This document shows positions 1 to 32,492 of a stretch of 32,492 nt of DNA, piece after piece. The translations under genes and the position numbers were made by a program. Source of the DNA: Gemmatimonadales bacterium (lineage in GTDB: Bacteria; Gemmatimonadota; Gemmatimonadetes; Gemmatimonadales; GWC2-71-9). A model generated the notes under the pieces. The model saw nothing but the letters and a program-made list of their open reading frames with translations, did no database searches and was not told where the DNA came from. Each line of letters begins with the position of its first letter. Position 1 is the first letter of the stretch. The stretch spans positions 1 to 32,492 of the forward strand of contig JBGAOL010000004.1 in the NCBI GenBank assembly GCA_044221825.1, read 5' to 3'.

Positions 1-1035
1 GGCCTGGACCGCGTGCCACCTCACGCCGCCGTCTCCACCACCGTGGAGCTGGCCCGCCGGGAGATCGGCGAGGGCGCCGCCAAGTTCGCCAACGCGCTGC
101 TCCGCGGCCTCGGCGGCCGCGCCGCGCCCCCCGCGCGCGACGCCGATCCCGCGAAGCACCTGGGCGACCGCTACTCCCACCCCGCGTGGCTCGTGAAGCG
201 CTGGCTGGCGCGGTTCGGGGATGCGGAGACGGAACAGCTGCTGGCGCGCAACAACGAGCGCCCGTCGCTCATCCTGCAGCCGGCGCGGCTGTCCCTCGAG
301 GAGCTGCAGGCTCGCTTCTGGGAGCGGGGGGTCGCCGCGCGGCGGGCGCCATTCGACGCCGGGCTCGTGGTGGACGGCGGCCGCCCGGCCGAATTGCCGG
401 GCTACGCGGAGGGCTGGTTCGTGGTGCAGGACGCGGCGCAGGCGCTCGTGGCACGGTTCGCCGGCGTGCCGGCCGGCGCGGTGGTCTACGATGCCGCCGC
501 GGCACCCGGGGGCAAGACCGTCGCCCTGGGCCGCGTGGCGCGCGTGGTGCTGGCGGGGGAGGTGCGGCCGGAGCGGGCGGCCCGGCTGGCGGAGAACCTG
601 CGGCGGGCGGGGAGCGGGCGGGAGCAGGTGCTCGTGGCAGATGCCGCGGCACCGCCGGTGCGCAACGCCGACGTCGTCCTGCTGGATGCCCCCTGCCTCG
701 GCACCGGCACCTTCGCCCGGCACCCCGACGCGCGGTGGAAGGTCACGCCCCAGGCCCTGGGTCGGCTGGCCGGGAAACAGGCCGCGCTGCTCGACGGGGT
801 GGCCGCCGCCGTCCGGCCCGGCGGGTGGTTAGTTTACGCCACCTGCTCGCTTGAGCCGGAAGAAAACGAGATTCAGGTGAACGCCTTCCTGTCCCGCCAT
901 CCCGAGTTCCACCGGATGCCCACCGACCTGGGCGCCCCGGAGCTCCTCTCCCCCGCCGGCGACCTGGTGCTGCTGCCGCAGCGCCACGGCACCGACGGGG
1001 CGTTCGCCGCGCGCCTCGCGCGGGTGGGCGCATGA
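1..1035 (+). CDS. rsmB: 16S rRNA m5C967 methyltransferase RsmB/Sun (5' end outside window)
   Basis: Frame is open from base 1. NusB-like tail (PPHAAVSTTVELA..FANALLR), YSHPAWL, VQDAAQ, DAAAAPGGKT SAM motif, LLDAPCLGTG and YATCSLEPEENE. Confidence 0.92.
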   Translation, partial: GLDRVPPHAAVSTTVELARREIGEGAAKFANALLRGLGGRAAPPARDADPAKHLGDRYSHPAWLVKRWLARFGDAETEQLLARNNERPSLILQPARLSLEELQARFWERGVAARRAPFDAGLVVDGGRPAELPGYAEGWFVVQDAAQALVARFAGVPAGAVVYDAAAAPGGKTVALGRVARVVLAGEVRPERAARLAENLRRAGSGREQVLVADAAAPPVRNADVVLLDAPCLGTGTFARHPDARWKVTPQALGRLAGKQAALLDGVAAAVRPGGWLVYATCSLEPEENEIQVNAFLSRHPEFHRMPTDLGAPELLSPAGDLVLLPQRHGTDGAFAARLARVGA

Positions 1036-1802
1036 GGTTCTCCCGGCCGGCCAGCGTGGAGCCGTCCCCCGGCTTCCTGCAGACCATCGGGGGCCGGCGG
1101 CTGGTGAAGCAGGCGCTGGTCGTGGCCGGCGCGTTCGTGGTGGGGTACCTGATCAACGTCTTCGTGCTCTTCCCGGGCCCGCTGTTCGAGAAGGTGCACG
1201 CGGTGCCGAACGTGCTCGAGGTGGGGGTCACCGAGGCGCGGGCCAAGCTCGAGGCGCAGGGACTCCGCTCCAAGGTGGAAGACCAGCGGAGCGACGCCTC
1301 TGCGCCGAAGGCGGCCGTCATCTGGCAGGACCCGCCCCCCGGGACCGTGGTCCCGCCGAACACCCAGATCTCCCTCACCCTCAGCGACGGCCCCACCGAC
1401 CTGCCGGTGCCCGACGTGGCGGGGATGCCGCGGGCCCTCGCGGAGAAGGTGCTGGCAGCCGCGGGCTTCAAGCTGGGTTCCACCGAGACCGTGCCTGCCG
1501 CGCCCGAGCCGGGCGTGGTGGTGCAGACGCGCCCCAACGCCGGCGTGGGCCGGCCGGCGGGGGCGGAGATTATTCTTGTGGTGAGCAGCGGGCCGGCCGA
1601 GGTGACCGTGCCCGGCGTGCTCGGGGTGCCGCTGTCGGTGGCGCGGGAGCGGATCGAGCTCCTGGGCCTCGAGGTGGGCCAGGTGCGCAACCGCACCACC
1701 CCGGGCCGGCCGGACGGCCTCGTGCTGGAGCAGCGCCCCAACGCGGGCAGCCGCGTCTCCCGGGGCACCGCCGTGGACCTGACCGTGACCAAGGGGAACT
1801 GA
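1032..1802 (+). CDS. PASTA-domain protein (N-terminal TM plus three PASTA repeats, no kinase domain)
   Basis: Three repeats of VPxVxG...A...L...G...V..Q.P..G. ATGA overlap with rsmB. Confidence 0.88.
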   Translation: MRFSRPASVEPSPGFLQTIGGRRLVKQALVVAGAFVVGYLINVFVLFPGPLFEKVHAVPNVLEVGVTEARAKLEAQGLRSKVEDQRSDASAPKAAVIWQDPPPGTVVPPNTQISLTLSDGPTDLPVPDVAGMPRALAEKVLAAAGFKLGSTETVPAAPEPGVVVQTRPNAGVGRPAGAEIILVVSSGPAEVTVPGVLGVPLSVARERIELLGLEVGQVRNRTTPGRPDGLVLEQRPNAGSRVSRGTAVDLTVTKGN

Positions 1803-2467
1803 TGGACGTGCGTATTGCGCCGAGCCTGCTGGCCTCCGACCTGGGCCGGCTCAAGGAGCAGGTGGAGGCGGCGCTGGCCGGTGGGGCCGAGTGGCTTCAC
1901 GTGGACGTGATGGACGGGCGCTTCGTGCCCAACCTGACCTTCGGCGCGCCGCTCATCAAGGCGCTCCGGCGCTTCACCGACGCGCCGATCGACGTCCACC
2001 TCATGGTGGTGGAGCCGGAGAACTACATCGCCGAGTACGCGGACCTGGGTGCCAACGTCTTCACGTTCCATCCCGAGGCCACGGTGCACGTGCAGCGGCA
2101 CCTGGCGGAGATCCGCCGGCGCGGGATGGCGGCGGGCCTCGCGCTCAACCCGTCGAGCCCGCTCAGCCTCATCGAGGAAGTCACCGCGGACCTGGACCTG
2201 GTGCTCATCATGAGCGTCAACCCGGGCTTCGGGGGCCAGGGCTACATCCCGCAGGCCACCGCGAAGATCGGGCGTACCCGCCAGCTGCTGGACCGTCACG
2301 GGGCCCGGGCCACGCTGGAGGTGGACGGCGGCATCACCCTGGACACCATCCGCGGCGCCTGGCAGGCGGGGGCCGATACCTTCGTGGCCGGCACGGCCAT
2401 CTTCGGCCAGCCGGACATCGGCGAGGCCGTGCGCGGCCTGCAGCGCCAGTGCCGGGAGAGGGCCTGA
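1802..2467 (+). CDS. rpe: Ribulose-phosphate 3-epimerase
   Basis: IAPSLLA, HVDVMDGRFVPNLTFG, DVHLMV, MSVNPGFGGQ, EVDGGI, VAGTAIF. Confidence 0.97.
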   Translation: MDVRIAPSLLASDLGRLKEQVEAALAGGAEWLHVDVMDGRFVPNLTFGAPLIKALRRFTDAPIDVHLMVVEPENYIAEYADLGANVFTFHPEATVHVQRHLAEIRRRGMAAGLALNPSSPLSLIEEVTADLDLVLIMSVNPGFGGQGYIPQATAKIGRTRQLLDRHGARATLEVDGGITLDTIRGAWQAGADTFVAGTAIFGQPDIGEAVRGLQRQCRERA

Positions 2468-2468
2468 C

Positions 2469-3059
2469 ATGTCGAAGCAGTGGATCTTCGTGCTCACCAT
2501 CGTCGGCGGCCTGGTCCTTGGCATCGTGATGCTGGCCAAGTTCGGGCCGGAGGTGGCGCCGGTGGCGGTGGGCGAGCGCGCCCCCGACTACCAGGCGATG
2601 AACATCGCCACCGGCGACAGCGTGCGGGTGCGGTCCGGCTACAAGGGCCACGTGACGCTGGTGAACATCTGGGCCACCTGGTGCGTGCCCTGCAAGGTGG
2701 AGATGCCGTCGATGCAGCAGCTCTACGACAGCCTCGGCCCGCTCGGCTTCCGCATCGCGGCCGTGAGCATCGACCAGGATGATCCCAAGGCGGTGAAGGA
2801 GTTCACCGACCAGCTCGGCATCACCTTCGACATCCTCCAGGACCGCAAGGGCGAGATCCAGCAGGCCTACCAGACCACCGGCGTGCCGGAGAGCTTCATC
2901 CTGGACCAGGACGGCATCATCATGAAGCGGGTCATCGGTGCCTACGACTGGACCGCGCCCGTGAACGTGAACCTGATCCGCCGCCTCCTCGGCGACACCA
3001 TCGCCGCACCACCCGCCGCTGACCGGGCGCCGGTGGACACGGTGCCGGCGGCGCGCTGA
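2469..3059 (+). CDS. TlpA/ResA-family membrane-anchored thiol-disulfide oxidoreductase
   Basis: N-terminal TM, LVNIWATWCVPCKVEMP, GVPESFILDQDG. Confidence 0.9.
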   Translation: MSKQWIFVLTIVGGLVLGIVMLAKFGPEVAPVAVGERAPDYQAMNIATGDSVRVRSGYKGHVTLVNIWATWCVPCKVEMPSMQQLYDSLGPLGFRIAAVSIDQDDPKAVKEFTDQLGITFDILQDRKGEIQQAYQTTGVPESFILDQDGIIMKRVIGAYDWTAPVNVNLIRRLLGDTIAAPPAADRAPVDTVPAAR

Positions 3060-3076
3060 GCGGCACGCCGCGGGGT

Positions 3077-3308
3077 TTCACCGCAGAGACGCGGAGGCGC
3101 GGAGGGCCGCAGAGGGCCTGTGCTCGGAGAGAGGAGCCCCTCTCGCGGGGCGTACTGGTGAATGAGGGTGGTCCGGCAGCACGGGTGGGGACCGGTGCCG
3201 CACCCAAACGGAGGCCCACCAAGACTTCACGGGCTCAGCTCACGATGAGCCCACCATCCTCGCGCAGGTCCTCTGCGGCCCTCTGCGCCTCCGCGTCTCT
3301 GCGGTGAA
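3077..3308. repeat. 232-nt intergenic element with 47-nt terminal inverted repeats (REP/MITE-like or structured RNA)
   Basis: 3077-3123 matches the reverse complement of 3262-3308 at 44 of 47 positions. Arms are built from CGC(A/G)GAG(A/G) sub-repeats. Internal hairpins at 3129-3144 and 3231-3252. Confidence 0.9.
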
Positions 3309-3338
3309 CATCACACCGAGCCCATCCCAGCCAGCCAC

Positions 3339-4394
3339 GTGACCAAGCTCCTCGCCATCGAGACGTCCTGTGACGAGACCTCCGCCGCCGTGGTGGCGGA
3401 GGAGGGCGGGCGCGTGGCGCTCCGGAGCCTGGTGATCCTGTCGCAGGACGTGCACAAGATCTTCGGCGGGGTGGTGCCGGAGCTGGCCAGCCGCGCGCAC
3501 CTCACCACCATCGAGCCGGTGGTGGACCAGGCGCTGGCCGAGGCGGGTGTGGCGCTCGAGGAACTGGACGCCATTGCCGTGACGGCCGGCCCCGGGCTGG
3601 TGGGCGCGCTCCTCGTGGGCGTGATGTACGGGAAGACGCTGGCCTGGCGCCTCGGCGTGCCGCTCGTGGGCGTGCACCACCTGGAAGGCCACCTCTTTGC
3701 CCCGACGCTCGAGGGCGAGGTGGCGCCGCCCTTCGTGGCGCTGCTCGTGAGCGGCGGCCACACCCTGCTCCTCGACGTCCCCGCCTGGGGCGAGTACCGC
3801 CTCCTCGGCACCACCCGCGACGACGCGGCGGGTGAGGCCTTCGACAAGGTGGGCACGCTCCTGGGCCTCGAGTACCCGGGCGGCCCCATCATCGAGCGGC
3901 TGGCCCGCGACGGGGACCCCCGGCGCTTCAAGTTCCCGCGCCCCATGCTCCGCGAGGCGGAGCACCCCGGGCCGGACCAGTTCACCTTCTCCTTCAGCGG
4001 CCTCAAGACCGCCGTGCTCCGCGCCGTGCAGCAGAGCCCCAACCTCGAGGCCGACCGCCCGCACCTGGCCCGCGGCTTCCAGGACGCCGCCCTCGACGTG
4101 CTGGTAGGCAAGGCGGCGGCGGCGGTGGAGGCCCTCGACCGGCCGCTGCTGGTGCTGGGCGGCGGCGTGGCGTGCAACGGTGAGCTCGCCGCCCGGATGC
4201 GCCGGCGGCTCGGGCAGGAGGTCCGGGTGGCCGTGGCCTCGAACCGGCTCAACACCGACAATGCGGCGATGATCGGGGCCGCCGGCCTGTTCCGGCTCCG
4301 GCACGGCGCCGGCGGCCTCGACCTCGAGCCCCGCGCTGACCTACCTTTCCCCGGCCTCGTCCCCATCACCCCAGCGACCGGACGCCCGACATGA
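3339..4394 (+). CDS. tsaD: tRNA N6-threonylcarbamoyltransferase TsaD
   Basis: LAIETSCDETSAA, GGVVPELASRAH, GPGLVGAL, HHLEGH, LVSGGHT, DDAAGEAFDK, FSFSGLKT, TDNAAMI. Confidence 0.97.
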   Translation: MTKLLAIETSCDETSAAVVAEEGGRVALRSLVILSQDVHKIFGGVVPELASRAHLTTIEPVVDQALAEAGVALEELDAIAVTAGPGLVGALLVGVMYGKTLAWRLGVPLVGVHHLEGHLFAPTLEGEVAPPFVALLVSGGHTLLLDVPAWGEYRLLGTTRDDAAGEAFDKVGTLLGLEYPGGPIIERLARDGDPRRFKFPRPMLREAEHPGPDQFTFSFSGLKTAVLRAVQQSPNLEADRPHLARGFQDAALDVLVGKAAAAVEALDRPLLVLGGGVACNGELAARMRRRLGQEVRVAVASNRLNTDNAAMIGAAGLFRLRHGAGGLDLEPRADLPFPGLVPITPATGRPT

Positions 4395-5221
4395 ACGTCT
4401 ACCCGTTTGCCCTGCACCTGGGCCCCGTGGAGCTCACCGGCTACGGGATCATGATGATGGTCGGCTTCCTGGTGGGCGGCTGGCTCATCACCCTCGAGCT
4501 CCGGCGGCGGGGCTTCTACGAGGAATACGCCTCCGACATCACCGTGGCCGCGGTGGTGGGCGGCGTCATCGGGGCCAAGGTGTGGTACTGGGTCCTGAAC
4601 GGCGGCCCGCTGTTCTCGCGCGGGGGGCTGGTGTGGTACGGCGGGTTCGTGGGCGGCGCGCTGGCGGTGCTGCTCAACAGCCTCCGGCTCCGGGTGCCGG
4701 TCCGCTGGACCATGCAGCTCTGCGCCCCGGCGCTGGCGGCGGCCTATGCCCTGGGCCGCATCGGCTGTTTCATCGTGAATGACGACTACGGCCGGCCCAG
4801 CGACCTGCCGTGGGCGGTGAAGTTTCCCCAAGGCCTCCCCCCGTCGACCGCGGAGCGGATGCAGTCGATGTTCGGCATCCCCGTTCCGCCCGGCACCGAT
4901 CCCGGCACGGTTCTCGCCGTGCATCCGACCCAGCTGTACGAGGTGACAATCATGCTGGCGGCCTTTCTGGTCCTCTGGCGGCTGCGCCTCCAGCAGCGGG
5001 CCACCGGCTGGCTGTTCAGCGTCTACCTGGTCTGGGCGGGCGCCGAGCGGTTCATCATCGAGATCTTCCGGGCCAAGGACGACCGTTTCTTCGGTCCCTT
5101 CACCCTGGCACAGGTGGTCAGCGTCATCCTGATCACCATCGGCGTCGGGCTGATGGCTCGCCTGGCGAAGGGTGATGAGCTCGCGCCGGGCCCCTACCTG
5201 ACCAAGACCGCGACAGCCTAG
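4391..5221 (+). CDS. lgt: Prolipoprotein diacylglyceryl transferase
   Basis: Multi-TM protein with GGLVWYGG, LGRIGCF...YGRPSDLPWAVKFP, HPTQLYE, RFIIEIFR. ATGA overlap with tsaD. Confidence 0.92.
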   Translation: MNVYPFALHLGPVELTGYGIMMMVGFLVGGWLITLELRRRGFYEEYASDITVAAVVGGVIGAKVWYWVLNGGPLFSRGGLVWYGGFVGGALAVLLNSLRLRVPVRWTMQLCAPALAAAYALGRIGCFIVNDDYGRPSDLPWAVKFPQGLPPSTAERMQSMFGIPVPPGTDPGTVLAVHPTQLYEVTIMLAAFLVLWRLRLQQRATGWLFSVYLVWAGAERFIIEIFRAKDDRFFGPFTLAQVVSVILITIGVGLMARLAKGDELAPGPYLTKTATA

Positions 5222-5235
5222 CTCGGCTGTTTTTT
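5213..5235 (+). terminator. Intrinsic terminator at the end of lgt
   Basis: ACAGCC-tagctc-GGCTGT followed by TTTTT. Confidence 0.65.
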
Positions 5236-5243
5236 CCGCGTGG

Positions 5244-5292
5244 CCGGAAATGAATGCCGGTATTTCGTGCCGATCCGGCAAGAAATACCGGC
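5244..5292. promoter_or_regulatory. Candidate enhancer (UAS) for a sigma-54 activator
   Basis: CCGG-N9-CCGG dyads at 5244-5260 and 5275-5291, centres 31 bp apart. 11-bp inverted repeat GCCGGTATTTC (5256-5266) / GAAATACCGGC (5282-5292). Lies about 90-140 bp upstream of the predicted start. Confidence 0.55.
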
Positions 5293-5315
5293 TAATCGTT
5301 GTTGTAGAACAATGC

Positions 5316-5340
5316 TAAACGATTGAAAAACAAGCAGTTA
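5316..5340. promoter_or_regulatory. IHF-like binding dyad
   Basis: TAAACGATTG-AAAAA-CAAGCAGTTA. Each strand gives a one-mismatch match to WATCAANNNNTTR. Lies between the UAS and the -24/-12 element. Confidence 0.55.
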
Positions 5341-5356
5341 CATAAACTGTGATCAG

Positions 5357-5372
5357 TGGCACATAGCCTGCA
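5357..5372 (+). promoter_or_regulatory. Sigma-54 (-24/-12) promoter
   Basis: TGGCAC-ATAGC-CTGCA. GG (5358-5359) and GC (5370-5371) are at canonical spacing, in an AT-rich island. Confidence 0.8.
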
Positions 5373-5379
5373 ATAATCG

Positions 5380-5634
5380 AGTGCGACGGCGCAAAGCGCC
5401 GAACGGAAAGTGGTAGGCCGAAGAAGAGTGGGCTCAAGCACTTCGGCTTGGTCCCGTCCAAACTCAGGGGGCGGCCTACCACCTCACCTTGCGGACCCCC
5501 GATGGGGCGCCGCACTCGCAGTGGCAGGCCGAAGAAGAGTGGAGCGAGCACTCCGTTCGTCTCCGTCCACAACTCAGGGGGCGGTCTGCCATCCCAGTGC
5601 CAACGCCGGTCCTTCGGGGCCGGCGTTTGGCTTT
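5380..5634 (+). ncRNA. Putative sigma-54-dependent structured ncRNA with two homologous domains (family not recognised)
   Basis: Units 5410-5482 and 5521-5592 show compensatory base changes. Bounded by a sigma-54 promoter and a UUCG terminator hairpin. Indels between the units break the reading frame. Confidence 0.72.
5602..5634 (+). terminator. Terminator-like hairpin closing the putative ncRNA
   Basis: AACGCCGGTCC-TTCG-GGGCCGGCGTT with a cUUCGg tetraloop, followed by TGGCTTT (imperfect U-tract). Confidence 0.7.
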
Positions 5635-5658
5635 GCTCCCCCGTGCTACCTTCCAGCC

Positions 5659-7212
5659 ATGCTGTCGTCGCTTCCCGCCATCGACCCCGCCACCGGCGAG
5701 GTGTTCGCCGAGACGCCACTCACCCCAGTGGAGGAGGTGGGGAGGATCGTGGCGCGCGCGCGCTCGGCCCAGCCGGATTGGGCGGCGCGGCCGCTGGCGG
5801 AGCGGGCACAGGTCCTGTCCCGCTTCCAGCAGGTGCTCTACGAACGGCGGCGGGCGATGGCGGACCTGATCAGCCGCGAGAACGGCAAGCCCCTCGGCGA
5901 GGCGCTCTTCGCCGACGTGGCGGTGACGCTGGACCTGGCGCGGTACTACCTGGCGCAGGGCGCGCGACTGCTTCGGCCCACGCCGGTGCGGGCAGGCAAC
6001 CTGGCGCTGCTCGGCAAGCGCGGCCGGGTGCACTGGGACCCGATGGGCGTGCTGGCCGTGATCGCGCCGTGGAACTATCCGCTCCTGCTGCCGGCCGGGA
6101 CCGTGATCCCCGGCCTGCTGGCGGGTAACGCGGTGGTGATCAAGCCGAGCGAGTTCACCACCCGGACGGCGGTGCTGCTCACGGAGCTCCTGGCCGAGGC
6201 GGGCGTGCCGGAGGGCCTGGTGGCGCTGGTGGTCGGTGGCGGGGAGGTCGGGGCGGCGCTGATCGAGGCGGCACCGGACAAGATCTTCTTCACCGGCAGC
6301 GCCGCCACCGGCCGCAAGGTGTCGCTCCGCGCGGCGGAGCAGATGATCCCTGTCAACCTGGAGCTCGGCGGCAGCGATCCGTGCCTGGTGCTGGCGGACG
6401 CGGACCTGGAGCTGGCGGCGAGCGGCGCCCTCTGGGCGCGCTTCACCAACGGTGGGCAGACCTGCGTGGCGGTGAAGCGGGCCATCGTGGAGCGCCCGGC
6501 GTACCAGCGCTTCGTGGACCTGGTGGTGCGGAAGGCGGAGGCGCTGGTGCTCGGCCCCGGCCTCGCGCCATCCACCGACGTGGGGCCGATGATCCGCGAC
6601 TCGCAGGTCCGCGAGCTCGAGCGCCAGCTGGCGCAGGCGGTGGCACGCGGGGCGCGGGTGCTGACGGGCGGGCGCCGCCGCCCCGACCTCGGGCCGACGT
6701 TCTTCGAGCCGACGGTGGTCACCGAGCTGCCGCTCGACGCGGCGCTCTGGCGGGAGGAGGTCTTCGGCCCTGTCCTGCCCATCGTGGTGGCGGAGGACGA
6801 GGAGCACGCCATCCGCCTGGCCAACGACTCCGCCTACGGGCTCTCGGCCAGCGTGTGGACCCGGGATCGGGCGCGCGGCCGGCGGGTGGCGCGCCGCCTC
6901 GAGGCGGGCGCGGTGCAGGTGAACGATGCCACGAGCCACGTCGGCACCGCCGAGGTGCCGCACGGCGGGGAGAAACAGTCGGGGCTGGGCCGCACCCATG
7001 GGGAGCACGGCCTGCGCGAGACCTGCCGGCCGCGCTACGTGGGCGTCGACTTCCTGGACTGGATGCACCGGCCATGGTGGTTTGGCTACCACGCCGACAG
7101 CATGGGGGCGCGAGACGCCTTCCTGCGCTTTGCCTTTGCGCCGTCGTGGCTGGCGCGGCTCCGCGCGATGCCGGCGGCGCTCGGGCTGCTCCGGAACCGG
7201 CGGCGGCTCTAG
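5659..7212 (+). CDS. NAD(P)-dependent aldehyde dehydrogenase family protein
   Basis: IDPATGE, ENGKP, IAPWNYP, KPSE, FTGS, LELGG, GQTCVA (catalytic Cys), EEVFGP, GGEKQSGLGR. Start placed at ATG 5659, behind an extended -10 TGCTACCTT. Confidence 0.93.
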   Translation: MLSSLPAIDPATGEVFAETPLTPVEEVGRIVARARSAQPDWAARPLAERAQVLSRFQQVLYERRRAMADLISRENGKPLGEALFADVAVTLDLARYYLAQGARLLRPTPVRAGNLALLGKRGRVHWDPMGVLAVIAPWNYPLLLPAGTVIPGLLAGNAVVIKPSEFTTRTAVLLTELLAEAGVPEGLVALVVGGGEVGAALIEAAPDKIFFTGSAATGRKVSLRAAEQMIPVNLELGGSDPCLVLADADLELAASGALWARFTNGGQTCVAVKRAIVERPAYQRFVDLVVRKAEALVLGPGLAPSTDVGPMIRDSQVRELERQLAQAVARGARVLTGGRRRPDLGPTFFEPTVVTELPLDAALWREEVFGPVLPIVVAEDEEHAIRLANDSAYGLSASVWTRDRARGRRVARRLEAGAVQVNDATSHVGTAEVPHGGEKQSGLGRTHGEHGLRETCRPRYVGVDFLDWMHRPWWFGYHADSMGARDAFLRFAFAPSWLARLRAMPAALGLLRNRRRL

Positions 7213-7245
7213 GGGCGGGCTCGGTGCCGGGCACCGGAACGCGGC

Positions 7246-7310
7246 ACGGGGCGACCAGGTGGTCGCCCCGTCGGCGTCTTGGGGATCGGGCCGACGGGGC
7301 GGCGCCCCGT
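7246..7310. repeat. GC-rich palindromes between convergent genes
   Basis: ACGGGGCGACC-aggt-GGTCGCCCCGT (7246-7271) and ACGGGGCG-g-CGCCCCGT (7294-7310). Confidence 0.6.
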
Positions 7311-7327
7311 GGCCACGGGCGTGGGGG

Positions 7328-7726
7328 TCAGTCCGGGGCGGGACGGCGCAGGATCACGGCGACGGCGCCGGCGGTGGCGTCGGAGTGGGAGAGTGACAGC
7401 TCCATGGCCAGCGGCCCGTGGGTGAAGGCGAGCTGTCGCGCCAGGCCGTGCAGCGTGAGGAAGGGACGCCCCTCGGTCTCGCGCTCCACCTCGAGGTCCT
7501 GCCAGCTCACGGCGCGGGCGCCGGGCAGCGGCTGCAGCGCCTTGTAGGCCGCCTCCTTGGCCGCGATGCGGGCGGCGATGTGCATGGCGGGGCGCGCCTT
7601 GTCCGCCACGTAGGCGCGCTCGCGCTCGGTGAGGAAGCGGCGGAGCACGCGGTCGCCGTGGCGGGCGATCATCCGCTCCACGCGCGCGATGTCCACGAGG
7701 TCGATCCCGATCCCGATCAGCTCCAT
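7328..7726 (-). CDS. acpS: Holo-[acyl-carrier-protein] synthase
   Basis: MELIGIGIDLVDIARV, AARIAAKEAAYKAL, GRP, LSLSHS. Start placed at ATG 7726. Confidence 0.95.
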   Translation of the reverse strand: MELIGIGIDLVDIARVERMIARHGDRVLRRFLTERERAYVADKARPAMHIAARIAAKEAAYKALQPLPGARAVSWQDLEVERETEGRPFLTLHGLARQLAFTHGPLAMELSLSHSDATAGAVAVILRRPAPD

Positions 7727-8463
7727 CTGGCCCAGAGCTCCTCCACGAGGGGACGCACCGGCCCCGGCACCGGCAGGTAGCCGCCCAGCACCAGACCGAC
7801 ATAGAGCGCCACACCGAACAGCACCGCAGCCGTGGCGTAGAGCGGCCAGGCGGGCCGGCGCCAGCGGCGCAGGTCCTGCACCTCCGCGTCCCATTCCCGG
7901 CCCTCGCGCGCCAGCGCCTCGAGCAGCCCGAGCCAGGCCGACTCGAGCCGGCGCGCGGCGGTGAGGAGCGCGTCCTGCCAGGCCGTCACGGCCGCGACGG
8001 GGGCGCGTTCCGGCCGGACCGGCGCAGTCGCCGCCTCGAGTGCGCGGAGTGCCTCACGGAAGCCGGCGTCGCCCTGGGCCAGGCGGGCGGCGATGGCGCG
8101 CACTTCCGCCGGCTCGAGCGCCAGGCGGCGGGTGCGGGCCGCGGGGAGCCGCGCCTCCCGCGCCGCGGCGAGGAGGCGCGCGTTCACCTGCTCCGCGACG
8201 CGCTGCGCGAGCGCCTCCACGGCGCGGTGCCAGGTGCCCTCGAGGGCGGTGCGGTCAAGGGTGCCGAGGGCCAGTTCCCGGTCGCCCTCGCGGGCCCAGC
8301 GGCGGGCGTCTCCCGCCAGCGCAAAGAGCTGGGTCACGAGCGCCACGCGGAGGTCCTCGACCGGCACCCAGGTGAGCTGGGGCGCGCCCGGCGGGGCCAC
8401 GAGGCGGCCGAGGGCGGGGCCGAGTTCCGGCACCACGAGGACACTGCGGGCGGTGGCGGTCAT
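7717..8463 (-). CDS. Hypothetical helical protein with C-terminal TM anchor
   Basis: Overlaps both neighbours (ATGA with the CYTH gene). Ala/Leu/Arg-rich helices and C-terminal WPLYATAAVLFGVALYVGLVLGG. Confidence 0.75.
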   Translation of the reverse strand: MTATARSVLVVPELGPALGRLVAPPGAPQLTWVPVEDLRVALVTQLFALAGDARRWAREGDRELALGTLDRTALEGTWHRAVEALAQRVAEQVNARLLAAAREARLPAARTRRLALEPAEVRAIAARLAQGDAGFREALRALEAATAPVRPERAPVAAVTAWQDALLTAARRLESAWLGLLEALAREGREWDAEVQDLRRWRRPAWPLYATAAVLFGVALYVGLVLGGYLPVPGPVRPLVEELWARWS

Positions 8464-9059
8464 GCGGTGGCCCAGCCGGGCGCCTGGTCCTCGAGCTCGG
8501 CCTCGGCCAGGAGGGCGGGGCGGCCGGTGCGCTGCTGGTAGCGCGCCGTGAAGCTGACGAGCGCATCCGGCAGGCAGGTCCGGCGCTCCAGGCCGAGCGT
8601 GCGAATGGTGGCCTCGATGCCGTCGGGCGCGCCCTCGATCTCGGCGAGGACGTCCATGCGCGGGTACCACTCCAGGCGCACGGTGGTGTCGCCCACGCGC
8701 CAGACCTCGACGAAGCGGTCGATGGCGTGGGTGATGACGTAGCCCAGGGCCTGGAACGTGGCGAGCACCGCCTCGCCGGGGGCCGCGTCGTACTCGAGCT
8801 CGTCGCGGTGCTTGTAGCCGGCGGCGTTCACGGTGGTGGGGCCCTTGAAGGCCACCACCGCGCGGTGCGGCCCGTCGCCCTCCGGGAGCCAGAGGCGGAG
8901 GCGGAGCACCTCGTCGCGGGCGTCGAGCTCACCGTCGCGGTCGAACCGGCGGTCGCGCATGAAGCCGCGGAACCCGCGCACGGCGCCCGCCTCGCGGAGG
9001 CGGGTGCGGAGGGTGGCGGGATCGGCCACCACGGTCTTGAGCTCGAGCTCAGTCGCCAA
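8460..9059 (-). CDS. CYTH-domain protein (class IV adenylate cyclase / triphosphate tunnel metalloenzyme)
   Basis: N-terminal ExExK (ELELK), DRRFD, VLRLR, FKGP, RDELE, AEIEG. TTG start at 9059 is inferred. Confidence 0.85.
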   Translation of the reverse strand: MATELELKTVVADPATLRTRLREAGAVRGFRGFMRDRRFDRDGELDARDEVLRLRLWLPEGDGPHRAVVAFKGPTTVNAAGYKHRDELEYDAAPGEAVLATFQALGYVITHAIDRFVEVWRVGDTTVRLEWYPRMDVLAEIEGAPDGIEATIRTLGLERRTCLPDALVSFTARYQQRTGRPALLAEAELEDQAPGWATA

Positions 9060-9756
9060 GGATGGCCTCGAGGACAAGGGCGGTCTCGGCCAGGGTGTCG
9101 AAGGCGGCGTGGGCGCCGGCGGCGCGGAGATCGGCCACGGAGTAGGCGCCGGTGGCCACGCCGATGGCGCGGGCCCCGATCTCGCGGCCGCAGGTGACGT
9201 CCGCCGGCGTGTCGCCGATGATCACCACCTCGTGGCCGCGGGGCTCGCGTCCGAAGAAGGGAAGCGCGCGCCGCGCCGCGATGGCGGGGAGGTCGGGCCG
9301 GTGGTGCGAATCGGAGCCGTACGCGCCCACCTCGAAGCGGGCCACGTTGATGCCCGCCGCGGCCAGCTTGAGCGCGGCGCCCTGCGCCACGTTGCCGGTC
9401 AGCAGGCCGAGCACCACGGCGGGATGGGCCTCGAGGGTGTCGAGCAGCGCGGGGACGCCGGGCATGATGGTGGTCACGCTCCGCGGCTGGCGCAGCTCCG
9501 CCGCGAGGATGCCGACGTAGCGCTCGCAGATCGCGTGGGCCAGCGACGGATCGCCCGCGTCGGGATGCCCGCCGGCCTCCAGCAGCTCGCGGATGATCTG
9601 CGGGTCGGTCTTGCCGTCGAAGCGGACCTGGCCCACCGCCGAGTTGAGCTCGATGAGGTCCCCGAGGGCCTCGGTGAGGGCGCGGCGGCCCGCCCCGGCG
9701 GTGAGGAGGATGGTGCCGTCGATGTCGAGCAGGACGAGGGTGGCGGGCGGGGTCAT
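9049..9756 (-). CDS. HAD-family hydrolase (phosphoglycolate phosphatase-like)
   Basis: LLDIDGTIL, GKTD, GLLTGN, GAYGSD, IIGDTPADV, GVATG. Confidence 0.92.
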   Translation of the reverse strand: MTPPATLVLLDIDGTILLTAGAGRRALTEALGDLIELNSAVGQVRFDGKTDPQIIRELLEAGGHPDAGDPSLAHAICERYVGILAAELRQPRSVTTIMPGVPALLDTLEAHPAVVLGLLTGNVAQGAALKLAAAGINVARFEVGAYGSDSHHRPDLPAIAARRALPFFGREPRGHEVVIIGDTPADVTCGREIGARAIGVATGAYSVADLRAAGAHAAFDTLAETALVLEAILGD

Positions 9757-10541
9757 CCCGTCACCCGGCGGATGGCCACGAGCTGGGGACGGAGCACAAA
9801 GGCGCGTGCCCCCGGTGCCCAGGACTCCAACACCACCCCGCCCAGCGCCACGGTGGAGTGCACCAGGGTGCCGCTCGGTCCCGCGAAGGCGACGTGGGTG
9901 ATGCGGTCGCCGCGCTCGCTGAAGAAGAGCAGGTCGCCCTGCTGCTCGGTGCCCGGCTCCACGGGAACGCCCTCCTGCGCCTGCTGCGCGGCGTCGCGCG
10001 GGAGGTGGATGCCGCGGGCCAGGAAGGTGGTCTGCACCAGGCCGGAGCAGTCCACGCCCCAGGGCGTGACGCCGCCCCAGAGGTAGGGCGTGCCCACGAA
10101 CGTGCGCCAGGCCCAGAGGTCCGGGGAGACGGCGCTGGCGCGCGCGATGCACCGCTCGTACGGCAGCACGCTCCCGGCAATGACGGTGCCGACCCGACCA
10201 TCCGGCAGGTCGATGCGCGGCGCGGCCAGCCCCACGCGGGCGCGCACCGGGAGGCGCACGATGTCGCCGCCCTCGGTCCGCACCACGGCGCCCTCGCTCC
10301 AGCCGGTGGCGGAGTCCCGCCAGCCGCGGGCGATCTCGTGATCGGTCTCGAGCGCGTAGCCACGGTGCACCCAGCCCTCGTAGCGGTCGCCCTCGAGGCG
10401 CACGCGGCGCCACTCGCCCTCGGCGGCCAGGACCCGCGCGGTCTCGCCGAGGACGAACTGGGTGACCACCTCACTGCGGAGGTTGGGCTCGCGGAAGACC
10501 GGCGCGACACCGCTCCGCCCGACCAGCGACGTGGTGCTCAC
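9753..10541 (-). CDS. SH3 plus NlpC/P60 (C40) peptidase, YkfC-like dipeptidyl peptidase
   Basis: SEVVTQFVLGE..DRYEGWV SH3-like region, GTPYLWGG..GVDCSGLVQ, LPRDA, GDLLFF, THVA. GTG start overlaps the upstream stop. Confidence 0.92.
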   Translation of the reverse strand: MSTTSLVGRSGVAPVFREPNLRSEVVTQFVLGETARVLAAEGEWRRVRLEGDRYEGWVHRGYALETDHEIARGWRDSATGWSEGAVVRTEGGDIVRLPVRARVGLAAPRIDLPDGRVGTVIAGSVLPYERCIARASAVSPDLWAWRTFVGTPYLWGGVTPWGVDCSGLVQTTFLARGIHLPRDAAQQAQEGVPVEPGTEQQGDLLFFSERGDRITHVAFAGPSGTLVHSTVALGGVVLESWAPGARAFVLRPQLVAIRRVTG

Positions 10542-10717
10542 GCGCCCCCGGCCTTCTCCGCCTCCTGGCACGCGCGGCACTTGGTGACGCCCTGGAACGA
10601 GCACATGATGCAGATGAACGTGCCGCACCCCTCACAGGGGTAGCCTTCCGAGGCACGCTCCTCGCGCCCGCAGGCGCGGCAGCCCATGGCGTCCTTTTCC
10701 TTCAGCTCGGCCTTCAT
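10538..10717 (-). CDS. 59-aa protein with four CxxC motifs (putative double zinc-binding microprotein)
   Basis: MKAELKEKDAMGCRACGREERASEGYPCEGCGTFICIMCSFQGVTKCRACQEAEKAGGA. GGGGAGG RBS. Stop overlaps the next start. Confidence 0.8.
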   Translation of the reverse strand: MKAELKEKDAMGCRACGREERASEGYPCEGCGTFICIMCSFQGVTKCRACQEAEKAGGA

Positions 10718-10797
10718 GCGGTCCTCCCCGGGAGCGGCGCGCTCCCCATGGTCCCTAATCTCTCCTGGCCCCGGGCGCGGCACAAACGCGCGGGCGG

Positions 10798-12144
10798 CTA
10801 GGAGCCGATCGCGAACTTCTTGATCTTGTTGATGAGCGTGGCGCGCGAGATGCCGAGCTCTTGCGCGGCGCGGGTGCGGTTGCCCGCGTGATGGCGCAGG
10901 GTGCGCTCGATGTGGGCGCGCTCCAGCTCGTCGAGCGTCATGGGGGTGTGGCGGCGATCGCCGGGCCCGGGGCGGTTGCGGAAGTCGCCGGGCAGGTGCT
11001 CCAGCGCCACGGCGGGCTGTCCACGCGCCAGTAGCAGCGCCCGCTCCAGCACGTTCCGCATCTCGCGCACGTTGCCCGGCCACGGGTGCGCCAGCAGCCG
11101 TTCCAGCGCCTCGGGGCCCACGGCCGCCGGGGCGCCCGGCAGGTTCCGCTGCAGCTCGTTGACGAGCGCGAGCAGCAGTGTCAGGCGGTCCTCGCGCAGC
11201 CGCTCGCGGAGGGGCGGCAGGTGGACCGGCATGACGTTCAGGCGATAGAGCAGGTCGCCGCGGAACTGGCCGGCCTCGCTCAGCGCGGTGAGGTCCTGCG
11301 CGGTGGCGGCGATGACGCGGATGTCGGCGTTCAGGTCCCGGGTGCCGCCCACCCGGCGGAAGGTCCGGGTCTCGAGCAGGCGCAGCAGCTTGGGCTGCAG
11401 CTCGGCCGGGAGCTCGGACACTTCCTCCAGGAAGAGCGATCCGCCCGCGCCGGTCTCCACCAGGCCGGGACGGCGCTCACGGGCCTGTTCGGCGCTGGCG
11501 TACTCCGAACCGAAGAGGTCGGCATCGATGTCGGCGGCGCTCCGGCCGAAGAAGCTCACGGTGAGGAACGGCCCCGCCGCCCGGGGCGAGAGCTGGTGCA
11601 CCACCTCGGCCAGCCAGCCCTTCCCCACCCCGCCCTCGCCGGTGAGGAGCACGGGCGTGCGCTCGGAGAGCGAGACGAGGCCCACGCGGGTGAGCAGCTC
11701 CTTCATGGACGTGGAGCTGCCGAGCGCGTCGAGGTCGTCGCCGGGGGCGGCGCGGAGGAGGAGGAGCTCGTTGAGGCGCTTGAGCCGCACCTTGTCCGCC
11801 ACCCGCTGCACGGCGGCCTGCAGGTGCTGCAGGTCCACCGGCTTGGTGAGGAAGTTCTCGGCGCCGAGCTGCATGGCCTGGACCGCCGTGGACACCTCGG
11901 CAAAGCCGGTGAGGACGATGACCGCGGCGTTCCGCTCCTTGAAGCGGGCCAGCGCCTCGAGGCCGCTCATGCCGGGGAGGTTCAGGTCCAGCAGCACCAC
12001 CTCGGGGCGGAGCCGGTCGTAGGCGGCGAGGCCCGCCTCGGCGTCGAGCTCGCGGGCCACCTCGTAGCCCGCCTGCTCGAACACGTTGCCGATGGCGCGC
12101 AGCACGTCCACGTCGTCGTCGATGAGCAGGACCGAGTCAGCCAT
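10798..12144 (-). CDS. NtrC-family response regulator (REC, AAA+, Fis-type HTH) with degenerate sigma-54 interaction loop
   Basis: LLIDDD..VLLDLNLPG receiver, GEGGVGK Walker A, FRGDLLYRLNV, WPGNVREMRN, GNRTRAAQELGISRATL. GAFTGA is absent. Confidence 0.93.
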   Translation of the reverse strand: MADSVLLIDDDVDVLRAIGNVFEQAGYEVARELDAEAGLAAYDRLRPEVVLLDLNLPGMSGLEALARFKERNAAVIVLTGFAEVSTAVQAMQLGAENFLTKPVDLQHLQAAVQRVADKVRLKRLNELLLLRAAPGDDLDALGSSTSMKELLTRVGLVSLSERTPVLLTGEGGVGKGWLAEVVHQLSPRAAGPFLTVSFFGRSAADIDADLFGSEYASAEQARERRPGLVETGAGGSLFLEEVSELPAELQPKLLRLLETRTFRRVGGTRDLNADIRVIAATAQDLTALSEAGQFRGDLLYRLNVMPVHLPPLRERLREDRLTLLLALVNELQRNLPGAPAAVGPEALERLLAHPWPGNVREMRNVLERALLLARGQPAVALEHLPGDFRNRPGPGDRRHTPMTLDELERAHIERTLRHHAGNRTRAAQELGISRATLINKIKKFAIGS

Positions 12145-14368
12145 CGGTGCTCCTCGGGGTACGGGTGGGGTCGCGGGGGAGCTGGAAGGCGAAGCGGGCG
12201 CCGCCCTCGGCCCGGTTGCCCCCGGTGATCTCGCCGCCGTGCGCGCGGACGATGCCGTGCGAGAGGGAGAGCCCGAGGCCGGTGCCCTTGCCCTGCGGCT
12301 TGGTGGTGAAGAACGGCTCGAAGATCCGCGACAGCGATTCCGCGGGGATGCCGGGCCCGCTGTCGAGCACCTCGAAGCCCACCCAGTCGGGGGTGGACCA
12401 GGTACGGACCAGGCCGCGGGCGCCGGGCACGCCTTCCATCGCGTGGGCGGCGTTGACGAGGAGGTTGGTGATCACCTGGCGCACCTGGTCGGCATCCGCG
12501 CTCACGGCGGGGAGCGTCGGGTCGAGGCCGAGGGTCCAGATGACGCCCTGGCCGCCGAGCGCCGGGGTGGTGACGAAGGTCTCGCGGACCACGGCGTTCA
12601 GGTCGGTGGCGCGGCGCTCGAGCGGGCGCTGCCGGGCGAAGCTCAGCAGGTCGGTGACGATGCGCGCCGCCCGCATGGCCTCGCCCCGGATGGTGTCGAG
12701 GCCGCGGCCCACCTCCTCCTGCACGTGCGGGTCGAAGGAGAGCGCCTGCGCCATGGCGGCGATGCCGGCGAGCGGGTTGTTGAGCTCGTGCGCCACGCCG
12801 GAGACCAGCGACCCGAGCGCCGCCATCTTCTCCGAGTGGGTGAGCCGCTCCCGCAGCTCCACCTCGTCGGTGACGTCCCGCGCGATGGCGAGCACGGCGC
12901 GCCGCCCGCCCTGTTCTTCCACGGGCACCACCACCATGGCCGCCTGACGCTGGGCGCCGTCGCGGCGGCGGAAGTGGAACATGAAGTCGCGGGTCTCGCC
13001 CTCCAGCGCGCCGGCCAGCTGCGCCGCCACGTAGCCCCACTCCGCCGGGATCACGAAGGCCTGCAGCGTCAGCGCCGTCTCGGGCGCGGTGACCCCTGCC
13101 AGCCGGAACGCCGCGCGGTTGGCCGAGACGAAGCGTCCCTCGCGGTCCAGGGTGAAGATGGCGAGCGGGGCCCGGTTGAAGAGCACGCGGAAGCGGCGCT
13201 CCGAGCGGCGGAGCGCCTCGGTGGCCAGGCGCTCGCGGGTGACGTCGCGGGCCACGGCCACGGCGCCGGCCGGGGTGCCGCGTTCCTCGAGCGGCGCCAC
13301 CGAGACCTCGGCGATGCGCACGCCGTCGGGGCGGCGGATGAGCGCCTCGTAGCGCCGGCCGCTGCCGCTCGGCGCCTCGGGCCCGTCGTGTGGCAGCAGC
13401 TGGTCGAGCGGCTGGCCCAGCAGCTGGCCGGCGCCCGGGCCGAAGAGCTCGGCCGCCGCAGGATTGGCGAGCACCACGCGGCCGTCGGGGCCGGTGAGCA
13501 GGATGGCCTCGACGGCGGTGGCCACGAGGCGGCTGTAGCGCGATTCGAGGCGGACGTACTGCGTGAGGTCGTCCACGGCCACCACGAACCCCCCACCCTG
13601 GCGCGGCGTGGCCGTGAGCACGGCGTGCTGGCCGCGCACGGTGTCGAGGAAGCGGCTGGTGCGCTGACCGGTGCGCCGCGCCTCACTGAAGGGGTCCTCG
13701 GTGGGCGGCCAGTCGGTGAACAGCGACGCCACGTCGAGACCGGGCAGGGCCGTGACCTCCACGCTCGCCATCTCGGCGATGAAGCGGTTGGCGCGCTCGA
13801 TGCGCCCGTCGTCGTCCACCAGCGCCAGGCCGTTGCCGGTGCCGTCGAACGCCGCCTGCCACTCCTGCTTGATGCGCGACACCTGCGCCACCACCCGGCT
13901 CCGCCCCACCGCGAGCGCGGCCAGGTCGGCGAACGCGAGGAGCAGCCGACGCTCCGGCTCCGAGTAGGGCCGCGGCTCGGGCGCCAGCAGCACCAGCCAG
14001 CCCACCAGGCCCCGGCCGTGGCGGAGCGGCAGGACCGCCGTGGCACCCAGGCCCTCCGTGACGGCGACGGCGCGGAGCGGGCTCTCCGGCGCCGCGCGGA
14101 GGTCATCGGTGAAGAACGGCAGCGCCTGGACGTCGGGGTGCGCCTCGAGCTGCGCCAGCAGCGCCTGCGCCAGCGCCGGCGACAGGCCGCAGAGCGCCCC
14201 CACCGACGCCAGCCCGCGCCGCTCATCCCGGAGGAAGAGACCCGCGGCGCGCGCCGGGACCAGCGCCAGCGCCTCCTCGACCACGGCGGCGATGGTGCCC
14301 TCCGCGTCGCCGGTGGCGGCCAGGTGATGGGCCACGCGGCCCAGCTGGACGACGGGATCGCCGGTCAT
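12137..14368 (-). CDS. Cytoplasmic sensor histidine kinase (GAF, three PAS, HisKA, HATPase)
   Basis: SEKMAALGSLVSGVAHELNNPL H-box, NLLVNA, DSGPGI, IFEPFFTTK..GTGLGL. No obvious TM segment. Confidence 0.93.
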   Translation of the reverse strand: MTGDPVVQLGRVAHHLAATGDAEGTIAAVVEEALALVPARAAGLFLRDERRGLASVGALCGLSPALAQALLAQLEAHPDVQALPFFTDDLRAAPESPLRAVAVTEGLGATAVLPLRHGRGLVGWLVLLAPEPRPYSEPERRLLLAFADLAALAVGRSRVVAQVSRIKQEWQAAFDGTGNGLALVDDDGRIERANRFIAEMASVEVTALPGLDVASLFTDWPPTEDPFSEARRTGQRTSRFLDTVRGQHAVLTATPRQGGGFVVAVDDLTQYVRLESRYSRLVATAVEAILLTGPDGRVVLANPAAAELFGPGAGQLLGQPLDQLLPHDGPEAPSGSGRRYEALIRRPDGVRIAEVSVAPLEERGTPAGAVAVARDVTRERLATEALRRSERRFRVLFNRAPLAIFTLDREGRFVSANRAAFRLAGVTAPETALTLQAFVIPAEWGYVAAQLAGALEGETRDFMFHFRRRDGAQRQAAMVVVPVEEQGGRRAVLAIARDVTDEVELRERLTHSEKMAALGSLVSGVAHELNNPLAGIAAMAQALSFDPHVQEEVGRGLDTIRGEAMRAARIVTDLLSFARQRPLERRATDLNAVVRETFVTTPALGGQGVIWTLGLDPTLPAVSADADQVRQVITNLLVNAAHAMEGVPGARGLVRTWSTPDWVGFEVLDSGPGIPAESLSRIFEPFFTTKPQGKGTGLGLSLSHGIVRAHGGEITGGNRAEGGARFAFQLPRDPTRTPRSTDG

Positions 14369-15270
14369 TCGGGCCGCACCGGGGTGAGCACCTTGATGGC
14401 GTGCGGGACCACCTCGGCGGTGAAGGGCGTGATGCCGTGCGCCTCGCCGTCGAGCTGCACCGGCTGCGCCGGCTCGGTGGCCACCGTGATGACCTTCCCG
14501 CGCGCGTACCCGATGTAGCCGGCCTGCGGGCCGTTGCCGCCCTCGCGCACCAGCTCCCAGACGGCGCGCACGCTGTCCACCAGGTTGTCGGCGCGGAGCA
14601 CCACCACGTCGAGCAGGCCGTCATCCGGGGTGATGCCCTTCCGCAGGCGGAGCAGGGGCGGGATGACCTCGCCGCAGTTGGCCACGAGGACGAGCGCCGC
14701 GGTGGCCTCGTACTCCTCGCCATCCACGGTGATGTGGTGCACGGTGCTCCGGAGTTCCGGCATGAGGCGGAACACCGTGGCCACGTAGGCCGCGAAGCGC
14801 CAGCGATGCTTCTCGGCGGTGGTGGTCTCGGCCATCACGCGCGCGTCGTAGCCGGCGCCGCAGGCCACGGCGAAGTAGTGCGTGCCGTCGGGGCGCTGCA
14901 TGCGCCCCAGGTCGAGCGGGGCCACGCGACTGGCCAGCATGGCGCGCGCGGCGCGCACGGGGTTGGCGGGAATGCGGAGGTTGCCGGCCAGCAGGTTGCC
15001 GGTGCCGCCCGGGATGACGCCGAGGGCGGTGTCGGTGCCCACGAGCGCGGCGGCCGCCTGCATGGTGGTGCCGTCGCCGCCGAAGACGCCCACCACGTCC
15101 ATCCGGTCGGCCACGGCCTCGAGCGCAAAGCGGCGCGCGTCGCCGGGGCCGCCGGTGGCGCGCAGCTCCACCTCCCAGCCGCCCTGGCGGAGGGTGTCCA
15201 CCACGGCGCGGATGCTGAGCGCCTGGGTGCGGGCGGCGGCGGGGTTGGTGATGATCAGCGCGCGGGTCAC
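14365..15270 (-). CDS. Diacylglycerol/lipid kinase family protein (YegS/DAGK)
   Basis: ITNPAA, GGDGT, IPGGTGNLLA, GAGYDA, PDDGLLDV, VQLDGE. Confidence 0.93.
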   Translation of the reverse strand: MTRALIITNPAAARTQALSIRAVVDTLRQGGWEVELRATGGPGDARRFALEAVADRMDVVGVFGGDGTTMQAAAALVGTDTALGVIPGGTGNLLAGNLRIPANPVRAARAMLASRVAPLDLGRMQRPDGTHYFAVACGAGYDARVMAETTTAEKHRWRFAAYVATVFRLMPELRSTVHHITVDGEEYEATAALVLVANCGEVIPPLLRLRKGITPDDGLLDVVVLRADNLVDSVRAVWELVREGGNGPQAGYIGYARGKVITVATEPAQPVQLDGEAHGITPFTAEVVPHAIKVLTPVRPE

Positions 15271-15272
15271 GC

Positions 15273-18200
15273 TCAGTACTCCCGTTCCCAGAGCAGGTCG
15301 AGGCCGACCTGGTAGCGGTTCACCGACAGCGTCGGCTGGTTGAGCGCCGACTGGCAGGAGTACGACGGCTCCACGGCGCCCTTGAGGCGCAGCTCGCGGC
15401 TCATGCGGTATTCCGCGTTGGGATAGAAGCGCTGGGTGTTGGTGCAGAGGTCGGCCACCACGGTCACGAACCAGCGCCGCCCGATCTGCCAGCCCGCCGC
15501 CACCTGCGCCAGCTGGGCGGTGGTGTTGTCGCCGCCGTTCAGCGTGGCCTGGCCGGTGCTGCCGGTGCGGATGTCGATGTAGTCGATCGGCACGCCGAGG
15601 TCGCTGATGAGCGCCCGCTGCAGCTCGCTCGAGAAGGCGCTGGTGAGGTAGGTGAGCCCGGCCTGCACCGCCGCCAGCTGGCTCCCCTGCCCGCCACCGC
15701 CCACGCCCTGCAGGCTGAAGGTGGGCCGCCCGAACATGAGGTACGACACCAGTTCCGTCTGCGACAGCGCCGGCCGGTCCGCGGTGACGGCCGAGGTGAG
15801 CTCCAGCTTGGGCTGCAGCAGCGTGCCCGTGATCTTGGCGATCACCGGGATCTCCTCGTTGGTCTCCGCCGCGGTCACCACGTGGCTGGCCTCGATGTCG
15901 AGCTCGGCGTTCAGGTCGGGCGTGCCGAAGTAGCGCACGGTGCCGCGGGTCACCTGGAACTCGCGGGTCACCACGCCGCCGATCCGGAGCGCGTAGCTGC
16001 CGCGCACCGCGTTGAGGGTGCCGTCGTAGCGGTAGCGCTCCCGCGCCTTGGACACGGTGAGCGAGCCGTCGAGCTGGATGTTGGCCTCGCTGGAGCGGAG
16101 CCAGAAGCTCTCGCCCATGGCGATGCGCAGCGTGTCGATGGTCAGCGAGTCGAGGAAGCGGCTCTGGAAGTTGGCACCGAGCCGCTCGGTGCGCACCAGG
16201 TCCAGGTCGATGAGCCCGCTGTCGGCGGGGTTCTCGAGGTCCACGATCCGCTTGGTGAGCAGGTCGGCGAAGTGCAGGTTGCCCTCATCGGCAGTGACCC
16301 GGCCGGTGAGGTGCGGGCGCGCCAGGGGGCCCTCGAGCTCGATGGTGCCGCTGGCGTCGAGCGTGAGGAAGCGGCGCGAGTCGATGAAGCGGAAGCGCCG
16401 GGCGCGCAGCACCAGGTCGAGCGCCGGGCGGGTGAGCTGCTCCAGGCGCACCAGCCCGCTGACGCGGATGTTGCCGTCGCCGCTGCGGGCCGCCAGGGAA
16501 TCGAGCAGCACCGAGTCGCCGGTGAGGCGGGCGCGGGCGGTGAGGTCGCGGTAGCGGACGCCGAGGCCGGGGACGGTGGCATCACCGTTGTCGATGGCGA
16601 GGGTGCCGCCGAGGCGGGGCGCGTCCCAGGTGCCCTCGATGGAGAGGTCGGCGCGGAGGGTGCCCCGCACCCGGCGCAGGTTCCGGGTGAAGGCCTCGGT
16701 GACGCCGAGGTCGGTGCTGTCGGCCACCAGCCGCACGTGGAGCGGGCCGGCCACCTGGCGCTTCGGACGCGCCTCGAGGGCCAGGTCGAGCGGGAGCCCG
16801 GCCTCGATGCGGAGCACCGGGGCGCCGGTCTTCCAGAGGAGCAGGTTGGCGTCGAGCCGCCGGTCCTCGTAGTTGAGGATCCCCTGCACGAAGGGCGAGC
16901 CGAACTCCCCGAACGAGGCGTCCGCCAGGGCGCCGGTGCCCCGCAGGAGCGGGGCGGCCGCGGTGCCGCCGATCTCGAGGTCGAGCTGCAGGGTGCCGGC
17001 CACGTTGCTGGTGTCGCGCTCGAGCAGGGTGTACACGTCGCGGAGCGGCAGGCCCACCACGCTCACCGCCAGGTTGCCCGGCGCCTGCCGCGGGAGGGTC
17101 CCGGCCACGGTGATGGACCCCGAGCCGTCCGCGGCCGCGAGCCGCGCCGGCGTGAAGCTGACGCGCCCGGTGCCGAGCCCGGCCGTCACCGGCTGCTCCA
17201 GGCGCCAGGCGTGCTCGGGGAGCCGGGCCACGAGGCTGTCCACGGTGAGCACGCTCGAGTCCGGCAGGCGCCACAGCGAGCCGGCGCCGGAGAGCCCCGC
17301 CTCCGGCCCCACCCGGCCGCCCGCCAGCCAGCGGAGCGAGTCCTGCCACCCGCCCACCACCACGTCGAGGTCCCGGAGCACCCAGGTGCCCACCACCACG
17401 CTGTCGGCGCGCACGGCGCCGCCGATCTCCGGCCGGGTGGCGCGCTGCCAGCCGAAGCCGAGCGCCACCTCCGGGGTCCGCACCCCGCGCCAGCGGAGCG
17501 CGCGGGCGCGGGCCTGCAGCAGCACCCGCGGCGCCTCGAGCGTGCCGATGACGTCCACCTCCCCGCTGGCCCGGCCGGCGAGCGGCTCGGCGCGGTCGGC
17601 GCTGTCGCTGGCCTCGCCGGCGTAGGTGGTGACGAGCGGGTCGAAGTGTGTCAGGCTTTCCGCCTCGAACGCCAGGTGCAGGCCCGGCCCCTCGCCGCGG
17701 CGCCAGGGGAGCCGCCCGCCGCCGCCGAGGCGGCCGCCGGTCCAGGCCAGGACGAGGGTGTCGAGCGCCACGGTGGCGCCGTCGCCCTCGGCCTGGAGGT
17801 GGAGGCTGTCGAAGGGCACCTCGCGCACCTGGCCCGGCGCCAGGTCCAGGCGCAGGGTGCCGCGGGGGCCGGCCACGCTGTCGTACTGGCCGTCGGCCGT
17901 GAAGCTGCCGGTGAGGCGGGTGGCGGGGCCCCGGCCGGTGAGCGCGGCGAGGTCCAGGCGCTGGAAGCGGCCCTCGAGCCCGCGGGCCGCGAGCGGGCCG
18001 CCCGCCCCCGGCTCCACCACGCCGCGGAGCGCCAGCCGCCCGGCGGCCCCCGTCAGGTCCACGTCGGCTGGAAGCTGTCGGGCGTGCCGGCCAGCGCCAC
18101 GAGGCCGGTGACGCTGCCGCGCACCGGCAGGTTGGGATAGCTCGGCCGCACCCCCTCGAAGGCCAGCGGCGCCACCATGAGCCGGGTGTCGAAGCGGAGC

Positions 18201-19762
18201 GTGTCGGCGCGGGTGTCGAGGTAGGCGCGGCCGCTGGCGGCGCTCTGGGGGGCGTCGCCGTCCCGGTGGGCCAGGTCGCCCTCGAAGGTGACGGCCTTCC
18301 AGGGGCCCGCCAGGCGGCCCACCAGCAGCAGCCGGCCCTGGAGCGCCACCGCCGGCGCCAGCCGCCGGACGGTGCGGAGGTCCACGTCGGTGCTGTCGAG
18401 CACCAGCGTGTCGAAGGTCATCCCGTTGGCGCCGCCCAGGCGCAGGTGGCCGTAGCTGCGGACGCGGGTGGCGGCCCCGCCCGGGATGTCCCGGTCCCGG
18501 TAGGTGAGGTCGGTGCGGAGGTCCAGGCCGTCGAGGTAGCCATCGCCCTCGAGGCGGCCGGTGAGGGTGCCGCGCAGCGGCAGGGTGTCGAGCCAGGGGC
18601 GCGGGACGTCGAGGTCGAGCGCGTCGAGGTCGAGCATCATCCCCTCGACGCCGAGGCCGCGGCGCTGGTCGAGCACCACGGTGACGTCGCCGGTGGCGCG
18701 GCCCGCCGCGCCGGCGAGGTCGAGGTCGGTGAGGGTGTAGGCGGTGGTGACGTCGCTGCGCGAGAACGCCACCACGTGCCCCCGCCCCGTCATGCTGGGG
18801 AAGTCGGGGGAGATCCAGCGCAGGTCCGCCAGGTTCACGTGCGGCGACGCGAGCTGGAAGTCGTACAGGATGGGCCCGCGCGGCCAGGTGACCCGCCCCG
18901 CCACCCGGGTGTCCGGGAGGGCGGCGTGGTGCACCGTGAACGCCAGCGTGTCGGCGCGCTGCCAGCCGTCGGCGGCCAGGTCCGTGAACGCGGGGTCGCT
19001 GAGCCAGCGTGTCGCTCGTTCTTCGCGCTGGCCGTTGGTCAGGTCGGTGTCGAGCGCGGGATCGCTGAGCCGGGTGGTCAGCGTGTCGATGGCGAAGGTG
19101 AGCGGCTCGTTCTTCGGGCTGCTGATGAGGAGCCGGGCCAGGCGCGCGTCGAGCGCCTCGAAGCGGAGGATGCGGCGGAGCCCGTCCGGGGTGGCCCGGA
19201 TCTCGCGCCCCGGCCGGGCCCGCTCGGCGGCGAGGGCGGAGTCCTGCTGGGTCCGGGAAAGGGTGTCCGGCGCCTTCCACGGCAGCCGCACCTCGATGCG
19301 CCCATCCTGGATGGCCAGGCCGCGGAGTTCCACCAGCGGCTTGGCGCCGGTACCCGGCGGGCCCTCGCCCAGCTTGAAGATCTCCTGGTAGTTGAAGCGG
19401 CCGTTGGCGCGGCGGATGATCCGCACGTCGGGCTCCACCAGCGTGACGTTCCGGAGCACGATGCGGCCCGCCGCGAGGTCGGGCAGCTGGTAGCCCACCA
19501 CCAGGCGCGCCACCGTGGCGAAGGGCTCGCCCGCGCTGTCGCGGATGGCCAGGTCCGCCAGCTCCACGCCGTGCAGGAAGGAGCCCTCCACCCGCGCCAG
19601 CGTGAAGGTGCCGCGGAAGCTGCGCCCCAGCTCGCCCGCCACCAGCCGGCCGAGCGTGGCGGCGCCCGCGCCGGTGTAGAGCAAGGCGCCCACCGTGCCG
19701 AGCAGCGCCGGCACCAGGGCCACGAGGACCGCGAGCAGGCCGCGGAGCGCGCGCCGCCTCAA
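15273..19762 (-). pseudogene. tamB: Translocation/assembly module TamB, interrupted by a single-base frameshift near 18068 (real or sequencing error)
   Basis: N-terminal part 19762-18053 (TTG start overlapping the tamA stop, TM anchor, beta-rich) ends GTPDSFQPTWT*. The C-terminal part continues ADVDLTG... in another frame to a DUF490-like end (..DLLWEREY). Confidence 0.8.
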
Positions 19763-21882
19763 AACGCCTGCCCGAAGCTGAAGTGGTAGGTGAGCCGGCT
19801 GCCGCGCTTGAGCACGAAGTCGGTCTGCACCAGCTGCAGGGTGCCGTCGCTCTTCTGCAGGTAGAGGGCGCCCGGCGGGCGGTCGTAGCCGTTGTAGCCG
19901 ATGTCGAAGCGCGCGGGTCCGAGCGGCGTGGCGATCCGCAGGCCGATGCCGGGTGTCACCCGCACCTGGATCGGGGCCAGCCGGGTCTTGCCCCGCTCGT
20001 ACAGCGTGCCCGCGTCCACGAAGGCCGCGAAGCGGAGCCGCGAGCTCCAGATGGGCGCCGGCACCCGGAACTCGAGCTGCGCGATGCCGAGGGTGTTGCC
20101 GCCCGTGGCCGAGAAGCGGGTGGCCCGGTCCGAGTTGCCGCGCACCAGCGAGTCGAGCGCCTCGGGCGACAGGCTGTCCGCGCGCAGCACGTACACCAGC
20201 GGCCCGAGCTCGTTCAGGTTGTAGCCGCGCACGTCGTTGGGGCCGCCGGCGTAGAAGCGCTGCTCCGGCGGCACGAAGTTGCCCGAGGCGCTGTCGAGCG
20301 ACACCCGCGGGCTGAAGACCATCCCGCCCCGCACGTGGGCCGAGAGCACGGCGCCCTTCCGGCCCACCGGGAGGTACCACGCGGCGTCGCCGGTGGCCCG
20401 GGTGAAGGTCTGGAACGCGGCGGAGCCGGTGAGCTGGGAGCTGTGCGCGGCCTCGAAGGTGTACACGTGGCCGCGGCTCGGGTCGAGCGGGTTGTTCTGC
20501 CGCGGCCAGCTGATGCTGGCGGAGACCACGCCGAGGAGCCGGCGCTCCTGCAGCCGGCGGGCGTCTTCCGGCGTGCAGGCGTTGAAGAAGGCGCAGAAGG
20601 TGGCGTCGGTGGCCACCGTGCCGCCGAAGGAGAGCCGGTAGGCCAGCGAGATGGGCACGCGCTGGGACGTCTCGCGCAGGAGCCCGAGGCTCACGCCCAC
20701 CTCCTCGCGGCGGTAGATGGCAAACTCGCTGCGGCGCTCGGCGTAGAGCGCGAGCGTCCCCGTGATGTCCGGCGTGAAGAAGCGCGGCTGGCGCACCGCG
20801 GTGGTCACGTTGTAGTTGGCCAGCGCCGAGCCGATGGGATCGTCCTTGAGGCTCGAGCAGATGGAGTTCTCGAGCCCGAGCCCGAAGGGCGTGCCCACCC
20901 CCACCTTGGAGACGCGGCCCGTCACCTCGAAGCGGCGGCCGGTGCCGAGGAGGTTCCGGTCGGTCCACCCCGCGCCGCCGCGGAAGCAGTCGTTGGTGCC
21001 GTAGCCGATGCCGCTCGTGACCCGATGCGCCGGGCCCTCGGAGACCACCACCGTCACCGGCACCACGCTGCTGTCGGCGGCATAGCGGGTGCTGTCGATC
21101 GTGACCGTGGCCAGGCGGAAGAGCTGCGTGGTGTAGAGCTTCCGCTGGCTCTGGAACAATTCTTCCTGGGAGAACCGCTGCCCCGGCCGCACCGCGAGCA
21201 GCTGGCGGACGAAGGTGGTGTCCACCCCGCGCGCGCCCTCCACCCGGATGGCGCCGAAGTGCGAGCGCGGCCCCGGCACCACCTCGAGCGACGCCTCCGC
21301 CCGGCGCGCCTCGCGGTCCACGTCGAAGGTGCGGAACACCTCCACCGCGGGGTAGCCGCGATCGCGGAGCCGCGCCACGATGGTGTCGGCACTGGCCTGG
21401 AAGAGGAACCGGTCGAAGGGCTGGCCCTCCTCCAGCGGCAGCGCGTCGCGCGTGGCCTCGGCGTCGGGCAGCGAGTCGAGGCCGGTCACCGTGAAGCGCC
21501 GCACCACCACCGGCGGGCCCTCGCGGATCTTGAACGTGAGGTGCACGTTCCCCCGGTCCCGCCGCACCACGGTGTCCACCTGCACCTCCATGAACCCGCT
21601 CTGCCGGTAGAGCAGGATGAGCCGCAGCACGTCGCGCCGGAACTCGATCGGGTCGAAGTAGCGCTTCTCCCCAAGGCCGATCCAGCGGAAGTACCACGCC
21701 GTGGCGAAGGTGCTCGAGTTGGTGGTGCCGATCGCGATGCTCAGGCGATAGTCGTCGATCGCATGGTTGCCCTCGAACTCGAGCCCGCGCACCACCAGCG
21801 GCCGGTCCGCCTGCGCCCATCCTGCGCGAGGCAGGACGAGCCCGAGCAGCGCGAGCGCAAGGAGCAGCGCGCGGCGCGTCAC
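19759..21882 (-). CDS. Omp85-family outer membrane protein (TamA/BamA-like, POTRA domains plus beta-barrel)
   Basis: Signal peptide, POTRA segments (FEGN, YRQSGF, LRDRGY), FYAGGPNDVRGY, GLRIATPLGPARFD, C-terminal FSFGQAF. Adjacent to tamB. Confidence 0.92.
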   Translation of the reverse strand: MTRRALLLALALLGLVLPRAGWAQADRPLVVRGLEFEGNHAIDDYRLSIAIGTTNSSTFATAWYFRWIGLGEKRYFDPIEFRRDVLRLILLYRQSGFMEVQVDTVVRRDRGNVHLTFKIREGPPVVVRRFTVTGLDSLPDAEATRDALPLEEGQPFDRFLFQASADTIVARLRDRGYPAVEVFRTFDVDREARRAEASLEVVPGPRSHFGAIRVEGARGVDTTFVRQLLAVRPGQRFSQEELFQSQRKLYTTQLFRLATVTIDSTRYAADSSVVPVTVVVSEGPAHRVTSGIGYGTNDCFRGGAGWTDRNLLGTGRRFEVTGRVSKVGVGTPFGLGLENSICSSLKDDPIGSALANYNVTTAVRQPRFFTPDITGTLALYAERRSEFAIYRREEVGVSLGLLRETSQRVPISLAYRLSFGGTVATDATFCAFFNACTPEDARRLQERRLLGVVSASISWPRQNNPLDPSRGHVYTFEAAHSSQLTGSAAFQTFTRATGDAAWYLPVGRKGAVLSAHVRGGMVFSPRVSLDSASGNFVPPEQRFYAGGPNDVRGYNLNELGPLVYVLRADSLSPEALDSLVRGNSDRATRFSATGGNTLGIAQLEFRVPAPIWSSRLRFAAFVDAGTLYERGKTRLAPIQVRVTPGIGLRIATPLGPARFDIGYNGYDRPPGALYLQKSDGTLQLVQTDFVLKRGSRLTYHFSFGQAF

Positions 21883-21927
21883 AAAATCAGACAGTCGAGG
21901 GGGCGCCGGACCGCCCCGGGGTCGGAA

Positions 21928-21956
21928 TTGACGACATGGTCCAAGTGCTGTAGGAT
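21928..21956 (+). promoter_or_regulatory. Sigma-70-type promoter for dacB
   Basis: TTGACG-17 nt-TAGGAT. Confidence 0.65.
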
Positions 21957-21980
21957 GGCGGGGTTACACCAGAGAGTCAA
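21952..21980 (-). promoter_or_regulatory. Sigma-70-type promoter for the tamA operon
   Basis: On the minus strand, TTGACT-17 nt-CATCCT. Its -10 overlaps the plus-strand -10. Confidence 0.5.
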
Positions 21981-22008
21981 CGTTCCCGACAGTCGCCATG
22001 AGGGCTGA

Positions 22009-23589
22009 ATGAAACATGTGCAGCGGGCCGGGCACGTCCCCGGCCGGATCGGTGCGCGTCCTGCGGCCTCCCGCCCGGTTTTCGTCGCCCTCCTGATGCT
22101 ACTGACGGCGGCGCTCGCGGCCGCCGCACCCGCCCCGCTCGCCGCCCAGCTCAACCGGCGCGCCACGCGCATCCTCGACTCGCTGCTCGACAGCCCGCCG
22201 CTCGAGCGCGCCCTCTGGGGCGTGGCCCTGCTCGACGAGCGCGGCAAGCTCCTCTTCGGCCGGAACGCCGACCGCCTCTTCATCCCCGCCAGCAACACCA
22301 AGCTCGTCGTCACCGGGGTGGCCGCCTCCCTCCTCCCGGGCGACTTCCGTACAAAGACGAGCGTCTACGCCGCCGGCCCCGTGGTGGACGGCGCCGTCCA
22401 GGGCGACCTGGTCCTCTACGGCCGCGGCGACCCGACCTTCGGCAAGCGCTGCTACGCCACCGACACCCTCCTCCCCGGCGCCTGCGACCGCGACCCCCTG
22501 GCCCGGCTCCGCGACCTGGCCCGCACCCTCCACGACGCCGGCGTCCGCACCGTGGTCGGCGACCTCGTGGGCGACGGCTCCTGGTTCGACGCCGAGATCC
22601 TGCACCCCGCCTGGGAGAACTACGACCTCAGCTGGTGGTTCGCCGCGCCCGTGAGCGGCCTCGGCTTCAACGACAACAGCGTGGACATCACCTGGGGCCC
22701 CGGCCCCGCCGTGGGCGCCCCCGCCACCCTGAGCTTCACTCCCGACCTCGGCGACGTCACCCTCGAGAACCGCACCGTCACCGTGGCCGCCGGCGGCGCC
22801 AGCGACATCGGCGACCGCATGTTCCGCGAGCCCGGCTCGCTCCGCCTCTGGGCCGAGGGCACCGTGGCCGCGGACGCGCGGGGCGGGCTCGAGTCCTTCG
22901 CCATGCCCGACCCCGCCCTCTTCACCGCCCGCGCCTTCCGCCAGGCGCTGGCCGAGGCAGGCATTTCCGTGCAGGGCACCACCCGGAGCACCACCGACAG
23001 CCTGCGCTACCGCCACCTCCGCCTCACCCCCGCGCTGGCCGAGGTGGAGGGCCGGCCGCTCCGCGACTGGATCTTCCCCATCCTCAACACCAGCCAGAAC
23101 TGGTACGCCGACATGCTGCTCAAGCAGCTGGGCCGCCAGTTCGGCGTGGCGGGATCGTGGGACGAGGGCCGGCAGGTGGAGCGGCGCTTCCTGATCGACT
23201 CGGTGGGGATCGACTCCACGCTCGTCGCCGTGGACGACGGTTCCGGCCTCTCGGCCGCCAACCTCGTGGCACCGATGGCGTTCGCGCAGCTGCTGCGCTA
23301 CATCCGCTCGCACCACGGCTGGGAGACCTTCCGCCCCGGCCTCCCGCAGGCGGGCAACACCGGCTCGCTCAGGAACCGGTTCCGCGGCACGCTGCTCGAG
23401 GGCGCCGTGGAGGCCAAGACCGGGAGCATCGCGCGGGTCAACACGCTCTCCGGCTACTTCACCGTGGACGGGAAGACGTACACCTTCTCGGTGATGGCCA
23501 ATCACCACGTGGCCGGCGGCCGCCGTGCAATCGCGCAGATCGACAGCGTCGTGGTGGCCATGGCGCGCGCCGTGAAGCGCGGCCGCTGA
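22009..23589 (+). CDS. dacB: D-Ala-D-Ala carboxypeptidase/endopeptidase (PBP4, peptidase S13). True start may be somewhat downstream.
   Basis: PASNTK (SxxK), GRGDPT, SQN (SxN), DGSGLS, AKTGS (KTG). Confidence 0.95.
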   Translation: MKHVQRAGHVPGRIGARPAASRPVFVALLMLLTAALAAAAPAPLAAQLNRRATRILDSLLDSPPLERALWGVALLDERGKLLFGRNADRLFIPASNTKLVVTGVAASLLPGDFRTKTSVYAAGPVVDGAVQGDLVLYGRGDPTFGKRCYATDTLLPGACDRDPLARLRDLARTLHDAGVRTVVGDLVGDGSWFDAEILHPAWENYDLSWWFAAPVSGLGFNDNSVDITWGPGPAVGAPATLSFTPDLGDVTLENRTVTVAAGGASDIGDRMFREPGSLRLWAEGTVAADARGGLESFAMPDPALFTARAFRQALAEAGISVQGTTRSTTDSLRYRHLRLTPALAEVEGRPLRDWIFPILNTSQNWYADMLLKQLGRQFGVAGSWDEGRQVERRFLIDSVGIDSTLVAVDDGSGLSAANLVAPMAFAQLLRYIRSHHGWETFRPGLPQAGNTGSLRNRFRGTLLEGAVEAKTGSIARVNTLSGYFTVDGKTYTFSVMANHHVAGGRRAIAQIDSVVVAMARAVKRGR

Positions 23590-23603
23590 CCCGAGGAGGT
23601 CCC

Positions 23604-24089
23604 GTGCAGCTCCTGCTCATCCGCCACGCCGACGCCGGCGAGCACGACCCGAGCCTCTGGCCCGACGACACCCTGCGCCCGCTCACCGACAAGGGCCGCA
23701 GGCGCCACCGCCGCGTCGCGAAGCAGCTCCGCAAGCGCGGGCTCGTGCCCACCCTGCTCCTCGCCTCCCCCTGGCTCCGTGCCTGGCAGACGGCCGTGAT
23801 CACCACCGAGTTTGCCCGGGGGCCGGCGCCGCTCGCGAGCCCCGCGCTCGCGGAGGCGCCGCATCTCGGCCGCCTCGCCAGCGCCATCGGCAGCGCCGGC
23901 GACGACGCCGTCGTGGCGCTGGTGGGCCACGAGCCCTGGCTCGGTCACCTCGCTTCCCTCCTCCTGGCGGGCGACCCGACCGGCCTCGCCATCGACTTCC
24001 CCAAGTCCGGCGTGCTCGGCCTCGAGCTGGCCGAAGTGAAGGCCGGCGCGGCCCACCTCCGCTTCTTCTGGCGCCCCAAGGGCGGCTGA
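23604..24089 (+). CDS. sixA: SixA-like phosphohistidine phosphatase
   Basis: LLLIRHADA, RPLTDKG, SPWLRAWQTA, LVGHEP. GAGGAGG RBS and GTG start. Confidence 0.88.
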   Translation: MQLLLIRHADAGEHDPSLWPDDTLRPLTDKGRRRHRRVAKQLRKRGLVPTLLLASPWLRAWQTAVITTEFARGPAPLASPALAEAPHLGRLASAIGSAGDDAVVALVGHEPWLGHLASLLLAGDPTGLAIDFPKSGVLGLELAEVKAGAAHLRFFWRPKGG

Positions 24090-24188
24090 TCCCGACGATT
24101 CCCGCCTGCTTTGCCACCCGCCGGGCCGCGACGCCTCCCGCCGCGCCCGGTGCGGGTTAGCTTACCGCATCACCCGTTCCCCCTCGAC

Positions 24189-25550
24189 ATGCGCATCGCG
24201 ATCATCGGCACCGGCCCCTCGGGATTCTACGCGGCGGAGCACCTGCTCAAGCAGGCGCCGGCCGCGAGCATCGACCTCATCGACCGGCTGCCGACGCCCT
24301 ACGGCCTGGTCCGCGGGGGCGTGGCACCCGACCACCAGAAGATCAAGTCGGTGACCCGCGTCTACGAGCGCATCGCCGCCGATCCGCGGGTGCGCTTCCT
24401 GGGGCACGTCGAGGTGGGGAAGGATCTCGCGCGCGAGGAGCTGCTGCGGCATTATCACGCGGTGATCTATGCCGTCGGCGCCCGCAGCGACCGCGCCCTC
24501 GGCATCCCCGGCGAGGCGCTCGCGGGGAGCCACGCGGCCACTGAGTTCGTGGGCTGGTACAACGGCCACCCGGATTACCGCGACCTCGCGTTCGACCTGA
24601 CGCAGGACAGCGTCGCCGTCATCGGCGTCGGGAACGTGGCCATCGACGTGGCCCGCATCCTGGTGCGCACCGAGGCGGAGCTCCAGAAGACCGACATCGC
24701 CGAGCACGCCCGGCAGGCGCTCATCGCCAGCAGCGTGCGGCACGTCTACATGATCGGCCGCCGCGGCCCGGTGCAGGCCGCCTTCACCAACCCCGAGCTC
24801 AAGGAACTGGGCGAGCTCGAGGGCGCCGACGTGGACGTGCGCGCCGAGGACCTGGTGCTCGATCCCGCCAGCGAACACCTCCTGGCCCAGGGCGACGACC
24901 GCACCGCCGAGAAGAACCTGGCCACGCTGCGTGAGTTCGCGGCACGCCCCAAGGCAGGGAAGCCCAAGTGCGTGCACCTGCGCTTCCTCGAGTCGCCGGT
25001 GGCGCTGGAGGGGAGCGGCCGGGTCGAGCGGATGACCCTCGGGAGGAACCGGCTGGTGGCGGGCAGCGGCACCGACGTGAAGGCGGAAGCCACGGGCGAG
25101 ACGACCGTCCTGCCGGTGGGCCTCGTCTTCCGCTCGGTGGGCTACCTCGGCACCGGCCTCCCCGGCGTCCCGCTCGACGCAAGGAAGGGCGTCATCCCCA
25201 ACGTCGAGGGCCGGGTCCAGTCCGCCCCCGGCACCGTGGCCCGCGGGGAGTACGTGGTGGGCTGGATCAAGCGCGGCCCGAGCGGCGTCATCGGCACCAA
25301 CAAGCCGGATGCCGTGGAGAGCGCCGACCGGCTCCTCGAGGACGCGGCCGCCGGCCAGCTCAATGCGCCGGCCGACCCCTCGCCGGAGGCGGTGGACCGG
25401 CTGCTGGCGGGCCGCGGCATCCGCGTGGTGACCTGGCGCGACTGGCAGCTGCTGGACCAGGCCGAGCTGGCCGCGGGCAAGGCGGCCGGCCGGCCGCGGA
25501 TCAAGTTCACGCGGGTGGCGGAGATGCTCGCGGCGCTGCCGCCGGGCTGA
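24189..25550 (+). CDS. Ferredoxin-NADP+ reductase, adrenodoxin-reductase/FprA type
   Basis: IIGTGPSGFYAA, PYGLVRGGVAPDH, FVGWYNGHP, GVGNVAIDVAR, GRRGP, GWIKRGPSGVIGTNK. Confidence 0.93.
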   Translation: MRIAIIGTGPSGFYAAEHLLKQAPAASIDLIDRLPTPYGLVRGGVAPDHQKIKSVTRVYERIAADPRVRFLGHVEVGKDLAREELLRHYHAVIYAVGARSDRALGIPGEALAGSHAATEFVGWYNGHPDYRDLAFDLTQDSVAVIGVGNVAIDVARILVRTEAELQKTDIAEHARQALIASSVRHVYMIGRRGPVQAAFTNPELKELGELEGADVDVRAEDLVLDPASEHLLAQGDDRTAEKNLATLREFAARPKAGKPKCVHLRFLESPVALEGSGRVERMTLGRNRLVAGSGTDVKAEATGETTVLPVGLVFRSVGYLGTGLPGVPLDARKGVIPNVEGRVQSAPGTVARGEYVVGWIKRGPSGVIGTNKPDAVESADRLLEDAAAGQLNAPADPSPEAVDRLLAGRGIRVVTWRDWQLLDQAELAAGKAAGRPRIKFTRVAEMLAALPPG

Positions 25551-25569
25551 ACCTTCTCGGGGAGGCACC

Positions 25570-26685
25570 ATGCGCAGGCGTCCCACGCGGCACCGCTGGC
25601 TGCTCGCCCTCCTGCCCCTCGCGGCGGGCTGCGCCGCCCTCGGCGGCGTGCTCACGGGCATGGAGCGCCCCCCGGCCCCGCTCGACGCGGCCACCGTGGC
25701 GAGCGACGCCCGGCTCGACTCCACCGGCGCCCTCCTCGGCAGCTTCATTGGTGAAGGGACCAGCCGCGAGGTGCACCTGGTCTCGAGCGACACGGCGCTC
25801 ATCGCCGCCCTCGCCCGCCGCTACCGTCCCGCCACCGACCGCCGCGGCGACACCTGGCAGTGGCTCGCCGGCCGGCGCACCTTCGCCATCAACCTCGATC
25901 CCGTGGCCGATTCCGCCCTCCGCGCCCGCGCCGTGATGGTGGGCTCGCCCGCGGGACACACGCAGGTGGACCTGACGGGCATCCTCCTCCGCGGCTCCTC
26001 CTGCGGTGCGCGCGGGGCCCGGGCGGAATTCCTGGTGGCGCCGGCCCGCGGCAGCAGCGGCCCCTCGCTTCGCGGCCCCGTGGTGGGCTCCTTCCTCGAG
26101 GACCGCAGCTTCATGGTGGTGAAGCGCATGGAGCGCCGCACCCCGGCCGACGACCCGTCACCGGAACTCACCGACAGCCTCCTGGTGTGGACCGCCGACG
26201 CCATGGATTCGCTGCTCGAGGCGCAGCTCCCCATGCGCGAGCGCCCGCTGGCCCGCCCCACCGGCATCCGCCTGGAACTCAACGGCCTCGCCGACGACGA
26301 CGCGGCCGACGTGCTGGCCTTCCGCCTCGACGACGGCCGCATCCGCTACGCCGTCTCGCTCCGCGAGCGCCGCACCACGGCGCGCGGGGCCGACGTGCTG
26401 GCGTCCATCGTGATGGTCTGGGATGCCGCCGGCACCTGGCGGCAGGTGGTGTTCAATCCCACCCTGCTCGAGTACCGCCGCTGGCGTCCGGCGCGGCCCT
26501 ACGGCAGCTTCACGGGGCCGCACTTCTGGCGCCGGCTCGATGCGGTGAGCGGCTTCGCCTTCGGGCGCGATTACCTCTGGATGGAGCAGGTCGACGTCAC
26601 CGATGGCAGCGTCCTCTGGGTCATCCTCGAGCCGCGCGGCAACACCGTCGTGGCCGCGGCCGAGATGGACGGCCCCTGCACCTGA
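25570..26685 (+). CDS. Hypothetical lipoprotein
   Basis: GGGAGG RBS. Basic N-terminus, hydrophobic stretch and lipobox LAAGC. No recognisable domain. Confidence 0.75.
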   Translation: MRRRPTRHRWLLALLPLAAGCAALGGVLTGMERPPAPLDAATVASDARLDSTGALLGSFIGEGTSREVHLVSSDTALIAALARRYRPATDRRGDTWQWLAGRRTFAINLDPVADSALRARAVMVGSPAGHTQVDLTGILLRGSSCGARGARAEFLVAPARGSSGPSLRGPVVGSFLEDRSFMVVKRMERRTPADDPSPELTDSLLVWTADAMDSLLEAQLPMRERPLARPTGIRLELNGLADDDAADVLAFRLDDGRIRYAVSLRERRTTARGADVLASIVMVWDAAGTWRQVVFNPTLLEYRRWRPARPYGSFTGPHFWRRLDAVSGFAFGRDYLWMEQVDVTDGSVLWVILEPRGNTVVAAAEMDGPCT

Positions 26686-26707
26686 TCGCCTCGATCCCGG
26701 ACTCCCC

Positions 26708-27241
26708 ATGGCCACGCCCGCCCCGCTCGAGACCCGCCGCCTCCGCCTGCTCCCGTTCACGGCGGACGCCATTGCCGCGCTGCTCGACGGCGACCAGGGC
26801 CGGCTGGTCCAGCTGACCGGCAGCACCTTCCCGCTCCCGCTCCGGCCGCCGCCGCTCATGGAGGAAGTCCTCCCCCTGGTGCGCGACCAGCTGCGCGCCA
26901 ATCCCGCCACCCTCGGCTGGTGGACCTGGCTGACCGTCGACAAGGCCACCGGCCAGGTGACCGGCGCGCTCGGCTTCGGCGGGCCACCGGACGGGGAAGG
27001 TGCCGTGATGATCGGCTACGCGACGTATCCCGGTGCCGCGCAGCAGGGCTTCGCCAGCGAGGCCACGCGGGCGCTCATCGACTGGGCCCTGGCCCATCCC
27101 GCGGTGGCGCGAGTCTGCGCCAGCATCCCGCCCGAGAACACCGCCGCGCGCCGCGTGGCCGAGAAGGTGGGGATGCGCGTGGCGGGCACGGTCTGGGAGG
27201 AGGAGATCGACGACGTGCTGCTCTACGAGGTGACCCGCTAG
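26708..27241 (+). CDS. GNAT acetyltransferase (RimJ/RimL type)
   Basis: LETRRLRL, IGYA...QQGFASEA, NTAARRVAEKVGM. Confidence 0.88.
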   Translation: MATPAPLETRRLRLLPFTADAIAALLDGDQGRLVQLTGSTFPLPLRPPPLMEEVLPLVRDQLRANPATLGWWTWLTVDKATGQVTGALGFGGPPDGEGAVMIGYATYPGAAQQGFASEATRALIDWALAHPAVARVCASIPPENTAARRVAEKVGMRVAGTVWEEEIDDVLLYEVTR

Positions 27242-27306
27242 CACCGCCCCGCGGCGGGTCCGCCCCCGAGCGCGAGGGGGCCCGCCCGCCTTATACTTCC
27301 CGCCCC

Positions 27307-27852
27307 ATGACCATCTACACCCGCACCGGCGACGCCGGCGAGACGGGCCTCTTCGGCGGTGGCCGCGTCCCCAAGGACCACGCCCGCGTCCAGGCCTACG
27401 GCGACGTCGACGAGCTCAACTCCGTCATCGGCCTGGTGCGTGCCACCCAGCCCGTCCACTTCCACGACGAGCTGCTCGAGACCATCCAGCGCGACCTCTT
27501 TGCCCTCGGTGGCCAGCTCGCCACGCCCGACCCCGAGCGGGTCCGCGAGGCCCTCGCCAAGGCGGAGCTGAGTGAGGCGCGGGTGACGCTGTTCGAGCGC
27601 ACCATCGACGCGGCCGACGCGGAGCTCCCGCCGCTGCGGGCCTTCGTGCTGCCCGCCGGCAGCCCCAAGGCGGCCGCCTTTCACCTGGCGCGGACCGTCT
27701 GCCGCCGCGCCGAGCGCAACGTGGTGACGCTGTCGCACTATGCGGAGATCCCGGAGCTGTTCATCGTCTACCTCAACCGGCTCTCCGACCTGCTCTTCAC
27801 CCTGGCCCGCCTCGCCAACCACCGCGAGGGCGCGGGCGACGTGACCTGGTAG
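27307..27852 (+). CDS. ATP:cob(I)alamin adenosyltransferase, PduO type
   Basis: IYTRTGDAGETGL, YGDVDELNS, FVLPAG, ARTVCRRAER, YLNRLSDLLFTLAR. Confidence 0.95.
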   Translation: MTIYTRTGDAGETGLFGGGRVPKDHARVQAYGDVDELNSVIGLVRATQPVHFHDELLETIQRDLFALGGQLATPDPERVREALAKAELSEARVTLFERTIDAADAELPPLRAFVLPAGSPKAAAFHLARTVCRRAERNVVTLSHYAEIPELFIVYLNRLSDLLFTLARLANHREGAGDVTW

Positions 27853-27865
27853 CACCCGCCGTCCC

Positions 27866-28999
27866 ATGCCCATCGTCCCCGTCCACCACGCCACCGGCCA
27901 GTACGACGTCATCATCGAGCCGGGCAGCCTGCTGCAGCTGCCCGAGCTGCTGGCGCGCGCGCTCGGTCGGCGGAAGCTGGCGCTCATCACCGACGACACG
28001 GTGGCGCGCTACTACGACGAGTGGACCAGCGCCACCGAGGCCACCCGCGCCCTCGGCGCCCGCCCGAGCGACGCCGGCATCCGGCTCCGCGCCGAGGCGC
28101 GCCTCAGCTTCCCGGCTGGCGAGGAGAGCAAGACCCGCGAGACCTGGATCCGCCTCTCGGACGAGTTGCTCTCGGCCGGCTTCGATCGTCACTCGGCCGT
28201 CGTGGCCCTGGGTGGCGGCGTGGTGGGCGACCTCGCCGGCTTCGTGGCCGCCACCTATCTCCGCGGCATCCCCTATGCGCAGGTGCCCACCACCGTGCTG
28301 GCCATGGTGGACGCCTCCGTGGGCGGCAAGGTGGGCGTGGACACGCCGCTCGGGAAGAACCTCATTGGCGCCTTCCACCCGCCGGCGATCGTGGTGGCCG
28401 ATCCCCTCACCCTGCTCAGCCTCCCCGACCGCACCTACCGCGCCGGCCTGGCCGAGGCGGTGAAGCATGGGGTGATCGCAGACGCCACCTTCTTCGCGTG
28501 GCTCGAGGCCAACGCGCGGAAGGTGATGCAGCGCGACCTCACGGCGCTCACCCACCTGGTGCACCGCAACGTCGAGATCAAGGCCGCCGTGGTGAGCGCC
28601 GACGAGCGCGAGGGCGGCATGCGCGCCATCCTGAACGCCGGCCACACCATTGCGCACGGCCTTGAGCAGGAGTCGGGCTACCGCATCCCCCACGGCGAAG
28701 CGGTGGCCCTGGGCCTGATCGCGGAGTGCCGCATCGCCGAGCGGATGGGGCTGGCCCCGGCCGGGCTCGCCGACCGGGTCCTGGCCCTCTGCCGGGCGCT
28801 CGGGCTGCCGATCCGGCTCTCCAACCCGGTGCAGGTGGCCCGCGTACTCGACGCCACCACGCGCGACAAGAAGAACCGCGACGGCCAGGTGCGCCTGGCG
28901 CTCCCCGTGGCCCTGGGCCGCATGCACGAGGGCGAGGGGCAGTGGACCGTGCCGGTCACCGACGAACTGCTGGCGAACGCGGTGAACGGGCTGCACTGA
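27866..28999 (+). CDS. aroB: 3-dehydroquinate synthase
   Basis: GEESKT, ALGGGVVGDLAGFVAATYLRG, PTTVLAMVDASVGGK, KNLIGAFH, DEREGG.RAILNAGHT..H, HGEAV, DKK. Confidence 0.96.
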   Translation: MPIVPVHHATGQYDVIIEPGSLLQLPELLARALGRRKLALITDDTVARYYDEWTSATEATRALGARPSDAGIRLRAEARLSFPAGEESKTRETWIRLSDELLSAGFDRHSAVVALGGGVVGDLAGFVAATYLRGIPYAQVPTTVLAMVDASVGGKVGVDTPLGKNLIGAFHPPAIVVADPLTLLSLPDRTYRAGLAEAVKHGVIADATFFAWLEANARKVMQRDLTALTHLVHRNVEIKAAVVSADEREGGMRAILNAGHTIAHGLEQESGYRIPHGEAVALGLIAECRIAERMGLAPAGLADRVLALCRALGLPIRLSNPVQVARVLDATTRDKKNRDGQVRLALPVALGRMHEGEGQWTVPVTDELLANAVNGLH

Positions 29000-29185
29000 T
29001 CCACATTTCCCCAGCCGTTTTCCCCGCCGATCCCCACTCATCCACAGCGAAAACCAGTCACCGCAAGAGCATAACCTGCAACAACTTGCAATCTACCTAT
29101 CAGTAGATATCCCTGCTCGGTGGCGAAACGGGGAGTGGACAAGGTCCGCAACCGGCAGGCAATAAACGATTTGTGATGTGGATAT
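28997..29185. promoter_or_regulatory. Cluster of DnaA-box-like 9-mers with an IHF-like site
   Basis: TGATCCACA (28997), TCATCCACA (29038) and TGTGGATAT (29177) each have one mismatch to TTWTNCACA. Weaker copies at 29005, 29018, 29028 and 29134. Confidence 0.55.
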
Positions 29186-29195
29186 CGTAGGTTTC

Positions 29196-29224
29196 TTGAC
29201 CACTTTTTTGTCACGTCCTATATT
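29196..29224 (+). promoter_or_regulatory. Sigma-70-type promoter for the sigma factor gene
   Basis: TTGACC-17 nt-TATATT. Confidence 0.75.
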
Positions 29225-29302
29225 CGCACACCCTTCACGCGGCCTTTCCCCCATCCCCCGGCCGCATCTCTGGGCACAACCTGCTGAGCCTGCGGAGTCT
29301 GC

Positions 29303-30193
29303 ATGAAGTCGCAGCCGCCGAAGTCCAAGGCGTTCTTCCGCCCCACCGCATCCGGGGCGTTCGACCAGTATCTCCTGGACATCCAGAAGCTTCCGATGAT
29401 TACCGACCCGGCCGAGGAGAAGCGGCTGGCCCGGCTGGCCCAGAAGGGAGACCCGCAAGCGGCGGAACGGCTCGTCACGGCCAACCTCCGCTTCGTCATT
29501 TCCTACGTGAAGAAGTATCAGGGTCACGGCCTGGACCTCTCCGAGCTGGTGGCCATCGGCAACGAGGGGCTGCTCAAGGCGGTGCGGAAGTTCGACCCCG
29601 ACCACGGCGTCAAGTTCATCTCCTACGCCGTCTGGTGGGTCCGCCAGGCCGTCCTCAAGGCCCTGGCCGAGCAGACCCGCAGCGTCCGCATCCCGCTCAA
29701 CCAGAACTCGGCCCTCATCAAGATGTCCCGCGCCGAGAGCTTCCTGGCCCAGGAGCTGGGTCGCGAGCCCACGGACGAGGAGATTGCCACCGCGCTCAAC
29801 GACTCGGTGGACAACATCCGCTCCGCCCGCCGCATGACCTCGGCCGAACTCTCCCTGGACGCCCCGGTGGAGAAGAGCGACAAGGCGAGCGGCACCCTGG
29901 GGGAGCGCTTCGCCGGCACCGAGGGCGGCGACATCGAGGAGCGCACCGACGCCACCCTCATGCGCGAGTTCATCGACAAGATCTTCGAGCGCTACCTCAC
30001 CCCCCGCGAGCGGAAGATCCTCTACCTCTATTACGGGCTCGAGGAAGGCAGCGAGGCGCTCACCCTGGAGCGGATCGGCGAGCTCCTGGGGGTCACCCGC
30101 GAGCGCATCCGGCAGATCCGGGAGCGTGCCTTCGAGAAGCTGCGCGAGTCGCCGGACGTGAAGGGCCTCAAGGGATTCTGGGTGGCTGCGTAA
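29303..30193 (+). CDS. RNA polymerase sigma-70 factor, RpoD/RpoS-like (regions 1.2-4, no region 1.1)
   Basis: YLLDI, ANLRFVI..KKY, GNEGLLKAVRKFDP..GVKFISYAVWWVRQ, RSVRIP, LSLDAP, TLERIGELLGVTRERIRQI. Confidence 0.95.
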   Translation: MKSQPPKSKAFFRPTASGAFDQYLLDIQKLPMITDPAEEKRLARLAQKGDPQAAERLVTANLRFVISYVKKYQGHGLDLSELVAIGNEGLLKAVRKFDPDHGVKFISYAVWWVRQAVLKALAEQTRSVRIPLNQNSALIKMSRAESFLAQELGREPTDEEIATALNDSVDNIRSARRMTSAELSLDAPVEKSDKASGTLGERFAGTEGGDIEERTDATLMREFIDKIFERYLTPRERKILYLYYGLEEGSEALTLERIGELLGVTRERIRQIRERAFEKLRESPDVKGLKGFWVAA

Positions 30194-30215
30194 CCGCCAG
30201 TTCCCGCGGCACCCG

Positions 30216-30256
30216 ACGGGGGAGGGCGCACCACGCGCCTTCCCCCGTTCCCTTTG
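30216..30256 (+). terminator. Terminator-like hairpin after the sigma factor gene
   Basis: ACGGGGGAGGGCGC-accac-GCGCCTTCCCCCGT followed by TCCCTTTG. Confidence 0.6.
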
Positions 30257-30275
30257 CTCCCCCTACATTCCGGCC

Positions 30276-30932
30276 ATGTCCCGCCGCCTGCCGCTCTTTC
30301 CGCTCCCGCTCGTGGCCTTCCCGGGCGAGCTGGTCCCGCTGCACATCTTCGAACCCCGCTACCGCCAGCTCCTGGCCGATTGCCTGGAGGGGGACGAGCA
30401 GTTCGGCATCACCACCCAGGCCGAGCCGCGCGCCGGCGCCCTCGGCACGCTGGTGCTGATCCGCGGCAGCCAGCCGCTTCCCGACGGCCGGTCCAACATC
30501 GTCGTGGAAGGCGTCCGCCGCTTCGCCGTGCGTGCGGTGGTGCCCGAGGGGCTGCCCTACCTCGTGGCGCTGGTGGACGAGTTCGAGGACGGCGCCGAGT
30601 CGGCACCGCTGCCCGCGGAGCTCGAGGCGCTCCGGACCCTCGGCGCCGACTACCGGGAGGCCCTCGGCCTCCTGGCCGACAGCCCGGGCGACCCGCCCGC
30701 GTGGGCCCCCGACCCGGAGGCGCTCAGCTTCCAGGTGGCCGCCCTGGCCGAGGTGGAGGTGGAGGCCAAGGAGCGGCTGCTGGCCCTCCGGAGCACGCGG
30801 GAGCGCGCGCGGGCGCTGCTCGACCTCCTGCCCCCGTTGGTGCAATCGGCGCGGGCGCGGGCCACGGTGCACGTGCGGGCCCGCTCCAACGGGAAGGGGC
30901 ACCACGGGCACGACATCGTGACCGGCGGATGA
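30276..30932 (+). CDS. Stand-alone Lon peptidase N-terminal substrate-binding domain protein
   Basis: LPLFPL..VAFPG..PLHIFEPRYRQL, LPDGRSNIVVEGVRRF, KERLL..RERA. No AAA+ or protease domain. Confidence 0.9.
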   Translation: MSRRLPLFPLPLVAFPGELVPLHIFEPRYRQLLADCLEGDEQFGITTQAEPRAGALGTLVLIRGSQPLPDGRSNIVVEGVRRFAVRAVVPEGLPYLVALVDEFEDGAESAPLPAELEALRTLGADYREALGLLADSPGDPPAWAPDPEALSFQVAALAEVEVEAKERLLALRSTRERARALLDLLPPLVQSARARATVHVRARSNGKGHHGHDIVTGG

Positions 30933-32344
30933 CCACCCCGCTCGCCGACGCGCTGGCCCGCATCGTGGGCCCGCGGTGGGTGCGGAGCCAGCCGGCCGAG
31001 CTCGCCACCTACGCCGCCGATGGCCTGCCGACGCACGAGGCGGTGCCGGGCCTCGTGGTGCTCCCCGCCAACAAGCACGAGGTGGCCGCGGTGCTCCGGC
31101 TGCTGCACCTGCTCGAGGTGCCGTTCGTGGCGCGGGGCGCCGGCACGGGGCTCTCGGGCGGCGCGCTGGCGGAGGCGCCGGCGGTGCTGGTGACGCTCAC
31201 GCGCATGAGCCGCATCTTGAGCCTCTGCGCCGACTCGCGCCGGGCGGTGGTGGAGCCCGGGGTCATCAACGCCAAGCTCTCCGAGGCCGCCGCCCCGCTG
31301 GGCCTCCACTACGTGCCCGACCCCTCCAGCCAGACCGCCTGCACCATCGGCGGCAACGTGGCGGAGAATGCCGGCGGGCCGCATTGCCTCAAGTACGGCG
31401 TCACCACGAATCACGTCACCCAGGTGGAGGTGCTCCTCGCCGACGGCTCGAGCGTGGTGCTCGGCTCGCCGCAGGGAGAGCCGTGGGGGCCGGACCTGGT
31501 GGGGCTCTTCGTGGGGAGCGAGGGGATGTTCGGGATCGCGGTGGAGATCACGGTGCGGCTCGAGCCCATCCCGCGCACCATCCGCACCGTCTTCGCCGAC
31601 TTCATGGCGCTCCGCGCGGCCAGTGAGGCGGTCTCCGCCATCATCGCGTCGGGCATCGTGCCGGCCGCGCTCGAGATGATGGACCAGAGCTGCGTCATTG
31701 CCGTGGAGCAGTCCATCTACGCCACGGGCGCGCGCACCGACGCGGCCGCAGTATTGCTGGTGGAACTGGACGGCAGCGATGCGGCAGTCGCCGCCGAGAC
31801 GCTCGTCGTGGAGGGACTGCTGCGTGCGCACGGCGCGCGCGAGGTGCGCAGTGCCACCGCGCCCGCCGACCGCGCCCGCCTGTGGCAGGGCCGCAAGAAG
31901 GCCTTCGGTGCGCTGGGCCGCATCGCGCCGGACCTCGCGGTGCAGGATGCCGTGGTGCCACGCTCCGTGCTGCCGATGATCCTCGACCGCATCGCCGGCA
32001 TCCGCGACCGGCTCGGCCTCCAGATCAGCAACGTCTTCCACGCCGGCGACGGGAACCTGCATCCCTGCATCAGCTTCGACCGCCGCGCGCCAGGCGAGGC
32101 CGACCGGGTGGAGGAGGCGAGCCGCGAGATCATGGAGGCATGCCTGGCCGCCGGCGGCAGCGTCACCGGCGAGCACGGCGTGGGCAGCGACAAGCGCGAC
32201 TACATGCCCCTCGCCTTCACGGCACCGACCCTCGCGCTGATGTGCGACGTCCGGCGCGCCTTCGACCCGGAGGCGCGCGCCAACCCGGGCAAGGTGGTCC
32301 CCGTCCATCTCTGCCACGAGTGGCGGCGCGGAGGCGAGGCATGA
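30929..32344 (+). CDS. glcD: Glycolate oxidase subunit GlcD-like FAD-linked oxidase
   Basis: ARGAGTGLSGGA, PDPSSQTACTIGGNVAENAGGPHCLKYGVT, GSEG, FHAGDGNLHP, GEHGVG, NPGK. ATGA overlap with the upstream gene. Confidence 0.92.
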   Translation: MTTPLADALARIVGPRWVRSQPAELATYAADGLPTHEAVPGLVVLPANKHEVAAVLRLLHLLEVPFVARGAGTGLSGGALAEAPAVLVTLTRMSRILSLCADSRRAVVEPGVINAKLSEAAAPLGLHYVPDPSSQTACTIGGNVAENAGGPHCLKYGVTTNHVTQVEVLLADGSSVVLGSPQGEPWGPDLVGLFVGSEGMFGIAVEITVRLEPIPRTIRTVFADFMALRAASEAVSAIIASGIVPAALEMMDQSCVIAVEQSIYATGARTDAAAVLLVELDGSDAAVAAETLVVEGLLRAHGAREVRSATAPADRARLWQGRKKAFGALGRIAPDLAVQDAVVPRSVLPMILDRIAGIRDRLGLQISNVFHAGDGNLHPCISFDRRAPGEADRVEEASREIMEACLAAGGSVTGEHGVGSDKRDYMPLAFTAPTLALMCDVRRAFDPEARANPGKVVPVHLCHEWRRGGEA

Positions 32345-32492
32345 GTGCCGTCTTCGACCGGCTGCAGGCGCTGCTGGGCGCCGAGGGCGTGGAGCGCGAC
32401 CCGCACGGCCTCCCCTGCGCCGTCCCCGAGAGCGACGACGCGCTCGTGCTGGTCCTGCAGGCCGCGGCCGACGCGGGCTGGCGCCTGCGCAT
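32341..32492 (+). CDS. FAD-binding oxidoreductase, probable GlcE (3' end outside window)
   Basis: ATGA overlap with glcD. MSAVFDRLQALLGAEGV...AVPESDDALVLVLQAA is open to the window end. Identity inferred from position. Confidence 0.6.
   Translation, partial: MSAVFDRLQALLGAEGVERDPHGLPCAVPESDDALVLVLQAAADAGWRLR

What the first reader, a model, noticed from the sequence alone, without database searches (positions are those of the whole stretch)
5380..5634. Candidate novel sigma-54-driven ncRNA with two covarying protein- or ligand-binding-like domains
Seen: two units 111 nt apart (5410-5482 and 5521-5592). Each has an 11-bp closing stem. GTGGTAGGCCG/CGGCCTACCAC in unit 1 becomes GTGGCAGGCCG/CGGTCTGCCAT in unit 2, with one T-A to C-G compensatory swap and two G-C to G-U changes. 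Both units keep an invariant purine-rich internal loop (AAGAA opposite AGGGGG), an invariant GAGT/ACTC helix and a conserved GTCCA. The apical stem differs in sequence but still pairs (CAAGC/GCTTG versus CGAGC/GTTCG). A 5' hairpin (CGGCGC-aaa-GCGCCG) and a cUUCGg terminator frame the units. Stems vary while loops stay fixed, and indels break the frame, which indicates selection on RNA structure. Established precedent: sigma-54-transcribed regulatory RNAs such as CrcZ, Qrr and GlmY. I do not recognise this one as any of them. Inference: either a trans-acting sponge/decoy RNA with two identical binding sites, or a tandem-aptamer attenuator for the aldehyde dehydrogenase. The dehydrogenase having its own -10 favours the first.
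Basis: partly seen in the sequence, partly recalled or inferred. Interest (0 to 1): 0.88.

Follow-up and report, generated by a model that had tools for sequence, protein, structure and literature searches.

The report
New sigma-54 small RNA in Gemmatimonadaceae
This is a previously uncatalogued, well-folded small regulatory RNA gene found only in one branch of the soil and sludge bacterial family Gemmatimonadaceae; it acts on its own rather than as a switch for the neighbouring gene, and its molecular partner is still unknown.

Summary
Window 5357-5637 (+) carries a sigma-54-type -24/-12 promoter, a 5' hairpin, two ~73-nt hairpin units, and a terminator hairpin.

- **Distribution.** The RNA is single-copy in its own genome. 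It was found in 30 of 36 same-genus genomes. A covariance model found it in 27 of 151 Gemmatimonadota genomes, all in one family and in 7 of 82 genera.
- **Structure.** On 86 distinct units, 99.1% of cells pair and 13 of 23 pairs show compensatory changes. No shuffle out of 500 reached this, and slid controls paired only 33-44%.
- **Invariant core.** The internal loop AAGAA/AGGGGG and its flanking pairs never vary.
- **Novelty.** Rfam 15 has no match, and four literature searches found nothing.
- **Gene context.** The RNA always follows lgt. The aldehyde dehydrogenase is adjacent in only 11 of 74 loci, so this is not that gene's leader.
- **Unit number.** Most genera carry one unit. The two-unit form is specific to the window's genus.
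- **Partner.** Hfq was found in 0 of 81 family genomes, so a CrcZ-like Hfq sponge is rejected.
- **Expression.** Metatranscriptome contigs were inconclusive.

Best reading: a stand-alone trans-acting sRNA whose invariant purine loop docks an unknown partner. This makes it a new member of a known kind, of moderate interest.

The parts
5243..5293 (+). Upstream activator-site-like repeats (TGCCGG / CCGGCA half-sites, 17-nt inverted repeat 5256-5272 / 5276-5292) about 65-115 nt before the promoter
   Evidence: Inverted repeat I1. TGCCGGAA, TCCGGCA and GCCGGAA are the commonest words in 55 distinct upstream regions. The activator itself is not identified.
5295..5352 (+). AT-rich spacer with an imperfect palindrome (IHF-site-like) between the repeats and the promoter
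   Evidence: Read. Relatives carry AAGTCATTG-N5/6-CAATGACTT at this place. The IHF assignment is inference from textbook sigma-54 promoter layout.
5357..5372 (+). Sigma-54-type -24/-12 promoter TGGCAC-N5-CTGCA (GG 5358-5359, GC 5370-5371); start of transcription predicted near 5383
   Evidence: Unique match in the window, with 0 of 100 shuffles giving any match. A strict motif lies at a fixed distance in 50 of 68 distinct RNA genes. rpoN is present in the genome. The start site is inferred, not measured.
5387..5401 (+). 5' hairpin CGGCGC-AAA-GCGCCG
   Evidence: A hairpin of different sequence stands at the same place in relatives. In 62 of 68 genes the 40 nt before P1 fold at -8 kcal/mol or better.
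5410..5482 (+). Unit 1: P1 5410-5420/5472-5482; internal loop AAGAA 5421-5425 / AGGGGG 5466-5471; P2 GAGT 5426-5429 / ACTC 5462-5465; P3 hairpin 5430-5455; A-rich 3' bulge 5456-5461
   Evidence: Covariance-model match 5407-5484 at 90.1 bits.
5483..5520 (+). Linker: pyrimidine-rich tail CTCACCT (5483-5489), then a variable hairpin (about 5491-5516)
   Evidence: In one-unit RNAs the five positions after P1 are mostly C or U: 36, 38, 31, 33 and 36 of 39.
5521..5592 (+). Unit 2: P1 5521-5531/5582-5592; loop AAGAA 5532-5536 / AGGGGG 5576-5581; P2 5537-5540 / 5572-5575; P3 hairpin 5541-5564
   Evidence: Covariance-model match 5518-5594 at 84.3 bits. Second units form their own orthologous group: mean identity is 0.78 between second units and 0.72 between first and second units.
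5600..5637 (+). Terminator hairpin (stem 5600-5612 / 5617-5630, loop UUCG) with an interrupted U-tail
   Evidence: I5. The terminator stem covaries in 23 two-unit RNAs. A GC-rich hairpin of 7 bp or more lies within 70 nt in 66 of 68 genes. The consensus scan did not list it.
4391..5221 (+). lgt (prolipoprotein diacylglyceryl transferase), the constant upstream neighbour
   Evidence: Pfam LGT, E = 1.3e-51. It lies upstream of the RNA in 70 of 74 loci (the other 4 are cut at the edge) and in 22 of 23 further loci.
5659..7212 (+). Aldehyde dehydrogenase, a neighbour only; not part of the RNA system
   Evidence: Pfam Aldedh, E = 8.8e-142. It is directly downstream in only 11 of 74 loci.

Best explanation
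**What it is.** A stand-alone gene for a structured small RNA of about 250 nt (roughly 5383-5637, + strand).

**Shown**
- It has its own conserved sigma-54-type promoter, with activator-site-like repeats and an AT-rich spacer upstream.
- It has a 5' hairpin, one or two copies of a 73-nt hairpin module, and its own terminator.
- The module's helices P1 and P3 covary. A 23-nt core never changes: the last two pairs of P1, the 5x6 purine loop AAGAA/AGGGGG, the 4-bp P2, and the first pair of P3. The only variation in the core is A-U to G-U in P2, plus one C-G to A-U swap.
- The gene is tied to lgt, not to any downstream gene. It is confined to a sub-branch of one Gemmatimonadota family.

**Inferred**
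- The RNA acts in trans.
- The invariant purine-rich loop is a docking site for a partner, most likely a protein. The RNA would then work as a signal-induced decoy or scaffold. The number of sites would be set by unit duplication in the window's genus, or by gene duplication in another genus.
- The pyrimidine-rich tail after each module (CYCYC, often CACCUCC) may additionally pair with Shine-Dalgarno regions.

**Odds.** About 0.9 that it is a real independent structured sRNA gene. About 0.4-0.45 that the core is a protein-docking (decoy or scaffold) site.
For: - **Structure.** On 86 distinct units, 99.1% of cells pair, 13 of 23 pairs show compensatory changes (190 cells), and 0 of 500 shuffles reach this. 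Slid controls pair 33-44%.
- **Strand.** About 260 of 1967 paired cells are G-U, which would be A-C on the other strand. The + strand has z = -4.2 against -2.9 for the - strand.
- **Independent gene.** A strict sigma-54 motif is present in 50 of 68 distinct genes. Six genes have a TTGACR/TAnnnT promoter instead. A terminator hairpin is present in 66 of 68, and it covaries.
- **Not repetitive.** There is one locus in the genome, holding two units.
- **Trans rather than cis.** lgt is always upstream. The gene downstream is usually a convergent cytochrome c-FTR1 permease gene.
- **Core is the functional site.** It is invariant in the 30 loci found by BLAST alone. It is nearly invariant in the matches found by the covariance model in other genera.
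- **Core is not a seed for a perfect-match target.** No other perfect complement of either core strand exists in the genome; the only perfect matches are the RNA itself.
- **Module copy number is labile.** Of 68 distinct genes, 45 have one unit and 23 have two. Four loci carry tandem genes.
Against: - No partner is identified.
  - Hfq was not found in 0 of 81 family genomes.
  - RapZ and Ro were not found in the 75.6%-complete genome.
  - CsrA is present, but no GGA is conserved in the apical loops.
- Expression and RNA ends are not shown. RNA-library contigs cover the RNA at depth 2-7. They also cover the promoter region and both flanking genes, so DNA carry-over or read-through cannot be excluded.
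- Invariance of the P2 sequence could equally reflect pairing in trans, or a ligand pocket.
- Twelve of 68 genes match neither promoter pattern strictly.
- The window's own terminator has a weak U-tail.
Confidence: 0.45

Rival explanations
1. It is a classical base-pairing sRNA. The pyrimidine-rich single strand after each module (CYCYC, often CACCUCC, which resembles the anti-Shine-Dalgarno sequence) pairs with ribosome-binding sites of target mRNAs. The invariant loop serves stability, processing or a chaperone.
For: - The five positions after P1 are mostly C or U: 36, 38, 31, 33 and 36 of 39 one-unit RNAs.
- Each unit of two-unit RNAs has such a tail.
- The tail lies between two stable helices, so it is likely accessible.
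- C-rich seeds are usual in bacteria without Hfq (established knowledge, recalled), and Hfq was not found here.
Against: - The tail is much less conserved than the core. Variants include CUCUC, CCCAC, UCACU, UUACU, GUACU and GUUUU. Seeds are normally the best-conserved part of an sRNA.
- This reading does not explain 23 invariant core nucleotides.
- No target was predicted. The genome-wide search for complements of the core gave only the RNA itself as a perfect match.
- The tail was not tested against mRNAs.
Confidence: 0.3
2. Each module is an aptamer for a small molecule or ion, with the purine loop as the pocket. The RNA would be a ligand-sensing sRNA, or a riboswitch acting through its terminator.
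For: - Variable helices around an invariant internal loop is the pattern seen in aptamers.
- Tandem modules exist in known riboswitches (recalled: glycine, NAD+-I).
- A terminator directly follows the last module.
Against: - There is no conserved downstream gene. In most loci the next gene is convergent.
- No alternative anti-terminator pairing was seen. The test of the tail against GGGGG failed on the variable tails.
- Regulation by a sigma-54 promoter with activator sites is typical of sRNAs, not riboswitches.
- No Rfam aptamer matches, even at E up to 10.
Confidence: 0.1
3. It is a cis-acting leader or attenuator of the aldehyde dehydrogenase gene at 5659.
For: In the window the terminator ends about 22-29 nt before the ATG. 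RNA-library contigs bridge the terminator into the gene in two runs. No separate sigma-70-like promoter was found.
Against: The dehydrogenase is adjacent in only 11 of 74 loci. Elsewhere it lies 2.3-2.7 kb away behind a convergent 707-713-aa gene. The RNA with promoter and terminator is conserved regardless.
Confidence: 0.03
4. It is a repeat or mobile-element remnant, or merely structure in the lgt 3' untranslated region, without its own function.
For: It is a tandem duplication, always sits just after lgt, and has a narrow taxonomic range.
Against: - There is one locus per genome.
- Strong compensatory change maintains the helices.
- It has its own conserved promoter and terminator.
- First and second units are each orthologous across species.
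Confidence: 0.02

Closest known systems
GlmY/GlmZ of Enterobacteriaceae (sigma-54-dependent sRNAs; GlmY is a decoy for the protein RapZ)
   Same: - A stand-alone sRNA with a sigma-54 promoter, repeated upstream activator sites and an AT-rich (IHF-like) spacer.
- The promoter type switches between lineages (sigma-54 in most, sigma-70-like in one genus). Such switching is recalled from the GlmY/Z literature.
- Duplicated homologous copies.
- A proposed protein-decoy logic.
   Different: - No Rfam match.
- A different fold, a long hairpin with a purine loop.
- RapZ was not found, and glmS was not found above the cut-off, in the 75.6%-complete genome.
- No link to glmS was tested.
CrcZ/CrcY of Pseudomonas (sigma-54/CbrB-dependent Hfq sponge)
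   Same: Sigma-54 promoter; a repeated purine-rich AAGAAGA-type word that fits the A-R-N pattern; the idea that several sites titrate a protein.
   Different: - Hfq was found in 0 of 81 family genomes.
- The purine word here sits in an internal loop opposite AGGGGG, not in single-stranded A-rich stretches.
- There are only 1-2 sites.
- No Rfam match.
NrsZ of Pseudomonas aeruginosa (sigma-54/NtrC-dependent sRNA built of repeated similar stem-loops; recalled)
   Same: A sigma-54-driven sRNA made of tandem, similar hairpin modules that vary in number.
   Different: No sequence or model similarity. A different phylum. No ntrBC neighbour. The NtrC-type regulator in the window lacks GAFTGA.
NAD+-I (nadA) and glycine riboswitches (tandem similar aptamer domains)
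   Same: Two similar bulged hairpin domains in tandem, with an invariant internal loop and covarying stems.
   Different: It is not a 5' leader of a conserved gene. It has its own regulated promoter. One domain is the commoner state. No Rfam match at E up to 10.

Membership tests
Any Rfam 15 family (including CrcZ, GlmY/GlmZ, Qrr, NrsZ, Y RNA, 6S, nadA, glycine) | Match to the family's covariance model at its gathering score | tested here: not met
   There were 0 matches in the 32.5-kb window and 0 in 7 homologous loci. At E up to 10 only noise appeared; the best was rnk_pseudo at 17.8 bits against a gathering score of 55.
Sigma-54-dependent stand-alone sRNAs (functional class) | A -24/-12 promoter (GG-N10-GC) at the right distance, with rpoN in the genome | tested here: met
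   TGGCAC-N5-CTGCA lies at 5357-5372 and is unique in the window. The motif is conserved in 50 of 68 genes. rpoN is on C233. Dependence on sigma-54 has not been measured.
Sigma-54-dependent stand-alone sRNAs (functional class) | Upstream activator sites and a cognate enhancer-binding protein | tested here: inconclusive
   Repeats are present and conserved. There are 14 strong enhancer-binding-protein matches in the genome. The nearest one lacks GAFTGA. No second copy of the repeat cluster was found in the genome.
Sigma-54-dependent stand-alone sRNAs (functional class) | A discrete transcript with defined ends | tested here: inconclusive
   RNA-library contigs cover the RNA. One 160-nt contig (5419-5578) is an exact match. 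Others also cover the promoter and flanks at depth 2-7.
CrcZ-type Hfq sponge | Hfq present as the titrated partner | tested here: not met
   Pfam Hfq was found in 0 of 81 family genomes, 80 of them at least 90% complete. The control rang in 5 reference genomes.
CsrB/RsmZ-type CsrA sponge | Multiple GGA motifs in hairpin loops | tested here: not met
   CsrA is present. However, apical loops read CAC/CAU-N-UC without a conserved GGA. The GGA at the P2/P3 junction is not invariant (GGGG, GGGA and GAAG variants).
GlmY/GlmZ-RapZ system | RapZ adaptor and a glmS target | tested here: inconclusive
   RapZ-like_N was not found, and glmS was not found above the cut-off, in a genome that is 75.6% complete.
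Riboswitch / cis leader | Constant position in the 5' leader of a functionally coherent downstream gene | tested here: not met
   The dehydrogenase is adjacent in 11 of 74 loci. In the loci examined, the next gene is a convergent cyt c-FTR1 gene.
Riboswitch / cis leader | Ligand binding by the conserved core | not testable with these tools
   This needs in-line probing or ITC.
Dispersed repeat (REP/MITE-like) | Many copies per genome | tested here: not met
   There is one locus in G000, and one match in most of the relatives that have it.
Type III antitoxin repeat RNA (ToxI-like) | Tandem repeats directly upstream of an endoribonuclease toxin gene | tested here: not met
   The downstream genes are an aldehyde dehydrogenase or a convergent permease. 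One unit is the common state.

The most novel reading that the evidence does not exclude
The invariant 23-nt core (the AAGAA/AGGGGG purine loop clamped by P1 and P2) is a new RNA recognition module for an as yet unknown global RNA-binding regulator, or for a small ligand, in a phylum branch that lacks Hfq. The sigma-54-induced RNA would then be the titrating arm of a post-transcriptional circuit not described in any phylum. Site number would be tuned by unit or gene duplication.
Probability: 0.3. Interest if true: 0.7.

Novelty: new member of a known kind. Interest (0 to 1): 0.5.

Why it matters
Gemmatimonadota are abundant in soil and activated sludge. My searches of the held literature found no described regulatory RNA for them.

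This RNA comes with an unusually clean evolutionary signature, a complete sigma-54 promoter layout and an invariant core. That makes it a ready handle for finding:
- the RNA-binding regulator of an Hfq-less lineage;
- the signal and activator that drive it;
- how module number and promoter type are re-wired between genera.

If it proves to be only one more base-pairing sRNA, it is still a solid new family for Rfam, but not a surprise.

Tried and rejected
- **Hfq sponge (CrcZ-like).** Rejected, because Hfq was found in 0 of 81 family genomes.
- **Ro/Y-RNA idea.** No TROVE protein was found in the 75.6%-complete genome, and there is no Rfam Y RNA match.
- **GlmY/Z-RapZ idea.** RapZ was not found, and glmS was not found above the cut-off, in the incomplete genome. 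No conclusion is possible.
- **Core strands as antisense seeds.** Complements with up to one mismatch gave 47 and 25 places. The only perfect matches were the RNA itself. The rest were mostly inside coding sequence, for example CTC TTC TTC runs.
- **Regulon hunt.**
  - Seventeen sigma-54-like sites exist in the genome, none sharing the upstream repeats.
  - Clusters of TGCCGG/CCGGCA gave four unrelated places.
  - My first regular expressions for the repeats were poorly specified and matched either nothing or too much, so I dropped them.
- **Nearby NtrC-type regulator** (10801-12144, -). It is syntenic in several loci but lacks GAFTGA. It is also present where the RNA has a sigma-70-like promoter, so it is not proposed as the activator.
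- **Alternative pairing of the tail with GGGGG.** Not conserved.
- **K-turn, loop E and tandem sheared G-A readings of the loop.** I compared these by eye with recalled consensus sequences. None fits.
- **RNA libraries.**
  - Twenty-three runs hold part of the stretch, with a best share of 0.31.
  - I laid 4 runs from 3 studies. Contigs at depth 2-7 cover the RNA, but in some runs also the promoter and both neighbours.
  - This shows neither transcription nor RNA ends. Uncovered parts and small shares are not used as evidence.
- **Terminator counts.** My first script was flawed because it folded too long a stretch. I replaced it with a stem search.
- **Supplements of papers** were not consulted. 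No paper was read beyond search listings and abstract starts.
Full report
**Observation**

- The two units start 111 nt apart (families D1 and D2).
- Unit 1 closes with a perfect 11-bp stem (I4).
- Unit 2's stem differs by one double change (T-A to C-G) and two G-C to G-U changes.
- The words AAGAA, GAGT, ACTC and AGGGGG are identical in both units.
- The + strand folds into the proposed architecture at -134.6 kcal/mol, with z = -4.2 and 0 of 200 shuffles as good. The - strand gives z = -2.9.
- TGGCACATAGCCTGCA at 5357-5372 is the only match to TGGCAC-N5-YTGCW in 32.5 kb, and 0 of 100 shuffles gave any match.

The open frame 5410-7212 in the ORF list is only the dehydrogenase frame running upstream. 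The Pfam domain starts at residue 5 of the protein that begins at ATG 5659, and homologues start at the equivalent Met.

**Is it conserved?**

- The 301-nt stretch occurs once in its own genome.
- BLAST found it in 30 of 36 other genomes of the same genus and in 0 of 24 genomes of two other families of the order.
- Among those 30 loci, 21 have two units and 9 have one. The words GAAGAAGAGT and CTCAGGGGG were unchanged in every unit, although nothing in that search required it.
- An exact-pattern scan of 185,579 species' genomes gave 44 stretches. All were titled Gemmatimonadota, Gemmatimonadetes, Gemmatimonadales or Gemmatimonadaceae MAGs.
- A covariance model of the unit (R1) found matches in 27 of 151 genomes drawn from the phylum.
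  - All matches were in the window's family: 26 of 71 there, and 0 of 79 in eleven other families.
  - They fell in 7 of 82 genera.
  - One of the 27 is the unpublished genome G106, which I did not use further.
- In five genera without a match, I fetched the region after lgt and searched it with filters off. Nothing scored above 15 bits, against 72-95 bits for true units.

The RNA is therefore a lineage-specific invention of a sub-branch of one family. It was not found elsewhere in the genomes searched.

**Structure**

I aligned all matches to the model, giving 97 units of which 86 are distinct.
- 99.1% of 1967 cells form standard pairs.
- 13 of 23 pairs show changes on both sides (190 cells).
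- No shuffle out of 500 reaches any of the five measures. Sliding the partners by 1-3 columns drops pairing to 33-44%.
- P1 has 9 of 11 pairs with compensatory change, and the inner P3 helix has 4 of 6.
- P2 never changes on both sides. Its A-U becomes G-U in 21 units from other genera (GAAGAAGGGT), and one U-A becomes U-G, so pairing is kept.
- One unit (L100) changes the C-G pair that closes the loop to A-U.

This alignment was fitted to the model, which favours the structure. However, a plain MAFFT alignment folded by RNAalifold gave the same helices, with 12 of 23 pairs compensatory.

About 260 paired cells are G-U, which fixes the + strand as the RNA strand. In 23 two-unit RNAs the terminator stem covaries as well. 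The 5' hairpin keeps its place with different sequences, and 62 of 68 genes fold there at -8 kcal/mol or better.

What never varies is a contiguous core: CG-AAGAA-GRGU-G on the 5' side and (A)CUC-AGGGGG-CG on the 3' side.

**A gene of its own**

Among 68 distinct RNA genes with enough flanking sequence:
- 50 carry a strict TGG[CT]A[CT]-N5-NTGC motif at an almost fixed distance (56-79 nt before the loop word in most, 45 nt in one locus);
- 6 carry TTGACR-N16-19-TAnnnT instead;
- 12 match neither pattern strictly. Several of these are one letter away from the -24/-12 consensus.

The six genes with the TTGACR promoter all belong to the lineage whose P1 reads GUCCCAGGAC. In four loci that lineage has two complete RNA genes in tandem.

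The genome has rpoN and 14 strong sigma-54 activator matches. Upstream of the promoter lie repeated half-sites and then an AT-rich imperfect palindrome, which is the textbook activator-site, bend, promoter layout.
- In the window's genus the half-sites are TGCCGGAA/TTCCGGCA-type.
- In other genera they are 17-bp YGTCAA-N5-TTGACR palindromes.

A GC-rich hairpin of 7 bp or more follows the last unit within 70 nt in 66 of 68 genes. In many, the A-tract/U-tract extension makes the stem 14-21 bp. The window's own U-tail is interrupted, and the consensus scan missed it.

**Cis or trans?**

lgt (Pfam) is the upstream neighbour in 70 of 74 loci. The remaining 4 are cut within 300 nt of the RNA. It is also upstream in 22 of 23 loci from other genera.

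The aldehyde dehydrogenase follows directly in only 11 of 74 loci (not deduplicated). In 18 loci it lies 2.3-2.7 kb away. In the three of those I examined, a 707-713-aa gene lies between them on the opposite strand, and in the one tested by Pfam it is a cytochrome c-FTR1 iron permease fusion.

An element that keeps its promoter, fold and terminator while the downstream gene changes, and is usually convergent, is not a leader of that gene.

**What does it do?**

This part is inference. I tested the following partners and targets.
- **An Hfq sponge like CrcZ.** The AAGAAGA word fits the A-R-N pattern, but Hfq was found in 0 of 81 family genomes, 80 of them at least 90% complete. Rejected.
- **CsrA.** It exists in the genome, but the units have no conserved GGA in their apical loops.
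- **Ro, RapZ and glmS.** None was found in the 75.6%-complete genome, so no conclusion is possible.
- **Core strands as antisense seeds.** Apart from the RNA itself, no perfect complement of either core strand exists in the genome.
- **The tail as a seed.** The short single strand after each unit is pyrimidine-rich, with C or U at five successive positions in 31-38 of 39 one-unit RNAs. It often reads CACCUCC when taken with the end of P1. That is a plausible Shine-Dalgarno-pairing seed, but it varies far more than the core.
- **Unit history.** First and second units are each orthologous across species (mean identity 0.81 and 0.78, against 0.72 between them). Some one-unit RNAs resemble the first unit and others the second. 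Unit number has therefore changed more than once while the core stayed fixed.

The simplest account of an invariant, helix-clamped purine loop, present in one, two, or two-times-one copies on an inducible transcript, is a docking site for a macromolecular partner. That partner is most likely a protein, and the RNA would act as a decoy or scaffold. I put this at 0.4-0.45. The base-pairing rival is at 0.3, an aptamer at 0.1, and the cis and repeat readings are together below 0.05.

**Expression**

Twenty-three public runs hold part of the stretch, 16 of them recorded as RNA, with a best share of 0.31. I laid four metatranscriptome runs from three studies.
- One gave a single exact 160-nt contig inside the RNA (5419-5578).
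- Another gave 151-nt contigs at 5244-5394 and 5420-5570.
- Two gave contigs running from lgt, or from unit 2, into the dehydrogenase.
- All were at depth 2-7.

Because the promoter region and both neighbours are also covered, these data do not show a discrete transcript.

**Known or new?**

Rfam 15 gave no match at gathering score in the window or in seven homologous loci, and only noise at E up to 10. Four full-text searches returned no paper on a regulatory RNA of this phylum; I saw listings and abstract starts only. The terms combined Gemmatimonas, Gemmatimonadetes or Gemmatimonadota with small RNA, sRNA, sigma-54, RNA motif, structured RNA and Rfam.

In kind it belongs with the sigma-54-driven stand-alone sRNAs (GlmY/Z, CrcZ, Qrr, NrsZ). 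It is a member of none of these families, and the partner that defines CrcZ and Qrr action is missing here.

**Verdict**

It is a real, strongly supported, uncatalogued sRNA family restricted to part of the Gemmatimonadaceae, and it acts independently of the neighbouring dehydrogenase. The mechanism is open, with a protein-docking core as the best guess. It is a new member of a known kind, with interest 0.5.

Noticed in passing
L042, L046, L065, L091, L093, L095, L096, L098 (RNA genes with P1 = GTCCCAGGAC): In one genus the RNA is preceded by TTGACAG-N16-19-TAnnnT (sigma-70-like) instead of the sigma-54 motif. Four of these loci carry two complete RNA genes in tandem about 215-230 nt apart, one with GAAGGGT and one with GAAGAGT in the core.
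   Followed up: partly
Upstream regions of L079-L101 versus L001-L030: The activator-site-like repeats differ by lineage. The window's genus has TGCCGGAA/TTCCGGCA-type half-sites. Other genera have 17-bp YGTCAA-N5-TTGACR palindromes, one right after the lgt stop and one about 80 nt before the promoter. The same RNA seems to have been re-wired to different activators.
   Followed up: partly
window 10801-12144 (-) and 12140-14368 (-): This is a two-component pair. The regulator is NtrC-type (receiver, AAA+ and Fis-type HTH domains), but its sigma-54 contact motif reads EYASAE instead of GAFTGA. The kinase has GAF-PAS-PAS domains. The pair is syntenic with the RNA locus in several genera.
   Followed up: partly
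L032 2997-5117 (+ in locus coordinates); equivalent ORFs in L057 and L066: A 707-713-aa fusion of cytochrome c with an FTR1 iron permease lies convergent to the RNA in most genomes. It is missing from this position in the window's clade, where the dehydrogenase abuts the RNA.
   Followed up: partly
window 5214-5235 (+): A short hairpin CAGCC-TAGCTC-GGCTG followed by TTTTTT overlaps the lgt stop codon (5219-5221) and looks like lgt's own terminator. I read it from the sequence. The consensus scan did not list it.
   Followed up: no
L106 (G079), about 2329-2540 in the lgt orientation (reverse complement of the locus): In a genus without the RNA, the space after lgt holds a run of GAGGTGA/GAGGTAA heptamer repeats, then a hairpin, then the complementary run (CTCTCACCTCTTA...). 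This forms a long inverted array of tandem repeats.
   Followed up: no
G114: C62 21640-21945 and C146 7834-7907: This genome has three model matches, two in tandem and a third on another contig at 59.6 bits. It could be a second locus or an assembly duplicate.
   Followed up: no
G016 (same genus, 97% complete): No match was found by BLAST or by the model, but 682 bases of this genome are withheld and read N. Absence there is therefore uncertain.
   Followed up: no
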